Below, in pieces: positions 1 through 64,000 of a DNA stretch of 64,000 bases (its first letter is position 1; the number at the start of each line of letters is the position of its first letter). This DNA comes from a virus. Made by a program: the position numbers and the translations under genes. Where the stretch lies: the IMG/VR virus record IMGVR_UViG_3300045988_129435. The stretch is one strand, 5' to 3'. The notes beneath the pieces were generated by a model. That model was not told the DNA's origin. It did no database searches and was given only the letters and a program-made list of their open reading frames with translations.

Positions 1-41
1 ACTATAAAACAGATATATTTAACTTATTTTAAACATGGAAA

Positions 42-251
42 ATAGATTAAAATATTCGTAACGCGTAGGTCGCCAGTTCAAGTCTGGCTAGCGGCTCTTG
101 AACGGGAACCTGTTAATCATCTTGTATTTAAGGACTTAGGTTCCCGTTTTCATTTACGATATCTTCAATTTATAGATTAAAAAAAAGGGAAAATTGTCCA
201 GTGGTGGACAAAAAAACTTATCCAAAACTTATCCTTTAAATTTTAATCTAT
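42..251. repeat. Three copies of the 11-mer ATAGATTAAAA (42-52 and 172-182 direct, 241-251 inverted) flanking the tRNA-like core; candidate integrase arm-type sites
   Basis: Exact 11-mers read directly. The same stretch holds palindrome TTGTCCA-GTGG-TGGACAA (194-211) and tandem AAACTTATCC x2 (214-223, 225-234). The inverted copy abuts the int ATG at 253. Confidence 0.5.
55..96 (+). other. 3' 42 nt of a tRNA-Thr(CGU)-like gene; candidate att core
   Basis: Anticodon loop TTCGTAA, stem half CGCGT, variable AGGTC, T-arm GCCAG-TTCAAGT-CTGGC, acceptor 3' strand TAGCGGC plus discriminator T. The expected 5' partners (ACGCG, GCCGCTA) are absent from 1-54. Confidence 0.6.
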
Positions 252-252
252 T

Positions 253-1503
253 ATGGCAACTATTAAACTTACAATCTTCAAAGCAAAAGTTTTAAAGGAC
301 GGAAGGCATAAGATAAGAATAGCCGTATGTCATAAGAAGGAAACATGTTATATTGTAACACGTTTTATAATCGACAACCTTTCACAATTTAAGGATGGAC
401 AGGTTACAAAACGTCCGGATGCTTCAATTATAAATTCCAAACTAAGAAACATGATGAATGATATGCAGAATAAACTTGATGAAATAAAACATCAGTCTCT
501 TTATTCTTGCAAACAAATCAAAGACATGCTTGTTTCTGACTTAGAAACAAAGGGCAAACAAAACATCACATATCAAAAAGCGTGTTCCATATTTATAAAT
601 GAGTTAAATTCTGAAGGTAGGGAAAGTTATGCAGTATTAATTGAAAGAAGCTGCAGGTACTTCACAGAATTTACAAGAGGAGAAATACCCATGTCAGATA
701 TAACACCCAATATTATTGACGGATTCTCAAGATATCTAAAAACGAAAAAAAATATAGGGAACACAACAATAGGAATGATGATGTCTCAAATAAAAGCGGT
801 GATCAATAGAAATATAAACTCCGGTTCTGTGAGATACGAAATACATCCGTTTGCTTATAAAAAAATCCCTAAATCTCCAATTAAAGAAGTAGATATATCC
901 TTAGAAAGTCTTAATATGATAAGAAATAGTAATCCCAAAGAAAAAAAGTATATTGTGGCAAGGGATGTTTTTATGCTTTCTTTTTATCTCGGTGGAATGA
1001 ACTTAATAGATTTGATGAATACTCGTTTTACTAGCGATAAAGTAGATTATGTAAGAATTAAAACGAAACTTAAAACTGAAACAGAACAACATTGCCTGCT
1101 TCCTATTACTGATCCAGCAAAAGAAATAATAGACAAATGGATAAACAACAAAACAAAGAAATTGGACTTTGGATATAAGTTTTCTTATCATAATTTCTCA
1201 AGATACATATGCAGGTCTCTTTCAGAACTTGCAAAGGAGCTAGGAATAAAGGAAAAAGTTGTATTTTATTCTGCTAGAAAGTCGTTTGCACAATATGCAT
1301 TTGACTTAGGAATACCAGATAACGTGATAGACTACTGCCTTGCTCATTCGGACAAAGGTAGAGGAATTGTCAGGTACTATGCTAAAACGAGATTTAAGCA
1401 AGCAGAAATAGCTATTAAAAGAGTCACTGACTATATCAATAATCCAAGCAAATATCAAGAGTATATCGAGATGAAAGCGGATATAATGTTGATGAAAACA
1501 TAA
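253..1503 (+). CDS. int: Tyrosine recombinase / phage integrase (Bacteroidetes type with N-terminal arm-binding domain)
   Basis: 416 aa. C-terminal ARKSFAQ...LAHSD...RYY fits an R..HxxR..Y catalytic region. The N-terminus MATIKLTIFKAKVLKDGRHKIRI is typical of Bacteroidetes integrase arm domains. The gene sits beside the tRNA-like core. Confidence 0.93.
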   Translation: MATIKLTIFKAKVLKDGRHKIRIAVCHKKETCYIVTRFIIDNLSQFKDGQVTKRPDASIINSKLRNMMNDMQNKLDEIKHQSLYSCKQIKDMLVSDLETKGKQNITYQKACSIFINELNSEGRESYAVLIERSCRYFTEFTRGEIPMSDITPNIIDGFSRYLKTKKNIGNTTIGMMMSQIKAVINRNINSGSVRYEIHPFAYKKIPKSPIKEVDISLESLNMIRNSNPKEKKYIVARDVFMLSFYLGGMNLIDLMNTRFTSDKVDYVRIKTKLKTETEQHCLLPITDPAKEIIDKWINNKTKKLDFGYKFSYHNFSRYICRSLSELAKELGIKEKVVFYSARKSFAQYAFDLGIPDNVIDYCLAHSDKGRGIVRYYAKTRFKQAEIAIKRVTDYINNPSKYQEYIEMKADIMLMKT

Positions 1504-1530
1504 AGGCAGCCTAATAAGCTGCCTTTTTTA
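1503..1530 (+). terminator. Rho-independent terminator after int
   Basis: Stem AGGCAGC (1504-1510) / GCTGCCT (1518-1524), loop CTAATAA, then a T-run at 1525-1529. Confidence 0.8.
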
Positions 1531-1616
1531 CACAAAAACTGGATAGATCAAAAGAGGATGTATCCTCTGCTTTTGGTAATCTCATTGTTGACACTGCAAA
1601 TATACAAAAATGTGCA

Positions 1617-1862
1617 TTATATTTCTTCCAATTTTGCTCTAAACTTCTGGAACATATCAATGGTCGGGTAAAAGGTTGGATTCTCCCAGTTTTTCCCTAT
1701 CATCTGGATCATTGCCTCTATATGACTTTTGCAGTCTATTACTTTGATGCATTTGTCCAGGACCAACTCTCCTTCCGGGTAGGTCTTGTTATTTAATGTA
1801 TTCTGCGCCCATGAGAGCAGCTCTCTGATTGATTCTTGGTCGTATTTATTATCTTCTGCCAT
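1617..1862 (-). CDS. Hypothetical protein, last gene of the 5-gene accessory operon
   Basis: 81-aa ORF starting 1 nt after the stop of the HTH gene. No motif recognised. Confidence 0.6.
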   Translation of the reverse strand: MAEDNKYDQESIRELLSWAQNTLNNKTYPEGELVLDKCIKVIDCKSHIEAMIQMIGKNWENPTFYPTIDMFQKFRAKLEEI

Positions 1863-1863
1863 C

Positions 1864-2049
1864 TTATTGAGTTATTACTAGCTTTATATTCAAAAAGTCC
1901 AAGATCTTTTCAATCTTTTCTTGTCCTAAATTCGTTTTTCCGTTAAGAAACAAGGACATGGTACTCTTTGTTACTTCTACATGCTCCGCAAGATCCTTTG
2001 ATTTGACATTGCGGAGTTTCATTGCTTCTTTGACCGATTCTCGTATCAT
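1864..2049 (-). CDS. Small XRE/Cro-type helix-turn-helix DNA-binding protein
   Basis: 61 aa. SKDLAEHVEVTKSTMSLFLNGKTNL fits the HTH_3 pattern. It overlaps the upstream ORF by 4 nt. Confidence 0.8.
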   Translation of the reverse strand: MIRESVKEAMKLRNVKSKDLAEHVEVTKSTMSLFLNGKTNLGQEKIEKILDFLNIKLVITQ

Positions 2050-2324
2050 GCAATTTCGTTAATAGAATATACTGATTTATCTAAACGTAATTCCCTTGTA
2101 ATTATCTCTTTCCATTTAGGATCAGGAGAATGAAACACGATAATGGCACAATCATGAACACCGATAGATTGCTTATATTTTACCGTAAACTCACCGTCGA
2201 ATTTTTCCCAATCTTCAGGTGCTTCATTCCAAAATATTTTTTTGCATTGATTCAACGCTCTTTCTCTACCATTAGCAACATTGGTATCTGCATTCTTGTA
2301 AATAATTTCAATTTTAGAATCCAT
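2046..2324 (-). CDS. Hypothetical protein translationally coupled to the HTH gene (possible toxin or anti-defence partner)
   Basis: 92-aa ORF with a 4-nt overlap onto the downstream HTH gene. No confident motif. Confidence 0.55.
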   Translation of the reverse strand: MDSKIEIIYKNADTNVANGRERALNQCKKIFWNEAPEDWEKFDGEFTVKYKQSIGVHDCAIIVFHSPDPKWKEIITRELRLDKSVYSINEIA

Positions 2325-2338
2325 AATTATACTTTTCG

Positions 2339-2578
2339 TTATTTATTTAAATTATATTCATCCGCTATACTCCATTCAAACGACGGATATAGCGCCTTAT
2401 TTTCCTTTATTGTTACGTGTGCTGGGCAACCTTGTGCAGCTAAAATTGACAGATGCTTAAGCTCGCTCATATCATCAGATGTTAACGTAATTGTACTACC
2501 TACACCTTCTAAAGGTTTGTCAAAACAAATTTGTGATGAAAACTTATGCTTAGGGCTTCTTAAACTGTTATTATTCAT
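2339..2578 (-). CDS. Hypothetical protein
   Basis: 79-aa ORF in the same operon. Confidence 0.5.
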   Translation of the reverse strand: MNNNSLRSPKHKFSSQICFDKPLEGVGSTITLTSDDMSELKHLSILAAQGCPAHVTIKENKALYPSFEWSIADEYNLNK

Positions 2579-2609
2579 ATCCTTATAGATTTATTGATGA
2601 TTATTTTTA

Positions 2610-2888
2610 TTATTTGTAATATGCAATGTATAATGGCTCCTCGTTAGTATTCCAAACTTTGTAAATCGCACATCCATTCTCTTTTTCTTCAGAGAGCTCT
2701 TCACATCCATAACCTTCTTCTTCCAAATCTTCTACTTCCGCAATCTCTTTGCCATCCTTATTTACAACGCTTGCTATCCACTCCCTTACCTCGACGTCGT
2801 TAGCGTACATTATACCAGCTCCGTAAACAAAAGCAAAGTCATTACTCATTACAAAATCTACTAGATCATTGCAGTTAATTGTTTTCAT
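2610..2888 (-). CDS. Hypothetical acidic protein, first gene of the accessory operon
   Basis: 92-aa ORF with acidic tract EVEDLEEEGYGCEELSEEKE. A promoter box lies just upstream. Confidence 0.55.
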   Translation of the reverse strand: MKTINCNDLVDFVMSNDFAFVYGAGIMYANDVEVREWIASVVNKDGKEIAEVEDLEEEGYGCEELSEEKENGCAIYKVWNTNEEPLYIAYYK

Positions 2889-2936
2889 ATCTTTATTTTT
2901 TTAGTTGTTATTACTTTGTTTCTTATTTTGATGTTA

Positions 2937-2944
2937 CAAAGATA
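2937..2944 (-). promoter_or_regulatory. Bacteroides-type -7 box (TAtcTTTG on minus strand) for the accessory operon
   Basis: Plus-strand caaagata. Direct repeats TATCAAACTTT (2961-2971, 2994-3004) and an inverted AAAGTTT (2981-2987) lie upstream of it. Confidence 0.55.
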
Positions 2945-3015
2945 CAAATAGTTTTTGTAATATCAAACTTTTAAGGCTAGAAAGTTTCGGTCATATCAAA
3001 CTTTAACATTTGGGC

Positions 3016-3047
3016 ATAAAAAAGCCCGGCATGTTGTATACCGGGCA
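3016..3047 (-). terminator. Rho-independent terminator of the 4577-to-3075 operon
   Basis: Stem GCCCGG (3024-3029) / CCGGGC (3041-3046). The plus-strand A-run at 3018-3023 becomes a U-run after the stem on the minus strand. Confidence 0.7.
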
Positions 3048-3074
3048 ATTCCATTATAAATACCATACTAAGGA

Positions 3075-3293
3075 TTATTGATCTTCATTTATCTTTTCGT
3101 CCAGCTTCTGGTGTTGTTCTTCTTTTGCTATAGCTATTTGGCGGCTAATCTCATCTAAAATAGATTCAGTAACCCGATCAACCATTGAATCTAATTCGTA
3201 ATTAGAGATATTGCACAAATTGTCATCATCAAGTTCTGAAATATTAAATATTTGCTTGCTTGAAATTCCTCTTTTATAATACATTGTTTCCAT
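3075..3293 (-). CDS. Hypothetical acidic protein
   Basis: 72-aa ORF directly downstream of the split Ntn-hydrolase-like gene. Confidence 0.5.
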   Translation of the reverse strand: METMYYKRGISSKQIFNISELDDDNLCNISNYELDSMVDRVTESILDEISRQIAIAKEEQHQKLDEKINEDQ

Positions 3294-3296
3294 ACG

Positions 3297-4577
3297 TCAT
3301 TTTATATAATAGTTTGAGAAAAAATGATGATTCAAATCTGGTTGAAAATAATGTTTTCTTTTAATCCAAACAAAACCGTCACTCTTTGATATTATCGCGA
3401 CATCAACAGGTCCTCCTACGGTTTCCTCAGAAGACATCATCCGTCTTTTTAAGAAAGTTAGGGAAATAAGACTTTCTGCCATTTCTGCCATATCTTCCTT
3501 CTCTAAGTAGGCTACAGTATCAACAAGTGGGGAAATATATTGTTTACCAATTATATTATTTATAGCTTCATCAAATACTTTTCTTATTCCTGAAATATCC
3601 AGCTTTTCTATGGCTGTAGATAATATTGAATCTCCATTATTTGCTTTTATCGTATTAGAGACTAGCGTTGAATATGCGTTTAACGATTAAAAAAACAGGT
3701 CACTTACAAAGTGCTTAACACTGGGATCGATACCTGTCAAAATGGTCTCCATAACATCAGTTTGAGCAAAAGGGCAAATCGCAGCCATATTATTTTCTGA
3801 TATAACTGCTTCTGACTGTTTGTCATAAGAGTATTTCAAAAAACCATCAAAAGCTGTTGAAACATTGATAGATTTTAATGATGGGAAAATATCAAATTTA
3901 CCATAACCAACAAATACCAATCCTGTATATCCTAACAGATTGAAACTAGACTTCAAAAATGAAAAAGCTGTTTGTTTTGCATGCTCGTATAATTCCGGAG
4001 AAGCTCCTGTATGATTTACGATATAATTATATAATTCATCAAGTATATCTATAGAGTACTTTTCAAATTTTTCAAAGGTGTATGATTTTAACCCTTCACA
4101 AGGTTCTGATTTATCCAATTTTTCTTTTAAAGAAGATAATTCGTCTTTAATCGTTTTAAAAAGATAAGGCTTATTAGAGTCTGTGACTTCCCCACCAATT
4201 ATAGCTATCGCCTTTCTTTCTATATCTTGATAAAGCCTAAAAATATGCATACGAAGGACTTTTCTTTGGAAACCTTCACTACAGAAGAAAGAATTATCAG
4301 ATAAAAATTTAATGAAATCCGAAATGTAATCCGAAACAGAATTAAAATCCTTTTCTTTTAAATTGTCCCTATATAGTTTGACAATCACATCCCAAGGAGT
4401 CCCTAAAAAAGACGAAGAACTATATATCATTACCGCTATGGGATGATATTTGGATATTGTTATTATTTTATTGGCTTGATTTAGTACTTTACGTCCTAAT
4501 GTTCCATTTATTGTTGCTGCGCTATCCGCAGCTACAGCAACTGCATGTTTATTTAAAACTCCAACTATCGCTGTCAT
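3297..4577 (-). pseudogene. Proteasome-beta/HslV-like Ntn-hydrolase homologue, about 425 codons, interrupted by one in-frame TAA (3687-3689)
   Basis: N-terminus MTAIVGVLNKHAVAVAADSAAT parallels HslV [22 protein letters not shown]. The C-terminal piece carries GGPVDVAIISKSDGFVWI, like the proteasome-beta SGG.v.v..I..dG motif. My hand translation of 3686 down to 3492 shows the same frame with no further stop. Confidence 0.5.
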
Positions 4578-4598
4578 ATATTATAAAATTGGTGTACA

Positions 4599-4606
4599 CA
4601 AAGATA
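4599..4606 (-). promoter_or_regulatory. Bacteroides-type -7 box (TAtcTTTG) upstream of the Ntn-hydrolase-like gene
   Basis: Plus-strand caaagata about 20 nt upstream of the ATG at 4577. Confidence 0.55.
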
Positions 4607-4856
4607 TATAATCTTTTTATTTCAAACAAATATAATTCAAAATCTAATATATTTTATATACATAACAATATAACCCTCGCAATAATCACAAAGGGAATCA
4701 GCCAATACAACCACCTTTCTAGGCGTTCCATAGCATCACAAGCAGGAGCCGGCAGAAATCCGAGTGATACCGGTCGTCGGCCTGTGAAATCAAATCATCT
4801 ATGTAGTCTTTTTCTCTCATTTTCGCCTGTTACATATATTTCTAACAAAATGCCCC

Positions 4857-5282
4857 TTAATATCTTCGACATAAGTTTTTCCTGCAATGTTCACACAAGA
4901 AGTTCTTCGCTATTGGGAACATCTTCTGACCTACCTCGCCGGAAAGATATTGGGCTTCCTCCCCATAGGGATCAATATTGAACACCTGTGAGATATGCCG
5001 GCACAAGTGCCCTTTTTCGTGGTCCCATGAGTTTTGGAACTCTCCCGGGGAAGAAGTGAGAGCAATTACCATAACAGTCTCACGGTCCTCAAAGTCCGAA
5101 TAAGTAAGACCGGTATTGAGAGCCCCGGAAGAGAGGTTTCTGTACGCTTGTTTGAAATCCTCCCCTCTACAACCGATACGGTGAAGTTCGCACAGAATCT
5201 CACTGGTCCAGTAAGTCGTTACGGCATAATACACCCTAACTCTCCAATCATATTTCGGTATGTAGAAATCCTGAACTATCAT
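4857..5282 (-). CDS. Hypothetical protein with an HExxH motif (putative zinc metallopeptidase)
   Basis: 141 aa with WDHEKGHLCRH. The family was not recognised. Confidence 0.5.
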   Translation of the reverse strand: MIVQDFYIPKYDWRVRVYYAVTTYWTSEILCELHRIGCRGEDFKQAYRNLSSGALNTGLTYSDFEDRETVMVIALTSSPGEFQNSWDHEKGHLCRHISQVFNIDPYGEEAQYLSGEVGQKMFPIAKNFLCEHCRKNLCRRY

Positions 5283-5284
5283 AA

Positions 5285-5764
5285 TCAGAGCATATCATCC
5301 CATATTATAGGTGTGCCGCTTCCGATGCAATCTGCATAGAAACGGGTAAAAGGAAGTCCGTCATATCCGTCTGGATCATCTATATAATCCTTCACAAATA
5401 ACGCCAGATGGGCTTCATCCATGATGGAACTCTTATAATAATCAGCTTTCGCCATATTGGCTACATATACGCAATCGTACCCGGCGTCTTTCTCCAGTTT
5501 AATTCCGTATTTCTTCAGAAGCTCCTCCACCTCTTCCTTTTTGATCGGAACGAGCTTTTCCTCCTGCTTGGTAGTCTTGTTCTCAACCTCCATTTTAGAA
5601 ACAGCCCATTCACACATCTTCTTAGAGAAGTGCCAACCGTATAATGACAGATAATTTTTCATTGCCGGCGGCATCTTGTCATACGTATCTAGTCTTTGTC
5701 CCATAATTAATTGCTTTTTAGAATAAGAGGGGATTTCTCCCCTCATACGATTAATAGAACTCAC
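5285..5764 (-). CDS. Hypothetical protein
   Basis: 159-aa ORF tightly packed with its neighbours. Confidence 0.55.
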   Translation of the reverse strand: MSSINRMRGEIPSYSKKQLIMGQRLDTYDKMPPAMKNYLSLYGWHFSKKMCEWAVSKMEVENKTTKQEEKLVPIKKEEVEELLKKYGIKLEKDAGYDCVYVANMAKADYYKSSIMDEAHLALFVKDYIDDPDGYDGLPFTRFYADCIGSGTPIIWDDML

Positions 5765-6068
5765 CGTTTGAGCGTCTGCGTCTGCGCTCTCCCATATCTC
5801 CGTACATAGGGGATTCAGGGAAATAGCCAGGCATACGACGTTCGTTCATGCCGTCACCGTCATAACGTCCATTATCACGGAATCCCATTCCACCGCCACG
5901 CATTTCACTCATAGCCTTTTCATAACCATGACGGCAGCCTTCACGATAGGCTTCTTCAACCTCGTTTCTTCCTCTCATTCCGAAGTCACGATCATATCCA
6001 TCATGCTCTTCTCTAATTGTCCACATTCCCATATTATTTACTGTTTTTAGATGTCTCCTTCGTTCCAA
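5751..6068 (-). CDS. Hypothetical low-complexity G/R/M/D-rich protein
   Basis: 105-aa ORF. The true start may be the internal MGMWTIREE. Confidence 0.45.
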   Translation of the reverse strand: MERRRHLKTVNNMGMWTIREEHDGYDRDFGMRGRNEVEEAYREGCRHGYEKAMSEMRGGGMGFRDNGRYDGDGMNERRMPGYFPESPMYGDMGERRRRRSNGEFY

Positions 6069-6236
6069 GTTTATGATAACCGGCCTTCTACTTTACCGGA
6101 TAACTTAGTGCTTAATAATCAATTAATGTCTCATTTTGTCCTCCTTTCTTAATAAACCTTTTTCCAATGGAAATTGTTATATAAATACAACTTAAACTTT
6201 TCATACCGGAAACGGTCTGTGAAGATAGTGCCGGTA

Positions 6237-6701
6237 TTACCACATAAATAAATTATAACTTACTCCACCACCGACATACAATCCACCGGGATAGCCGTAT
6301 CCAAATTGCAGGCCAAGGCCCCAGCGTTTTTGCTTCGGTTTAAGAGTGATGATTTCCTTTTCTCCGTAGACTTCCATAAAGTCAAGGCTGGGCTTATAAC
6401 CGCTAACTATTGCACGGTAATTATCAGTCTTATACTCCTTGATTGTAATCGGTATAATCACCGGAACCGAGTCGCCTTCTACGGTTCTGTCGGTAGTGGT
6501 ATCTACTATTATCGGTAAATACACCGTATCGGTACGCTTTAAGGTCTCCTTTACCGGCATAAGCACGATGTCAACTATAGTGTCCCTTACTCTTATCGTA
6601 TCTCCCTTTACATAGACAGTCGAAGGATCGTGCGGATTACAACGCATCCACACGACCACGCATACAAGCAGGCAGACTAATATCCAAGGGAGAGATTTCA
6701 T
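6237..6701 (-). CDS. Membrane-anchored or secreted hypothetical protein
   Basis: 154 aa with hydrophobic N-terminus MKSLPWILVCLLVCVVVW. A 4-nt overlap joins it to the upstream ORF. Confidence 0.55.
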   Translation of the reverse strand: MKSLPWILVCLLVCVVVWMRCNPHDPSTVYVKGDTIRVRDTIVDIVLMPVKETLKRTDTVYLPIIVDTTTDRTVEGDSVPVIIPITIKEYKTDNYRAIVSGYKPSLDFMEVYGEKEIITLKPKQKRWGLGLQFGYGYPGGLYVGGGVSYNLFMW

Positions 6702-7003
6702 ATGATACTTTCACTTGATGACCACTCCGGACCGGACAATAAAGAATTCAGCTCTTCGCCTTCGTAGGTAGAATAAGGATAAATCGGATTTTCCGTTTTT
6801 TCTTCTTCATCCAATAATGGCAAGGTCATAATAGACGGGAAAAGAGCTTCGTAATGAACAATTTTCATGATTACCTGAGTACCGTCAACGCTCTTTCGTG
6901 GGGTCAGGTGCAGTTCGTCGAGTACCTCCTGCGGTATCTGGTTCAAATTAATTGATGGGAATTTAATGTATTTCATAAGATTTATTATTTGAATATTAGG
7001 CAT
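6698..7003 (-). CDS. Hypothetical protein
   Basis: 101-aa ORF coupled to 6237-6701. Confidence 0.5.
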   Translation of the reverse strand: MPNIQIINLMKYIKFPSINLNQIPQEVLDELHLTPRKSVDGTQVIMKIVHYEALFPSIMTLPLLDEEEKTENPIYPYSTYEGEELNSLLSGPEWSSSESII

Positions 7004-7152
7004 TTACAATACCACTTGAATACTTATTCGTTATTAAATATATATGTACCATACTCGGTATGTTAACCCCCTTGGCTGAAATATTTATTTTATAAGTCTT
7101 TGACTGAAGTTTACCTCTATCTATAAACTTATCACAAATTTCACCATAGAGT

Positions 7153-8865
7153 TCAAGAGTTCTCCGCATCAAATTCATCATAAGAAAAAGAATATCCCCC
7201 TTCAAAGTATAGGCTCTCACCTTCCAAAAGGCTAACATTCTGTCTAATTAAGTTGTAATAGACCTTATCTTCCTGGAACGCTTTTGCTAGGGTAGATGGG
7301 ACATAAGAAAAATATCCTAACCCTTTCTTGGTTAAAAACATCCTTTGTACAAAATGCCCAACCTTCGCCTCCACTGAATCAAGGGTGTCTCCAATATAGG
7401 AAGAGAAGTCGGATTTAGCGTGCCATACATTTTTCTCACCACAATTATACCTTACATAGTCTCTCGCAAAAGCAATTTGAAGGCCATAGTATAGTTCAAT
7501 TTTCACATCCTCAAGCGCTGTAATGGAATTGCGAACTAAAATATCATCGTTTTCAGCACTAAAAATGTACTGAATCTCCTCTTTAATAATCTCTCTTCCA
7601 CTACCATCCTCCTTGATTGTATTATAACCCTGTATCTTATTGGTTACTGATATGGTTATCAAATGTTTGGTCGCCTTGTAGCCTATGACACCGGAAGCTG
7701 TTGCATTCCCACTTTGGTCCCCATTCCAACCATGACAGCCACCTGTGAAGTGTGATATCGCAGAAGGATTACCACCATCTATATTATAGATGGATGCAAC
7801 ATGATATGGGCTAATGGAGTCAGTATTGGTGCTTCTGCTAATAAGCAACTCTCCATTTTCACTATAAAAAGATATATTCTTTAATTGCCATAGAAGATTT
7901 GGACCAAAAGGTGCAAAGGTAACCTTCATTGTTTTACCATCGTTACACGTCTTACTTACAATAAGAGTATCATCGTTTATTGCAATTGAAGGAAAATCAC
8001 TACTGATGTCGAAAATATCATCCCGAATTTCCGATATCGCTTTGTCGGTATCTATCTCATAGCCATTTACATACACCTTGAGAGCAAGGACAACATCATC
8101 TTGGGGAGAGGGTGAGTATAGCCATAATTTCTTACAAGAAGTGTCAATTTCTACATCGTATTGATTCCCAATCTTTACGGATATTTCCTTACCCTCAATA
8201 ATACCGCTCGAATCATCGGTAGATGTTTGCAATAGCCTTGCTGTTGTGCCAGAGATAGAATTATTAGACGCAAGAAATTTTAGTGTCTTCCCCTTATATC
8301 TTGATACATTAATCTTCTTGTCAAGGGTTGTTCCCCATATTACAGAGTCATCAAATATAGAGACACCAGTGATACTCTCTATCTTCTCATATATATCCGC
8401 ATTGGAATTTTCCAAAGCCTCAAGCCTTTCATCCGTTATGTCTTCGTAGCCATTATAGCGAAGTATAACACTCACTTTATCATCATTTCCCTCAATAGAT
8501 GAGAATAACCAAATAATTTTAATATCATTACCTATCTCAATATCACAAGAATTTCCGATGACAGTTGTAATTGTCCTTCCACTATCAATTCCACTACTGT
8601 CGCCAGTCGTTGATTGATATACATAGATAGATTTTCCCTCTGCGGTATCACTGGAAGTTTTTATCGAAAGGGCCTTACCTTGATAGGATGATACATTAAT
8701 CTTCTTGTCAAGGGTTGTTCCCCAAATAGCCTCCCCATTAAAGATAAATATTCCTGTAATGTCATCTACTTTTGAGGTAAATTCCTCAAAGTTGTTATCT
8801 ATCCCTTGCGCAATGACTCCCCACGACTTTTCGGAGTCTTTTGCTATGTCAAATATCTTTTCCAT
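7153..8865 (-). CDS. Tail fibre / receptor-binding-like protein with an internal tandem domain duplication
   Basis: 570 aa. Two units of about 130 aa share IWGTTLDKKINVS.Y.GK.L. The position is distal in the tail module. Confidence 0.6.
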   Translation of the reverse strand: MEKIFDIAKDSEKSWGVIAQGIDNNFEEFTSKVDDITGIFIFNGEAIWGTTLDKKINVSSYQGKALSIKTSSDTAEGKSIYVYQSTTGDSSGIDSGRTITTVIGNSCDIEIGNDIKIIWLFSSIEGNDDKVSVILRYNGYEDITDERLEALENSNADIYEKIESITGVSIFDDSVIWGTTLDKKINVSRYKGKTLKFLASNNSISGTTARLLQTSTDDSSGIIEGKEISVKIGNQYDVEIDTSCKKLWLYSPSPQDDVVLALKVYVNGYEIDTDKAISEIRDDIFDISSDFPSIAINDDTLIVSKTCNDGKTMKVTFAPFGPNLLWQLKNISFYSENGELLISRSTNTDSISPYHVASIYNIDGGNPSAISHFTGGCHGWNGDQSGNATASGVIGYKATKHLITISVTNKIQGYNTIKEDGSGREIIKEEIQYIFSAENDDILVRNSITALEDVKIELYYGLQIAFARDYVRYNCGEKNVWHAKSDFSSYIGDTLDSVEAKVGHFVQRMFLTKKGLGYFSYVPSTLAKAFQEDKVYYNLIRQNVSLLEGESLYFEGGYSFSYDEFDAENS

Positions 8866-8866
8866 A

Positions 8867-11014
8867 TTATTCGTTTTTAATTAATGTTTCATTTGAAATT
8901 AAAGTATCGTTACCTAACATTGTCAAGTAGCTGGAGATAACTATGCTGATCTTCTGAGGAGATTTGGTGACCTTTCCGGTTATCTCGTAGGTTCCATTGT
9001 CTCCAGAGATGGATATGTCGCTGATGGCGTTAGATGATACGCCGACCAGCTTATCAGAAGCATTTGACAAGGTTATAGTGATAGTTACCGTGCTGCCTTC
9101 GGTTACATACACTCCCGGATTAACTGAGTAGGAGATTGAAGAGTAAGGGATGTTACTCTTTACAATCGGTCTAAACTCGATCATATCTGGATATAGCGTT
9201 CCTGCCTTATACTTTCTCAGTTGACGTTCCAACAGGAACTCGGAGAGGCTGTAGGGGAAGAGCATGAGAGACCAAAGAGCGAGTTTGGAGAATCTGCTAT
9301 CGCCATCTCTAATTGTTCCCAGCCACATAGAATCACTGTCAATGCCTGCACCTGCTTGGATGGGATTACCATTATAACTATATTTAGTTTGATAAGTAAA
9401 TGATTCTTCGTTCAACTTATCGTTACTCATCAACGAGTTAATTGTGCCAAAAGAAAAGGTGCTAGAGCGAGAAGGATTTCGATTAAGCGTCTGCTCTAAA
9501 ATAAAAGCACCGTTATTACCAACTTTAGATTTAGAAACAATAGAGCCAGTTTCAGTACTTGTTACAGAATCACCATACAACCATTTCCTTTTAGCCACTA
9601 CCGTATAGTCCTTCAAAACAGGGAGACCGGTTACCTTGCCGAAGTCGTTGATTCCGTCTAGGCTGAGAGCGTGTTCGATGGTGGGGAGGACTTCGATAGT
9701 AATATCCAAATCTATATTTTCTGGGTTAACTTTAAATCCTATCCAAACATTAGATAAAATTTCTGCTGGGACAAATATAGTGCTCTTAGGACAAACATAT
9801 TCTCCATCTTCAGTGATTCTAATCGAGGTAATATCACTAACATTATCTTCCGAAACATAATTATAAACAACATTTTGACCTTCTTTAAGTCCGGTTACTT
9901 TGAGTTTAAAAGTAGGAATAGAAACTTCATTAACTGTTCCGTCTTTATAAACATAAGTAAACAATAAGGCTAAATTATCATTTGCTTTTGTGAGGTGGAT
10001 AGAATTTCCAGTAAGCTCAAATATAAAATCAGTATTATTACTACTAGCCATTTTATCCCAAGTTTTATTAGCACCAAACACAACCGGATAGCTATTGATA
10101 CCACTCTCCCCTTCCCAACCGATATTGTTTAACTGGATGTTGTGACCTCCTACAAAGTCGATCAACTGATCGTTAAACTCTGCATGGTTCTCGTTGGTGA
10201 TACCCTGCTTCTTGATGTTGTAGTACAACTGAGGCTTGATGATCTGTCCCGAACGGTCAAGGTTATAGTAGGCGATGATCTGATTGATTTCGTCAGTGGT
10301 CAGAACTTTATTAGCGATGAATCCTCCTGCGTAGGCAATTTTAACACATTTTCGAGGAACATTATTTGTATCAAGATATCCGATAACTGAAAAATAATCA
10401 GCAACTCCAGCAGCTGTAGGATAGCTAGCAGTGAAATCATTCTTATCTCCTAAAATATCATTGACAACCGTAACATTTCCTATCTCGTTAATACTTGGGG
10501 ACGTATATCCACAAATATAATATTTGCCATTAAGGCCATTCCTTTCGAACATATTATTCCGGATAAACCTTTTGCCCAATACATTGACATGATCAGAGCC
10601 TATATCGGAAATATAGTTAATTATGCTAATGACAGTACATTCCTTGCTATCTCCTATCATTTCGTCAACGGTCTTTTCGCTGACGATCATGTCGTCTACT
10701 CCGTCTGTACATAGCCAGCCTTCGAAGTCGGTTCCCGGTAATCCATACCCACTGCCCTCCGTAAATCCGAAGTTCAGCAGGCGCATGTCATTCCCGTTTG
10801 GTGTCAAGTCCTTCAAAACAGCCCGGTCAGGGTCGTCGTTTGTCTTGCCCCAGGTGGATATAGCCATCTTGACGTGGCTGAGTAGTTCGGGGTCGATGTA
10901 GGGACGACCGGAGCCCGAAGAAGCTACCGGAACTCCCAAGCGTATCGCATTCATGCGAATAGGATCAAGCCCTATCGCATCAAGCTTAATTGGATTTAAT
11001 CCTATTGCGTTCAT
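8867..11014 (-). CDS. Tail fibre / host-specificity protein
   Basis: 715 aa within the fibre cluster. The N-terminus carries 10-aa tandem repeats AIGLNPIKLD / AIGLDPIRMN / AIRLG. Confidence 0.55.
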   Translation of the reverse strand: MNAIGLNPIKLDAIGLDPIRMNAIRLGVPVASSGSGRPYIDPELLSHVKMAISTWGKTNDDPDRAVLKDLTPNGNDMRLLNFGFTEGSGYGLPGTDFEGWLCTDGVDDMIVSEKTVDEMIGDSKECTVISIINYISDIGSDHVNVLGKRFIRNNMFERNGLNGKYYICGYTSPSINEIGNVTVVNDILGDKNDFTASYPTAAGVADYFSVIGYLDTNNVPRKCVKIAYAGGFIANKVLTTDEINQIIAYYNLDRSGQIIKPQLYYNIKKQGITNENHAEFNDQLIDFVGGHNIQLNNIGWEGESGINSYPVVFGANKTWDKMASSNNTDFIFELTGNSIHLTKANDNLALLFTYVYKDGTVNEVSIPTFKLKVTGLKEGQNVVYNYVSEDNVSDITSIRITEDGEYVCPKSTIFVPAEILSNVWIGFKVNPENIDLDITIEVLPTIEHALSLDGINDFGKVTGLPVLKDYTVVAKRKWLYGDSVTSTETGSIVSKSKVGNNGAFILEQTLNRNPSRSSTFSFGTINSLMSNDKLNEESFTYQTKYSYNGNPIQAGAGIDSDSMWLGTIRDGDSRFSKLALWSLMLFPYSLSEFLLERQLRKYKAGTLYPDMIEFRPIVKSNIPYSSISYSVNPGVYVTEGSTVTITITLSNASDKLVGVSSNAISDISISGDNGTYEITGKVTKSPQKISIVISSYLTMLGNDTLISNETLIKNE

Positions 11015-11295
11015 TACTCTTCTGATTCAAAAATAGAAGCCTTTACCGGTTCCGTTTCACATTCGATTTTAAGATACTGTCCGGGGATACAACCGACAAC
11101 CGGACAAGCAAACACTTTTGTATAGCCTCTACTCGGCAGTGGAGAGTAATTCTGCCCGTCATAGCTTATATACACCCAAAGTTTACCGCCTTTTTCAAAT
11201 GTAATCTGCAATCCTACTTCCGCAGAATTTACCTGAACGGCATCGCTTACATAATTCTTCGCACCCTTCGTAAAGGTTATAGCTGTTTCTTTCAT
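11014..11295 (-). CDS. Hypothetical protein
   Basis: 93-aa ORF whose stop overlaps the start of 8867-11014. Confidence 0.5.
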   Translation of the reverse strand: MKETAITFTKGAKNYVSDAVQVNSAEVGLQITFEKGGKLWVYISYDGQNYSPLPSRGYTKVFACPVVGCIPGQYLKIECETEPVKASIFESEE

Positions 11296-11306
11296 GATTA
11301 TTCCTC

Positions 11307-11813
11307 CTATTTTTTTGCTGTTATCACTGTATTTCGTAAAAAATTCGGATACTCTGCCCGCACATCAAAACAAGGACACGCCTTGATAAATTCTGCCGGT
11401 TCCACCTCACCCGATCCATCCAGATCAGGTGAAGCATCCCGATGACCGAGCAGCTCGATGATATCATACTCTTTACAGAGCTTCGCTATCAATTCGCGCA
11501 ATGCTGTTTTTTGCTCGACAGTACGAGTATCGGCCGGTCTTCCACTCGCGTCCAGACCACCGATGTAGCAGATACCGATACTGTGTTTATTATAACTAAT
11601 ACCGGAAAAACCTTTTGTGTTACAATGCGCTCCGTCAATGGATAATGACCGGCCGTTTTCTACGGTACCATCTAAATCAATTACAAAGTTATAGCCAATT
11701 TGATTAAAGCCACGCGCCCGGTGCATCCGGTCAATATCCTTAGCTCGCAAGTCTTGCCCGGCAAGTGTTGCCGAGCAGTGAATGATGATTGAGTCTATAT
11801 CTTCTCTTTTCAT
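11307..11813 (-). CDS. N-acetylmuramoyl-L-alanine amidase (Amidase_2/PGRP type) endolysin
   Basis: Motifs IIIHCSAT, GYNFVIDLDGT, HSIGICYIGG and GHRD...KACPCF. Confidence 0.88.
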   Translation of the reverse strand: MKREDIDSIIIHCSATLAGQDLRAKDIDRMHRARGFNQIGYNFVIDLDGTVENGRSLSIDGAHCNTKGFSGISYNKHSIGICYIGGLDASGRPADTRTVEQKTALRELIAKLCKEYDIIELLGHRDASPDLDGSGEVEPAEFIKACPCFDVRAEYPNFLRNTVITAKK

Positions 11814-11825
11814 ATACTTTTCCTC

Positions 11826-12095
11826 CTATAAAATTAATGTTAATACTCCCAACGCCAAACCTCCGCAATCACAGATAATATCCTTGATGGAAAACTCGCT
11901 TTTCTTACAATACTTGTCGTATATTTCCTTCAGAATAAAGATCGCAACGGTTATAGCGACCGCTAACCATAGCGGAATATATTTTGATAGCCACATAACC
12001 AAATTCTGGCATACTATAATGTGGGCTATGCCGTCTATGCCTATCATGGATAGAAGCTTGCCGGCTAATGCGCTGATTTTATTTATCATATTCAT
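11826..12095 (-). CDS. Small membrane protein, holin-like
   Basis: 89 aa with 2-3 hydrophobic segments, directly upstream of the amidase. Confidence 0.5.
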   Translation of the reverse strand: MNMINKISALAGKLLSMIGIDGIAHIIVCQNLVMWLSKYIPLWLAVAITVAIFILKEIYDKYCKKSEFSIKDIICDCGGLALGVLTLIL

Positions 12096-12114
12096 TTTCT
12101 ATTTTATAATTTAT

Positions 12115-12122
12115 TACTTTTG
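12115..12122 (+). promoter_or_regulatory. -7 box TActTTTG for the plus-strand moron
   Basis: Lies 18 nt upstream of the ATG at 12140. Confidence 0.45.
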
Positions 12123-12139
12123 CAAAAAATGATACACCT

Positions 12140-12592
12140 ATGGATATTTCAGAATTAATAAAAAGCTATAACGCTGAACAAAAGAATGTATTTACAGGAT
12201 TTTGCATACAACTGCCACTATGCTTTTCTATTTTGTATTTATATATACCAGAGTTTAAATCTCTCGATGTATATTTGCAAATCATATTTACGGCAACTTC
12301 TTCTATATTATCCATTTACTTTTCTTTTATATGGTTATGTCTATGTTCTTCTATATCAAAAAGAAGATACAAACTAGAAGCCTTTATACTAATTCTTCCC
12401 ATATTAGTGACATCGTCTAAATTACTTATATCTCCTTCAGATTACATCCTAGGATATGAACATGCTTTAACTACGTTTCTTCAAGCTTCTGCGATTCTTT
12501 ACACTCCTTTTGCCATTTTTGGGCTTATTCTCCGCAAATGCATAGAGTATGATAAAAAGCAAAAAGGGAAGAACATAAATAATAGTGTATAA
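12140..12592 (+). CDS. Multi-pass membrane protein on the opposite strand inside the lysis cassette (moron)
   Basis: 150 aa with about 4 hydrophobic segments. The coding sequence is very AT-rich and it has its own -7 box. Confidence 0.55.
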   Translation: MDISELIKSYNAEQKNVFTGFCIQLPLCFSILYLYIPEFKSLDVYLQIIFTATSSILSIYFSFIWLCLCSSISKRRYKLEAFILILPILVTSSKLLISPSDYILGYEHALTTFLQASAILYTPFAIFGLILRKCIEYDKKQKGKNINNSV

Positions 12593-12600
12593 ATTCATAC

Positions 12601-13062
12601 TTACTTCTCCTTTTCTATAATCTCCTTCACATCTTCTTTATCAACCTTGAACACCTTCTTTCCAAAGACTCCCAAAGCTCCAATTACATTTATATTGATC
12701 CCCTTTGGTTTCAATATATTGCCGACAATCGAACACCCTTCAATAAAGCATACCAATAAGCAGGAATATACATCGATAGGATATTCGCTATGACTTGCCA
12801 CAGTGATCATGCAGACCATGCAGACAAAAGCAAAATAAGTAACCATCTTTCCCATAGTAGCGCGAATTGCACGAGAGAATCTGACTTTTTCACCCATTAG
12901 CATACTTTTTCTGACACCGAAGAGAAGATCACAAAGGATTACCGCGCATGATACAATCAGCCACGGAATCATATTCTGCAATGACTCGGAAACAAATGCG
13001 GTAGCGATTGCCGCAAATCCGCCTGTAGTTGTATGTACTATAGCTTCCTTCATAGCAAACAA
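12601..13062 (-). CDS. Holin-family membrane protein
   Basis: 153 aa, multi-TM, resembling the phage holin family 4 pattern (LFGVRKS...). It sits in the lysis cassette. Confidence 0.55.
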   Translation of the reverse strand: MFAMKEAIVHTTTGGFAAIATAFVSESLQNMIPWLIVSCAVILCDLLFGVRKSMLMGEKVRFSRAIRATMGKMVTYFAFVCMVCMITVASHSEYPIDVYSCLLVCFIEGCSIVGNILKPKGININVIGALGVFGKKVFKVDKEDVKEIIEKEK

Positions 13063-13547
13063 GTCAAGTAAACGGTTAGCAATGAAATTAACTCAATCCA
13101 GAACATCGATTTGCATGCCGTCAGGTCCCATATAAGGTTTCCGGACCAATTCTTGACTACAAACGTTATCGCGTAGATCAGAAATGCAGCCCATAGCAGC
13201 AGCCAATACCACGAATTGCATCCTACCCATATTTGGGAGAATACAAGCGACATCACCGCGCCGGCTATATGAGCTTTCTTGTGTGCTCCTTTAAAATTCG
13301 GGGATACTCCCAATACAATCATTCCGACTACAGAAAGAAAGATCAGGAACTGACTGTTTTCTGTACTTGCATCCAATGCGGCCGGAAGCAACAACAAAGA
13401 CGGGAGAATCATGCATATACCGAACCAATACCTGTTACTCAGAATGTAATAGGTATCGGAAATAGAATAAGGGATACCCTTTGTCTTGTAAATCATCACA
13501 CCAACATAAGATGCGAAAACCAATAATGATAGTATTGCCAAAATCAT
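13050..13547 (-). CDS. Multi-pass membrane protein
   Basis: 165 aa with 5 or more hydrophobic segments. It overlaps the holin-like gene. Confidence 0.55.
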   Translation of the reverse strand: MILAILSLLVFASYVGVMIYKTKGIPYSISDTYYILSNRYWFGICMILPSLLLLPAALDASTENSQFLIFLSVVGMIVLGVSPNFKGAHKKAHIAGAVMSLVFSQIWVGCNSWYWLLLWAAFLIYAITFVVKNWSGNLIWDLTACKSMFWIELISLLTVYLTCLL

Positions 13548-13559
13548 AGTTTTATCTGT

Positions 13560-14129
13560 TTATAATGAAAACTCTAGTTTATTCGGATAACCGGTCTTGT
13601 AGTTGTAAGACTCGACTTCCTCTCCCGTCTGCAATCCCCGAACGAAAGCAATATGCTGCTGCGTCACATTATAGCAATCAAGAGCATATAACTCTAATGA
13701 GTTCAGCATAAGGAGAGCACTTGAAACAGGTATCGTATACTTTACCGCATCAAACCATAAAACGGTATCCAGTCTTCCGGCCTGCTTCTCAATATTGATT
13801 GAGTTAACAAGACCTACGCGGTCCTCTTTGGTAAGCCACATTCTCTTTCCGGAGAGAGTGAATGAATTCACAGCGTCTGACTTGTCATAAGCATTAATAT
13901 CCGCTATCTTCATCTCTTTTAGTTCATCAAGGGTATACTCATGATCAACCAATACGGGATAGCCGCTTTCGTTCTCCCTTATTTCCTTTCCGGATGACTG
14001 ACCGTCCAGCAACTCCTGCCAGTATTCTTCCGTTATCTCTACTGAACCTTCTTGTGGCTCATCGTAGAATCCTTGTTTCCAATATTTTGCCATAATATTA
14101 TTTATTTCCAACGCCCAACGGCTATCCAA
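13560..14129 (-). CDS. Tail-fibre-associated hypothetical protein
   Basis: 189-aa ORF in the fibre cluster. Confidence 0.45.
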   Translation of the reverse strand: MDSRWALEINNIMAKYWKQGFYDEPQEGSVEITEEYWQELLDGQSSGKEIRENESGYPVLVDHEYTLDELKEMKIADINAYDKSDAVNSFTLSGKRMWLTKEDRVGLVNSINIEKQAGRLDTVLWFDAVKYTIPVSSALLMLNSLELYALDCYNVTQQHIAFVRGLQTGEEVESYNYKTGYPNKLEFSL

Positions 14130-14503
14130 TAAAAAGGATTAGTTCCCGCGCCAGTACCATTACTATCCCCAACGGTATATCTACTACGTATTCTAAAAAG
14201 GTTTGTACCTACCGATATTATAAAACCAGAAACAACATTCATACCGCTGCCCGGTTCGTAGTAGGTAATCACAGGAACATAACTGGTATTATAAAATGAT
14301 AGTGGTAAATACACATAGGTGTCGTTGCTTGAGCTTGACTTGTATCCCCACTGAATCAATAAACCATTATTAAACTTAGCATATCCGTTCATGCCCAAGG
14401 ATACAGTCATAGCGTTAGACAAGTCTGCCTTTGCCAAGTCGGGAATCATGTTCAGCAATTCTACAACTCTATCCCCTGTAAATCCGCTATTATAATCACT
14501 CAT
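14102..14503 (-). CDS. Tail-fibre C-terminal-domain-like protein
   Basis: 133 aa. NGYAKFNNGLLIQWGY...VYLPLSF resembles gp53-like fibre tip domains. Confidence 0.45.
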   Translation of the reverse strand: MSDYNSGFTGDRVVELLNMIPDLAKADLSNAMTVSLGMNGYAKFNNGLLIQWGYKSSSSNDTYVYLPLSFYNTSYVPVITYYEPGSGMNVVSGFIISVGTNLFRIRSRYTVGDSNGTGAGTNPFYWIAVGRWK

Positions 14504-14787
14504 GCAAACTCTTTTTTAATCACATTAAACGTACTTCCATCTGACAACAAGAAACGTCCTTCAGCAACAGCAAATGCCTGTCTCTTGCCTATTTGGGAGA
14601 TGGTAGTGGAGACAGATGCCTGTACTCCACTATTAGTTGTCCTAAACACAACAGTCTGCTCCCTGTCGAGTCCTTCGTTGGCAACATCGCTTGACACGCT
14701 TGCGGTTCCATTTGAACCGGGAGTGATAACGATGTTGCCTTTTCCTTCTTTCCAAGGAATCTGCATGCTCATTATGCGGCAGTCCAA
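14500..14787 (-). CDS. Hypothetical tail protein
   Basis: 95-aa ORF overlapping both neighbours by a few nt. Confidence 0.45.
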   Translation of the reverse strand: MDCRIMSMQIPWKEGKGNIVITPGSNGTASVSSDVANEGLDREQTVVFRTTNSGVQASVSTTISQIGKRQAFAVAEGRFLLSDGSTFNVIKKEFA

Positions 14788-15380
14788 GAAGTGTTAGACG
14801 TAACATTGACGGATACAGCAAATCCACTCTGAGGAATAATAATTTCCGTCGGAGAAACAGACAATGTAGCATCACCGGCAGCCTGTTTGATAGCAATCTG
14901 AGCAGCCTGTCCTCCATTCGCTGTTACCTTTAAGGTTCTAACGACCTCTTCGATAGTATCGTTTTTAGGAAATTCCAACTCGATAGAGAAAGGAAATTCC
15001 GCAGTAGCCCCCGGGTCACCGGTAATAGTAGCCGCATTGTTAGTCTGAGTTCCATTCGCGCTATACTTTGTAGGCAACGTTACATCTGTTACGCTTCCCG
15101 CCCACGCAAACGTCAATTTCGAAGAGTTTGTTTTACCCTCGACGGTCACTGTTCCTGCTGTTTTAGGAGCAGACATCTCAGAACCATTATCAAAGGAAGC
15201 AAACTCAGACTTCGGTGACTGAGTTACCTTATAGGTCGAAGGAGTGGATACACCGACACCGGTCACCGTTACTGTTCCTGTACGGGCAGTACGCCCTGTG
15301 TGAGCGTCTGCGCTATTTGCAATTGTCCCGTTACCTGATCCGGTAGACGGATTTAACTTTAACCAACTAGGTTTTGCCAT
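14772..15380 (-). CDS. Ig-like/BACON-like domain protein
   Basis: 202 aa, T/S/G-rich. It ends LSVSPTEIIIPQSGFAVSVNVTSNTSWTAA, which is BACON-like. Confidence 0.45.
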   Translation of the reverse strand: MAKPSWLKLNPSTGSGNGTIANSADAHTGRTARTGTVTVTGVGVSTPSTYKVTQSPKSEFASFDNGSEMSAPKTAGTVTVEGKTNSSKLTFAWAGSVTDVTLPTKYSANGTQTNNAATITGDPGATAEFPFSIELEFPKNDTIEEVVRTLKVTANGGQAAQIAIKQAAGDATLSVSPTEIIIPQSGFAVSVNVTSNTSWTAA

Positions 15381-15417
15381 AATACAAAATTTAAATAAAA
15401 CAATTCAATTAACTATA

Positions 15418-15666
15418 TCATTCTTCCTGCACAGCATGCCATACCACATTGGACAACACATCGACATTATCCTCAAAGTTGTTCGAAGGCATCAGCCATA
15501 TGTAATCAGGGTCAACTTTTAAATAAGCCTGTTTACCAACATCACAGACAACCCCTATCGACACCTTCATGCCCGTTGCCGAAGCGGAAACCTTCATCTC
15601 ATCCGCTTTGGCCGAGACATTTCCAATGCCCTTGACAGCCTCGATATGTACAGATATGCATCCCAT
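15418..15666 (-). CDS. Small Ig-like/BACON-like domain protein
   Basis: 82 aa ending NVDVLSNVVWHAV. Confidence 0.4.
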   Translation of the reverse strand: MGCISVHIEAVKGIGNVSAKADEMKVSASATGMKVSIGVVCDVGKQAYLKVDPDYIWLMPSNNFEDNVDVLSNVVWHAVQEE

Positions 15667-15667
15667 T

Positions 15668-16003
15668 TTACACTGTCTTTATACCGGTATTCATCTTATC
15701 TACCTCTACTCTTGTTCCGCCTTCATAGTCGGAGTCAGGAAGGTAAGCCGTAGTCTCCAGCCAGATTTCCCCCGATCCGATTATCTTTGTGTCTATGTAG
15801 CAGGTGTAGCTATTCTCATTGACGCGGATCATCTCAGACTTCTTTATTATCTGTGACGCATTCGAACAGTAATAGACAAAGAAGCGGCATGAGAAGTCTA
15901 TATCGTCCATCGTCAATCCAGAAGGAAGGTCGATGGAGATGACTGTTTTAATTATCGTTCCTTTTACTCGCATATATGTTATTTTTTTTAAGTCTATTTT
16001 CAT
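15668..16003 (-). CDS. Hypothetical tail protein
   Basis: 111-aa ORF. Confidence 0.45.
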   Translation of the reverse strand: MKIDLKKITYMRVKGTIIKTVISIDLPSGLTMDDIDFSCRFFVYYCSNASQIIKKSEMIRVNENSYTCYIDTKIIGSGEIWLETTAYLPDSDYEGGTRVEVDKMNTGIKTV

Positions 16004-16014
16004 AAGTTATTATA

Positions 16015-19000
16015 TTATGCCGTTTTATTCCTTCCTATAACTACGACCTCAAATGCACTATTAATCCATCCCTGGTCTTTATGAAATGTCTTTACTGTAA
16101 AAGTATTGGACTGTTTATCGGATATTATACAAATAGTCCAATTTTCATTTACCCCTGTAGCTATTATAAAATAATCAGTATGATTTAAATCGTGCCGAAA
16201 GACATAGTTACCTGTATCCGTCCTGCTGACACTCATATAACACCCATCCCCCCATCTGTTTGATATACCACCTGCTCCTGTGATGCGTCCAGCCCATAAC
16301 GCTCCCGGAGCATTCCATTTTTCGCCTTTTCTCTGAATAAATTCATGCGATCCAGCGCTTGAAATCGCATTAGATGCTCCATTACCAAGAATACTTAATA
16401 CGTCTTTACCCGAACCTCCACTAAGACTCACAGCAGATCCTTTGTCATTTCTTACTGAAAGTAGCGCAGCAGCAGGATTTCTCATTCCATACTCATTTAT
16501 GCGAAGGAAATGAACACCATCCTCTTCAATTAAGATTGATCCATTCTCATTTAGAGAAGAAAGCGCATCACCCTCAATTTTAAAGCCCGCTATTTTCCCA
16601 CCATCGGCCTCAATAGTTCCTTTGAATATGTACTTCTTAGTTAACGGATCAAGTTCAAAGACTATCTCATTATCAACCAGTGCGAAAATTCCGGTACGCT
16701 TTTCTCCGTCAACTGTGATACAATCTCGACCAATAGCAACTCCGGTCAGTTTACCATTGCTATCCTTCGTACCAGAAAACATCTTTGGGGATACGATATA
16801 CTCCCCGTCAATCTCTGTCTTATTATTATTCCATTGTTCGACCCAAGGGAGTAGATTCGCGTCTTTTCCGTCCTCTCCCGGAATACCAGGTTCACCCGGT
16901 TTACCATCCTTCCCGTAATGACCAAAGAGACGATAGTTCTTATACTCTCCCCACTTTCCATCTTGCAGAGTACGCTCACAAGTGTACTCATAAGGATAAG
17001 TTTCCGATGCTCCACGAGGATTATCCACCCACCAGAGCACATCTTCCCAGTATGTTTCATTAGTCGGAACAATCCCCGAATGCGCCTGAATAGCTACCTT
17101 GTATACATCATTGTATTTTACTATGTTACCTGCCGAATAGAATTTTGAGCTACTGTATTCAGGAGCATCACCAATGTATTCGTTAACATATTCGTTGGAT
17201 GCCGGAAGGTCAATAACATTACGCTTAGACTTTGCAAGCAGGTAAACCTGCTCCTCGGTCTTGGAGTCCGTTGGGAATATGACAGGTTCGCTCCAGGAAG
17301 GAGTTGTTTTACCATCAATCACTGCAGTGGAATACCAACAGGTAGTAGGATCGAGCATACGAAACTTGACTCTGTCCTCGTTACTACTTGTGCTGCTGTC
17401 TTTCGTGTATACAATTTCAACAAAGTGACTGCCGGCTGTAGGCACTGCAATATCCACCACCACATTGGTTACTCCACTTCCCTCCCAGGCATGTTCGTTG
17501 GAACTGCTATATGATGTATCAAGGGCTTCTACGATACCTTTGTCGTAGTTCTGCTCAGATGATACATCAATCTCTATATGTATCATCTGATTAGCTCTTC
17601 TTGTCGTAAACGACACTCTTTGCTTGTATGTCGAGGAATGAGATGTAGGAGATGGAGAGACATAGTAATCACCGTCTTTTGTAAAGTTACCCGAATAAGA
17701 GAAGGTAATATCCTCCCGATCCGGAGAAAGGGACCATCCTGCCGGATTTGCACCGGTAGGCGTAGCAGGCTTTCCGAAAGCATGCTTATACCGTAGCTCC
17801 GTATATTTACCCGGTAATCCCTTGAATCGTATAGGATCACCCCATGTGCCGGAAGAAGCGCTTGAAGCGACCTTCTGAGAAATCCAGACAACATCTTTTG
17901 TTGCGTTAGTGTGCCATCCTCCGCTTGTCCCGCTTCCGGTCGGACGGGATGGTTCATCTTCGCTGTCATGGTATGTAATGAAAACACTCAGGCCATCCGT
18001 GCCGTCAGTACCATCTGTTCCGTCCTGACCGTCCGCAACCATCAACTCCCAAGCAGCGCCGTTATAGATATAGACGATACCATTACTGGTATTGCGATAA
18101 GCCCAGTTTTTTTGAGGATTGGCAGGAGCGCTTGATAAATCCCCTTTCCACGTAATACTGAGCCCGTCTTTACCATCTTCACCATTTATACCGTCAAGCC
18201 CCTTCTTCCCGTCTGAGACAACAGCAATCGTTTCGCGGTCGATCAGTACTACTCCCGATGTTTCATTGTAAAGCCGGAACTGTATCTTATCTGTTATCCC
18301 GGAGACGGATATTTGCTTATCCGGAGTATAGCTAGTCGCATTTCCTGAGTCTATAATATAATCCATTGAGTAGCCAACTGGCAGAGAGGATACGACAGTA
18401 GAAGCTCCGTCGGTCTTCATCACCCGGCAGGATATATTCGAGACATCACTGTTCCCGTCAGCATCTCTCTTTATGATATTGGTCGATGGCTGAAGCGAGT
18501 AAATGACCGCGTTCTGACCATTTGTTCCGTCAGTCCCATCCTCTCCATTCTCCCCCGGCTTCACTTTGTTTATCGATAAATGCAGGGTACGTTCATACTG
18601 AGAACCTTTGTATGTTACCCGTCCCGTTATGGGTATACGAATTACATCAGCCACCGCAGCAGTAATAGCTGTTACCTTAACTATCCCTGTGCTACGATCA
18701 GCCGTTGCTGTCACGCCTGTGATGCTGCCTACAGAAAGAGAATCAAGAGGAAGCTCGGTTGTTCCGTAGAACATAGAGAATGTTGTTGTGACAGGTAAAC
18801 CGAATACCACCGTCCCGTCCAGAGAGCAAGCTACAGACTGCATTTCATCGTCAAGATCAGCAGAGATGCTTCCTTCTCCGTCAAGACCATTCTTACCATC
18901 CTCAGTCATCACATACCATGCGCCATCCTGGTATACGTAGCATTTCTTGTCGGTAGTATTACGATACCAGTATCCGTTCTGAGGATTTGCCGGAGCAGAA

Positions 19001-20064
19001 GAGAATTCCCCCATAAAAATGAGGCTTGTACCGTCTTTGCCGTCAGTACCATTCGTACCGTCCTGGCCATCTTTACCCGGTTCGCCCTTGAGATTTTCCT
19101 TTGTTTCCTCGTCCAGATTATCCCACGTTAAGACCACTCCCTTCATGGAGCACACATATTTTTTTTTCGATGCGTCCCAATACCACGAAATGGCACCTCC
19201 GGCTATGTGACCGGATTTATCTGTAGCAAATCGGGCTGATCCGTCTCCAAACTCAGCAGTACCGTCCGGATAGATACAGTAAACGACATGCCCTTTAGAG
19301 TCTGTACCTTTGATCATACCATTTTCGCAATAGAAACCCTTAAGCCCGTCTGTTCCGGGAATATCACCGCCCATACGGATTTTCGTACAACCGGCAAAAC
19401 TCTTGCTGTTGATACCAAACAGAATATCGATTGCAGGCTGTCCACCTTCATCGGCATGCAAATAGATCGCACTCTGACGATTTACATCCTTCGAGTTACC
19501 GAACTGGACAATCTCATCACTGACAGCCGGAGTAGTCATACCCGACAATGCCGGATCAACAGCCTCCATGCCGTCTGTGTAACCTATACCGCCGGTGAAC
19601 TCACTGACAGGTATGACGATTGTATCAACACCGTCAATCTTGCGTATTTCGGCTATCTCGACCCAATAGCCTTTAAGGGTACCATTCGTCCAATCCTGGC
19701 ACCGGATGAAATCGTGTGCGACAAAAGACATCTCATCCTCTATGGTGACCAGCCAGTTTTGTCCGGACTCATCCAGCGTGGCAGTCTTTATACGACCGCA
19801 TGCCTGAGTGATACCCAGTGCACCCTTCACCGCGCGGATCTTCTGAATAAGAAGCTCAAAAACGACCATTGTCTCGCGAACAACGAGACTGTCTATCTCC
19901 AGTTTCCATTTACCCTTGATATACTCCCACAGCTTCCATCCATGACCGGCAAATCCGGACACGAAGTCTTCGACGTATTCCTTTACGCCGTTCGACAACT
20001 TACGTCCTGTCGCTTTCACAGAACAAAGAAATCCGTAGAACTTACCGTTACTTAGTATTGCCAT
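16015..20064 (-). CDS. Large tail fibre/spike protein with several collagen-like G-X-Y tracts
   Basis: 1349 aa. Tracts include GEPGKDGQDGTNGTDGKDG, GENGEDGTDGTNG, GINGEDGKDG, GQDGTDGTDGTDG and GKDGKPGEPGIPGEDGKD. Confidence 0.7.
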   Translation of the reverse strand: MAILSNGKFYGFLCSVKATGRKLSNGVKEYVEDFVSGFAGHGWKLWEYIKGKWKLEIDSLVVRETMVVFELLIQKIRAVKGALGITQACGRIKTATLDESGQNWLVTIEDEMSFVAHDFIRCQDWTNGTLKGYWVEIAEIRKIDGVDTIVIPVSEFTGGIGYTDGMEAVDPALSGMTTPAVSDEIVQFGNSKDVNRQSAIYLHADEGGQPAIDILFGINSKSFAGCTKIRMGGDIPGTDGLKGFYCENGMIKGTDSKGHVVYCIYPDGTAEFGDGSARFATDKSGHIAGGAISWYWDASKKKYVCSMKGVVLTWDNLDEETKENLKGEPGKDGQDGTNGTDGKDGTSLIFMGEFSSAPANPQNGYWYRNTTDKKCYVYQDGAWYVMTEDGKNGLDGEGSISADLDDEMQSVACSLDGTVVFGLPVTTTFSMFYGTTELPLDSLSVGSITGVTATADRSTGIVKVTAITAAVADVIRIPITGRVTYKGSQYERTLHLSINKVKPGENGEDGTDGTNGQNAVIYSLQPSTNIIKRDADGNSDVSNISCRVMKTDGASTVVSSLPVGYSMDYIIDSGNATSYTPDKQISVSGITDKIQFRLYNETSGVVLIDRETIAVVSDGKKGLDGINGEDGKDGLSITWKGDLSSAPANPQKNWAYRNTSNGIVYIYNGAAWELMVADGQDGTDGTDGTDGLSVFITYHDSEDEPSRPTGSGTSGGWHTNATKDVVWISQKVASSASSGTWGDPIRFKGLPGKYTELRYKHAFGKPATPTGANPAGWSLSPDREDITFSYSGNFTKDGDYYVSPSPTSHSSTYKQRVSFTTRRANQMIHIEIDVSSEQNYDKGIVEALDTSYSSSNEHAWEGSGVTNVVVDIAVPTAGSHFVEIVYTKDSSTSSNEDRVKFRMLDPTTCWYSTAVIDGKTTPSWSEPVIFPTDSKTEEQVYLLAKSKRNVIDLPASNEYVNEYIGDAPEYSSSKFYSAGNIVKYNDVYKVAIQAHSGIVPTNETYWEDVLWWVDNPRGASETYPYEYTCERTLQDGKWGEYKNYRLFGHYGKDGKPGEPGIPGEDGKDANLLPWVEQWNNNKTEIDGEYIVSPKMFSGTKDSNGKLTGVAIGRDCITVDGEKRTGIFALVDNEIVFELDPLTKKYIFKGTIEADGGKIAGFKIEGDALSSLNENGSILIEEDGVHFLRINEYGMRNPAAALLSVRNDKGSAVSLSGGSGKDVLSILGNGASNAISSAGSHEFIQRKGEKWNAPGALWAGRITGAGGISNRWGDGCYMSVSRTDTGNYVFRHDLNHTDYFIIATGVNENWTICIISDKQSNTFTVKTFHKDQGWINSAFEVVVIGRNKTA

Positions 20065-20065
20065 A

Positions 20066-22705
20066 TTATTCTAATTCTTCAATCAATGAATCTTCAACTT
20101 CTTCTATCAATTCTCCGCCACGAACTACAAGGCCACCGTTAGCTGCAGAAAATCCTTCCGACACAAATCCCTTACCGAAAGTTATCAATCCTTCTGCTTT
20201 GTCATCTTCAATGCTGCTAAGGGAGCGACGTTCAATCTCATCAATAATTCTTTTTGCCGAAAATGTATTGCGATCCGTAGGAACAGTCTTGTCATTCAAA
20301 CCGATGAGATATATACTCGTTCCTCCACTTCCTGACACAGAACCGGTATATGCCTGTCCCTTGTATGTAAGAGAATCAAGTTTGCTTTCTATCTCGCCTA
20401 TACGCGAATATGAGGCAGTCTCTCCAACCGTATAAATTGGATGATCGTAAGGAATATCCAGCGGCCACTCAAAACCAATTATTCTGGATTGTCTGCTTTT
20501 AGGAAAGAAAGCCTTATTGATCAGGTTAACTTTGTCTCCCACCTCATAGGTGATAATATTCTCATTATTATAGATGAACTCAGGGTCCATATCACAATCG
20601 TAGGTGGAAGGATCAATCATAGACTTTTTGACATAGTCTTTTGCCTTTTTCAATAACTCATCTTCGGCCTCCGGAATCAATTCTTCTGAGACATAAGCCG
20701 TATCAAAACCATAAAGAACATATGTGTCAGAATCAGCAGGAAACAAAATGTCATCAGGAAGGTAACGGCCGTAATCCTCATTACGCACAATTTCGAAAGT
20801 GGTACCGGAATCATCACTCTCCTGCAGAAGTAACTCAAAGTCCAGGCCGGCGAGTTTGCCCGTCTGAAAGGTCAAGCGGAAACTTTCTCCGTCCAGCCGG
20901 AAGTCATTTGTAAAATTCTTCAACCCTGCATCCTTGAACGTATAGATACGATACTTGTCTCCGGTTGGATTGTCGTCCTCGTCAAGTTCATCTTCCTCCC
21001 GGTATGTTACATTTGATAATGTGCCGACATATTTGGGATGTTCATCTTCAAAGATGACAATTCCCTCTACAGCTTCTTCCTGCGACATCTCCACATTATT
21101 ATTGTCATCATAATGAGTTTCACCAATGTATATACGTTCTCCAGTAGGACTATAACGGTAAGCATCCACATAAGGAACTTCCTCCGGGAGCATAAGACGT
21201 TTCTGGACCACACCATTTAAAGTAAGCTCCTTGTCATCTTTGCTAAAGTAGCTGTCAGGAACCTTTCCCTTAATGATGTTGTCAATTGTATATCTATCAC
21301 CGAGCGAGGCCGTTACTCCGCTAGGCAATTGTATTACGTTAGCGGAATCACCGATTAAATGGTCCGGATTATATACACAGGAGAATGTCTTACCCGAATT
21401 TAGTCCGGAAAGAAAGGTCACTGTAGCATCTGCCGACGATCCTTTGAATAGAGTTATATCATACGAAACATAAGCCGAGAAAGAATCATTCAGAATAGAG
21501 GATTCACGGGATGGGACATGTGCGTATATCCTGATCTTTAAATCAGTAGCATTCCCTTCAATCTGCAAAGAAGAAGCGACAGCAAACACAGCAGAGACTT
21601 CGTACTGCTGCTCTTGGGATAAGGTAACCGTTTGATTACCTATAGAAACTTCTTTAGTTACACCAGATAATTTATAGACATAAGATGCCCTCAAAACATA
21701 ATCACCGGCAGGAAGAAAAGAACGTCCTGATCCGATTGAAGGAATAACCGTGGATACATTAATTGATATGCCTTCTCCTGATGAAACCTTATAATCTCCT
21801 GCAGGTAACGAAGTTACGATATCAGTGTCATGCGTCCATTCTACATAAGATGCAGTAAAACTGCCACTACCTATACTTTCCTTTACCGGATACTCTTCTT
21901 TGTGAACGACGCGACTTGGGAAATACTTTACATCAAGCGGTCTTGCCGTATCGGATATTTCCCTACCGTTTGCCTGCTTGACATCAAAAATAAGATTCTT
22001 ACGGTAAGTAGAAGGAATGTTTCGCGTTGAACCAAAGGCATAAACACGAGTAGCGAAAACCGTCTGACTATCGCTACGCTGCATGGAGCTTACGTTTACA
22101 TCCTCAGTATCTGTCAAATCTCCGGCCTTGAAATCTACGGGAGAGCTGTATTCGCAACGTCCGAAATGAATTGTCTTATCAGTTATCCACCATTCACACT
22201 CCCATGTCTCCGCCATTTGGGTAAGGGCATCAATCAGGTTTACGCTATCATACGAAACGAGCTTGGAAGTGTTTTCAACCGTAGTGTCAATCTCATATTT
22301 AAAATCCTCTTCTCTATATTTGTATCCGAGTGATTTCAGGTTATCAAGGAAGACTTTAAGATGAACGTCAAGAGTGGCTGTCAGGTTCCAGCTCGCCTCG
22401 CGACCGGTACTCTCCGGAGTATAGAAAAACTTCTTGTTTTTCCACTTCCAGTAGTAGGCGTCCAGCCGGAGTTCGTAATCATAACCACCGGTTGTAGAAT
22501 TATAGGTGGGCTTGTACAAGTCTACAAGCTCAAACATGCCAATTTCGTTATCTATACCATCTCCTAGTTGAAAGTAGATAGGATCTGCAAGAGAAAACTT
22601 CAAAGTTATATAGTCTTCCTTCATCAGAAGAAAGTGCCGCTTTGATCCTTCGTTGATAGAAGTAGAAAAACGAATGTTGCCGGATATGTCTTTGATGTCT
22701 ATCAT
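20066..22705 (-). CDS. Tail tip / baseplate hub (Tal-like) protein
   Basis: 879 aa, second gene downstream of the tape measure gene. Confidence 0.55.
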   Translation of the reverse strand: MIDIKDISGNIRFSTSINEGSKRHFLLMKEDYITLKFSLADPIYFQLGDGIDNEIGMFELVDLYKPTYNSTTGGYDYELRLDAYYWKWKNKKFFYTPESTGREASWNLTATLDVHLKVFLDNLKSLGYKYREEDFKYEIDTTVENTSKLVSYDSVNLIDALTQMAETWECEWWITDKTIHFGRCEYSSPVDFKAGDLTDTEDVNVSSMQRSDSQTVFATRVYAFGSTRNIPSTYRKNLIFDVKQANGREISDTARPLDVKYFPSRVVHKEEYPVKESIGSGSFTASYVEWTHDTDIVTSLPAGDYKVSSGEGISINVSTVIPSIGSGRSFLPAGDYVLRASYVYKLSGVTKEVSIGNQTVTLSQEQQYEVSAVFAVASSLQIEGNATDLKIRIYAHVPSRESSILNDSFSAYVSYDITLFKGSSADATVTFLSGLNSGKTFSCVYNPDHLIGDSANVIQLPSGVTASLGDRYTIDNIIKGKVPDSYFSKDDKELTLNGVVQKRLMLPEEVPYVDAYRYSPTGERIYIGETHYDDNNNVEMSQEEAVEGIVIFEDEHPKYVGTLSNVTYREEDELDEDDNPTGDKYRIYTFKDAGLKNFTNDFRLDGESFRLTFQTGKLAGLDFELLLQESDDSGTTFEIVRNEDYGRYLPDDILFPADSDTYVLYGFDTAYVSEELIPEAEDELLKKAKDYVKKSMIDPSTYDCDMDPEFIYNNENIITYEVGDKVNLINKAFFPKSRQSRIIGFEWPLDIPYDHPIYTVGETASYSRIGEIESKLDSLTYKGQAYTGSVSGSGGTSIYLIGLNDKTVPTDRNTFSAKRIIDEIERRSLSSIEDDKAEGLITFGKGFVSEGFSAANGGLVVRGGELIEEVEDSLIEELE

Positions 22706-22737
22706 AAGTTTCGTATACCTTCATACGATGTTTGATA

Positions 22738-22770
22738 CAAAAATACAAAAAATGACATTAAAAGTGTCAT
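22738..22770 (-). promoter_or_regulatory. Conserved promoter module copy 1 (ATGAC-N10-GTCATTTTTT-G-TATTTTTG on the minus strand)
   Basis: Read directly. It lies between the stop at 22772 and the start at 22705. Confidence 0.5.
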
Positions 22771-22771
22771 T

Positions 22772-23197
22772 CTAATCGTTAATATTTCTATCCATAGGAT
22801 TAGGTTCTACTATCTTTAATGAAAAGTGGGCGATTCCCCTCATAAACTGAGTAAATTGATTGCATGAAAGATATATTGTGCGATAAACTATATTAGGCTG
22901 ATATTTAGACCTAATATTTAATACACCAGTAGCCAATTCCTGACAGAAGCTATCATACTTTTCAAAAAACTCATCTTCATTTTTAGCAGTGAGATTAATG
23001 GTTAAGGTGAGACTACGCTCATCTACTTTTGGGGTAGCGGCTATTACACGCTTGCCATGTTCTAGTCTTGATTTATTCTCTATAAACTCTTTATTAGGAG
23101 GAGGAGTCATCAATGCTGATAAAGAAGATGTATCCATACTGATTCCCCAATTATCATAGGAATCTTTATTGTTTATAAAAAGTTCACCTTTGGGCAT
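22772..23197 (-). CDS. Distal tail protein (Dit-like), assigned by position
   Basis: 141-aa ORF immediately downstream of the tape measure gene. Confidence 0.4.
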   Translation of the reverse strand: MPKGELFINNKDSYDNWGISMDTSSLSALMTPPPNKEFIENKSRLEHGKRVIAATPKVDERSLTLTINLTAKNEDEFFEKYDSFCQELATGVLNIRSKYQPNIVYRTIYLSCNQFTQFMRGIAHFSLKIVEPNPMDRNIND

Positions 23198-23222
23198 ATT
23201 ATATATATTTTACAGTTTAGAA

Positions 23223-26200
23223 TTAGCGAGTAGAGAGTCCTTTAGTATTAATTCTTACTTCGGATATATCAGTCTTTATATCATTTAGCAATTTCGTATA
23301 TTTGGCAATATCATCTAAATAACTATTTGTTATGACATGCTGGGTTAAAATGTTGTTGAGCACTTCATTTCCAACAGACGATATACTTGTGAGAGAGTTT
23401 ATCCCCATAACGACAGCTATCATTTGATTCTTGATTTCTTCACCAGCGATCTGAAGGGCTGTGAAACGACCGATCAACTCTCCGGCATCCTCATGTGTCA
23501 TTTCGGTGCCAAAGCCTTTCTTGGAAGACCCCTGGGAAGTAAATGTGCCACCACCGCCTACGATCTGCTCCCATGCCTTTCTGTCTTCAAGAGCACCATT
23601 TACGATAATATCCCATCCTTCTCTTAAGTCTTTAATATCAGAAGAGGTGATACCTCCCTCTTTGCCCATGGCCTCAGAAAAGGATTCATACCATTTTCTT
23701 AATTCATCTTCATATCCCTTCGCGAACATTTGAGTGAATACAGCCTTTCGCATATACTCTCCAAAATTATCAGCAAAGTCTTTGGATGAAGCATCCATGT
23801 CCATGAGAGTATCTATGAAGTTGTCAAACAGACTATCGAATGACGTCTGAGTCAATTGTTCTTGAACGGCTTTCTGAATATCTTCTATTCTCTCTCCACC
23901 TTCAATAATCTTATTGAGGTAGTTTTGAACATCTCCATCCAACTTAGACCAAAATCCAGGAGCTTCCTCTTTTAACTTTTCAAGCTGTTCAGCCGTCAAG
24001 TTAAAGAGACCGGAAAGTCTTCCTCCTATAAAATCCGGATCTTTGCCGATTGACTTAGCAAACTCGTCCCATTGATCCCATAATTCCTGACTCATGCTAT
24101 TGCGAATACGAACACCAATAGAGTGGGAACCGGCAGATGCGCCAGATTGCAATCGTTCTCTTCCTAATATTTTATAAGACTCAATGCTTTTGTTTGCTAT
24201 TTCAATAGCTTCATCTCCCGCTTTAGCAGCTTCGGGACCATAAGACATATCTATGTATTCTTTTTTCTTATCAATTAACTCATCCCATATTTCATCTAAC
24301 TTGTTATACTCATCAACCATTTCATTGTAACGAGAATAGTCAGCACCACCAAAACCGAATAATCCGGCAATAGTATTCCCAACGCCCGCCAAAACGCTAA
24401 CTGCACCTGTGATAGCACTAAAAGGTTTGGTTAAGTCTATTCGTTCCAGCCCACTCATTACTTGCCCGATACCATCCAAAGTCTTACTTATGGATTCTGG
24501 AACCTTCACCCCAAAGTTTTCAAGCATTCCAACAACGTCATTGCCTGCATTTACAACCTCCATGCCTTTTTGCCCGATAGAATTTGCTGCTTGAGTTAAC
24601 TTTGACAAAGCTTTTTGTCTGTCAGATTGAGCAGCGGCCAAGTTATTTTCTGCTTGGGTAAGAGTCAGTAATCTAGTAGTTAATTTCCCGTTCTCATCGG
24701 TATATACTTTAGTTATTACCTCTCCTCCCTGAATAACAGTATTTAAATCCTCTTGAGCCTTGATTACCGCAGATGTAGCATTACGATAATTATCTGCACT
24801 ATTTTTCAGTTCTCCCAAGGGATTACGTACTGTTATTTTTAGATCAATTTCTTTGAAGGCATCTTGCAACGCTTTAAGATCAGTAGGTTTTATATCTTTA
24901 GCTGCTTTATTTATAACCTCTTTCAGGTTATCACGCATCTTAACCAGTGCCTCAGTAGACTGAGCATCAAGGTTTCCGAATATGTTTGCAAAATTGATAG
25001 ATGATTTTAGTTCTTCAAAGCTAACTTCCTTCAGTTTATTTTCCTTCTCTTTTTCCAAGGACTTCTTAGCGCCCTTGGTGGTAGCTTCACTGATTTTAAG
25101 GTTATATTCTTCGTTTATGGCAGCTTTTTTTTGTTGAAATGTACCATATTCTTTAAGGTATTCATTCCAGCATTTCATTTCTTCCTGATAAGGATAAATA
25201 TCTTGCCGTAAAATGGTATTATTTATAATTTTATCAAAAGCAGATGTATCAACTTTCACAGCAGATGCATCAAACGTTTTCTTTTTATAGTTATTAGTCT
25301 GCTTTTCCCGCAAACTCTCCTGTTCATCAAAGACCTTTCGCTGAAGCTCAATCTCCGTTCGGATATAATCTTCCCGCTGACGTTCTAAATCCTGTATTTC
25401 CTTCTTGTTGTCCAATTCACGTTGTGCACGAATCTTGGCTTCTCCTTCTGCCATAGCGTCAATACGAGACTGGGTAAGTTGATTCTCCAGATCTTGTTCC
25501 TTGCGCTTCCTTTCGGTTGCTTGCTTGTCTAATAGTTCGGAGATTTTCTTTTGTTGGTTTACGATGGAGTTATACTCTTTGGCTGTTTTAGAATCCGAAT
25601 ACTTATCTATTTGTTTTTGCGCTTCCTGTATTTGATTTGTATATTTATTCCATTCCTTTGAATTTTCTTTAGAAGAGTCTAAAGCAGCGCGGGCATCTTC
25701 GGCTTCTTTCTTCTTCCCTTCCCAATATTTTTTATTGTAGACAGTAGGCTTATCAGCATCCTTTTTAGCTTGTTCGTCTGCTTTCTCAAAATCATCTAAA
25801 GCTTTAGTATAAATTTCAAGTTCTTTTCTTGCAGCAGATAAATCTTCTTTCAATGCTCCCGTATACCCCCCTCTATTATCAGTTTTAATTATACTGTTTT
25901 CCAGACCTTGTATTTTTTGTTGAGACATTACAACCTTAGTCTTTAAACCAATACGTTGCCGCCTTAAAAGTTCATCGGTCTCAAGTTTTATAAGCTCCGC
26001 ATTTGTTTTTCGTTTTGCAGTTTCCCAATCCATATTTTGGAACACTTCAGGCATTAAACGCTGCAATTGGCGATATGCAATAAAACGTTCTTCTATAGAT
26101 TTGGATTCATTACTTAAAATATTTGACAGTTCACTCGCTTTATTTTTTAACCCTTCATAATAACCTTCTTGCGCTTCAAGTGCTTCGTTTGTTTTGCGAA

Positions 26201-27302
26201 CAGCTCTTTCTGTTTCAGTCTCTGCTGTGGCAAGTTTATAAATGCCATAAGCCAATCCAGCAATAGCAGCTGCAGCCAATACATACGGATTCTTTAGCAT
26301 TGATAAATTCAAAGCGTCTTGAGCTTTTTTAGTTAAGACTAACCATCCATAGTGAACAGCTTCTTTGGTTGTCAAAGCTGTAATCCCTGATGCTTGTAAA
26401 GCTTGCAAAGAACTAGTAACCATTAGGGCGGTGCGATATGCTCCATAGGTTCCTACGATTTCTAACAGTACTCGTCCCACTTTCTCATAGTTTTCAACTA
26501 GATAGGAAACTCCAGATAAAGCATCGTTAATGATACCTTCATTGGCTTTTCCTATTTCATTAAACATGGTAGCAATAGCATCCTCAATATTAGGGATTTG
26601 CCCAGTAATTGTCTTTGACTGTTCTTGCATAAGATTGTAGAACATTCCGCCTTCATTAGTAAGTGACATGATAACCTTTTGAACTTCCGGGAAACCAACC
26701 TTTCCGGCTTCAACAAGTCCCTTAACTTCATTTTCCGCAACATTAAATTGCTTTGCTAGTTCGCGAATCATAGGTATACCACGGCCAGTGAACTGATTGA
26801 GGTCTTGGGTATATAAACGACCTTGGGTCATTGTAGTACCATAAAGATAAACGATATCTCCAAGAGGTTGGGATAAACCGGCAGCAATATTACCCAAACG
26901 TATCAAATCGTCATTAACATTTTCTACATTTTCCCCATAAGCAAGGAGTTGTTTAGCTCCATTAGCAACTCCCTGTAAATCAAATGGTGTAGTAGCCGCA
27001 GTCTTTACCAGTTGTTGCATAAGAGCATTTGCTTTTTCTTCACTGCCTAACATCGTCTTAAATGCGACTTCCAACTGTTGAAACTCACCGCGAACTTGAG
27101 CAATATTTGAAATCAACTCTTTCGCTGTAAATCCTGCTCCAAAAGCAGCAGCAGCTTTAGTCATACGGTTAAATAGATCTTCAATACTTAACCCACTTTG
27201 TTCTATTTGTTTAGAAGTGTTTCTTACTCCATTCTCACATTCATGTAATTTGCGTATGAAGTTGGAGTTATCGCCAGTGATATCAAAGTGTAATCCAGCC
27301 AT
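23223..27302 (-). CDS. Tail tape measure protein
   Basis: 1359 aa, largely coiled-coil, with N-terminal tape-measure motif GNIAAGLSQPLGDIVYLYGTTMTQGRLYTQDLNQFTGRGIP. Confidence 0.9.
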   Translation of the reverse strand: MAGLHFDITGDNSNFIRKLHECENGVRNTSKQIEQSGLSIEDLFNRMTKAAAAFGAGFTAKELISNIAQVRGEFQQLEVAFKTMLGSEEKANALMQQLVKTAATTPFDLQGVANGAKQLLAYGENVENVNDDLIRLGNIAAGLSQPLGDIVYLYGTTMTQGRLYTQDLNQFTGRGIPMIRELAKQFNVAENEVKGLVEAGKVGFPEVQKVIMSLTNEGGMFYNLMQEQSKTITGQIPNIEDAIATMFNEIGKANEGIINDALSGVSYLVENYEKVGRVLLEIVGTYGAYRTALMVTSSLQALQASGITALTTKEAVHYGWLVLTKKAQDALNLSMLKNPYVLAAAAIAGLAYGIYKLATAETETERAVRKTNEALEAQEGYYEGLKNKASELSNILSNESKSIEERFIAYRQLQRLMPEVFQNMDWETAKRKTNAELIKLETDELLRRQRIGLKTKVVMSQQKIQGLENSIIKTDNRGGYTGALKEDLSAARKELEIYTKALDDFEKADEQAKKDADKPTVYNKKYWEGKKKEAEDARAALDSSKENSKEWNKYTNQIQEAQKQIDKYSDSKTAKEYNSIVNQQKKISELLDKQATERKRKEQDLENQLTQSRIDAMAEGEAKIRAQRELDNKKEIQDLERQREDYIRTEIELQRKVFDEQESLREKQTNNYKKKTFDASAVKVDTSAFDKIINNTILRQDIYPYQEEMKCWNEYLKEYGTFQQKKAAINEEYNLKISEATTKGAKKSLEKEKENKLKEVSFEELKSSINFANIFGNLDAQSTEALVKMRDNLKEVINKAAKDIKPTDLKALQDAFKEIDLKITVRNPLGELKNSADNYRNATSAVIKAQEDLNTVIQGGEVITKVYTDENGKLTTRLLTLTQAENNLAAAQSDRQKALSKLTQAANSIGQKGMEVVNAGNDVVGMLENFGVKVPESISKTLDGIGQVMSGLERIDLTKPFSAITGAVSVLAGVGNTIAGLFGFGGADYSRYNEMVDEYNKLDEIWDELIDKKKEYIDMSYGPEAAKAGDEAIEIANKSIESYKILGRERLQSGASAGSHSIGVRIRNSMSQELWDQWDEFAKSIGKDPDFIGGRLSGLFNLTAEQLEKLKEEAPGFWSKLDGDVQNYLNKIIEGGERIEDIQKAVQEQLTQTSFDSLFDNFIDTLMDMDASSKDFADNFGEYMRKAVFTQMFAKGYEDELRKWYESFSEAMGKEGGITSSDIKDLREGWDIIVNGALEDRKAWEQIVGGGGTFTSQGSSKKGFGTEMTHEDAGELIGRFTALQIAGEEIKNQMIAVVMGINSLTSISSVGNEVLNNILTQHVITNSYLDDIAKYTKLLNDIKTDISEVRINTKGLSTR

Positions 27303-27348
27303 AAGTCTTTTCGATAGAAATAGTTCCGTGCAACATTACACGGCAATA

Positions 27349-27382
27349 CAAAGATAACAAAAAATGGCGCAGTTAGTGCCAC
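27349..27382 (-). promoter_or_regulatory. Conserved promoter module copy 2 (TGGCA-N9-GCCATTTTTT-GT-TATCTTTG), followed by leader hairpin 27326-27343
   Basis: Read directly upstream of the tape measure ATG. Confidence 0.5.
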
Positions 27383-27451
27383 TATTATAAGAAAAACATA
27401 TTTAATACATTATTTTTTTATCTTTAATTTTGTTTGTATTGTTATATAAAA

Positions 27452-27459
27452 TATATTTG
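27452..27459 (+). promoter_or_regulatory. -7 box TAtaTTTG for the plus-strand two-gene moron
   Basis: Lies 30 nt upstream of the ATG at 27489, with TTTG-containing sequence about 20 nt further upstream. Confidence 0.55.
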
Positions 27460-27488
27460 TACAAACGTTATTGTAAAACTGTAAAAAT

Positions 27489-28613
27489 ATGGATTTCAAG
27501 GATCAAATTTTACAACTGTCAGACCGCATAAAAAAACAAAAAGATAGCATATCTACAGAAGAAGCCACAAAAAATGCTTTCATAATGCCATTGATAGCTT
27601 CTTTAGGTTATGACGTCTTTAATCCTTTCGAAGTTGTTCCGGAAATGGACTGTGACTTAATCAAAAAGAAGGGAGAAAAGATTGACTATGCTATAATGAA
27701 GGACGAAAACCCGATACTTCTTATAGAGTGTAAGCATTGCAAACAAGACTTGAATCTGCATGACACCCAACTACAAAAATATTTCGTAGCCTCTAAGTCT
27801 CGCTTTGGAGTCCTCACCAATGGCATAGAATACCGTTTCTATACCGATTTGGAGAAGGTTAACATTATGGATGAAAGGCCATTCTTAGTTGTAAATATGC
27901 TAGATCTGTCTGATGCAGACATAGAACAGCTGAAAAAATTCCACAAATCTTATTACAATGAAAACAATGTACTTAGCACAGCAAATGAATTAAAATACAC
28001 AACGGAGATAAAGGAAATTTTCAACAAAGAAATACAATCTCCTACATCTGATTTTGTTAGATTCTTTGCAAAACAAATATACACAACCGGGCAAATCACA
28101 CAAAAGGTAGTTGAAATGTTCACCCCGCTTGTAAAAAAGTCAATGTCTATGGTAATAAATGATATCATAGCTGAAAGGCTTAATACAGCAATGAAAAATG
28201 ACGAACAGGTTGAAGACACAACTAATATTTCTAGTAATTTACCTAATTCTCCCAAAGAAAATACAGAAAACAAACTACCTGAAGGGATAGTTTATATGGA
28301 TAAAGAAGCAGGGATTATCACCACACAAGAGGAAATGGATGCTTATAATATCGTGAGAAGCATACTTAGGCGTAGTGTAGACGCTTCACGGATTACATAT
28401 AAAGACTATAAGACTTATTTCGTTATAAGTTTAGACAACAGTCAATGGTATTGGATATGTCGTATTTCTATTGGAGCAAGAAAGAAGCAAATAGGAATAC
28501 CAGTAAACAAATACAAAAGCTGCGACTGGATTCAGATTGATAGCATAGATGATATATTCAAATATGCGGATAGACTTGAAGAATCAATTAAAATGGCAAT
28601 AGAAAAGTTGTAA
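27489..28613 (+). CDS. PD-(D/E)xK nuclease-like protein (type I restriction HsdR N-terminal-domain type) with an uncharacterised C-terminal domain
   Basis: 374 aa. EEATKNAFIMPLIASLGY...KIDYAI...ILLIECKH...GVLTNGIEYRFY matches the HSDR_N pattern, including the D...ExK core. Confidence 0.65.
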   Translation: MDFKDQILQLSDRIKKQKDSISTEEATKNAFIMPLIASLGYDVFNPFEVVPEMDCDLIKKKGEKIDYAIMKDENPILLIECKHCKQDLNLHDTQLQKYFVASKSRFGVLTNGIEYRFYTDLEKVNIMDERPFLVVNMLDLSDADIEQLKKFHKSYYNENNVLSTANELKYTTEIKEIFNKEIQSPTSDFVRFFAKQIYTTGQITQKVVEMFTPLVKKSMSMVINDIIAERLNTAMKNDEQVEDTTNISSNLPNSPKENTENKLPEGIVYMDKEAGIITTQEEMDAYNIVRSILRRSVDASRITYKDYKTYFVISLDNSQWYWICRISIGARKKQIGIPVNKYKSCDWIQIDSIDDIFKYADRLEESIKMAIEKL

Positions 28614-28632
28614 AAATAAAAACTCAATAATT

Positions 28633-29130
28633 ATGAAGAAGAATATTTTATTATTACTGGCGGTGTTTATTTATTCAATAATGGGATTTGCTCAAGAAAA
28701 GAAAGAAGTTATCATTAAAGCTGGTACTGTTGTTCCTTTGGAAGCCATAAGTAATGTTAGAGCCTCTCAAGTACATGAAGGGCAGAATATCGATTTTAAA
28801 GTTTCTAGGGATGTTATTGTAGATAAAATAGTAGCTATTCCTGCTGGAACTATAGCTAAGGGAATAGTATATGAAGCAAAAAGATCGTCATGGTTTGGAA
28901 CTAAAGGAAGATTAGGTATTAAACTACGTTATTTAACTCTTTCATCCGGAGATAATGTAAACTTCTCATCTTCTGAAGTTTATATTACTGGGAAAAATCG
29001 TACTCCTCTATCAGTAGTAATCTTTTGTTTCACATGTCTTCCTCTTCCTTGTGGATCTAAAGCTGAAATGAAAATTGGTTATGAGTTTGATGCATCAGTA
29101 GCTAACAATACTACAATAACTTTAGAGTAA
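28633..29130 (+). CDS. Secreted hypothetical protein
   Basis: 165 aa with signal-like N-terminus MKKNILLLLAVFIYSIMGFAQE. Confidence 0.55.
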   Translation: MKKNILLLLAVFIYSIMGFAQEKKEVIIKAGTVVPLEAISNVRASQVHEGQNIDFKVSRDVIVDKIVAIPAGTIAKGIVYEAKRSSWFGTKGRLGIKLRYLTLSSGDNVNFSSSEVYITGKNRTPLSVVIFCFTCLPLPCGSKAEMKIGYEFDASVANNTTITLE

Positions 29131-29160
29131 TTATTAAAAAATTGTTCAGTTTTACCTATA

Positions 29161-29200
29161 AATCACGAGGATTTTTGTATAACCCCCGTGATTTTTTTAT
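29161..29200 (+). terminator. Rho-independent terminator of the moron
   Basis: ATCACG(A)GG ... CCCCGTGAT stem followed by TTTTTTT (29193-29199). Confidence 0.7.
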
Positions 29201-29233
29201 CCCTAATTTTTAAAATTGTTCTATTCTTCGTAT

Positions 29234-29950
29234 TTAATCCCATTTCATAGCTTTTATCTTTGCCATGTTTTTCGGATCGTCCGCATTTACAAATGTCCTG
29301 TCATTGGAAATACGGGCTTCTTTCTTTTCTTCATCGGTAAGATATACTGAAGTAATAGTATCTGCCATCAACATTTGAAGAAATGAAAAACTAATTTCCC
29401 ACACAATCTGCTGTGGAGTCATGTTGAGCTTTTCACATGCTGGTAATATCAAAGAACCAAATACGCTTTTACCGCCAAAAGTGATAGAATTACCTTTTTT
29501 GTTTTTTATCATTGAGACTTTAGCTAGTTCTTTGCGTTCCCGGTCAATCCCAAAATATTTGATAAACTCATCGGTATTATCTTTAGTAAGCACTATAACA
29601 AGAAGCTGAGACATTTCTTCATTTGAAAGATTGTTTCTCAAAAACTGGCATCTACTATTTACAATTCTGCTATTAAATAGTTCTTCTTTCTTGTTGAGCG
29701 TATGATATGATAGTAGCTGGCAAACAATATCTTTTTTTTCTTGGCATAATCTTAAAGCCTCCATGTATGGGTTTGATTTTATAATATCAGCATTCATATC
29801 AAGGCTTTCAATAAGTCTTGAGAGTAGATACGTTTTGCCTAACGTTATTGGATATAGATAAAAATGTCGCTTATTAACCTGAAAGCCGTATGGCCTTTCC
29901 ATTATGGTATCAGCAATATTCATTTCTATTATTTTTCGATCTTCAATCAT
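29234..29950 (-). CDS. Tail assembly chaperone-like protein, assigned by position
   Basis: 238-aa ORF between the major tail and tape measure genes. Confidence 0.4.
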   Translation of the reverse strand: MIEDRKIIEMNIADTIMERPYGFQVNKRHFYLYPITLGKTYLLSRLIESLDMNADIIKSNPYMEALRLCQEKKDIVCQLLSYHTLNKKEELFNSRIVNSRCQFLRNNLSNEEMSQLLVIVLTKDNTDEFIKYFGIDRERKELAKVSMIKNKKGNSITFGGKSVFGSLILPACEKLNMTPQQIVWEISFSFLQMLMADTITSVYLTDEEKKEARISNDRTFVNADDPKNMAKIKAMKWD

Positions 29951-30151
29951 ATACTATTACCTTTTAGAAAACAAATTGGCTATCTTCACAGACCACCAAT
30001 TTCAGATTTGAACAAAAAGACCTAGAGCGGACTGATGGACCTGCACCATCCCCTTCACTCTGGTAGAGCGACGCACGCCTGTGTGTGCTTAATCCGCAAG
30101 TGTGCATCTATAAAGCAGATGCACAAAGGTTTAAACTATATCTATTGTAAA

Positions 30152-30703
30152 TTATCCGCCTATGCCGGAATTGGGGGCGACTTCAAACTTGTCTCCATCA
30201 CCGTCTTCGTCGTCCGGGTCACACTCTATTTTTGTAATAGATGATCCTGTTGTAGGAGTAACAATAATTTTACCCCATTGAACTTGTTTCTTTTCAGCGG
30301 CATATTTTAAAGCGTCAAATGTATATGCCCACACACCACCATCTGCACTAGTAAACGTATCTTCAACTGACACTGTTGTCTTTTCCATACAAAATCCAGG
30401 AACTTCGGGATCTTCCGGTTGTAGTGCAACAGCATAATTGTGAGCAACTACGCCATCACTGTCGTTGATAGGTCTTTTGCGGCCTTTTGCTGCACGTATG
30501 TTGAGTACAAGGGCATAGGTGTTTTTACCATACTTGACATCTTCATTTTCTCCACCTTCAATTTTGGCTTCTTGTTTGTCGCCTTTTGTTGTTGTCAACT
30601 GTGTGGAATCTTCCACGGGTGTAGGAAGCTCTTCCCATTTGGGCGAAGAAGCATCCAAGTCTTTTACGAAAATTCGGGGTTTACCCCATCCGATTACTGC
30701 CAT
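30152..30703 (-). CDS. Major tail protein
   Basis: 183 aa, positioned after the head-tail connector genes and followed by strong hairpins at 30034-30050 and 30101-30123. Confidence 0.6.
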   Translation of the reverse strand: MAVIGWGKPRIFVKDLDASSPKWEELPTPVEDSTQLTTTKGDKQEAKIEGGENEDVKYGKNTYALVLNIRAAKGRKRPINDSDGVVAHNYAVALQPEDPEVPGFCMEKTTVSVEDTFTSADGGVWAYTFDALKYAAEKKQVQWGKIIVTPTTGSSITKIECDPDDEDGDGDKFEVAPNSGIGG

Positions 30704-30732
30704 AGTTCTATATCACTTAATATAGTTAATAC

Positions 30733-31155
30733 TTATTCGTTATTTATCTCAATGTACAATTTGTTATTAATGAAATGTTCTGTATGTCCGTCCTCAAAAG
30801 GTGTATTTGTAGGACTGGTTTTTTGGCTACATTTTGATGGGGTTGTGTGGTATTCATCTTTTCGTATGGAGATAAGGAATTTGCATAATTCACACAGCTT
30901 ACCTACGCGTAGAGTATCTTTTTCCCACGCCTTTGTTTCCGAATTCCATAAATCACGGACATACACATTGACATTAACATAAGCTCTTTGGATTTGGCCA
31001 CATCCTTCATTGGCAAGTACAGATATAACAATATCCTCTTTGTCTGACTTGTTTGGTCTTCCTCTATCACTTAATTTGCCGGTAACATTCCTTTCAAGGT
31101 CTGTGCCCTTAATTTTGTGATAGACAAACTTAGCTATTTCAATGTCTGATTTCAT
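30733..31155 (-). CDS. Tail completion / neck protein
   Basis: 140-aa ORF, assigned by position. Confidence 0.4.
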   Translation of the reverse strand: MKSDIEIAKFVYHKIKGTDLERNVTGKLSDRGRPNKSDKEDIVISVLANEGCGQIQRAYVNVNVYVRDLWNSETKAWEKDTLRVGKLCELCKFLISIRKDEYHTTPSKCSQKTSPTNTPFEDGHTEHFINNKLYIEINNE

Positions 31156-31616
31156 TATTTAGCAATCTGTCTTTTTAGTTTCTCAAGCATCTTGGGAACT
31201 TGGTCCATCGCCCACAATTCCGTTGATGCAAGTACGTCCTTATTATCCTTCCTTTCCACATATTCAGCATAGTTCATTCCTGCGACTATAACAAGCACAT
31301 AGTCATTAGGATACCTCTTTACAAGTTCCTTGGCCAAGTTTTTACCTACACTTACGCCTTCCGAGCCTTGCTTTATCTGATTGAAGTCTGAGTATTGGAT
31401 AATATTACCGTTATAAGCTATTACATAGCCAACTGAACTTCGCAGGTTACCGGACTGATCATACCAACTTTTATTACCTTCTCTGTCACGTACTCGTGAA
31501 ACACATTGTTCCCCAAGGTAAGACAAAGCGCGTATTGTTAGCCTTTCAACCCGATTTGCTTCTTTCATAAGAACCTTATGAATTTCATCCAGCTTGGTAG
31601 TCATTCTTATGCCCAT
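31155..31616 (-). CDS. HK97 gp10-like head-tail component
   Basis: 153 aa. QSGNLRSSVGYV resembles the gp10-family tGnLr.si motif. Confidence 0.5.
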   Translation of the reverse strand: MGIRMTTKLDEIHKVLMKEANRVERLTIRALSYLGEQCVSRVRDREGNKSWYDQSGNLRSSVGYVIAYNGNIIQYSDFNQIKQGSEGVSVGKNLAKELVKRYPNDYVLVIVAGMNYAEYVERKDNKDVLASTELWAMDQVPKMLEKLKRQIAK

Positions 31617-31620
31617 AATA

Positions 31621-31962
31621 CTAAACCCAAATTTTGCACTGAAGTTGGTAACGATGGAAACCTTTTACTTCAAATTCCCTTTCAATTCCTCCGAGAAGAC
31701 TTATCTTAACCCTGTCACCAATAGTAAAGGTTTGACAATTGCTTGGAAGACATACCGTATATGAATAGCTTCTTACAACACCATCCTCAAACTCTCTTTC
31801 TTCCGCCTTCCCAGAAGGCACGGCATCACAAGGAATTGAGCCTTTCCATTCAGATGAACCTAGATGATAATCACCATTTTCATCTTCATATCCAGAACTA
31901 GATACAAGGTACTGCAAACGGTGAGGTTTTCTATTCAATACAGCCATTTCTACGACAAGCAA
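31621..31962 (-). CDS. Head closure / head-tail joining protein
   Basis: 113 aa, assigned by position. Confidence 0.4.
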   Translation of the reverse strand: MLVVEMAVLNRKPHRLQYLVSSSGYEDENGDYHLGSSEWKGSIPCDAVPSGKAEEREFEDGVVRSYSYTVCLPSNCQTFTIGDRVKISLLGGIEREFEVKGFHRYQLQCKIWV

Positions 31963-32288
31963 TCACCTACATATACCTTTGGCTTTGGTTCCAATTCTAC
32001 CGAAGGTTCACCAATGGTATCGTAGATGGAGTTAACATGCAACAGTATTAGTTTCTTATCTTTATCAGACAAAGCCCCGAAGGACTTGTCTGCTTCAGAG
32101 AAATTGATAGCCTGAACCAAAGACCAAAGACAATCAGCTAGAGCTCCCTGATATTCGTTGGAATGAGATATGTCATAATTAAACTCATCATCGCCATTGA
32201 GATTACGTTTAATCATCACATTCTCTACAAAACCGATAGGGATCGGATAATGTATTTCGTCTATGAGGGCTTGCTGAATTGTCTTCAT
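31950..32288 (-). CDS. Head-tail connector protein
   Basis: 112 aa immediately downstream of the capsid gene. Confidence 0.4.
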   Translation of the reverse strand: MKTIQQALIDEIHYPIPIGFVENVMIKRNLNGDDEFNYDISHSNEYQGALADCLWSLVQAINFSEADKSFGALSDKDKKLILLHVNSIYDTIGEPSVELEPKPKVYVGDCLS

Positions 32289-32291
32289 GAC

Positions 32292-33629
32292 TTACGATGC
32301 TTTATGAGATTCAACCGCCTTTTTCAATGCTTCTTCGTCTGCGTCACTCAATCTGTTGACTGCTGCGATTAGCTTATCATCGGAAACGGTGGAAGTCAGG
32401 TTCTTGCCTGCAATCTTGTTATATTCCGTCACAAACTCCGGCTTTTTGTAAGTTGCTCCCCAAATTGTAATTTTGACATCAGTGGCATCCTTCTCTTCTT
32501 CTGTAGTGTTTACAGTTTGGGCTTCCAGTATATCCAAAGAATAGATTTGGTCTACGTTTTCGATAACCGGCAAACAAATAGCCTGTCCGTTTGTAAATTC
32601 CTGTAACGGATCTGTCTTAGAGTAACGGCTGATCAACTTGTATTCATCAACGGTAGTATATTCCACTCCATTAACAGGATTAGTCGCTTCAGCCAAAGTT
32701 CCCCATACAAAAGAGCCTACATTATCAGCAGAAGGGAGAAATATCAATTTATTCGCGTTCCACGGTTTATAAGATACCCTTTTACCGTTCTTTTCATAAG
32801 TTACTGAACGGTCAATCTTCAGGAATGAGATACCGTTATATTGGTCAGAGAACGCTTCATCAAATAATGTAGAAGTAGGTACAGGCAGCTTAGTCTCATT
32901 ATCAAAGGTTTGTCCTCGATAATTTGCGGCTAATTCTTTAGCCCATTGAGATTGACGCATTTTGTTATATGTAGATAAAGCCAGCATAATGACCGAAATA
33001 CTGTTACCGTCATCATTAGCTTTGCTTATAACTCTCTCGATATCATCTCCTGTAACTTCCCCAGTAGTAACAACGCCAAAACTATGACTAGGTAAATAGC
33101 CGTATTTAACGCGCAAACCAAGACCGGTGTTCTTATCATCATCATCTTCAACAACAATAACCCCATCAGAAAGCCCAGTAAGGAAATTAGCCTCATTTCT
33201 TTCGTCAATACCAACAGAACATGCGGTTCCGTCATCTGTTAAACGAGAGAAAATTCTATTTTTAAGAGATTTTTGCGCTTCTTCCGTAGTGGCATTAGAT
33301 AAATGCGCTTTCATGATATTGATAGCGTTGATCTGAGTTTCTCTCAAAATTTTCTTAATACCAATTTTCGGCAATACTCCACTAGAACGAGCAATAGAGT
33401 CACGTTTCTTTGGAGACAAGGGAGAGTCCATAGCTACCATATCAGCAGCTACATATGTAGTGTTAGCAGATGTGCCTTCCCATTTTTGATCAGGAGAATA
33501 TACCTTAGTAAGCATCGTTTTGTGAAGATAGGTCAAATTCTGGTTTGTTCCATTGATCTTTTCTTTCACATATAGACTCAATTTAGGCCATATTCTTCTT
33601 ACAAATTCAATAAATAATGATTCATTCAT
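32292..33629 (-). CDS. Major capsid protein
   Basis: 445 aa, downstream of the scaffold gene and upstream of the connector genes. Confidence 0.7.
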   Translation of the reverse strand: MNESLFIEFVRRIWPKLSLYVKEKINGTNQNLTYLHKTMLTKVYSPDQKWEGTSANTTYVAADMVAMDSPLSPKKRDSIARSSGVLPKIGIKKILRETQINAINIMKAHLSNATTEEAQKSLKNRIFSRLTDDGTACSVGIDERNEANFLTGLSDGVIVVEDDDDKNTGLGLRVKYGYLPSHSFGVVTTGEVTGDDIERVISKANDDGNSISVIMLALSTYNKMRQSQWAKELAANYRGQTFDNETKLPVPTSTLFDEAFSDQYNGISFLKIDRSVTYEKNGKRVSYKPWNANKLIFLPSADNVGSFVWGTLAEATNPVNGVEYTTVDEYKLISRYSKTDPLQEFTNGQAICLPVIENVDQIYSLDILEAQTVNTTEEEKDATDVKITIWGATYKKPEFVTEYNKIAGKNLTSTVSDDKLIAAVNRLSDADEEALKKAVESHKAS

Positions 33630-33642
33630 CTTTCACCTCCTT

Positions 33643-34044
33643 TTAATCGTGTAAAAAAGTTAGTTGTGGCAATGCCGTTTTTAATTCAGCCTTGATGCTG
33701 TCAATAGGATAAGGACTTGCCACGTCATTCACTTCGCCAGCATACATGATACCAACGAATGGTTTGTCGGCAGGCTTGGAACAAACAACAACACCAACAT
33801 ATTCATGATTGCCTGGCAATGATTCGTAGGCTGTACCTGCAGAATTAACAGGCATTGGCTTATAAGTATCATTTTCTGTATCGCGGATAACGATATGTCC
33901 GGCTTTGATTACAGACTGCTTAAATCCAGTCATGTCCAACGTCCGACCATTCATAATTCCGCCCAAATAGTTACGAATAACAATCGAATCCATTCCGGTT
34001 AGGATTGTTTCTTGTTCGTTGACTAAATCAGCTTTTGCACCCAT
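33643..34044 (-). CDS. Head decoration / auxiliary capsid protein
   Basis: 133-aa ORF between the scaffold and capsid genes. Confidence 0.35.
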   Translation of the reverse strand: MGAKADLVNEQETILTGMDSIVIRNYLGGIMNGRTLDMTGFKQSVIKAGHIVIRDTENDTYKPMPVNSAGTAYESLPGNHEYVGVVVCSKPADKPFVGIMYAGEVNDVASPYPIDSIKAELKTALPQLTFLHD

Positions 34045-34061
34045 TTTTAATTTACTTTTGA

Positions 34062-34778
34062 TTAAAGACCTTTAGCCATTGCTATGACCTCTTCATCGGT
34101 TAATACTTCATTTTCTTCTTGCTTCTTACTTCCTGCACCTGGAGGATTACCTAAACTAGAAAGCCCTGCATCGGCACGTTCTTGGTTGTAAGATTTCAAA
34201 TCTTCCTCAACTTCGGAATAGAATTCTTCAAACTCTTCATCATTTTCAAACTTCATTTTATTGAAAGATTTCAATGTACGAGTACCGAATGTGCCAGCAT
34301 CTTTCAATAAGGATTCAAGTTTTTCTTTACGTGTAGTGGTAACTTTTTCACCTTTCAATGCTGCGATTTCGTCATTCAGTGTTTGTACTGTCTGAACTAA
34401 ACCTTTAGCCCATTCCGGAGCATCATCATTCTTTCCTCTGTTTTTGGGATTTTTGGTGTTTGAACCAGCTTGACGTCTTTGATTGTTCGAAGCTCCGTCG
34501 TCGTCATCGTCATCGTTGTCGTCGTCATCTGTTTCAGGGTGATTTTTCTTCCATTCATCAAGCAAGCGATTGGCTTGTGACTGGCCGAAAGGTAAGTAAC
34601 GTAGTGCGGAGTCAATCTCTTTGTCAATTTCTGCATTTACGTCTTCATCTGAGGCATCATCTGCGGAAGTAAGGTTATCGGCAATCTTGGCAGCAATACC
34701 CTTTAATTCCCTTGAATTGAACCCTAACGCCTTCGCTTTAAGTTTCAATTTTACAAACACTTGTTGTTTTCTGTCCAT
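34062..34778 (-). CDS. Scaffolding protein
   Basis: 238 aa, charged and helical, with a poly-Asp tract DDDNDDDDDDG. Position fits. Confidence 0.6.
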   Translation of the reverse strand: MDRKQQVFVKLKLKAKALGFNSRELKGIAAKIADNLTSADDASDEDVNAEIDKEIDSALRYLPFGQSQANRLLDEWKKNHPETDDDDNDDDDDDGASNNQRRQAGSNTKNPKNRGKNDDAPEWAKGLVQTVQTLNDEIAALKGEKVTTTRKEKLESLLKDAGTFGTRTLKSFNKMKFENDEEFEEFYSEVEEDLKSYNQERADAGLSSLGNPPGAGSKKQEENEVLTDEEVIAMAKGL

Positions 34779-34915
34779 TGTACAATGTTTTAGTTACTAA
34801 AAATAGCCTGCATAGCACGTATGCCAGCAGACTATTCGCTAGAACTTTACTAAACATTAGAGCAATGAGTCTTTACGACAAGTTCTGTGGCGTACGTCTT
34901 CATACGCATCTGCTA

Positions 34916-34949
34916 CAAAGGTAGTAAAAGTGACATTTAAAGAGCCATA
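34916..34949 (-). promoter_or_regulatory. Conserved promoter module copy 3 (ATGGC-N10-GTCACTTTTA-C-TACCTTTG), followed by leader hairpin 34890-34907
   Basis: Read directly upstream of the scaffold gene. Confidence 0.55.
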
Positions 34950-34965
34950 TTCAACGTTAAACTTT

Positions 34966-35011
34966 CATAATAAACGCACGGCACGAAAGTAGTCTTGTAC
35001 TCCGTGCCGTG
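34966..35011 (-). terminator. Terminator-like hairpin after the HTH gene
   Basis: Perfect 9-bp stem CACGGCACG (34977-34985) / CGTGCCGTG (35003-35011), followed on the minus strand by U-rich sequence. Confidence 0.55.
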
Positions 35012-35168
35012 AAACTGAATGTAGTTGTACATCAGCGGTTATTCTTTAAGATATCTATATGCTTTTAGGTATTTGTTTATTCCATTTTCTTTTTCTATCT
35101 TTGCCTCATCATCATGGAATTGGGTGGTTGTGGAGACTGCCCTTTTCTTTTTCCCATAGCTTACCTCC

Positions 35169-35453
35169 TTACTTTCTGGAAGCCTTTGCTAAATACACAA
35201 CTTCCATCTGTTCACTTTCATCAATGGTATTCACTTTCCCCTGCTTCATCCATGCTTCTATTTCAGTACGATCAAAGTACAGCTGCTTTCCATTAGGTTT
35301 ATAGTGCGGTATTTGACGATTACAAGTGAGTTTATACAAGTGACTTTTACTAAGTCCGGTCAATAGTGATGTATCTTCTAATGTCAGCACATTTTTTGCC
35401 GCCAATAGGGTATAAACTAAAATCTGATTAATTTTATCTTCCATATCTTCCAT
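35169..35453 (-). CDS. Excisionase/AlpA-type (HTH_17) DNA-binding protein
   Basis: 94 aa. LTLEDTSLLTGLSKSHLYKLTCNRQIPHYKPNGKQLYFDRTEIEAWM matches the excisionase-family HTH. Confidence 0.75.
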   Translation of the reverse strand: MEDMEDKINQILVYTLLAAKNVLTLEDTSLLTGLSKSHLYKLTCNRQIPHYKPNGKQLYFDRTEIEAWMKQGKVNTIDESEQMEVVYLAKASRK

Positions 35454-35701
35454 TTTTGTGACTTTGGAGCTATGTACACTTGCACTTCTGTCTGTTTAAC
35501 ATGGTGCAAAAATCGGAAAGGAAAGAAAGAAAAAACATTTGCTTTTATTGGGATATACATTGGGAAATATATTAGGCAATACATCAAAAAAGGTAGCCTA
35601 ATCGGTTGCCTCATTAAATATATTACCTATGTCCTTTATCCTTCAGGTGACCGTCACATTGCAAACTTATAAATTTTATAGATGAAATCAAAGGCTAATC
35701 A

Positions 35702-36058
35702 TTATTTTTTTCTAAACGGATTGAAATCAGGGTCTTCTCCTTTTTCCGACTCGTAACCGTCTAGAATAGCATTCGTGTTGGCTTCATCCTGCCATCGTTC
35801 AAAAACCACGCGATCGGATTCATCTTGCCGTTCGCGTTCTTCGGTTGTCATGGAATCATGCTTAGTGGCGATGCGTTTATCGATTTCTGCCCATCGTTCC
35901 TTATCCTTCATAGATTCCTCATGCAGTTTAATGAAATCCTCTTCTTGCATCTCCTCAAAGTTTTCAGTTGTATTCCAGTATTCTACACCTTTGTACTGGA
36001 AATGGATAACTCTACCATTTTTACCACTACGTTCTATAACTTTTACACCTTTTATCAT
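35702..36058 (-). CDS. Hypothetical charged protein downstream of the MuF-ART gene
   Basis: 118 aa with a 4-nt overlap onto the stop of 36055-38745. Confidence 0.55.
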   Translation of the reverse strand: MIKGVKVIERSGKNGRVIHFQYKGVEYWNTTENFEEMQEEDFIKLHEESMKDKERWAEIDKRIATKHDSMTTEERERQDESDRVVFERWQDEANTNAILDGYESEKGEDPDFNPFRKK

Positions 36059-44595: not shown

Positions 44596-45360
44596 TTATA
44601 CCTCCTCTTCTTTCAGTTCAAGCAAAAAGGCCTTGCAAATATCAATCATACGTGCAAAAGCCACCGTATTACTTTTTATATTAAATTTTTTCTTAACCTC
44701 TGTAGCTACCTTAATAAATTCTTCATAGGAGCCGACAACTATCGAACTATTTGCAGATATTTTCTGTTTTTCTAGTTCCGCTAGAACAGCTTTGACATCA
44801 TTGCTCCTACTTTCAGTAAACAAGAACTTCATTTCGGTAAGCTCTATATCCCCATCATTAATAGAGACCGTGGGAATCTTATTCGTATCAATAAATTGAA
44901 TGCCGTTAAGACCAGAAAACTCTCTTGCTTCAATAGTGCGCATCTCGCTATAAATTTCCTTAAGCATCTGAGCATCATCTTTGCCTACTAAAGCATTATG
45001 ACTAAGCACATAGGCAATCTGCTTGTCTTTATCAACCTCTTCAATATACAAGATTAAAATATATTCCAACTTAGCTTTAATGGCAGCTTTTAAGTGATGA
45101 TTTCCCGACAAAATGAGATATTTACCGTCATTTCGTTTCATCGCAAACGGGAGCTGAGATAAAAAACCGTCTTCAGCCACATTTGCTGTTAGTCTATCTA
45201 GTGTGCTTTTTTCCATATAGTGAGCATTCTTCTCCAACGGAACACAATCGTTTATAGGGCTTACATATGCTAACTTATATGGAGCAATCAACTTGTTTAC
45301 ATCATCCAGTTTCCCCTGAATAAGATGAACATCTTTCACTTCTTGTATTTTTTCAACCAT
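44596..45360 (-). CDS. ParB-like nuclease domain protein
   Basis: 254 aa. GKYLILSGNHHLKAAIKAKLEYILILYI fits the ParB N-terminal motif, with HH in place of HR. Confidence 0.55.
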   Translation of the reverse strand: MVEKIQEVKDVHLIQGKLDDVNKLIAPYKLAYVSPINDCVPLEKNAHYMEKSTLDRLTANVAEDGFLSQLPFAMKRNDGKYLILSGNHHLKAAIKAKLEYILILYIEEVDKDKQIAYVLSHNALVGKDDAQMLKEIYSEMRTIEAREFSGLNGIQFIDTNKIPTVSINDGDIELTEMKFLFTESRSNDVKAVLAELEKQKISANSSIVVGSYEEFIKVATEVKKKFNIKSNTVAFARMIDICKAFLLELKEEEV

Positions 45361-46637
45361 AATCTATATAAATCCTTTAATGAATCATCTAAAAAATTAG
45401 CAGAATACATTAGCTTGCCTTCATCTCGGCGTTCTAAATCAAATACTCCTCTATATTTCATTGAAATTGGGCTTGTTGTGTACACCGTGGTCTTCACTCC
45501 ATCGTAGTAGTTAGCCATTTTTCGGGCAATCAGCATTCTTACATTATGAGACTTAACAAGCATGATCAATAATTTACTCAATCTCTGAGTATTTGAGTTT
45601 ACAACAAAATCGCTTTGCATAAAAATCTGCTCAAGAGTAGAAAGTTTTTTGCTAAAAGAAGAAAAACCGAACGCTTTTCCATCAGCCATGAATACCAATC
45701 CCAAATCCCCACCAGTTGTATAGTTAACCTTATTTGCCATGTAAAATGCTTTATAGTAGTTCACATCACTAACTGGGCATATCTTTGCTGATATTTCTGT
45801 ACTATCTGTAAATTCATAATCCATAGGCAAAATATGAATACATGATGGCTTTATATTTTTATCGCGTTCAATGTAATAATGCTTATCCCGCTTTACACTA
45901 GAATAAGTGTATATCGGATTCTTACCAGGCCCCAAGTTTATCTTACCAACAAGGAAGTCGTTTATTTCCTGGAAATATCTATCAGAATAGATGATGTTTT
46001 CATCATTCTCAAGAAGACATTTAAACATCACCCCACCTTCTTTGGGGTCAAATACATTATAGGGAGCATGAGCATATCTAAAACTATCTTCTACATAGCT
46101 AAACATCTTCTCATATCCTCCTTTATAAGTGGGAGGAAAAGCAATACCTATCCCCTTACCTTTTTTACTTTTTAGGAAGTCAAAAAAATCGCCATAAAAG
46201 AAACTGCTTATATTAAAATTCAAAGCACCCTTTTCTAATTTCGATATGGTATTGTGATAATAAATGTCAGCCTGCTCTATAAACGAATTGAACATTTCCT
46301 CCTGATAATCATTCTTTCTTTGATGAAAGCCTGATACTCTCATGGCAAACATTACCTGAACAAGATTTTTATATCTTGTATCTTTCCAAGTATCAAAAAC
46401 CAGACGTAATTCAGGATTTACAACTTCAATATCTGTATTTGTGTCAAGCAGCAGATCAGAAATTAGCTTAGAATATAGGCTTACATCATTGGAATGTACA
46501 GTATATCCCATGTTGGACATAATTTTGTCGGTCGTGAAATTACCGGAACATCCGATAAAAACATCTTTCTTTTCTACGCCTTTCATTATATCTTGAAGGA
46601 GCAGTTTTACTTCAGGTGGTGTCGTTCCTTGGGACAT
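45336..46637 (-). CDS. Hypothetical protein, weakly DNA-methyltransferase-like
   Basis: 433 aa. N-terminal VFIGCSGNFT and an FPPTY tract loosely resemble motif I and motif IV (xPPY). The match is not canonical. Confidence 0.3.
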   Translation of the reverse strand: MSQGTTPPEVKLLLQDIMKGVEKKDVFIGCSGNFTTDKIMSNMGYTVHSNDVSLYSKLISDLLLDTNTDIEVVNPELRLVFDTWKDTRYKNLVQVMFAMRVSGFHQRKNDYQEEMFNSFIEQADIYYHNTISKLEKGALNFNISSFFYGDFFDFLKSKKGKGIGIAFPPTYKGGYEKMFSYVEDSFRYAHAPYNVFDPKEGGVMFKCLLENDENIIYSDRYFQEINDFLVGKINLGPGKNPIYTYSSVKRDKHYYIERDKNIKPSCIHILPMDYEFTDSTEISAKICPVSDVNYYKAFYMANKVNYTTGGDLGLVFMADGKAFGFSSFSKKLSTLEQIFMQSDFVVNSNTQRLSKLLIMLVKSHNVRMLIARKMANYYDGVKTTVYTTSPISMKYRGVFDLERRDEGKLMYSANFLDDSLKDLYRLWLKKYKK

Positions 46638-46874
46638 ATCAGTATATTTTACAAGTTATGTATGACTTCATACACTAATTTAGATTTAATGCCCTCCTGG
46701 CGTATTCCAGGAAGGCTTAAATACAAAATCAACCATTTCTTCAGCTACTTGCAAGAACACTTATACAGTATATTCGGCTTCTTTTCAGTCGTGTCAGATG
46801 GCTATTTCCATCACCCCCATAAACTGCACAAGTTTTTATGTTCTTGTTTTTGCTTATCGCTACTATAAGGGTTG

Positions 46875-46941
46875 AGGACGGACGGGATTTGAACCCGAAC
46901 TATAAAGGTTAACCGGTATTTATAGCAGACCACACCGCCCA
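46875..46941 (-). ncRNA. tRNA-like element e: acceptor stem 6/7 bp, T-arm with loop TTCAAAT, central 7-bp hairpin CTATAAA-N12-TTTATAG instead of D and anticodon arms
   Basis: Folded by hand from the reverse complement. It is 67 nt long and has no canonical anticodon loop. Confidence 0.3.
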
Positions 46942-47050
46942 TGTGCTGTTTTATTTGTGGTATTAAAAACAGCAAAAACTAACCACGCTCATTTCAATGT
47001 TTTTATTGAAGGAATCCGAAAATAGAGCGAAAAACAACGTTCCCCATTGA

Positions 47051-47114
47051 GAGATAAGCAGGAGTCGAACCTGCACCTTCCGTCCAAGAAGTCTTATCGG
47101 AATGAAGTTATCTC
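47051..47114 (-). ncRNA. tRNA-like element a: perfect 7-bp acceptor (GAGATAA/TTATCTC), perfect T-arm GCAGG-TTCGACT-CCTGC, only 33 nt in between
   Basis: Folded by hand. It is 64 nt long. The best central hairpin, CTTC-TTGGACG-GAAG, is not a canonical anticodon arm. Confidence 0.35.
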
Positions 47115-47216
47115 AATTAAGGATAATCCTATTTAACCGATTTATGAAGCGTCTTCCAATTTCGCCATACCACCAAATTTGCGTGTCTTTCCACGCTGTC
47201 AGATTGCACAGACCCA

Positions 47217-47289
47217 GCTAAAGAAAGGAATCGAACCTTTCTGCCATTTACCATAATCTCAATCACCGAGCCGACTTGAACGGCATTTG
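47217..47289 (-). ncRNA. tRNA-like element c: perfect T-arm (G)AAAGG-TTCGATT-CCTTT(C) and D-arm-like GCCG-TTCAAGT-CGGC, with no convincing acceptor or anticodon pairing
   Basis: Folded by hand. It may be a degenerate tRNA. Confidence 0.2.
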
Positions 47290-47290
47290 A

Positions 47291-47359
47291 GCGGAAACAG
47301 GGAATCGAACCCCACTCTTTGGCTGGAATGCCAACGCTCTGCCGATGAGCTATTTCCGC
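47291..47359 (-). tRNA. Near-canonical tRNA, Gly(UCC)-like, with a 6-nt anticodon loop
   Basis: GCGGAAA-TA-GCTC-ATCGGCA-GAGC-G-TTGGC-ATTCCA-GCCAA-AGAG-TGGGG-TTCGATT-CCCTG-TTTCCGC. All four stems pair, but the anticodon loop is ATTCCA, one nt shorter than the usual 7. Confidence 0.55.
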
Positions 47360-47445
47360 AAATGCTTGTCTCTTCCAAGCTGCCAATGGTTTCCGTTTTC
47401 AATTGACGTGTGTATCCATAACCATAAAAAGCCTCACACATATCT

Positions 47446-47850
47446 TTAGAACAAACTTGCTTGTTCATACTTAGGTTCTTTCTTTTCAACAACTCCAAAC
47501 TCTTTGATTTCAATGCCAGTCTTTTCGGTAAGCCATTTTGCAAGTATGTGGCGATGGCAGAAATCACCTGGTTTCTCATAGCAGCATAGAGCAACATCTT
47601 GGCCATCACTTAATGTCTTTATTTGCTCCACCACCTTCTTCGCATCTTGACTTTCAAGAATATTGTTGTATAATCTAAGATACTCATCATGGGAACATGC
47701 GGCACTTATCATATACCTTGTTGGAGCCACATTAACCATTTGTGGTACTCCACTAATAAATCTTGGCCGTCCAATAGCTACGCAAATAATTTTAATTCCT
47801 GCTTCTTTTAATTTTCGGCTATTACCGAAATAACTTGTGTAAATTTTCAT
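47446..47850 (-). CDS. DUF488-like protein
   Basis: 134 aa. MKIYTSYFGN... and ALCCYEKPGDFCHRHILAKWL fit the DUF488 pattern. Confidence 0.55.
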   Translation of the reverse strand: MKIYTSYFGNSRKLKEAGIKIICVAIGRPRFISGVPQMVNVAPTRYMISAACSHDEYLRLYNNILESQDAKKVVEQIKTLSDGQDVALCCYEKPGDFCHRHILAKWLTEKTGIEIKEFGVVEKKEPKYEQASLF

Positions 47851-47873
47851 TGCTCTTTTTTTATTTTATGATG

Positions 47874-47906
47874 TAAAAATACAAAAAATGACGCATTTAA
47901 TGCCAT
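47874..47906 (-). promoter_or_regulatory. Conserved promoter module copy 5 (ATGGC-N10-GTCATTTTTT-G-TATTTTTA)
   Basis: Read directly upstream of the DUF488-like gene and the tRNA-like block. Confidence 0.5.
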
Positions 47907-48117
47907 TTTTAGTACTAAAAATATCTAATTCGATGATTTTATTGTCTCAACCTTGTTACATTCATCATATGGTCTGTCTCGTGCCCCATGTTGAAGGTAT
48001 TACCAAGGTAGTACTTGTGAGTTCTTGCTCTGATAGGTTAAAGGAGTAACAAACCATCTTTATTGCCTTATCCATCCTTTAAATACACTTTTACAATTGT
48101 TTTCATTGCTTTTAATG

Positions 48118-48546
48118 CTAAAAATGTGGATCAATATAATGACTTTGGTAATGAAGCATAAGCAAAACACCACCCTTGTACGCTTGCCCATCTGCCACCC
48201 AACATCCATTTCTTCTTTTAGTGAACACCTTTGCTCCACCTTCAAGTTCTGGCAAAATCCTATAATCACCAGCATAGTAGTCGATACATTCCGTTTGGTT
48301 AAATGTAACCTCAATCTTGCATGGAGAAATAACTTTGGTAACAGTAGCCGCTCTCCTATCAGAATAGTAACATATAGTACACCCTAACCCGACTTCAGGA
48401 ATTAAATTTCTGATGGCTTCCGTCCGTTGCCTGTCCCTCTCTTCTCTCCATTCGGAATACTTAACCCCATCTGGACATTTTCTGTTTTCGATTTCCCTAA
48501 GGATAGCAAAACTTTCTTTGCTTGTTAATTTCTTCGATATTTTCAT
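48118..48546 (-). CDS. Hypothetical protein
   Basis: 142-aa ORF. Confidence 0.55.
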   Translation of the reverse strand: MKISKKLTSKESFAILREIENRKCPDGVKYSEWREERDRQRTEAIRNLIPEVGLGCTICYYSDRRAATVTKVISPCKIEVTFNQTECIDYYAGDYRILPELEGGAKVFTKRRNGCWVADGQAYKGGVLLMLHYQSHYIDPHF

Positions 48547-48683
48547 TGTTCTTGTCTTTTAATTGTTAGTAATATTGGTTTCTTTTAGTATTGTAAAGAT
48601 ACTCATTTTCAGGTGTTTAATCAAAATAAAACAATCTAAAACTCCTTTCTTAAACTTAGTTTAACTTATTATTAACCAGGCAC

Positions 48684-49319
48684 TTAGTCTATCAATTTAA
48701 ATTCATAAGCCCATACGAACGGATTGCATTCCCAAGTGCCTTTGCCTGAGACTTTATCTATCAGGGCAGAAAAGGCTTCACGAGGATTAGAAAATGGATA
48801 CTGACCTATATATCCGATATTTGAAGGAAATCCATATTGTATCCCTTTCAAATGTTCCTCAATTCCTTCTTTCATGCAATCTTCATCGCTAATGTCCTGT
48901 AGGCGTTCGCACTTGACTCCGGTGATTCTGATATGTTTCTTACAAGCAGCAGCCGAAACAAACATCTTGTTATTCCAGCCTGCGGAATGTTTCATAAAAC
49001 CACGAATACCTAAGTCTTTGGGATCTCTATCTAATGAGTCTGGATCATACCCTAAATCCTTGTAGCTTTGTGCAATGGCAACTACTTCGCCAACTTTATA
49101 TTTGGGGAGAATTTGTCCGCCATCAATCATACGTTCATCTTCGTCATACATACATATTTCAGTGACTTCACCAGAAGGTCTCTTACATACAAAATATCCT
49201 GCAACGTTTACACCTCTAAACTTTAAAGGATAAGTAACTATTCTTCTCGTCATGGTCTTTAGACCATCCAAAACAGCCTGTGTCAAGCCGTATTCATCTG
49301 AAAACATAATTTTTTGCAT
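48684..49319 (-). CDS. ASCH-domain-like protein
   Basis: 211 aa. N-terminal MFSDEYGLTQAVLDGLKTMTRRIV resembles the ASCH beta-barrel start. Confidence 0.45.
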   Translation of the reverse strand: MQKIMFSDEYGLTQAVLDGLKTMTRRIVTYPLKFRGVNVAGYFVCKRPSGEVTEICMYDEDERMIDGGQILPKYKVGEVVAIAQSYKDLGYDPDSLDRDPKDLGIRGFMKHSAGWNNKMFVSAAACKKHIRITGVKCERLQDISDEDCMKEGIEEHLKGIQYGFPSNIGYIGQYPFSNPREAFSALIDKVSGKGTWECNPFVWAYEFKLID

Positions 49320-49321
49320 GG

Positions 49322-49522
49322 CTATGCCTCCTTCTCTAATTGTTTCACAATCTTAAAATAATCCTCATTACTCAAAACCTTTTCCGCAGCATCAAGCACT
49401 GTGTTATATCCGTTACAATAAGCCAGATCTGCAATTTGACTTATTATAAGTTTATTAATGTAATCCTCTTGCAACTTTAATAGTCTTTCTCGGCAACGGG
49501 ATTTATTAAGTTCTCTATTCAT
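49322..49522 (-). CDS. Hypothetical protein
   Basis: 66-aa ORF. Confidence 0.45.
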   Translation of the reverse strand: MNRELNKSRCRERLLKLQEDYINKLIISQIADLAYCNGYNTVLDAAEKVLSNEDYFKIVKQLEKEA

Positions 49523-49523
49523 T

Positions 49524-49922
49524 TTATTCCTCCTTGATTAATTCCGGGTTATCGTAGATATTACCTGCAATCTCTTCCGTTACACTGTAATAACAAAATG
49601 GAATTATTTTGCAGGTCCATTCCCCGATATACCCAAAGCATCCGTCTTTTATGGATACTTTATTGTATATATTTTTATCTCCATCGTTGCCTATGAATAA
49701 GATATCCCCTTCATATATCTCCTTGCCATTCTTGTCATACAAGCCGGTGAACTGGCCTATGGTTTCAAGACAGACCTCATACATACCGATACTTCTCCCT
49801 ATTTCGATATCGTTTAAGGGTGGAATGACGGCATATCTATCCTTTTCGATCTTAATGAGAGAGCCATACAGCCATTCTTCATCGTATATGCTTTTGCCTC
49901 TGAATTTTATTGTACGGTCCAT
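49524..49922 (-). CDS. YopX-family protein
   Basis: 132 aa. IKFRGKS..., GQFTGLYDKNGKEIYEGDIL and GNIYDNPELI are typical YopX motifs. Confidence 0.7.
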   Translation of the reverse strand: MDRTIKFRGKSIYDEEWLYGSLIKIEKDRYAVIPPLNDIEIGRSIGMYEVCLETIGQFTGLYDKNGKEIYEGDILFIGNDGDKNIYNKVSIKDGCFGYIGEWTCKIIPFCYYSVTEEIAGNIYDNPELIKEE

Positions 49923-50283
49923 TTTGCTTCTCCGTTTTAAGTTCTTTCAATATTTTCTTCGCTATCTCATAATGATTCAATTGCCAACTGGTATAAACAT
50001 CATCTGTGTGTTCATCGTAATGGTTGGCATATACGTATGCGTTCAAGTTTTCACGAAAGGATTCACCGTCTAAACCTAAATCATCACAATCATCGTACAT
50101 TCTCAATTCATGAGCCACCTCCTTACATTCTTGATGTGTAACAAAGTCATCTATGGTTCCATCATAGACATTTGTCTGACGGACATATTTTTGTCCTATC
50201 GCTATCTTTTCACAACAAAACTCACACCTATGTTCTTTCTTGGCTGTTGGATAAGTTTCTCTTAGTATTGTTGGCATAATCAT
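49879..50283 (-). CDS. Hypothetical Cys-rich protein
   Basis: 134-aa ORF containing HRCEFCCEK. Confidence 0.5.
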   Translation of the reverse strand: MIMPTILRETYPTAKKEHRCEFCCEKIAIGQKYVRQTNVYDGTIDDFVTHQECKEVAHELRMYDDCDDLGLDGESFRENLNAYVYANHYDEHTDDVYTSWQLNHYEIAKKILKELKTEKQNGPYNKIQRQKHIR

Positions 50284-50320
50284 TTTCCTTTAAGTTTCTT
50301 CCTTGATTTATTTTGAGTAT

Positions 50321-50662
50321 TTATTCTTCGGGGAATAATCCATCTGAAAATTTTATTAACGCTTCAACTTTTCCCAACTCAATCTCATAAGCATAAAACT
50401 CTTTATCAATAATCTCCATGAGCTCCTGAAAATCATTTGTATTATAATTCTGCTTTATAGATTCAACTACGTTTACTCCATCTGAAAACCAATCGGGATT
50501 AAGCTCTTTTAGCTTTCGCATAGCTGTTGGAATTTGATGTGTATAAAGGTTTTCGGAGAATATGAAATTTAGCATTTCATATACATCGTCCATTTTTGTT
50601 GATAACCTCCCATCTAATATGGTAAAAGCCTTTTTAAGTGATACTCTCATTTTATTTCTCAT
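50321..50662 (-). CDS. Hypothetical protein
   Basis: 113-aa ORF. Confidence 0.5.
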   Translation of the reverse strand: MRNKMRVSLKKAFTILDGRLSTKMDDVYEMLNFIFSENLYTHQIPTAMRKLKELNPDWFSDGVNVVESIKQNYNTNDFQELMEIIDKEFYAYEIELGKVEALIKFSDGLFPEE

Positions 50663-50676
50663 TTCTCTTTAATTCG

Positions 50677-50892
50677 TTACCATTTGTACATTAATTTTTC
50701 TTCAAATTCCGCAATAATACAGTCTGCATCACCGCCATGTACCCAATTCTCTAAAACGGAGGAAAGGATTTCAATTGCTTGTTCTTTCTCCCATTTTGCA
50801 CCAGCTTTAAATCCGGACTTATAAATAACTTGTCCAACTATATTATATCCTTCAGCTCCTTGTTTAGCGGCTTCTTCTAATGTCTGTTTCAT
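50677..50892 (-). CDS. Hypothetical protein
   Basis: 71-aa ORF. Confidence 0.45.
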   Translation of the reverse strand: MKQTLEEAAKQGAEGYNIVGQVIYKSGFKAGAKWEKEQAIEILSSVLENWVHGGDADCIIAEFEEKLMYKW

Positions 50893-50908
50893 AATTTATT
50901 TTTTTTAA

Positions 50909-51139
50909 TTATTCATTTTGAAAATCATCAATCTCATATTCCCATTCCATTGCATCCGCTTCTCGAATATTATCACTAAGCCATTCTTTTGCGTTTTCAA
51001 GCTCATCATCCCATTCAGGTACATCACCACCTTCATCATAGGCTTTAGCTAATTCATTATAAACTTCGTCAGGGACTTCAACATTTCCAAGCCCAACTCG
51101 ATAAGTTACTTTGATTGTTAAATCTTTAATATTCTTCAT
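50909..51139 (-). CDS. Hypothetical acidic protein
   Basis: 76-aa ORF, highly acidic. Confidence 0.45.
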   Translation of the reverse strand: MKNIKDLTIKVTYRVGLGNVEVPDEVYNELAKAYDEGGDVPEWDDELENAKEWLSDNIREADAMEWEYEIDDFQNE

Positions 51140-51432
51140 ATTTCCTCCTCTCTATATTCAAAGGGACCGTCATATCCCATTCCTTTAAGACGTTGTGTAA
51201 ACTCTTCGACTGAATCATTTAATGGGGTGTAGCAATCTAAAACATCCTGGAAAGGTCTAAGATAATGACTCAATACATCTAGAGCTTCTTGTTCACCCTT
51301 CACTTCTCCAAATTCCTTTTTACAAAGGTTTATATAGTCTTCCCTTGTCATGTTAATGTTAGTCACTGTATCAACAATTGTGCTGAAGCGACAGAAAAAA
51401 CCATTGGGCTGTTGAGCTATAAATGATGGCAT
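51136..51432 (-). CDS. Hypothetical protein
   Basis: 98-aa ORF overlapping its neighbours. Confidence 0.5.
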   Translation of the reverse strand: MPSFIAQQPNGFFCRFSTIVDTVTNINMTREDYINLCKKEFGEVKGEQEALDVLSHYLRPFQDVLDCYTPLNDSVEEFTQRLKGMGYDGPFEYREEEI

Positions 51433-51848
51433 GATTCCTCCTTTCCTTTAAAGTGTTCTATTAGCTCTTCTACTGTAGCCTTATGATAATTGTCCACATT
51501 AAGGTCGTTAGGCATTCCATAAAAGTCTATGCCCGATAATCCACCGTCAGAACCGTCTCGATATATACCCCAATCTCCTTTGCCGTTGATAAACATTTGG
51601 TTGTTATCAGTATCATCTCTCAGTGCGGCAATAGCAAGGAACAGGGTTCTATTATATTTGCAATCATACGCAACCTCATCATCTGTAATATTGGATGCGA
51701 ACGTTGTGAAATATACTCCATGTTCAGTATCTGTATATATTATATCGTGATGATTTGAGGAACCTGCGTTTTTATACCCTATATCTTCTAACTTCTTACG
51801 GAGTTCCTCCGTATTTTTTCTAATAAAACATGGTGTTGTAAATCCCAT
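51417..51848 (-). CDS. Hypothetical protein
   Basis: 143-aa ORF. Confidence 0.5.
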   Translation of the reverse strand: MGFTTPCFIRKNTEELRKKLEDIGYKNAGSSNHHDIIYTDTEHGVYFTTFASNITDDEVAYDCKYNRTLFLAIAALRDDTDNNQMFINGKGDWGIYRDGSDGGLSGIDFYGMPNDLNVDNYHKATVEELIEHFKGKEESCHHL

Positions 51849-51881
51849 AGTTAGTTCCTTTCTTTATTGTTTTGAGCCTTT

Positions 51882-54107
51882 TCAGACTACGTTAATATTC
51901 ATTTTCTCTTTCGTAAAGGATAGGATGTGCACAATAACATCCACCGTCCATCCGTTGCCTAGCATTCGGTACTGCTGCGTGTCGGAACATTCCCATTTAT
52001 ACCAGGAAGGAATAGTCTGAAGGCGGGCGCATTCGGTAGGAGTCAGACGACGAATCCCTGCAATTCCCGTGAGAGGCGAATCCTCTTCTACAATCATTCC
52101 TACATGAGACGCAATATGCGTATCTGATTTTTGATCGGTATATAAAATTGTACCGTACTCACTTACTCCGGATTTCCTGTAATCCCCTCTATGAGGACGT
52201 ATTCCTCTGTCTGTATACGAAACTCCTTTGACTCTAACATCTTCCACTATCAAATTTTCCTTTCCATCCTTATAGCATCTCGCCAGTAAAGTATTGCTCT
52301 TTAAAGTTGGGAATTGCGCTCCAAACCCGTTCCTTTTTTCCGTATGTCTTTGTTTGTGATTCATTATGTCCGAAATGGCTTTATTACTCATATAATATTT
52401 CTCGTCCACTTCATCTTCAAGGATATCTTTCAACAAAAATCCCTTATCCGCAGGCTGCGGTATGTCAGAATACAAATCATCAAACAAACCATCTCTTTTC
52501 GTCCTAATATTCGTCCAATAGATACGTCTCCGATTCTGTGCCGATACCAAGGCAGAATTGATATGCACGCCATATATCCCAATTGCGTTACTCAGTACCC
52601 GTTCCCACTTCTTCCCCATTTCCACGTTTTCCAGCAAGAACAGCACATTCGGATTATATTTACGGATGTCAGTCAGAATACGCATATACTCCCAAAACAG
52701 ATAAGACTCCCCTTCGAATTGAAAGCCTTCTTCTTTTAATTCCAGGTAGCGATCCAGAGTGTATATCTCTTCTTTATCCACAGTAGACATCCCGACACGT
52801 TTGCCGGCAAAAGAGAATGACTGACAATTATGTACAACGAAATTATTTGCAGTATAAGAATTATCTTCCTCGACTTCAAGATTGTAAACCGTTTGCATTT
52901 TATATGCAGTAAACGACTTTACGTTTGACCACATTTTATCACCTATCGTTTTTGCCTTATCGTATCTCCTTTCTTTTTCTGAAAAGGATATTATATATTG
53001 CTTGTTCTGACGCACTGTTCTTCCTAGAAGCTTTTTGTGTTCCGCAGGTGTGTGTTTACCGACATTTATATGACTATTATAAAGTTTAGAAACAACACGC
53101 TGAATCGTGATTGCCAACATAGGGCTTATTGTCGTTATGTGCCATTCATTGCCATCTATACACCCGTCACCATCAAGAAACCCTTTCAGTACGATTGACA
53201 ACAAATCTTTTGGCAGTCTAACTATCGCTTCCCCAAAATGCTTATTTATAGAACCAATACCACAATACTTTTCTACTAGTTCAACTAACCTTTTATTGCT
53301 GAACACAATGCGATGGACGCTATCTCCGTGCTTATAGCAACTATAATTTAACTTGTCTATATTGGAGCAAAACTGTTCTACTTTTGAATTTCCGATACTT
53401 AGTATAAGCTGCCATGCTCTGCTTCCTTTGTGGTATTCGTCATACCTTTTGTCTTTCCTTGTATGTCCGCCTGCGATATATCTGCCTATTACATAGGCTT
53501 CGTCTTTAGTGATATTGTACGGATTTTCGGATAGGTCATTCTGTATGTTTGAACATATATAATAATCTCCCTTAAGTAACCCAGCGTTCACCCACTCGGC
53601 ATCTCCCAATATGACACGTGCAGACTTTTTCCCATCGTCTTTTCTATAATATTCTTTATATTTCTTCCGGGCGTAAAAAGGATGATTCTTTGTGCAGACA
53701 ACATCAACAAATCCTTGCGCTTTTAACGTATAGGTCATGGCTTCCTTATGACCTATAGCTAAAACAGGCATATATCTGTTATTGTGGGTGAGAACCTTGT
53801 CACCAACTCTTATATCTTCAATGTCTTTATACCCAACATCGGTCAACACTTTGACCCCTGCCGCAAAGCAAGGACTGCCCCCTATCAACAGGTCAATTGG
53901 TTCTAACTTAGACACATCTACCTGAGTGACATCTCCGAGCTGGATTGTATCCGGGAAATTGAGCTGCGTCTGCTTGATGGCATGCTTGTCTATCTCAGAA
54001 GCGTAATACTTTCCCGGGATAATGCCAAGCTGCTTCAAAGCAATCTGACCGCAGGACATGCCATCGAATAAACTTAGTACATTCATCTCTGATTTGTTAT
54101 ACTCCAA
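51882..54107 (-). CDS. DNA (cytosine-5)-methyltransferase interrupted by an intein
   Basis: Motif I LSLFDGMSCG, motif IV GGSP[intein]CQSFSFAGK, motif VI FLLENV, motif VIII QNRRRIYW, motif X LGNGWTV. Confidence 0.9.
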   Translation of the reverse strand: MEYNKSEMNVLSLFDGMSCGQIALKQLGIIPGKYYASEIDKHAIKQTQLNFPDTIQLGDVTQVDVSKLEPIDLLIGGSPCFAAGVKVLTDVGYKDIEDIRVGDKVLTHNNRYMPVLAIGHKEAMTYTLKAQGFVDVVCTKNHPFYARKKYKEYYRKDDGKKSARVILGDAEWVNAGLLKGDYYICSNIQNDLSENPYNITKDEAYVIGRYIAGGHTRKDKRYDEYHKGSRAWQLILSIGNSKVEQFCSNIDKLNYSCYKHGDSVHRIVFSNKRLVELVEKYCGIGSINKHFGEAIVRLPKDLLSIVLKGFLDGDGCIDGNEWHITTISPMLAITIQRVVSKLYNSHINVGKHTPAEHKKLLGRTVRQNKQYIISFSEKERRYDKAKTIGDKMWSNVKSFTAYKMQTVYNLEVEEDNSYTANNFVVHNCQSFSFAGKRVGMSTVDKEEIYTLDRYLELKEEGFQFEGESYLFWEYMRILTDIRKYNPNVLFLLENVEMGKKWERVLSNAIGIYGVHINSALVSAQNRRRIYWTNIRTKRDGLFDDLYSDIPQPADKGFLLKDILEDEVDEKYYMSNKAISDIMNHKQRHTEKRNGFGAQFPTLKSNTLLARCYKDGKENLIVEDVRVKGVSYTDRGIRPHRGDYRKSGVSEYGTILYTDQKSDTHIASHVGMIVEEDSPLTGIAGIRRLTPTECARLQTIPSWYKWECSDTQQYRMLGNGWTVDVIVHILSFTKEKMNINVV
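52827..53870 (-). mobile_element. Intein (348 aa) with a LAGLIDADG domain inserted at the PCQ catalytic motif of the C5-methyltransferase
   Basis: Residues 80-427: block A CFAAGVKVLTDVGY, block B TKNH, LAGLIDADG-like VIGRYIAGGH and LKGFLDGDGCIDG, block F VYNLEVEEDNSYTA, end VVHN then +1 Cys of CQSFS. Confidence 0.88.
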
Positions 54108-54528
54108 TTATCTTATCGTTGATACGAAATATGTTGTCACTCACAAAATCGTATATTTTATACATCAGTTCTGGTTCTTGCTTTTCGGGAGAATAAACCA
54201 TTACCCTTTTACCTGCACCTTTCATCCATCCGGCTTCTGTGTTGGCCGAGCGGCCACAAGGAAGAACCATAACGCAGACATCAGCCCACTGCATACCATT
54301 AAAATCTGAATCAAAACCTTTCTGCGCAATTGGGTGATTAAGTGCTTCTTGATATTGTTCAGTTGTCCAGTTCTGCCAATCAGGGTCTATATCAGACCAT
54401 TGGAAACCACCATTCCCATGTGGGGGATTCTTAAAATCATAGACCTCATGTCCTAAATCACGGAGAATAGCTACAACGTCCTGTTGAAATACATTTCTCC
54501 AACTACTTGCTACATAAATCTTTGCCAT
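54097..54528 (-). CDS. Hypothetical protein, possibly nucleoside 2-deoxyribosyltransferase-like
   Basis: 143 aa. The N-terminus MAKIYVASSWRN resembles a Rossmann-like start. The assignment is weak. Confidence 0.3.
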   Translation of the reverse strand: MAKIYVASSWRNVFQQDVVAILRDLGHEVYDFKNPPHGNGGFQWSDIDPDWQNWTTEQYQEALNHPIAQKGFDSDFNGMQWADVCVMVLPCGRSANTEAGWMKGAGKRVMVYSPEKQEPELMYKIYDFVSDNIFRINDKIIGV

Positions 54529-54756
54529 ATTATTTTAAATTGTTACTTTTGGATGTCGTTTGCACGGTGCAAGCGACTTAATTTTATTTTTATGAAAAAC
54601 ATAATTTTAAAAGGACTCCTATAGCTTTACTACCGTGGGGCTATATGGATGTCCAAAATCAATTAGACGGTAGGATGGGAAGCATTTTTCAATCTCGTAA
54701 GTGACAGTTATTAGTTAATTGAATACGTGACAGAGTGTGTACCCATCTAAAATAAA

Positions 54757-54790
54757 CAGGAGGCGGCTTTGCAACCCGCCTTTTGCTTTT
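54757..54790 (-). terminator. Terminator-like hairpin after the PAPS-reductase-like gene
   Basis: Stem AGGCGG (54761-54766) / CCGCCT (54776-54781) with T-rich flanks on both strands. Confidence 0.55.
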
Positions 54791-54808
54791 ATTCATTACT
54801 AAATTGTT

Positions 54809-55615
54809 TTACCTTATTCTATTTAAAATCTCTTTCTGTATAACCTCTTTCGCATTAAAATGAAAAAGTCCCTTTTTCAAACGTCTAACATCCTGCATCG
54901 GCATTTCATTGATGTAGAAGTAAAAGGATTCATACGGATCACTGAAATTCTTAGCAAGAGCATTGTTAGGTTTATTATTCATATATCGTTCAATGGCGAC
55001 AATCATTCTTCGGGCATAACCAGGAAACATCTTAAATTCTGCCTGCATCTGCTTGCAACCGGCAAGGGGACAACCAATACAGCCATGACGGGAAAGATTA
55101 TAGGGCTTATCGTAATACTTGGAATATGGAAGACCATTTTTACGAATGTAGTTCCATACATCGGCTTCTGACCAGTTAAGGATCGGGAGAATATGCTTCG
55201 CACCTTTCATCCATCTGCGTGCATCACATTGCTCCGGTTCATACGACGCCCTCGATTGGCTTTCTTCTGCCCTCATTCCCTCTATTGTACGCTGACCGAT
55301 ACCGTATTGCTCCTTCAACTTTTCACAGCAAAAACGCCTCATTCTGCCGGGTAATCCTTTATTTTCAACCAACTGAAAAAATGATTTCTTTGGGTGAAGT
55401 ATCTGAACCTGTGAATAGTTCTTCTTTATGAAACTGATTGTACCAGGTGGATCAACTGTCGTATTTGCGTAAGACGCATTATACTTTATACCAGAACGCT
55501 CTGCAAGGTCAAGAATTACAACACTATCTTTGCCGCCAGAAAAGCCTAAACACATCGGATCGTCACGTTCCATGCTGCGAAGAAAGTCGATTGCTTGCTG
55601 CTCCTTTTTATTCAT
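54809..55615 (-). CDS. Phosphoadenosine-phosphosulfate (PAPS) reductase family / PP-loop protein
   Basis: 268 aa with PP-loop FSGGKDS, RRFCCEKLK, GMRAEESQSR and C-terminal RHGCIGCPLA. Confidence 0.82.
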   Translation of the reverse strand: MNKKEQQAIDFLRSMERDDPMCLGFSGGKDSVVILDLAERSGIKYNASYANTTVDPPGTISFIKKNYSQVQILHPKKSFFQLVENKGLPGRMRRFCCEKLKEQYGIGQRTIEGMRAEESQSRASYEPEQCDARRWMKGAKHILPILNWSEADVWNYIRKNGLPYSKYYDKPYNLSRHGCIGCPLAGCKQMQAEFKMFPGYARRMIVAIERYMNNKPNNALAKNFSDPYESFYFYINEMPMQDVRRLKKGLFHFNAKEVIQKEILNRIR

Positions 55616-55678
55616 TTCTAAACAATTTTGAATTATTACTTTCTAAAAAACATGTCCCCTGAAATTGACCGAGCAGCC

Positions 55679-56068
55679 TTAATTATCAAAGATATGAGCA
55701 AACACACTCTTCTCGTCAGACAACTCAATATTTAACTGGGACGGGAAACACTTGATGTAATTATAGAATTCGAACATCTTCTTGTCGTCGTCACCGCAGC
55801 GATCTATCAGCAGCTTGATAAAGGCAAGGAGACAGTCTGAGTCGTTTCCAAAATTCTCCTGAGTAGAAAGCTGGGTCTTGTCTACATCTTGCTTCAGCCG
55901 GCGTATAGCTGCTATCGCCGTGTTGAAATTGTGCTTGGCATCATAACGCAGATCATATCCCTGCTTTTTCATTTCACTTCTCATGTCGAGAAGAAGAGTT
56001 TCTACGACATCTGCCAACACATACGTTAAGTTGAGGGTCGTATTAAGATTTGTTGTTCCTACCAACAT
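55679..56068 (-). CDS. Hypothetical protein
   Basis: 129-aa ORF. Confidence 0.5.
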   Translation of the reverse strand: MLVGTTNLNTTLNLTYVLADVVETLLLDMRSEMKKQGYDLRYDAKHNFNTAIAAIRRLKQDVDKTQLSTQENFGNDSDCLLAFIKLLIDRCGDDDKKMFEFYNYIKCFPSQLNIELSDEKSVFAHIFDN

Positions 56069-56441
56069 AGTTAATTATACATTTTTCAATTCCACTTATG
56101 CGCCATGACTTATGAAATGGCTGCTTTGCTTTTGTATATAACTTGCACCGTTTACATATTGGTTTCAGGTATCTTCCCTGATAATGAATACCGTTACAAA
56201 TTACTGGATAACCTTGGATCATCATCTGTTCGGTTATTGGTTTTGTGATTTAGTAGGTAGATAACAGGCATAAGAATAGATTGAGTAAGCCTGTTGAGTA
56301 CCACTTCTTTTTCTGTTAATTTTCTAATTGTTTTCATTGCTCTTATGTTTTTATATGTTTCTGATTTACAGGCATAAAGTTACTTGTTTTTTAACTTGTA
56401 AACAAACGTTACTTTCCTTATTTGTAGGGCTTTAGATTAAT

Positions 56442-57164
56442 TTAACTTGTTGATAAACAAGAGTTTCCAATACGTCTTGAAGCCCTTTCAATAGCATCCT
56501 TATCACCATTTTCTACAAGCTTCTTTTCTTGCTCAAGATATTCTGCGTATGATATGCTATTATTACCACGCTCCTCTATCTCTTTTTGTCGCTGAATGCG
56601 GTATTGCTCACGTTCGTGACGTTCAATTCCCCTTCGCCTTTCGGATGTATATTCAAGCATAGCACTTGTTATCTTCATAGGATCAATGGCTCCATAAAAC
56701 CTCCCATATTGTCCAGATTTAAAACGGGCTATGAAAAAACATATTTCAGCGGCATTGATATAATAATACTCCGAAAGGAATATTGCAGCCAATTCTTCAA
56801 GTTGAGTTTTGGCTATCTTTGTAGATACCTCTGCAAAATCATTCAACGTTCCAAATTGAATTTTAAGCCACTCTAGTGGTGTCTCATCCCCATAAGTAGA
56901 AGCCAAAAGCCCCAAACTTGGTATTTCAAGATTTAAAGCTAAATCTGCGTGTGTAGCATTACATCTGACAATTTTAAATTGTAAATCCGGATTGTAATCA
57001 AGAATAAATTGTGCCGGATCAGGGTATTTGGTCAATAATGCCCTCTGCTTCAAGTTCCTTTCTCTTTTTTGCGGCAGCTTCTCGGACGGTTGTAGAGACT
57101 GCAAGAATTGAATCAAGTTTTCGCTGCTCGCTATCTTGTTGGTTTTTACTAAGCCTTGTTCCAT
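56442..57164 (-). CDS. Hypothetical replication-module protein
   Basis: 240-aa ORF. Its first 146 nt overlap the 3' end of 57019-57930 in another frame. Confidence 0.5.
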   Translation of the reverse strand: MEQGLVKTNKIASSENLIQFLQSLQPSEKLPQKRERNLKQRALLTKYPDPAQFILDYNPDLQFKIVRCNATHADLALNLEIPSLGLLASTYGDETPLEWLKIQFGTLNDFAEVSTKIAKTQLEELAAIFLSEYYYINAAEICFFIARFKSGQYGRFYGAIDPMKITSAMLEYTSERRRGIERHEREQYRIQRQKEIEERGNNSISYAEYLEQEKKLVENGDKDAIERASRRIGNSCLSTS

Positions 57165-57930
57165 TGTAGTTACCTTCTAAAATTTTAGTAAAATTCGTAG
57201 GTCTGAAAATCCAATCAAAATCACATCGCCAGTTTCTATCATTCCTCCCTAAAAGAAATGGAGATTGAAGAATGTTGTTAAATACATCCATAATTGCTTG
57301 TTTGTCATATTCTGCTACACGAGCTTTTATTGATTTCTTCCTTTTGTCAGTCATGGATGACACTTTGGGAAGTTTACCATCAAACATCTTATTGAATGTA
57401 TCCATTAAAGCATTATAATCAATTGCTTCATTTCCACTAGACTCTTCGTCATCCCCCGGGGGGATTATAGGGGGAATATCTCTTATTCCTTTTCCTTCTC
57501 CTATTATAAGCACTGATTGTTCCATGATTGTTCCATGATTATTCAGTGATTGTTCGGTGAGAAAACTATGTATGTCTTTTTGGGCTTTGTCTATCAGCTC
57601 TTTAGGTATGTTCAAATCTTCGGTGTTGGGTCTGTTGATTACTTGATGCCGAGTAAAGTTAGGCAGATATATGAATCTCTCTTCGTTGTAAGAAAGCAGA
57701 CATATAAATCCATTTATTACAAGCTCTTTTATCCATTTTTCAAACTGTTGCACCTGAATCTGATCATATGGAAAGACTTTAGATTTAAGCCAAATAGAAT
57801 CACCTATAACTACTCCTATATCATCGGAAAAAGACCATAGTCCAATATATAATAGTCTGGCATCACGACTTAAACGTCCGATCTTTATATCATCCCAGAA
57901 TTTGGGCTTAATAGAACGTATACGTGCCAT
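57019..57930 (-). CDS. Replication-initiation / replisome-organizer-like protein
   Basis: 303 aa. The N-terminus IKPKFWDD...ARLLYIGLWSFSDDIGV and the C-terminus RNWRCDFDWIFRPTNFTKILEGNY resemble conserved phage replication-protein termini. Confidence 0.4.
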   Translation of the reverse strand: MARIRSIKPKFWDDIKIGRLSRDARLLYIGLWSFSDDIGVVIGDSIWLKSKVFPYDQIQVQQFEKWIKELVINGFICLLSYNEERFIYLPNFTRHQVINRPNTEDLNIPKELIDKAQKDIHSFLTEQSLNNHGTIMEQSVLIIGEGKGIRDIPPIIPPGDDEESSGNEAIDYNALMDTFNKMFDGKLPKVSSMTDKRKKSIKARVAEYDKQAIMDVFNNILQSPFLLGRNDRNWRCDFDWIFRPTNFTKILEGNYNGTRLSKNQQDSEQRKLDSILAVSTTVREAAAKKRKELEAEGIIDQIP

Positions 57931-58163
57931 GTTTGTTCGTAAATAATTTGGGTTTAATCATAACTTAATAAAATAAGCTCCATATTTTCATTGTTTCTAT
58001 ATTGTGGAACTCGGGAACAACTACTCATACAGAGCTGACTTATATCTTTGCTATACGAGAGCTCCACCAATCGCATTTATTCTTTTCACGGTGTAAATCT
58101 ACAAATAAGTGATATTACTAATATCATTTTTAATCAATTATTTTTCCGTGATTAACATTTTTT

Positions 58164-58508
58164 CTAATATCCTTTCCTTTGTAATGCCAAATCCTGCTTT
58201 GCAAAAGATATCTGAGTACGTATGTTATCTCCAGCGTGAACAAGAGTTCGATTTATGCGATCTAGCCATACAACCAACTGATTAGCAGTCACACTTTGAG
58301 CTGAAACAAACTTAATTGCAACAGTTGCCGGAACTCGTGATATGAATTCCATGTGTTGAGAGTAAACATTTGCCGTTACCTGATCTTGATACGCTTTTGC
58401 ATCAGCTAGAAGTTTTCCACTTCTTGCAAGGTATACATTTATATCAGTCAATCGATCTATAAGTTCTTTAGGATTGTCACTAGCTGTTGTTTCAAGAAAC
58501 GACTGCAT
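58164..58508 (-). CDS. Hypothetical protein
   Basis: 114-aa ORF. Confidence 0.5.
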   Translation of the reverse strand: MQSFLETTASDNPKELIDRLTDINVYLARSGKLLADAKAYQDQVTANVYSQHMEFISRVPATVAIKFVSAQSVTANQLVVWLDRINRTLVHAGDNIRTQISFAKQDLALQRKGY

Positions 58509-58645
58509 TTCTTCTATTTCCTGTATAATAGGAGGCAGAGGACAATTGTCTATGCATATTGGTTTCTTCAGTGCGGTATGGTAAAGTTAAGTCCTCAGAC
58601 ATCTTTATCATTTTTCCACCATACTGCCATGCCTTGAAATCAATT

Positions 58646-58873
58646 CTAAACTTTGCTTTGCGTAATATCTTCTGTTTTTATATTAACATTTCCACGATTG
58701 ACAAATACCATTAATTTATCATTTGTCAAATGTTCGCAAAGAGGAAAATAAGATAAGGTAGACGTACCAATTTCTTCGCAAAAATCTTTCAACGAACATT
58801 TATCGCATTTAAAACTTGCAGTATCTGACTGTATGGCTTCATGGAAAACTCCATTTATTAATATTCCATTCAT
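58646..58873 (-). CDS. Hypothetical Cys-containing small protein
   Basis: 75-aa ORF. Confidence 0.45.
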   Translation of the reverse strand: MNGILINGVFHEAIQSDTASFKCDKCSLKDFCEEIGTSTLSYFPLCEHLTNDKLMVFVNRGNVNIKTEDITQSKV

Positions 58874-59079
58874 TACTACTTCATTAAATTGTTTTATATA
58901 CTATTTTCAACTCTATATTACCTTGAATAATCAAGGATGATATTGTTATTTTAAATTGCATGATTCACTTAGAACTACTTAAAACCGGTAAAACAGTGAC
59001 AACCATTTTTCAGATTGTCACTGCGTCGATTGGCATCAACTTAAAGTGCTAGGACGAATCCCTGACACAACTTTCATAC

Positions 59080-59280
59080 TTAGTTAGCTCCCATTCGGCT
59101 ACCATAATCAAAGTAGTCGACCTGATTACGGGGAGAACGAGAAACCTTTAAGCTATCTAACAGCTTGGATCTCAACTTTTCGTTTTCAGCTTCTAACCGG
59201 TAACATTCGGATCTATATTGCGCACATTCGGTGAATGAGCTTAACATAGCCATGTACTGTTTTATATCTACCTTAATCAT
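59080..59280 (-). CDS. Hypothetical coiled-coil small protein
   Basis: 66-aa ORF. Confidence 0.45.
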   Translation of the reverse strand: MIKVDIKQYMAMLSSFTECAQYRSECYRLEAENEKLRSKLLDSLKVSRSPRNQVDYFDYGSRMGAN

Positions 59281-59299
59281 TGCTCTATAGTTTATATTA

Positions 59300-59704
59300 T
59301 TATCCCATTATACTTCCATTTAGACGCTGTGTAGTTCTTATATAGTCATCCAGTAGTTCGTGGAGAATGAAGTCCGGATAAACATTGATTGTACCGAAAC
59401 GCTCAATATTTACCTTGTTGACAGGATACCCCCTTTTCCTACATAAGCGTGCAGCATCATTACTAAGCTTCGAAATGTCACTCACATAGATCGGCAATTT
59501 GTACCTCTGGATATACGATGACATCGTTGAACATCCATAGTTACCGATACACTTTGAAGATAATTTCTTTACGCTATCTTCAAGTGCAGCTAATCTTTGT
59601 TCTGTCAATTTAAGCCTTTTCTCCTGTTCTACATTTGTCTTGGCCAACTGAAGAATCAGCTCGGCTTGACTCATTTCAACGGTTGAGTTCAAAATATTGT
59701 CCAT
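59300..59704 (-). CDS. Hypothetical protein
   Basis: 134-aa ORF. Confidence 0.5.
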   Translation of the reverse strand: MDNILNSTVEMSQAELILQLAKTNVEQEKRLKLTEQRLAALEDSVKKLSSKCIGNYGCSTMSSYIQRYKLPIYVSDISKLSNDAARLCRKRGYPVNKVNIERFGTINVYPDFILHELLDDYIRTTQRLNGSIMG

Positions 59705-59731
59705 TACTCTATATATTTAATATTCAAATAA

Positions 59732-60043
59732 TCAATCACCTACGTAGCGCGAACCGAATCTACCAGTACTATTTACATTGTAATAAGCCGATACCGGTAT
59801 GTTCTTGTTATTGTATCCTTCGTGCATTGTAGCTTTAGCTGTTTTGCTCATCGCTTCGTGTCTTTCTGCTAGGTATTTATCAGTTCTTTCTTTTACCGCT
59901 TCTACTGTGAAGTTGGCTTGGAGTTTTGCAAGTCTCCATGCTGACTTTAAACATTCACCGAAGGTCTTGCCTTGCTTCTTGCCTGAATACTTATACGATC
60001 TGTGAGCGTTTTTCATTATCTCTGATAAATTGTAGCGTTTCAT
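59732..60043 (-). CDS. Hypothetical basic protein, first gene of the leftward early operon
   Basis: 103-aa ORF directly downstream of the divergent switch region. Confidence 0.5.
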   Translation of the reverse strand: MKRYNLSEIMKNAHRSYKYSGKKQGKTFGECLKSAWRLAKLQANFTVEAVKERTDKYLAERHEAMSKTAKATMHEGYNNKNIPVSAYYNVNSTGRFGSRYVGD

Positions 60044-60083
60044 ATATTTAGGAGTTAATTGTTATTAGTTCTTTTATTTGATG

Positions 60084-60195
60084 TAAAGATACAAGTTATA
60101 ACTTGTTTAACCAAGCATTATCACAAGAAAAAACTTGTCTTTAACTTTATTTGTGCAAGTTATAACTTGTTGCATGCGAAATATTACTACCTTTG
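60084..60195. promoter_or_regulatory. Divergent switch region: leftward -7 box (60084-60091), three operators ACAAG-N6-CTTGT (60091-60106, 60123-60138, 60155-60170), rightward -7 box TAccTTTG (60188-60195)
   Basis: Read directly. Operator centres are spaced exactly 32 bp apart, and the outer operators abut the two -7 boxes. Confidence 0.7.
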
Positions 60196-60220
60196 CTATA
60201 AATATTAATCACTTTATTAT

Positions 60221-60502
60221 ATGAGAATCAGAGAAGCCATAGAACAACAAGGGATGACTACGCAAGATGTAGCTAAAAAAATAGGTATAACTTTAAGTGG
60301 ACTTAATCAGCATATATCAGGAAATCCTTCCATAAAAGTACTAACCAAAATAGCAGAAGCTATCAACGTCCCCATGTGGCAACTATTCGCGTCCCCAGAA
60401 GAAGTGCAGCTTCCCTCAAACGCCCATTCTGTAAAATGCCCACACTGCGGAAACGAGTTCCCTGTTAGCGTGAATGTTGAACTAAAGCCAGAAACCAGAT
60501 AG
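60221..60502 (+). CDS. XRE/CI-type HTH repressor with a C-terminal CxxC zinc-ribbon-like tail
   Basis: 93 aa. TTQDVAKKIGITLSGLNQHISGN is an HTH_3 pattern, and CPHCGNEF lies near the C-terminus. The gene is divergent from the early operon. Confidence 0.8.
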   Translation: MRIREAIEQQGMTTQDVAKKIGITLSGLNQHISGNPSIKVLTKIAEAINVPMWQLFASPEEVQLPSNAHSVKCPHCGNEFPVSVNVELKPETR

Positions 60503-60516
60503 GACAATAGCAAGCT

Positions 60517-60942
60517 ATGGACACAAAAGAACTAAGGTTAGGCAACTGTGTTATGCTTTCGAAGGATTACCAGTACGTAGGAGTTGAAATACCTACAGGT
60601 ACTGTATGCAAAGTACATGCCATTAGTCTTAATTCCTTGTACCTGGAATGCCATGTAAATGGTGGGACTTTTTACGGTGAAGTTCCTATTTCTATGGTAG
60701 AACCTATTTCTCTCACAGAAGGATTGCTGTTAAAGTGCGGATTTAATATCGAGTATTATGAATTCCAAATAAAAGAACAACGATTATTGACTATAGAAGA
60801 TTTCTGGATATTATATAATACTCGTACTAACTTCTATGGAGTAATGCTCTCTAACAGAGTTTTTAAGCAAATAGAATATCTGAATCAACTTCAGAACATA
60901 TATTTTGATTTAGCTGGAATAGAATTAAAAGTAAATCTATGA
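60517..60942 (+). CDS. Hypothetical protein co-transcribed with the repressor
   Basis: 141-aa ORF. Confidence 0.55.
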   Translation: MDTKELRLGNCVMLSKDYQYVGVEIPTGTVCKVHAISLNSLYLECHVNGGTFYGEVPISMVEPISLTEGLLLKCGFNIEYYEFQIKEQRLLTIEDFWILYNTRTNFYGVMLSNRVFKQIEYLNQLQNIYFDLAGIELKVNL

Positions 60943-61268
60943 AACGTATAAAGCTCACAAAGGAAGAAAAAGAAACACTTAGAATCGTTGATAAGTTCAA
61001 CGGTAAATGCCCTTGCGGTTTCCCTTTGCACGTCTACAACTTGTCCGTCCGATCACTTGAAAGGAAAGGACTAATAAAAGCCGCCTATCTGGAAGGTGGA
61101 GCAGTAGAAGATGCCAGAACCACCGATGAAGGAAAACACTACCTTTGTGAGAATCCCAATTTACGAAACCCTATCAACTGGACTGTTGTCGGAGTAATAG
61201 CCGGGATACTTTCTCTTATCGTGTCTGTTATAGCCTTATTTATAAGCTGTACTGCAATGTATAGATGA
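60939..61268 (+). CDS. Membrane-anchored protein with an N-terminal winged-helix-like region
   Basis: 109 aa with C-terminal TM segment WTVVGVIAGILSLIVSVIALFISC and a 4-nt overlap with the upstream ORF. Confidence 0.55.
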   Translation: MKRIKLTKEEKETLRIVDKFNGKCPCGFPLHVYNLSVRSLERKGLIKAAYLEGGAVEDARTTDEGKHYLCENPNLRNPINWTVVGVIAGILSLIVSVIALFISCTAMYR

Positions 61269-61272
61269 ATAA

Positions 61273-61300
61273 GAGGGATGCATTTGCATCCCTTTATTTA
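61273..61300 (+). terminator. Terminator of the repressor operon
   Basis: Stem GGGATGC (61275-61281) / GCATCCC (61286-61292) followed by TTT. Confidence 0.65.
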
Positions 61301-61326
61301 TGTCAACGACCCAATATCCCTATATT

Positions 61327-62052
61327 TTAGATAGGAAGAACATTCGGATATTTCCGATAATACAATTTAGTCAATGTGGATTTAAGGCTGTTATAGTCTT
61401 TGATAAAGCCTAGATCTATCCATTGGGCTATCTGTAATTCCAACTCATACAATTCACGAATTTTAGCTTCATCGCCAATTTTATTACGCATTTCTGATTC
61501 ATGCTTACCGTAGACTATGATGTTTAGAGACTTGGCCAAGTCCTTGACTTTTTGTTTGAATAGGTCATCTGGCAAAATAGAACTGACCGCTTTACACATG
61601 GATGGGTATGCATCACCAGCAAGATTGCGGAATTTTATCATTTCATCATATACAAATTTGAGAACATCATATTTAAATGAGGGATTTATCCACATCGCAA
61701 AATCAATAAAAAGCAGTGGATGCATCCATGTGCCCGCGTTATCACCCTTATTTGCCCTTGATTTATGATAGGGGTAATTACCCGTATCATAATTTTCCCT
61801 TTCCATTATAGTGAAAATGAACTCTTTAGTAGAAGATAAATCGAAGTAGTCATTAACTTCTTTCTTCATTCCTTTTAATTGATTCCACTGTTTTAATAAA
61901 TCTGTAGCATTGAAAAATGCATCTTTCGTTCTCTGAATTACCTTAAATTCACCCATTGGGCGAATCATAATCTGATTAGTCTTCATAATAATGTCTTTTC
62001 GTTCGAGGACGTACCGCACTTCTTCATGCGGAGATAAAAAGGCGAAAGCCAT
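61327..62052 (-). CDS. KilA-N domain protein
   Basis: NATDLLKQW...GDNAGTWMHPLLFIDFAMWINPSFKYDVLKFV fits KilA-N. The true start is probably M23 (61986). Confidence 0.68.
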   Translation of the reverse strand: MAFAFLSPHEEVRYVLERKDIIMKTNQIMIRPMGEFKVIQRTKDAFFNATDLLKQWNQLKGMKKEVNDYFDLSSTKEFIFTIMERENYDTGNYPYHKSRANKGDNAGTWMHPLLFIDFAMWINPSFKYDVLKFVYDEMIKFRNLAGDAYPSMCKAVSSILPDDLFKQKVKDLAKSLNIIVYGKHESEMRNKIGDEAKIRELYELELQIAQWIDLGFIKDYNSLKSTLTKLYYRKYPNVLPI

Positions 62053-62264
62053 GCAGGGGGTTGTGACCTACACAGCTTTCTATATCTTAATCCTCTGATT
62101 AATTCTAATTTTAATAAGTACAACCCAACGCATTGCAAATATAATAATAATTTTTAAAAGTGATTATATAACTAACAATCAACATATTCTTTTAACTATT
62201 TTGTGATTCGATTCTCAAATGAAATTGATAACTTTGCATTGTGATACATATATAGCAGTACAAC

Positions 62265-62510
62265 ATGGGTAACTGGAGCGAAAGACAAGAAGAAAAACGA
62301 GAAGGAAAAGAGAAAGAGAAGACAAGCCGAGAAACGCTCGGAAAGTATTTCTATGACTTATCAAAACTTTCTTTTACTGCTTTATTCCTAGGTGGTGGAG
62401 TATCTTTAGTATTGGATTTCCAAAACATTAATTATTGGGTACTTGTTTCTTTTGGTGCTTTTACTTCTTTTATCTTTGCATATATTGGATATAAAATACT
62501 TAAAAAATAA
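62265..62510 (+). CDS. Small two-TM membrane protein
   Basis: 81 aa with a charged N-terminus then two hydrophobic segments. A -7 box TAacTTTG lies at 62229-62236. Confidence 0.55.
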   Translation: MGNWSERQEEKREGKEKEKTSRETLGKYFYDLSKLSFTALFLGGGVSLVLDFQNINYWVLVSFGAFTSFIFAYIGYKILKK

Positions 62511-62516
62511 ATAGTT

Positions 62517-62621
62517 ATGAATGGATTAACAATAATATTTATATTTACTAGCGTTGTTGGCGCAGGGATAGCTATTTGGCTTAACACCAAATCCGGAAAA
62601 AGATGGCTCAATAGCCTATGA
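62517..62621 (+). CDS. 34-aa single-TM peptide (not in the ORF track)
   Basis: Hand translation gives MNGLTIIFIFTSVVGAGIAIWLNTKSGKRWLNSL. It starts 7 nt after the previous stop and is followed by a terminator. Confidence 0.4.
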   Translation: MNGLTIIFIFTSVVGAGIAIWLNTKSGKRWLNSL

Positions 62622-62651
62622 TAATTAATAGTATTAAACTTGTAATAGATA

Positions 62652-62681
62652 AAAGCGTCATGTAGAGTGACGCTTTTTTAT
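62652..62681 (+). terminator. Rho-independent terminator
   Basis: Stem AGCGTCA (62654-62660) / TGACGCT (62668-62674) followed by TTTTTT. Confidence 0.8.
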
Positions 62682-62817
62682 TGCAGTTATACAATATAAG
62701 GCAGATTAAAAGCTGAAAACAAAATGTCAAAGAACGATTTGCCGATAATAGGAGTTGAGCCAATCGACACAGGCTTATTATTAGTTTAATATTCGTACAT
62801 GGTTTTGTGGATGATAA

Positions 62818-63600
62818 TCATATAATATATTTCTTATGATCTATCAGAGCATTTGCAACAGAGCGTGATGCCCTTCTGCTAGCAACTTCACACTTACCAT
62901 TACCTCGTATATCTTTTTTGTCTATTTCATCGGAAGCGAGCGCTTCAGCAAGTCCAACAGCGGCAAGTTCTACACGAGACATATTATCACGAACGCTTTG
63001 ACCTTTGATTAAACCTTTCTTTTCACGAACGACCGATGCCGTACCACCGTACAAGGGCTCGTATATTGCGTTTGTGCAATTTCTGTAACCTTCTCCTGTC
63101 ACTCCATGAGCGGCAAGCGTCTTGGTAAATTCGTTACGTGAATCTATTGATTTTAGTCTTTCAGAAATCCATTTGTTGTCTTTGCCTCTTTTCTTATAAG
63201 CTTTAATATATCGTTGACCTATCAAATCGGGGTTCTTTTCTTCTTCTATTCTTTGAAAGAAAACCTCATTGACTAATACATGAAGCGCAGGGTCAAGATA
63301 TTTTGCATAAGCAAGAGCTATTTGTCTATGGGCATACGAACCACCTAATTTACCGCGCTTTGTTTTTATAATACGGTTTGAAACCGTATTTAAAATCCCG
63401 GATACCGTATTAACTAATTCAGATGCAATATCTTGTCTAAGCCAATCGTTGGGATTTTTGCTTTTTGGTGAGCCTGCAATTTTCCACAAATCAGTAAGTG
63501 ACAACAGATCACCGTCCTTGCCAATCGTATCTAATACGTTAGCATCGTACTTTTTAATTTCTGCTTTCTTTCTCATGATATGATTATTTTTCAAAATCAA
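62818..63600 (-). CDS. KilA-N domain protein
   Basis: 260 aa. LSLTDLWKIAG...GGSYAHRQIALAYAKYLDPALHVLVNEVF fits KilA-N. Confidence 0.65.
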   Translation of the reverse strand: MILKNNHIMRKKAEIKKYDANVLDTIGKDGDLLSLTDLWKIAGSPKSKNPNDWLRQDIASELVNTVSGILNTVSNRIIKTKRGKLGGSYAHRQIALAYAKYLDPALHVLVNEVFFQRIEEEKNPDLIGQRYIKAYKKRGKDNKWISERLKSIDSRNEFTKTLAAHGVTGEGYRNCTNAIYEPLYGGTASVVREKKGLIKGQSVRDNMSRVELAAVGLAEALASDEIDKKDIRGNGKCEVASRRASRSVANALIDHKKYII

Positions 63601-63722
63601 TTTGCGCAGACAATATTTCTAACAAAGCCTGCAATTGTCCAACGATGTAAGGTTTTATATCTTCACTACAATTACTCGTAAATGCAACAAGCTTTTCTGA
63701 TAGCTTATGCCATTCTTGCAAC

Positions 63723-63983
63723 TCATTCGGTTTCATCATTATCAGAAGACTTATGAAACCCAGAAAAGGAACGAGGAACGATATTCGATTCTATTCTTTC
63801 ATCCAATATTTCTTTTTTCAACAATAGCATTATGCCATCATAACTTGACGATAGTTCTGATACAACTTCCCAACCTTGGCTACCTAAAACATTGAGTTTA
63901 TCAGTAGTGTATTCTTGATAATTATGCCTATAACCATCGTCCATAGGACGAAGTAGAAATGTTCTATATTCGTATTTCTTCAT
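63723..63983 (-). CDS. Hypothetical small protein
   Basis: 86-aa ORF. Confidence 0.45.
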   Translation of the reverse strand: MKKYEYRTFLLRPMDDGYRHNYQEYTTDKLNVLGSQGWEVVSELSSSYDGIMLLLKKEILDERIESNIVPRSFSGFHKSSDNDETE

Positions 63984-64000
63984 TTTTCTATTTATTAGTT

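Follow-up and report, generated by a model that had tools for sequence, protein, structure and literature searches.

The locus described here lies within a 64-kb stretch of viral DNA, the whole of which is referred to as the window. A cassette of three minus-strand genes encodes a DUF488 protein, a DAM-like+GNAT enzyme and a ParB-like protein, and it is followed by the genes of the two terminase subunits. An array of tRNA-like elements is located between the DUF488 and enzyme genes, and a second tRNA-Gly-like RNA is found elsewhere in the window. The features are as follows.

30026-30097, minus strand: second tRNA-Gly-like RNA (family model R1, 56.9 bits, E 2e-9; fold; conservation)
42578-44119: large terminase subunit, after the small subunit
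44103-44594: small terminase subunit, after the ParB-like gene
44596-45360, minus strand: ParB_N-like gene, last gene of the cassette (PHROG ParB-like matches)
45336-46637, minus strand: gene of the DAM-like (PF22555) + GNAT-phage-like (PF22559) enzyme (Pfam, AF2)
46691-46716, minus strand: 10-bp hairpin with an AAUACG loop (two variants, several compensatory changes)
46875-46940, minus strand: element a, a D-armless mini tRNA-like RNA (fold, compensatory changes)
47051-47114, minus strand: element e as first drawn (fold, alignment with L013)
47075-47174, minus strand: 5' part of an e1-type RNA (alignment with L013)
47224-47240, minus strand: element c, an orphan T-arm, AAAGG-UUCGAUU-CCUUU (motif scan, relatives)
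47269-47285, minus strand: T-loop-like hairpin UGCCG-UUCAAGU-CGGCU, part of a c-type module (motif scan)
47290-47359, minus strand: element d, a tRNA-Gly(UCC)-like RNA (ARAGORN, Rfam, R1, RNAfold, relatives)
47446-47850, minus strand: DUF488 (N3a subclade) gene, first gene of the cassette (Pfam PF22751, 4.9e-12)

The AF2 model of the 433-aa enzyme (pLDDT 87) contains an MTase-like N-domain and a GNAT C-domain. Foldseek matched the C-domain to many GNATs with a probability of 1.0 and a target-normalised TM of about 0.5, and the neighbours of both the whole enzyme and the GNAT domain alone are ordinary CoA-dependent acetyltransferases; Mom, FemX and TacT were absent from the top 50. Neither the whole enzyme nor a profile of the GNAT domain gave a sequence match among solved structures. 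The enzyme matches PF22555 and PF22559 only within Pfam and not PF25680, which Mu Mom does match, and direct comparison with Mom yielded nothing by BLASTP and a probability of 0.09% by hhalign. Because the GNAT domain is not of the Mom family and its structural neighbours are CoA-dependent, acetyl-CoA is a possible donor. As read from alignments, the beta4-alpha3 loop of the GNAT domain is NS..T.KLSKLL and not the CoA-binding motif Q/RxxGxG/A.

Judging from source names, the host lineage is Bacteroidales. Homologues of the enzyme occur in many phyla, the prophages in which the DAM-like+GNAT family is common including those of gut Bacteroidales, Planctomycetota, Chlorobi and Leptospira, and the order DUF488 / [RNA] / DAM-like+GNAT / ParB-like recurs in prophages of many phyla. 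A distant set of 91 loci from many phyla, window included, was assembled (664 kb; 20-73% enzyme identity). DUF488 is present in 68 of 90 distant loci and lies upstream on the same strand in 51 of the 83 with enough upstream sequence, while a ParB-like homologue is present in 82 of 90, mostly downstream of the enzyme gene. The cassette can do without the RNA: in 24 of those 51 loci at most 16 nt separate the DUF488 gene from the enzyme gene, and locus L051 carries the cassette without an array. A literature search returned nothing on the function of DUF488. The hairpin at 46691-46716 is conserved and precedes the DAM-GNAT start codon by 53 nt.

T-arm signatures and tRNA searches

The preliminary description of this DNA had pointed out four clustered minus-strand T-arm signatures in the array. 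The T-loop motif GGTTCRANTCC indeed has four exact matches in the whole window, all on the minus strand (46885-46895, 47061-47071, 47227-47237 and 47301-47311), against a chance expectation of 0.07 per window, and 0 of 100 shuffles reached four. The tRNA finders that the description had proposed as a check (ARAGORN, Rfam RF00005) called no normal tRNA in the array, their single call being element d with its 6-nt anticodon loop. Elements a, c and e were called by neither ARAGORN nor Rfam at default settings, and the threshold of RF00005 was reached in the Rfam search by none of these three nor by the second copy. Two further sets of ARAGORN calls were set aside: the mitochondrial mode forced a 7-nt loop on d by way of mismatched stem pairs, and at an 80% threshold the calls for a, c and e were poor and mutually inconsistent. 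At permissive thresholds Rfam returned only chance matches and tmRNA T-arm fragments of 15-17 nt (9.7-12.1 bits versus thresholds of 47 and 84). ARAGORN found no tmRNA in the window and the Rfam tmRNA score was below threshold. Searches of public phage records with megablast and blastn gave no nucleotide match to the array region. Neither a sigma-70 promoter, a Bacteroides-type (TAnnTTTG) promoter nor a real terminator was found in the array interior, and the standard code gives intact ORFs on either side of it.

Element d and the Gly-type RNA family

Element d had been described as a cloverleaf resembling tRNA-Gly(UCC) with an anticodon loop of 6 nt, and the programs used here agree. ARAGORN reports it at 47289-47359 on the minus strand as 'tRNA-??? 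(tc)', that is, with a 2-base anticodon and a 6-nt loop; Infernal aligns it to RF00005 at 50.5 bits (gathering score 29) with a one-base deletion in the anticodon loop; model R1 gives 68.3 bits; and the RNAfold MFE structure is a cloverleaf in which an anticodon stem of 5 bp carries a loop of 6 nt. The anticodon arm reads UUGGC-AUUCCA-GCCAA, the loop being closed by C-G. By RF00005 element d has the canonical tRNA shape, a cloverleaf with a 7-bp acceptor, but it lacks the canonical 7-nt loop with U33 and unpaired 32-38, as do 53 relatives. Because its D loop (GG) and T loop (UUCGAUU) are canonical, binding to EF-Tu and the ribosome is possible. The bacterial GlyRS identity set is complete (G1-C72, C2-G71, G3-C70, U73, C35 and C36), G3-C70 being counted in the bacterial Gly set. 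CCA is not encoded, the trailer being CAA. A literature search for 6-nt anticodon loops in phages found no paper.

Conservation was assessed in 54 relatives, which are related loci with 77-100% enzyme identity on contigs from many metagenomes. Their arrays are hypervariable. The 6-nt loop of d is kept in 53 of the 54 related phage contigs across 10 sequence variants, and the loop AUUCCA is invariant apart from a single GUUCCA. The same loop in so many relatives and variants excludes an assembly error or a pseudogene as the source of d. The arrays of relatives also carry ordinary tRNA-Cys and tRNA-Phe genes, and the site is therefore also a general landing pad for tRNA genes.

Across the 91 distant loci a structural parser identified Gly-type tRNA-like elements 20 times on the gene strand, once on the opposite strand and never in shuffles, and model R1 scored above 50 bits in 18 loci, every one on the gene strand. 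The element mostly occupies the gap from the DUF488 stop to the enzyme start, usually 1-77 nt after the former and 27-577 nt before the latter on the same strand; of 16 loci with this arrangement, 11 have the element starting 1-12 nt past the stop. In L093 it is found downstream of the ParB-like gene. DUF488-enzyme gaps of 100-130 nt with no tRNA match hold ordinary hairpins, and no tRNA remnants were found in them. The only nearby non-Gly tRNAs detected by ARAGORN were one Arg(CCU) and a Pro-like element in L120, the latter directly upstream of a very divergent enzyme homologue; R1 revealed a second Pro-like element in L112. Both Pro-type elements have C1-G72, A73 and the loop C-AAGGG-G.

The preliminary description had asked for compensatory changes among relatives, and these are found in the central hairpin of a, in the T-stem of c and in the family alignment of d. 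In the latter 95.6% of cells are paired and double changes occur in 18 of 21 pairs, a level that none of 500 shuffles reached. Pairs 2-71 and 3-70 never vary, 1-72 is G-C in 23 of 25 rows, and the GlyRS identity set is invariant or nearly so across the Gly-type family. Decoding constraints, on the other hand, have been lost: C35, C36 and A37 are invariant, while variation affects U33, base 34, the size of the loop and in many cases the T-loop. Anticodon loops include CAUUCCAG, CAUCCAG, CCACCAG, CUACCAG, CGACCAG and UGUCCAG, and the octamer CAUUCCAG recurs in L176 and L190, which have 8-nt loops (enzyme identity 60% and 43%, respectively). Deviations at the decoding site comprise A33, C33 or G33, A34 (giving 'ACC'), a closable C32-G38 and loops of 5 to 8 nt, and non-canonical T-loops are frequent (e.g. 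UGCAGGU, CUCACGG, GUCACU). The near-identical RNAs of L061 and L185 are set apart by the loop alone, CGACCAG as against the canonical UUUCCAA.

The second copy in the window belongs to the late structural module, at a distance of 15 kb from the enzyme gene, and 23 IMG/VR contigs conserve it. G1C2G3/C70G71C72 and U73 are present, its GlyRS identity set is complete including C35 and C36, and its T-loop, UGCAGGU, is non-canonical. The anticodon arm UCGCU-CUACCAG-AGUGA can be folded to 7 bp with an ACC triloop. Both ARAGORN and Rfam, the latter even at E<=10, missed this copy; family-specific covariance models thus detect tRNA-like genes that escape these tools. The adjoining ORF (29234-29950) has no informative Pfam, PHROG or PDB match.

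Larger tRNA-shaped RNAs in the array

Elements a and e had been drawn as an acceptor and a T-arm joined by one central hairpin, and RNAfold arrives at the same architecture. Element a, a conserved tRNA-like RNA of small size, is found in the window and in L002, L013, L050 and L003. It consists of the acceptor GGGCGG/CCGUCC (6 bp, G3.U70), a 7-bp central hairpin and the T-arm CGGG-UUCAAAU-CCCG, and ends in U73 followed by CAAC. Its central hairpin has compensatory changes with respect to L013 (CTATAAA/TTTATAG versus CTATGAG/CTTATAG).

For element c no partner of the 3' acceptor strand was found within the window, and c is therefore a remnant of a longer module. L009 and L054 contain about 225-240 extra nt upstream of c, and a possible 5' acceptor strand lies within them (GCTAAAG/CTTTAGT in L009). 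Covariation is seen in the T-stem of c, AAAGG/CCTTT versus CAAGG/CCTTG. The hairpin at 47269-47285 lies 5 nt past element d, and its position with respect to the c T-arm is the same in several relatives.

Element e as first drawn folds into a 7-bp pseudo-acceptor (GAGAUAA...UUAUCUC), a central hairpin and a T-arm. Aligned with L013, the window is missing exactly 193 nt at e, the junction lying in the repeated GTGCAGGTTCGA of two T-arms. This deletion fuses two larger tRNA-shaped RNAs, e1 and e2, that are intact in relatives. Element e is a deletion chimera, since the 3' half of its T-loop and its 3' acceptor strand come from an e2-type RNA. Of e1 the window retains a 5' part with the 5' acceptor strand GGUGGUA (47168-47174), a tRNA-Leu-like D arm and a partial central domain; the deletion has removed the 3' acceptor strand of e1 itself. 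The intact e1 of L013 (3274-3398) scores 40 bits against the Rfam tRNA model, has a Leu-type D arm with A73, and has an insert of 65 nt where the anticodon stem-loop would be. Elements c and e of the window are thus recombination remnants of larger tRNA-shaped RNAs.

With introns allowed, ARAGORN read e1-type RNAs as tRNA-Lys(CUU) with inserts of 53-80 nt at differing positions; this reading is weak because the anticodon arms of the two types are not homologous. The sizes of a, e1 and e2 are 66, 121-168 and 188-190 nt, respectively. None of them matched an Rfam family at its threshold, weak matches being to tmRNA T-arm fragments and mascRNA. Like the tRNA-like domain of tmRNA and mascRNA, they keep an acceptor and T-arm scaffold with the anticodon arm replaced, e1 additionally keeping a D-arm. 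Other tRNA-shaped RNAs that do not decode are bacterial YrlA and the small stable RNAs of the T4 tRNA cluster. From the known tRNA-shaped RNAs a, e1 and e2 differ in size, context and sequence.

A candidate glycyl carrier

Mu Mom is a GNAT that was shown in 2026 to glycylate N6-adenine in dsDNA using Gly-tRNAGly (PMC13219725). Mom shares with the window enzyme a phage GNAT fold and acts late, next to the packaging stage. It reportedly accepts any Gly isoacceptor of the host as donor. In 80 genuine Mom (PF25680) loci, same-strand tRNAs were limited to canonical tRNA-Gly(UCC) genes directly upstream of mom (L268, L269 and L273, with a truncated remnant in L263). Some mom genes and some DAM-GNAT genes alike thus have a tRNA-Gly gene directly upstream, although those beside mom are canonical and those beside DAM-GNAT genes mostly are not. 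The window enzyme also differs from Mom in that its GNAT domain is of PF22559 and is joined to a DAM-like domain, and in that DUF488 and ParB-like genes lie on either side of its gene. No paper linking PF22555/PF22559 or mom to phage tRNA genes was found in a literature search.

A functional comparison, without common descent, can be made with the non-proteogenic tRNAGly(UCC) isoacceptors of Staphylococcus aureus, which are glycine donors for FemX/FmhB, FemA and FemB (PMC7826273). These and element d keep the GlyRS determinants G1-C72, C2-G71, U73, C35 and C36 (PMC7826273), and the staphylococcal tRNAs have sequence features that make them poor substrates for EF-Tu and the ribosome, as is predicted for d. 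The S. aureus tRNAs serve a GNAT-fold aminoacyl-transferase outside translation, as is proposed for d. However, they are chromosomal, restricted to one bacterial lineage and used in cell-wall synthesis, whereas d is phage-borne and belongs to a DNA-modification cassette; their deviations are in the D and T arms with an anticodon loop of normal length, whereas d deviates in the anticodon loop.

In our judgement the balance tips slightly towards element d and the second copy being tRNA-Gly derivatives that decode poorly and serve as dedicated glycyl carriers for the DAM-GNAT enzyme. The late operon DUF488 -> array -> DAM-GNAT -> ParB-like -> terminase would co-transcribe the array, from which host RNase P and 3'-end processing enzymes would cut the RNA out and the host CCA-adding enzyme would complete it. 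Charging by host GlyRS is proposed because all bacterial Gly identity elements are kept. The C-G-closed 6-nt loop would make the RNA a poor ribosomal substrate and therefore provide a pool of Gly-RNA apart from translation. The GNAT domain may then move the glycyl group to N6 of adenines presented by the DAM-like domain, giving a Mom-type (N6-glycyl -> carbamoylmethyl) or related hypermodification that would protect phage DNA just before packaging.

A broader reading is possible, and we put it forward tentatively. DUF488/[tRNA*]/DAM-like+GNAT/ParB-like may constitute a widespread, undescribed phage system for tRNA-dependent DNA aminoacylation with its own translation-orthogonal carriers, mostly of Gly type and of Pro type in divergent branches. 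Such carriers would have shed decoding constraints while keeping synthetase recognition, and e1, e2 and a would be tRNA-scaffold RNAs with other payloads or amino acids. If the glycyl-carrier reading holds, tRNA-dependent DNA hypermodification would extend from Mu Mom to a second, unrelated GNAT family (PF22559 + DAM-like), and viruses would encode tRNAs for a non-translation job, which bears on why phages carry tRNA genes. The 'broken' tRNA-??? calls in phage annotation would be explained, and the RNAs would be natural chargeable tRNAs withdrawn from decoding, useful for orthogonal-tRNA engineering.

The preliminary description had suggested decoys, processing punctuation or nuclease-resistant decoding tRNAs. 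Nothing specific was found in support of these, and the evidence points to a role it had not considered, the RNA being an integral though accessory part of a DNA-modification cassette. A related alternative, which we regard as rather unlikely, is that the RNAs mimic tRNA without donating an amino acid. They would act as a regulator or assembly factor binding DUF488, DAM-GNAT, ParB-like or GlyRS, or as an RNase P/Z processing site setting the 5' end, stability and translation of the mRNA of a toxic enzyme, comparable to Com control of mom. The same-strand position between DUF488 stop and enzyme start would suit such a role, as would the absence of any detected promoter or terminator inside the array, the covarying hairpin ahead of the enzyme start codon and the many cassettes that lack the RNA. 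However, the full GlyRS set including C35 and C36 is invariant across phyla and not needed for processing, which argues against a pure cis signal. Equally hard to accommodate are the second copy, 15 kb off in another module, the element downstream of ParB-like in L093, and the canonical, clearly chargeable tRNA-Gly genes in the same place upstream of mom.

It is unlikely that element d is a decoding tRNA-Gly that escapes a host anticodon nuclease or other tRNA-targeting defence and so sustains phage translation. Phage tRNAs with anticodon-loop substitutions have been proposed to evade tRNases (van den Berg et al. 2023, PMC10264068), and both these and d are phage-encoded with altered anticodon loops. 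The canonical acceptor, D loop and T loop of d, its UCC triplet, and the ordinary tRNA-Cys and tRNA-Phe of related arrays are consistent with decoding. Yet the published evaders are decoders with 7-nt loops that carry point changes at cleavage sites, the loop length being unchanged (PMC10264068), whereas in d the length itself is changed. Unlike evaders, the Gly-type family does not conserve U33 or N34 and is linked to one enzyme family; its changes at 33 and 34, C32-G38, loops of 5 to 8 nt and odd T-loops are hard to square with decoding. Nuclease escape would not lead one to expect Gly-type RNAs to be tied specifically to a single enzyme family across phyla, or to mom.

We give little credence to the RNAs being decoys or sponges for host enzymes that act on Gly-tRNAGly or tRNA bodies (TacT-type GNAT toxins, tRNA-cleaving nucleases), the other tRNA-shaped RNAs being decoys for other tRNA-binding factors. 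An acceptor and elbow without decoding features would bind such enzymes, Gly-tRNAGly is the target of TacT-type toxins (PMC13219725), and arrays as hypervariable as these would be expected from an arms race. However, decoys leave unexplained both the fixed position in the DUF488/DAM-GNAT/ParB cassette of unrelated hosts and the association with mom, and no defence-gene partner was identified.

That the array as a whole consists of functionless decayed tRNA pseudogenes, or is an assembly artefact, is highly improbable. Decay, which the preliminary description had also considered, does apply to c, where the 5' part present in L009 and L054 is absent, and to e with its 193-nt deletion; both are demonstrably truncated or chimeric in the window, and standard finders reject a, c and e. 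For d it is largely refuted by the identical loop length in 53 independent contigs from many metagenomes and in 10 variants, by strong covariation with invariant identity pairs, and by the recurrence of CAUUCCAG in L176 and L190. Mutant tRNAs with an altered loop size can cause frameshifting, but a recoding role through doublet decoding or frameshift suppression, which the 6-nt loop of the window and the 8-nt loops of L176 and L190 might suggest, is scarcely credible, since no window gene was seen to need a frameshift, the array-flanking ORFs are intact, and family loops vary in size and sequence with only C35, C36 and A37 kept.

Array and element d

The window, either the genome of a tailed phage or a prophage, carries genes for a portal protein, a major head protein and terminase (small and large subunit), nearly all on the minus strand. 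Its hosts are likely Bacteroidales, since DAM-GNAT homologues are named from Barnesiella and Paludibacter. The tRNA-like array occupies an 808-nt ORF-free gap (46638-47445), and the DAM-GNAT gene beyond it is followed by a ParB-like gene and then the terminase genes.

47446-47850, minus strand: DUF488-N3a gene, upstream of the gap
45336-46637, minus strand: DAM-GNAT gene, 433 aa, 'phage DAM-like' (PF22555) plus 'phage GNAT-like' (PF22559), downstream of the gap

The T-arm motif GGTTCRANTCC matches four times in the 64 kb, against 0.07 matches expected by chance, and all four, at 46885 to 47311, are minus-strand matches. ARAGORN called a single gene, at 47289-47359(-), and labelled it 'tRNA-??? 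(tc)', a six-membered anticodon loop, so that no normal tRNA was called in the array by this program. This is element d, which the Rfam tRNA model matches at 50.5 bits with a single loop position deleted and which RNAfold draws as a cloverleaf with anticodon stem UUGGC/GCCAA and loop AUUCCA. The four T-arm signatures, the anatomy of the elements and the 6-nt loop are thus as the preliminary description had them.

A search with the DAM-GNAT protein returned 54 related IMG/VR loci (73-100% identity), 53 of which carry a tRNA with the identical 6-nt loop. The one without it, L051, has just 5 nt between the DUF488 and enzyme genes. Element d occurs in ten sequence variants. The loop reads AUUCCA in all except one (GUUCCA), and its closing pair is C-G or U.G apart from two loci with C.A. 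Decay, as first proposed for these elements, holds for c and e, one truncated and the other a deletion chimera; for d this conservation of the loop excludes both error and pseudogene.

A Gly-type RNA family

Mom, the adenine-modifying GNAT of phage Mu (PF25680), makes N6-carbamoylmethyl-adenine by moving glycine from Gly-tRNAGly to double-stranded DNA (PMC13219725). Because Mu Mom uses Gly-tRNAGly, we tested how general the linkage of tRNA-Gly to DAM-GNAT is. Alignment searches for distant homologues gave 65 loci in GTDB genomes, spread over many phyla at 20-64% identity, and 25 more viral loci. A ParB_N-like gene of about 255 aa is found in 82 of these 90, mostly downstream of the enzyme gene, and DUF488 in 68; of the 83 loci whose sequence extends far enough upstream, 51 have it there on the same strand.

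ARAGORN found few tRNAs in the distant loci, nearly all tRNA-Gly (UCC in L062, L082, L093, L113 and L170; CCC in L172-L174), the others being one Arg(CCU) and one Pro-like element. A structural parser was set to require G1C2G3...C70G71C72-U73, a T-arm, and a CCA-containing loop of 5-8 nt on a 5-bp stem. It reported 20 gene-strand elements against one on the opposite strand, and shuffled sequences gave none. R1, a covariance model built from the parser's elements, scored above 50 bits in 18 loci, every time on the gene strand. In most of the loci the R1-type element sits in the DUF488-enzyme gap, and it begins 1-12 nt past the DUF488 stop in 11 of the 16 loci with an element between both genes. 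The two genes abut (16 nt or less) in 24 loci; the RNA is therefore an accessory and not an obligatory component of the cassette.

The pair G3-C70 belongs to the bacterial GlyRS identity set. Within the family alignment 95.6% of cells are paired, with double changes at 18 of 21 pairs, which none of 500 shuffles matched. Pairs 2-71 and 3-70 never vary, 1-72 is G-C in 23 of 25 rows, and U73, C35, C36 and A37 are invariant. Other than for G3-C70, the correspondence of the kept positions to the bacterial GlyRS identity set follows a published account (PMC7826273). Position 33 may be any of the four bases and position 34 U, A or C. In most members C32 and G38 could close the anticodon loop, and the loops have 7 or 8 nt as written but 5-6 nt with C-G paired. 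Many T-loops depart from the canonical form (e.g. CUCACGG, UGCAAGU, GUCACU). L176 and L190, at 60% and 43% enzyme identity, also contain the window's octamer C-AUUCCA-G, there on a stem 1 bp longer. The near-identical RNAs of L061 and L185 have the loops CGACCAG and, canonically, UUUCCAA, respectively. From this retention of the identity set beside variable decoding features we conclude that selection acts on synthetase recognition, not on decoding.

R1 also matched the window at 30026-30097(-) with 56.9 bits, a site that belongs to the late structural module and is flanked by ORFs 30152-30703 and 29234-29950. Neither ARAGORN nor Rfam, even at E<=10, called this second copy. Its acceptor has the Gly set, its T-loop is UGCAGGU, and its loop CUACCAG can fold further, giving a 7-bp stem with an ACC triloop. 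It is kept in 23 viral contigs.

In very divergent DAM-like homologues from Prevotella and Eubacteriales, the corresponding position is taken by another kind of tRNA-like RNA (L112:2784-2855, L120:2835-2906), the L120 copy coming after a DUF488 gene and encoding CCA. Both have C1-G72, A73 and the loop C-AAGGG-G, a proline-type (ProRS-type) identity set; the loop is of a non-decoding kind, as in the Gly-type family.

The enzyme and the role of the RNA

AlphaFold models (pLDDT 87) of DAM-GNAT comprise an N-terminal methyltransferase-like and a C-terminal GNAT domain, and Foldseek returned generic GNATs only. Read by eye, the alignments have FPPTY where N6-adenine methylases usually have DPPY, and a GNAT beta4-alpha3 loop without the glycine-rich CoA motif. 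DAM-GNAT and Mom are separate Pfam families between which hhalign shows no relationship, so DAM-GNAT is not a member of the Mom family. According to its authors, the donor of Mom is not readable from its fold (PMC13219725).

Genuine mom loci served as an independent check. Among 80 viral loci from a Mom alignment search, the only same-strand tRNAs were canonical tRNA-Gly(UCC) directly upstream of mom, in three Mu-like viral contigs, each with encoded CCA:

L268:2806-2879, tRNA-Gly(UCC) next to mom (PF25680)
L269:2800-2873, the same
L273:2724-2797, the same

A truncated tRNA-Gly remnant lies near mom in L263 (about 2730-2789). At mom too, then, a proven Gly-tRNAGly user has acquired a tRNA-Gly gene in the equivalent place.

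We lean, by a little, towards element d and the second copy being a glycyl-carrier tRNA, all biochemical steps of which we infer: it would be withdrawn from decoding and would supply glycine to the DAM-GNAT enzyme, much as non-proteogenic tRNAGly of S. aureus feed Fem transferases (PMC7826273). The main rival, a tRNA mimic without a donor role that would act in regulation or processing of the cassette transcript, seems unlikely. A nuclease-resistant decoder and a decoy, both suggested in the preliminary description, are less likely readings of element d that account less well for the cassette linkage.

Mosaic arrays and neighbouring features

Judged by sequence comparison, the array is a mosaic. 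The DUF488-enzyme gap ranges from 5 to 1784 nt among relatives, and some have a canonical tRNA-Cys(GCA) or tRNA-Phe(GAA) in addition, located upstream of the tRNA with the 6-nt loop; ordinary tRNA genes thus also collect at this intergenic site.

Arrays with tRNA-Cys/tRNA-Phe, first group: L003/L004/L006/L008/L036/L040/L041/L044/L045/L048/L050
Second group: L009-L011/L014/L015/L017/L021-L023/L033-L035/L047/L049/L052
Large tRNA-shaped RNAs: L013:3274-3398 (e1) and L013:3403-3591 (e2); similar in L009, L012, L036, L046, L049, L054

The e1 type (121-168 nt) has the acceptor GGUGGUA/UACCACC-A (A73) and a tRNA-Leu-like D arm, and the Rfam tRNA model gives it 38-40 bits, a 65-nt insert replacing the anticodon stem-loop. 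Its central domains are entirely different from relative to relative. The e2 type (188-190 nt) has the acceptor GGGAUAA/UUAUCCC, covarying to GAGAUAA/UUAUCUC, and a T stem that covaries likewise, as GCAGG/CCUGC or GUAGG/CCUAC. These RNAs may be natural tRNA scaffolds bearing other RNA domains.

RNAfold reproduced the folds drawn earlier for elements a (46875-46940) and e (47051-47114). Aligned with L013, the window lacks exactly 193 nt, with the junction inside GTGCAGGTTCGA, a sequence repeated in both the e1 and the e2 T-arm, which makes element e a deletion chimera. Element c consists of a T-arm (47224-47240) and a second T-loop-like hairpin (47269-47285) without an acceptor stem, and the 225-240 nt or so preceding it in L009 and L054 are absent from the window. 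Element a (46875-46940(-)) is intact, with compensatory changes in its central hairpin between the window and L013. Its acceptor stem has G1-C72, G2-C71 and G3.U70, the last being the hallmark AlaRS determinant, and its discriminator is U73, not A73.

Upstream of the DAM-GNAT start codon, at a distance of 53 nt, is a 10-bp hairpin with an AAUACG loop (46691-46716(-)). It has two variants among relatives, with several compensatory changes between them, and by analogy with Com/mom control in Mu it could serve to control translation or processing. Elsewhere, a C-5 cytosine DNA methyltransferase (51882-54107(-)) is split by an intein, with Hint and intein-splicing matches within its DNA_methylase domain. 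A plus-strand gene pair (27489-28613(+), with a type I restriction HSDR_N nuclease-like domain, and 28633-29130(+)) is inserted in the minus-strand structural module and looks like a moron or defence insert. An 896-aa head-morphogenesis-like protein (36055-38745(-)) also matches PHROGs for head maturation protease and for ADP-ribosyltransferase (Bxa) and is possibly a polyvalent virion protein.

Follow-up and report, generated by a model that had tools for sequence, protein, structure and literature searches.

The insert that interrupts the C5-cytosine DNA methyltransferase gene of this phage is, with a probability that we put at roughly 0.8, a canonical class-1 intein with a nested two-motif LAGLIDADG endonuclease. 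It belongs to a widespread selfish family residing at the P/C site (a slash marks splice junctions throughout), and its homing ability has probably been lost. The gene lies in a viral sequence of 64,000 nucleotides (IMG/VR record IMGVR_UViG_3300045988_129435), which as a whole is called the window here. The evidence fits a selfish homing element aimed at a highly conserved active-site sequence better than a regulator.

The interrupted methyltransferase and its intein

All features are compiled in Table 1. Precursor residues 80-427 correspond exactly to positions 52827-53870, in the order GGSP/CFAAGVKVLT…CTKNH…YVIGRYIAGGHT…LKGFLDGDGCI…VYNLEVEEDNSYTANNFVVHN/CQSFSFAGK. Thus both the coordinates and the motifs of the 348-residue intein that had been proposed from the bare sequence are exact, with profile searches (Pfam, NCBIfam) and structure prediction in agreement and the matches well beyond chance.

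Table 1. Positions of the methyltransferase gene, its intein and the second intein in the window
Feature	Position	Strand	Description
Intein-containing C5-cytosine DNA methyltransferase precursor ORF	51882..54107	minus	741 aa from TTG start
N-extein	53871..54086	minus	motif I (LFDGMSCG) to GGSP, the first half of motif IV; aligned with DNMT3A (residues 6-89) and with SJC10 and BT498P1
Intein, 348 aa, class-1	52827..53870	minus	Cys1; block B T60-x-x-H63; blocks F/G VYNLEVEEDNSYTANNFVVHN; last residue Asn348
LAGLIDADG homing-endonuclease domain within the intein	52971..53546	minus	about residues 109-300; approximate bounds from the secondary structure of the model
LAGLIDADG motif 1 (EAYVIGRYIAGGH)	53463..53501	minus	codon 53469-53471 is GGC (Gly134); the catalytic Asp of relatives is GAC
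LAGLIDADG motif 2 (IVLKGFLDGDGCI)	53157..53195	minus	catalytic Asp235 intact
Cys+1 codon	52824..52826	minus	+1 splice nucleophile of the intein and catalytic Cys of methyltransferase motif IV (PCQ)
Remaining C-extein	51885..52823	minus	motif VI (LLENV), motif VIII (AQNRRRIYW), target-recognition region, motif IX (IRRLTPTECARLQ), motif X (LGNGW)
MuF intein, 339 aa	36895..37911	minus	within the MuF-like head-morphogenesis ORF 36055-38745; junctions WHPN/CYSDD…FWGSN/CRCYK

Judged from its sequence the host gene encodes an orphan C5-cytosine methyltransferase of a phage or prophage. Its true start is likely the ATG at 54086, giving 734 residues. This codon is favoured because orthologues begin with MNVLSLFDG, and the gene call on the nearly identical contig L008 also starts there. 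Motifs I, IV, VI, VIII, IX and X are all present in order, with motif IV reading GGSP-C once spliced. The unspliced protein matches PF00145 in two separate stretches (1.4e-36), whereas the spliced extein matches in a single one that spans positions 1-319 of the 324 in the profile (E = 5e-43); against TIGR00675 the precursor reaches 2e-36. The intein cuts motif IV between proline and cysteine (GGSP/C…HN/CQSF). Alignment with intein-free C5 enzymes places the insertion point inside this motif: spliced GGSPCQSF is collinear with GGSPC, the catalytic PC motif of DNMT3A, and the orthologues read GGSP/CQSFSFAGK. The original prediction that the +1 nucleophile is the catalytic cysteine of motif IV is thereby borne out.

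The target-recognition region is modular and recombining. Its module is unlike that of most relatives but occurs in the intein-free homologue P0037, and given this unusual module the activity of the enzyme after splicing is assumed. That the methyltransferase is crippled by a 49-codon deletion in this region as compared with L008 was rejected, as a second contig (L009) has the same arrangement and P0037 the same module. The source phage is temperate and of the Bacteroides type.

On the intein, Hint_2 exceeds its Pfam cut-off (1.6e-9), while Intein_splicing and LAGLIDADG_3 (2.8e-4) fall slightly under theirs; the NCBIfam model TIGR01443 (intein_Cterm) exceeds its cut-off at the C-terminal junction VVHN/C. 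In an alignment of 13 inteins C1, T60, H63, D235, K210 and N348 are invariant, and the window copy keeps all splicing residues, i.e. C1, T60, H63, H347, N348 and C+1. The AlphaFold (AF2) model is of high confidence (pLDDT 93.1, pTM 0.89) and its best Foldseek matches in the PDB are the bifunctional inteins PI-SceI (1ef0, E = 1.1e-17), TliVMA (TM 0.67), PI-PfuI and PI-PkoII, with further endonuclease matches to I-DmoI, I-OnuI and I-AniI at about 1e-5. The two-domain fold, Cys1, TxxH and HN followed by Cys+1 are common to the window intein and the PI-SceI group, but identity is only 12-16%, the window intein is smaller and shows no evident extra DNA-recognition region, and in contrast with this group it has Asn at both F:4 and F:13, and the Asp of motif 1 is lost. 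The GC content amounts to 37.7% in the intein, 38.0% in the window and 42-46% in the exteins. A recent foreign origin of the intein deduced from composition was dropped since these values are uninformative.

Empty sites and related inteins

The Bacteroides phages SJC10 (gp39) and BT498P1 (Dmt) possess GGSP/CQSFSFAGK with a clean gap of 348 residues at the intein position, the intein-free junction being …GGCAGTCCT/TGTCAGTCATTC…. None of the best 120 homologues of the spliced extein contains an intein, so the distribution is sporadic, as expected for a homing element.

Related inteins were found by tblastn with E values down to 6e-43. Nearly all of 36 metagenomic relatives show GGSP/C…N/C junctions, among them mini-inteins of 141-173 residues, and in IMG/VR the same P/C site is used by 56 of the best 79 relatives (more than 400 relatives overall). 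The proline at position −1 is invariant across more than 50 independent alleles. Elsewhere among phages, relatives of this intein interrupt NrdD and ThyX genes. Scanning genome contigs with the single protein gave no match, and with a four-sequence alignment distant prophage relatives only.

Four described phages carry an intein at the identical site (…G-x-P/C…HN/C-Q-x-x-S), namely the jumbo Escherichia phage A4 (Asteriusvirus, gp120), the P1-like RCS47 (Dmt), Mannheimia phage vB_MhS_587AP2 and Lactobacillus phage Nyseid. With 312-346 residues and 27-33% identity to the window intein they exhibit the same Hint and double-LAGLIDADG layout and share the F/G block VYNxEV…(S/T)Y…N..VVHN, but they differ in phage lineage, host and extein subfamily and have kept the Asp of motif 1. 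In the feature tables examined for these records the intein is not annotated as such. In annotation the gene ought to be treated as one C5-methyltransferase that contains an intein; such genes are split or wrongly labelled in several GenBank records, e.g. that of Mannheimia 587AP2.

Public phage sequences already show this insertion frequently, so the window intein counts as an ordinary case of a known kind. The novelty implied by the original prediction is overstated, as related inteins fill the same site in many phage genomes and viral contigs and C-5 methylases are listed among intein hosts (bioRxiv 10.1101/2025.01.02.630785). This 2025 survey names N6/N4 (PF01555) and C-5 (IPR001525) methylases as well as the minor capsid protein (IPR006528) as intein-host phage genes, and methylase inteins of actinobacteriophages are known from Kelley et al. 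2016 (PMC5050341). The mycobacteriophage relatives reside in N6_N4-type methylases and have another junction (…MHV/C…KN/CPLQFD), unlike the C5 site of the window. Our literature search gave no specific account of an intein at the catalytic cysteine of a C5-methyltransferase, and the accessible parts of PMC5050341 and bioRxiv 10.1101/2025.01.02.630785 do not discuss the site within motif IV of C5 methyltransferases.

State of the endonuclease

In the AF2 model the two LAGLIDADG helices comprise residues 122-134 and 221-235. The helix of motif 2 ends with the acidic residue D235, and at the corresponding end of motif 1 there is G134. Of the 13 aligned inteins the window copy alone has Gly at position 134, the other 12 having Asp. 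Compared with the intein of contig L008, which has D134, the responsible nucleotide is the sole substitution over 1044 nt. L008 itself carries a frameshifting deletion of 80 nt in its intein, while contig L009, 99.89% identical to the window, has an intact ORF and D134. Exchange of the equivalent Asp kills cleavage in characterised LAGLIDADG enzymes (PI-SceI D218/D326, I-CreI D20). Since the catalytic Asp of motif 1 is replaced, homing has probably been lost: the endonuclease of the window copy probably cannot home any more, with all splicing residues retained. The window copy would then stand at the stage of the homing cycle in which the endonuclease decays, and intact L009, the window with D134G and L008 with its deletion give a compact natural snapshot of endonuclease decay in one gut-phage lineage.

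That the intein is still fully homing-competent, with Gly134 being tolerated or the enzyme acting as a nickase and the element spreading to intein-free alleles during co-infection, is unlikely. Such activity would be consistent with the intact second active site (D235, K210) and overall fold, and related Bacteroides phages do have coexisting intein-free target alleles whose junction sequence is conserved. Against it stand the Asp that both nearly identical contigs and all other aligned inteins maintain at position 134 and the known effect of its loss in characterised enzymes.

Proposed splicing at an invariant proline

In the proposed pathway the 741-residue precursor would be translated and undergo an N-S acyl shift at Cys1, after which the N-extein would be passed to Cys+1, the methyltransferase's own catalytic thiol. 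Cyclisation of Asn348 would free the intein and an S-N shift would rebuild GGSP-CQSF, giving an active enzyme of about 386 residues. Two properties count against explaining this by canonical splicing. Block F (VYNLEVEEDNSY) is non-canonical with Asn instead of Asp at F:4 and Asn instead of His at F:13 (numbering according to the Mtu RecA intein), and residue −1 is proline. The residues at F:4 and F:13 are accessory and membership in class 1 is possible without them. Among the 13 aligned inteins F:4 is Asn in 12, and F:13 is His in some.

From these two properties it could be argued that the insertion is dead for splicing and that the methyltransferase gene is inactivated and drifting towards a pseudogene. 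The already mutated endonuclease, the frameshifting deletion in the nearly identical L008 and the possible dispensability of an orphan methyltransferase would fit such decay. Nevertheless, we regard it as very unlikely. The 2.2-kb ORF is unbroken and retains every methyltransferase motif and primary splicing residue, and the 99.9% identical L009 is intact, too. Asn at F:4 is found in almost the whole family and is kept even in mini-inteins that consist of the splicing domain only, which implies selection for splicing, and the −1 proline is constant in the family.

Equally improbable at the moment appears the idea that the inteins of motif IV form a natural family adapted to the invariant −1 proline and to a catalytic thiol as +1 residue, with splicing that is maybe slow or redox-sensitive. 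If this were true, the phage would gain a delay or gate of DNA methylation and biotechnology an intein scaffold tolerating proline at −1. Active-site inteins with a functional +1 residue are found in ribonucleotide reductase, P-loops and polymerase motifs, and as a general rule inteins target by homing those catalytic sequences that are most conserved. In contrast with these other active-site inteins, the common residue in the window is the covalent-catalysis nucleophile of the methyltransferase and residue −1 an invariant proline. As inteins were previously reported to be non-functional with Pro at −1 (PMC6486613), the family-wide −1 proline holds some interest for applications. Beyond that nothing is conceptually new, active-site inteins in phage DNA-metabolism enzymes, including methylases, being well known.

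Conditional splicing has been documented for the RadA, DnaB and PolII inteins. That it serves as a switch here, with redox state (e.g. a disulfide between Cys1 and Cys+1), temperature or slow kinetics gating methylation of phage DNA, is extremely unlikely: the adjacent nucleophiles Cys1 and Cys+1, a catalytic loop that cannot be intact before splicing, a −1 proline and block F that could slow the reaction and the precedents in other inteins would agree with it, but no regulation-specific feature was found, the closest orthologues (the best 120 homologues of the spliced extein) do without the intein, the presence at this site of mini-inteins, of a broken copy and of one with a point-mutated endonuclease reflects the normal selfish cycle of gain, decay and loss, and the likely host, deduced from the matches to Bacteroides phages, is anaerobic with a reducing cytoplasm. 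The gating of methylation by redox state or temperature that was suggested originally is thus speculation, as no sequence feature sets this intein apart from an ordinary selfish one.

A second intein in the window

The original prediction of two distinct homing inteins in this phage holds as far as a second, unrelated intein in the MuF-like protein is concerned (about 21% identity to the methyltransferase intein), but homing is doubtful for the methyltransferase copy because of G134. A search of the window ORFs with the methyltransferase intein (phmmer and the regular expression HN[CST]) returned nothing but this intein itself; the MuF intein was missed owing to its SN/C end and the low identity and was recognised from reading the ORF. 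Pfam yields for it a weak match to LAGLIDADG_3 alone. Tblastn nevertheless confirms it as a real intein, unrelated to that of the methyltransferase. The MuF-like protein matches the head morphogenesis family phrog_7625 in two stretches, the relatives of its intein detected by tblastn are inteins in other phage proteins, and the spliced MuF protein aligns in tblastn with intein-free homologues unbroken over the junction.

The intein of the C5-cytosine methyltransferase

The C5-cytosine methyltransferase is interrupted by a class-1 intein that houses a LAGLIDADG homing endonuclease of the double-motif type and has the catalytic cysteine of the methyltransferase as its +1 nucleophile. This insert reads CFAAGVKVLT…CTKNH…YVIGRYIAGGHT…LKGFLDGDGCI…VYNLEVEEDNSYTANNFVVHN between GGSP upstream and CQSFSFAGK downstream. 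This assignment follows from profile matches, spliced alignment, empty-site orthologues and fold. In the precursor the Pfam match to PF00145 (C5 DNA methylase) is broken into two stretches with Hint_2 (1.6e-9, above cut-off), Intein_splicing and LAGLIDADG_3 between them; in NCBIfam TIGR00675 (dcm) and TIGR01443 (intein C-terminal splicing region) are each above cut-off. The spliced extein, from which the 348 intein residues are removed, matches PF00145 in a single stretch (profile positions 1-319 of 324, E = 5e-43). Its GGSPCQSF lines up with the catalytic motif GGSPC of DNMT3A, and M.HhaI is matched as well. Orthologues from the Bacteroides phages SJC10 (gp39) and BT498P1 (Dmt) are intein-free and read GGSP↓CQSFSFAGK (↓, junction) with a clean 348-residue gap at the insertion point; identity of the C-extein-side DNA with SJC10 is high (259/300 nt). 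The AlphaFold2 model, built with 23 homologues as input, is confident (pLDDT 93.1, pTM 0.89) and comprises a β-rich splicing domain broken by an α/β domain, with two long helices ending at residues 134 and 235. Foldseek retrieved first the bifunctional inteins PI-SceI (E = 1e-17), TliVMA, PI-PfuI and PI-PkoII and then free LAGLIDADG enzymes, e.g. I-DmoI. The original prediction of an intein at the motif IV cysteine is thus borne out by profiles, DNMT3A alignment and empty sites, and its coordinates were exact; the strand is minus.

Features of the window discussed in the text (↓, junction)
Feature	Position	Strand	Remark
Integrase	253-1503		
MuF-like head-morphogenesis ORF	36055-38745	minus	
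Second intein	36895-37911	minus	339 aa; WHPN↓C…GSN↓CRC; two LAGLIDADG-like motifs
ParB-like nuclease-domain and DAM-like-phage1+GNAT-phage-like proteins	44596-46637	minus	farther from methyltransferase
Four small ORFs (~1.1 kb)	50292-51430	minus	missing from L009
C5-cytosine methyltransferase precursor ORF	51882..54107	minus	741 aa, TTG start as listed
Target-recognition region	~52041-52200	minus	
Methyltransferase intein	52827-53870	minus	precursor residues 80-427
Nucleoside deoxyribosyltransferase	54097-54528	minus	methyltransferase neighbour
PAPS-reductase-like PP-loop protein	54809-55615	minus	methyltransferase neighbour

Since the orthologues and a near-identical contig start with MNVLSLFDG, the ATG at 54086 is likely the true start rather than the TTG. 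The window belongs to a temperate phage or prophage of siphovirus-like type and, besides the integrase, encodes tape-measure protein, portal, large terminase, major head protein and replication-initiation protein. Its methyltransferase, whose nearest cultured relatives are found in Bacteroides thetaiotaomicron phages, lies in a small neighbourhood of nucleotide and DNA-modification genes.

Splicing competence and the MuF intein

The primary nucleophiles are of the canonical kind, as is block B. Block F is atypical with Asn at F:4 (family-wide) and at F:13. Atypical is also the −1 residue, which is proline in essentially all members of the motif IV family because the host motif is PC. Natural and engineered inteins are reported to have failed previously with proline at this position (PMC6486613). 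The persistence of intact exteins, together with mini-inteins that retain the splicing domain alone, suggests that motif IV inteins do splice; if so, they would be natural adaptations to a context that is usually unfavourable, which is the one modestly interesting aspect here.

That the unspliced precursor is unable to methylate is a reasonable inference, from which the original prediction went on to conditional splicing as a regulator of methylation. Such regulation is very improbable and its proposed significance unsupported, as nothing points to regulation of splicing, functional close orthologues lack the intein, the element follows selfish-element dynamics and the probable host is an anaerobe.

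The claim of a second, distinct intein in the MuF-like protein was correct: relatives of this insert are inteins in other phage proteins, the spliced protein aligns in one piece over the junction with intein-free homologues (49% and 35% identity), and both inteins share only ~21% identity. The MuF-like protein itself appears to be an intein-interrupted MuF-toxin/ART fusion, since its C-terminal part matches a Bxa-type ADP-ribosyltransferase PHROG (phrog_16625).

Endonuclease state in near-identical alleles

Two near-identical contigs were compared, L009 (IMG/VR UViG 3300014798_000036) and L008 (Logan contig, ERR11457807). L009 is 99.89% identical to window 54171-51431 and its intein is intact; it lacks the block of four small ORFs and is otherwise 98-99.9% identical. 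Within the 1044-nt intein the sole nucleotide substitution between the window and both contigs replaces the catalytic Asp134 of LAGLIDADG motif 1 by Gly: codon 53469-53471 (minus) is GGC in the window and GAC in L008, and L009 likewise has Asp134. An alignment of 13 inteins shows Asp134 in all but the window, while Asp235, Lys210, C1, T60, H63 and N348 are invariant. Residue 134 is the end of the first LAGLIDADG helix in the model, and PI-SceI and I-CreI both require the equivalent Asp in order to cleave. For these reasons the endonuclease of the window copy is probably inactive, or a nickase at best, with the splicing residues untouched.

In L008 (493-2764) an 80-nt frameshifting deletion in the intein (corresponding to window 53071-52992) splits the methyltransferase into two called ORFs; this could be a genuine decay allele or else an artefact of assembly. 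As judged from sequence comparison, the D134G copy, taken with the mini-inteins and the disrupted copy in L008, represents the classic cycle of invasion, endonuclease decay and loss.

Distribution of the motif IV insertion

Insertion at the P↓C site of methyltransferases is very common in sequence databases. Searching GenBank phages with the intein (tblastn) yielded full-length relatives (27-33% identity) within cytosine methyltransferases of Escherichia jumbo phages (A4 and others), Mannheimia phage 587AP2, Lactobacillus phage Nyseid and P1-like phages (RCS47 Dmt), each at the identical site …P↓C…VVHN↓CQ…. Mycobacteriophage matches are found in N6/N4-type methylases at a junction other than that of the methyltransferase intein of the window, and correspond to the inteins that Kelley et al. 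2016 (PMC5050341) described in DNMT. A collection of 5.8 billion proteins contains 36 relatives (best 68% identity). Almost all of them are PF00145 proteins in which the junctions read GGSP↓C…N↓C(Q/T/N)xxS, and among the 36 are mini-inteins of 141-173 aa whose endonuclease has been lost. Relatives are encoded by 407 stretches in IMG/VR; of the best 79 of these, 56, giant-virus MAGs among them, show the site pattern x-P↓C…N↓C-[QT]-x-x-S. Prophage copies are present in assemblies from Blautia, Eubacteriales, Campylobacterota and Tannerellaceae. None of the 120 best-scoring homologues found with the spliced extein carries an intein, a sporadic pattern that would be expected of a homing element.

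According to a 2025 survey (bioRxiv 10.1101/2025.01.02.630785), the hosts of actinobacteriophage inteins include C-5 methylases (IPR001525) and minor capsid protein (IPR006528). Our literature search found no paper with explicit treatment of the motif IV catalytic-cysteine site. The window's methyltransferase intein is a further member of an allele family that is already populous though little discussed.

In three metagenomic proteins (P0025, P0029, P0030), which are C5-methyltransferases with a circular permutation, motifs IX-X precede motif I; a whole mini-intein occupies the PC site of P0029 and P0030, and in the fragment P0025 the N-terminal junction alone is visible at the same site. The record of Mannheimia phage vB_MhS_587AP2 (KP137435.1 27007-28843) divides the intein-containing methyltransferase between two CDSs that overlap, one labelled hypothetical protein and the other partial methyltransferase; the frame past HN↓CQ reaches a stop, reflecting either a disrupted C-extein or mis-annotation.

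Comparison of the window, L008 and the proteins P0037, P0048, P0055 and P0074 shows that the target-recognition region in this family of methyltransferases is built of modules, of which at least four are interchangeable; it is reminiscent of multispecific Bacillus phage methyltransferases. L008 contains an additional 147-nt module (2428-2574) with a HhaI-like QQDRIY…APAL motif, absent in the window and L009. Recombination at motif IX is suggested by the duplication of IRRL(I/T)PTEC at the module joint of P0037.
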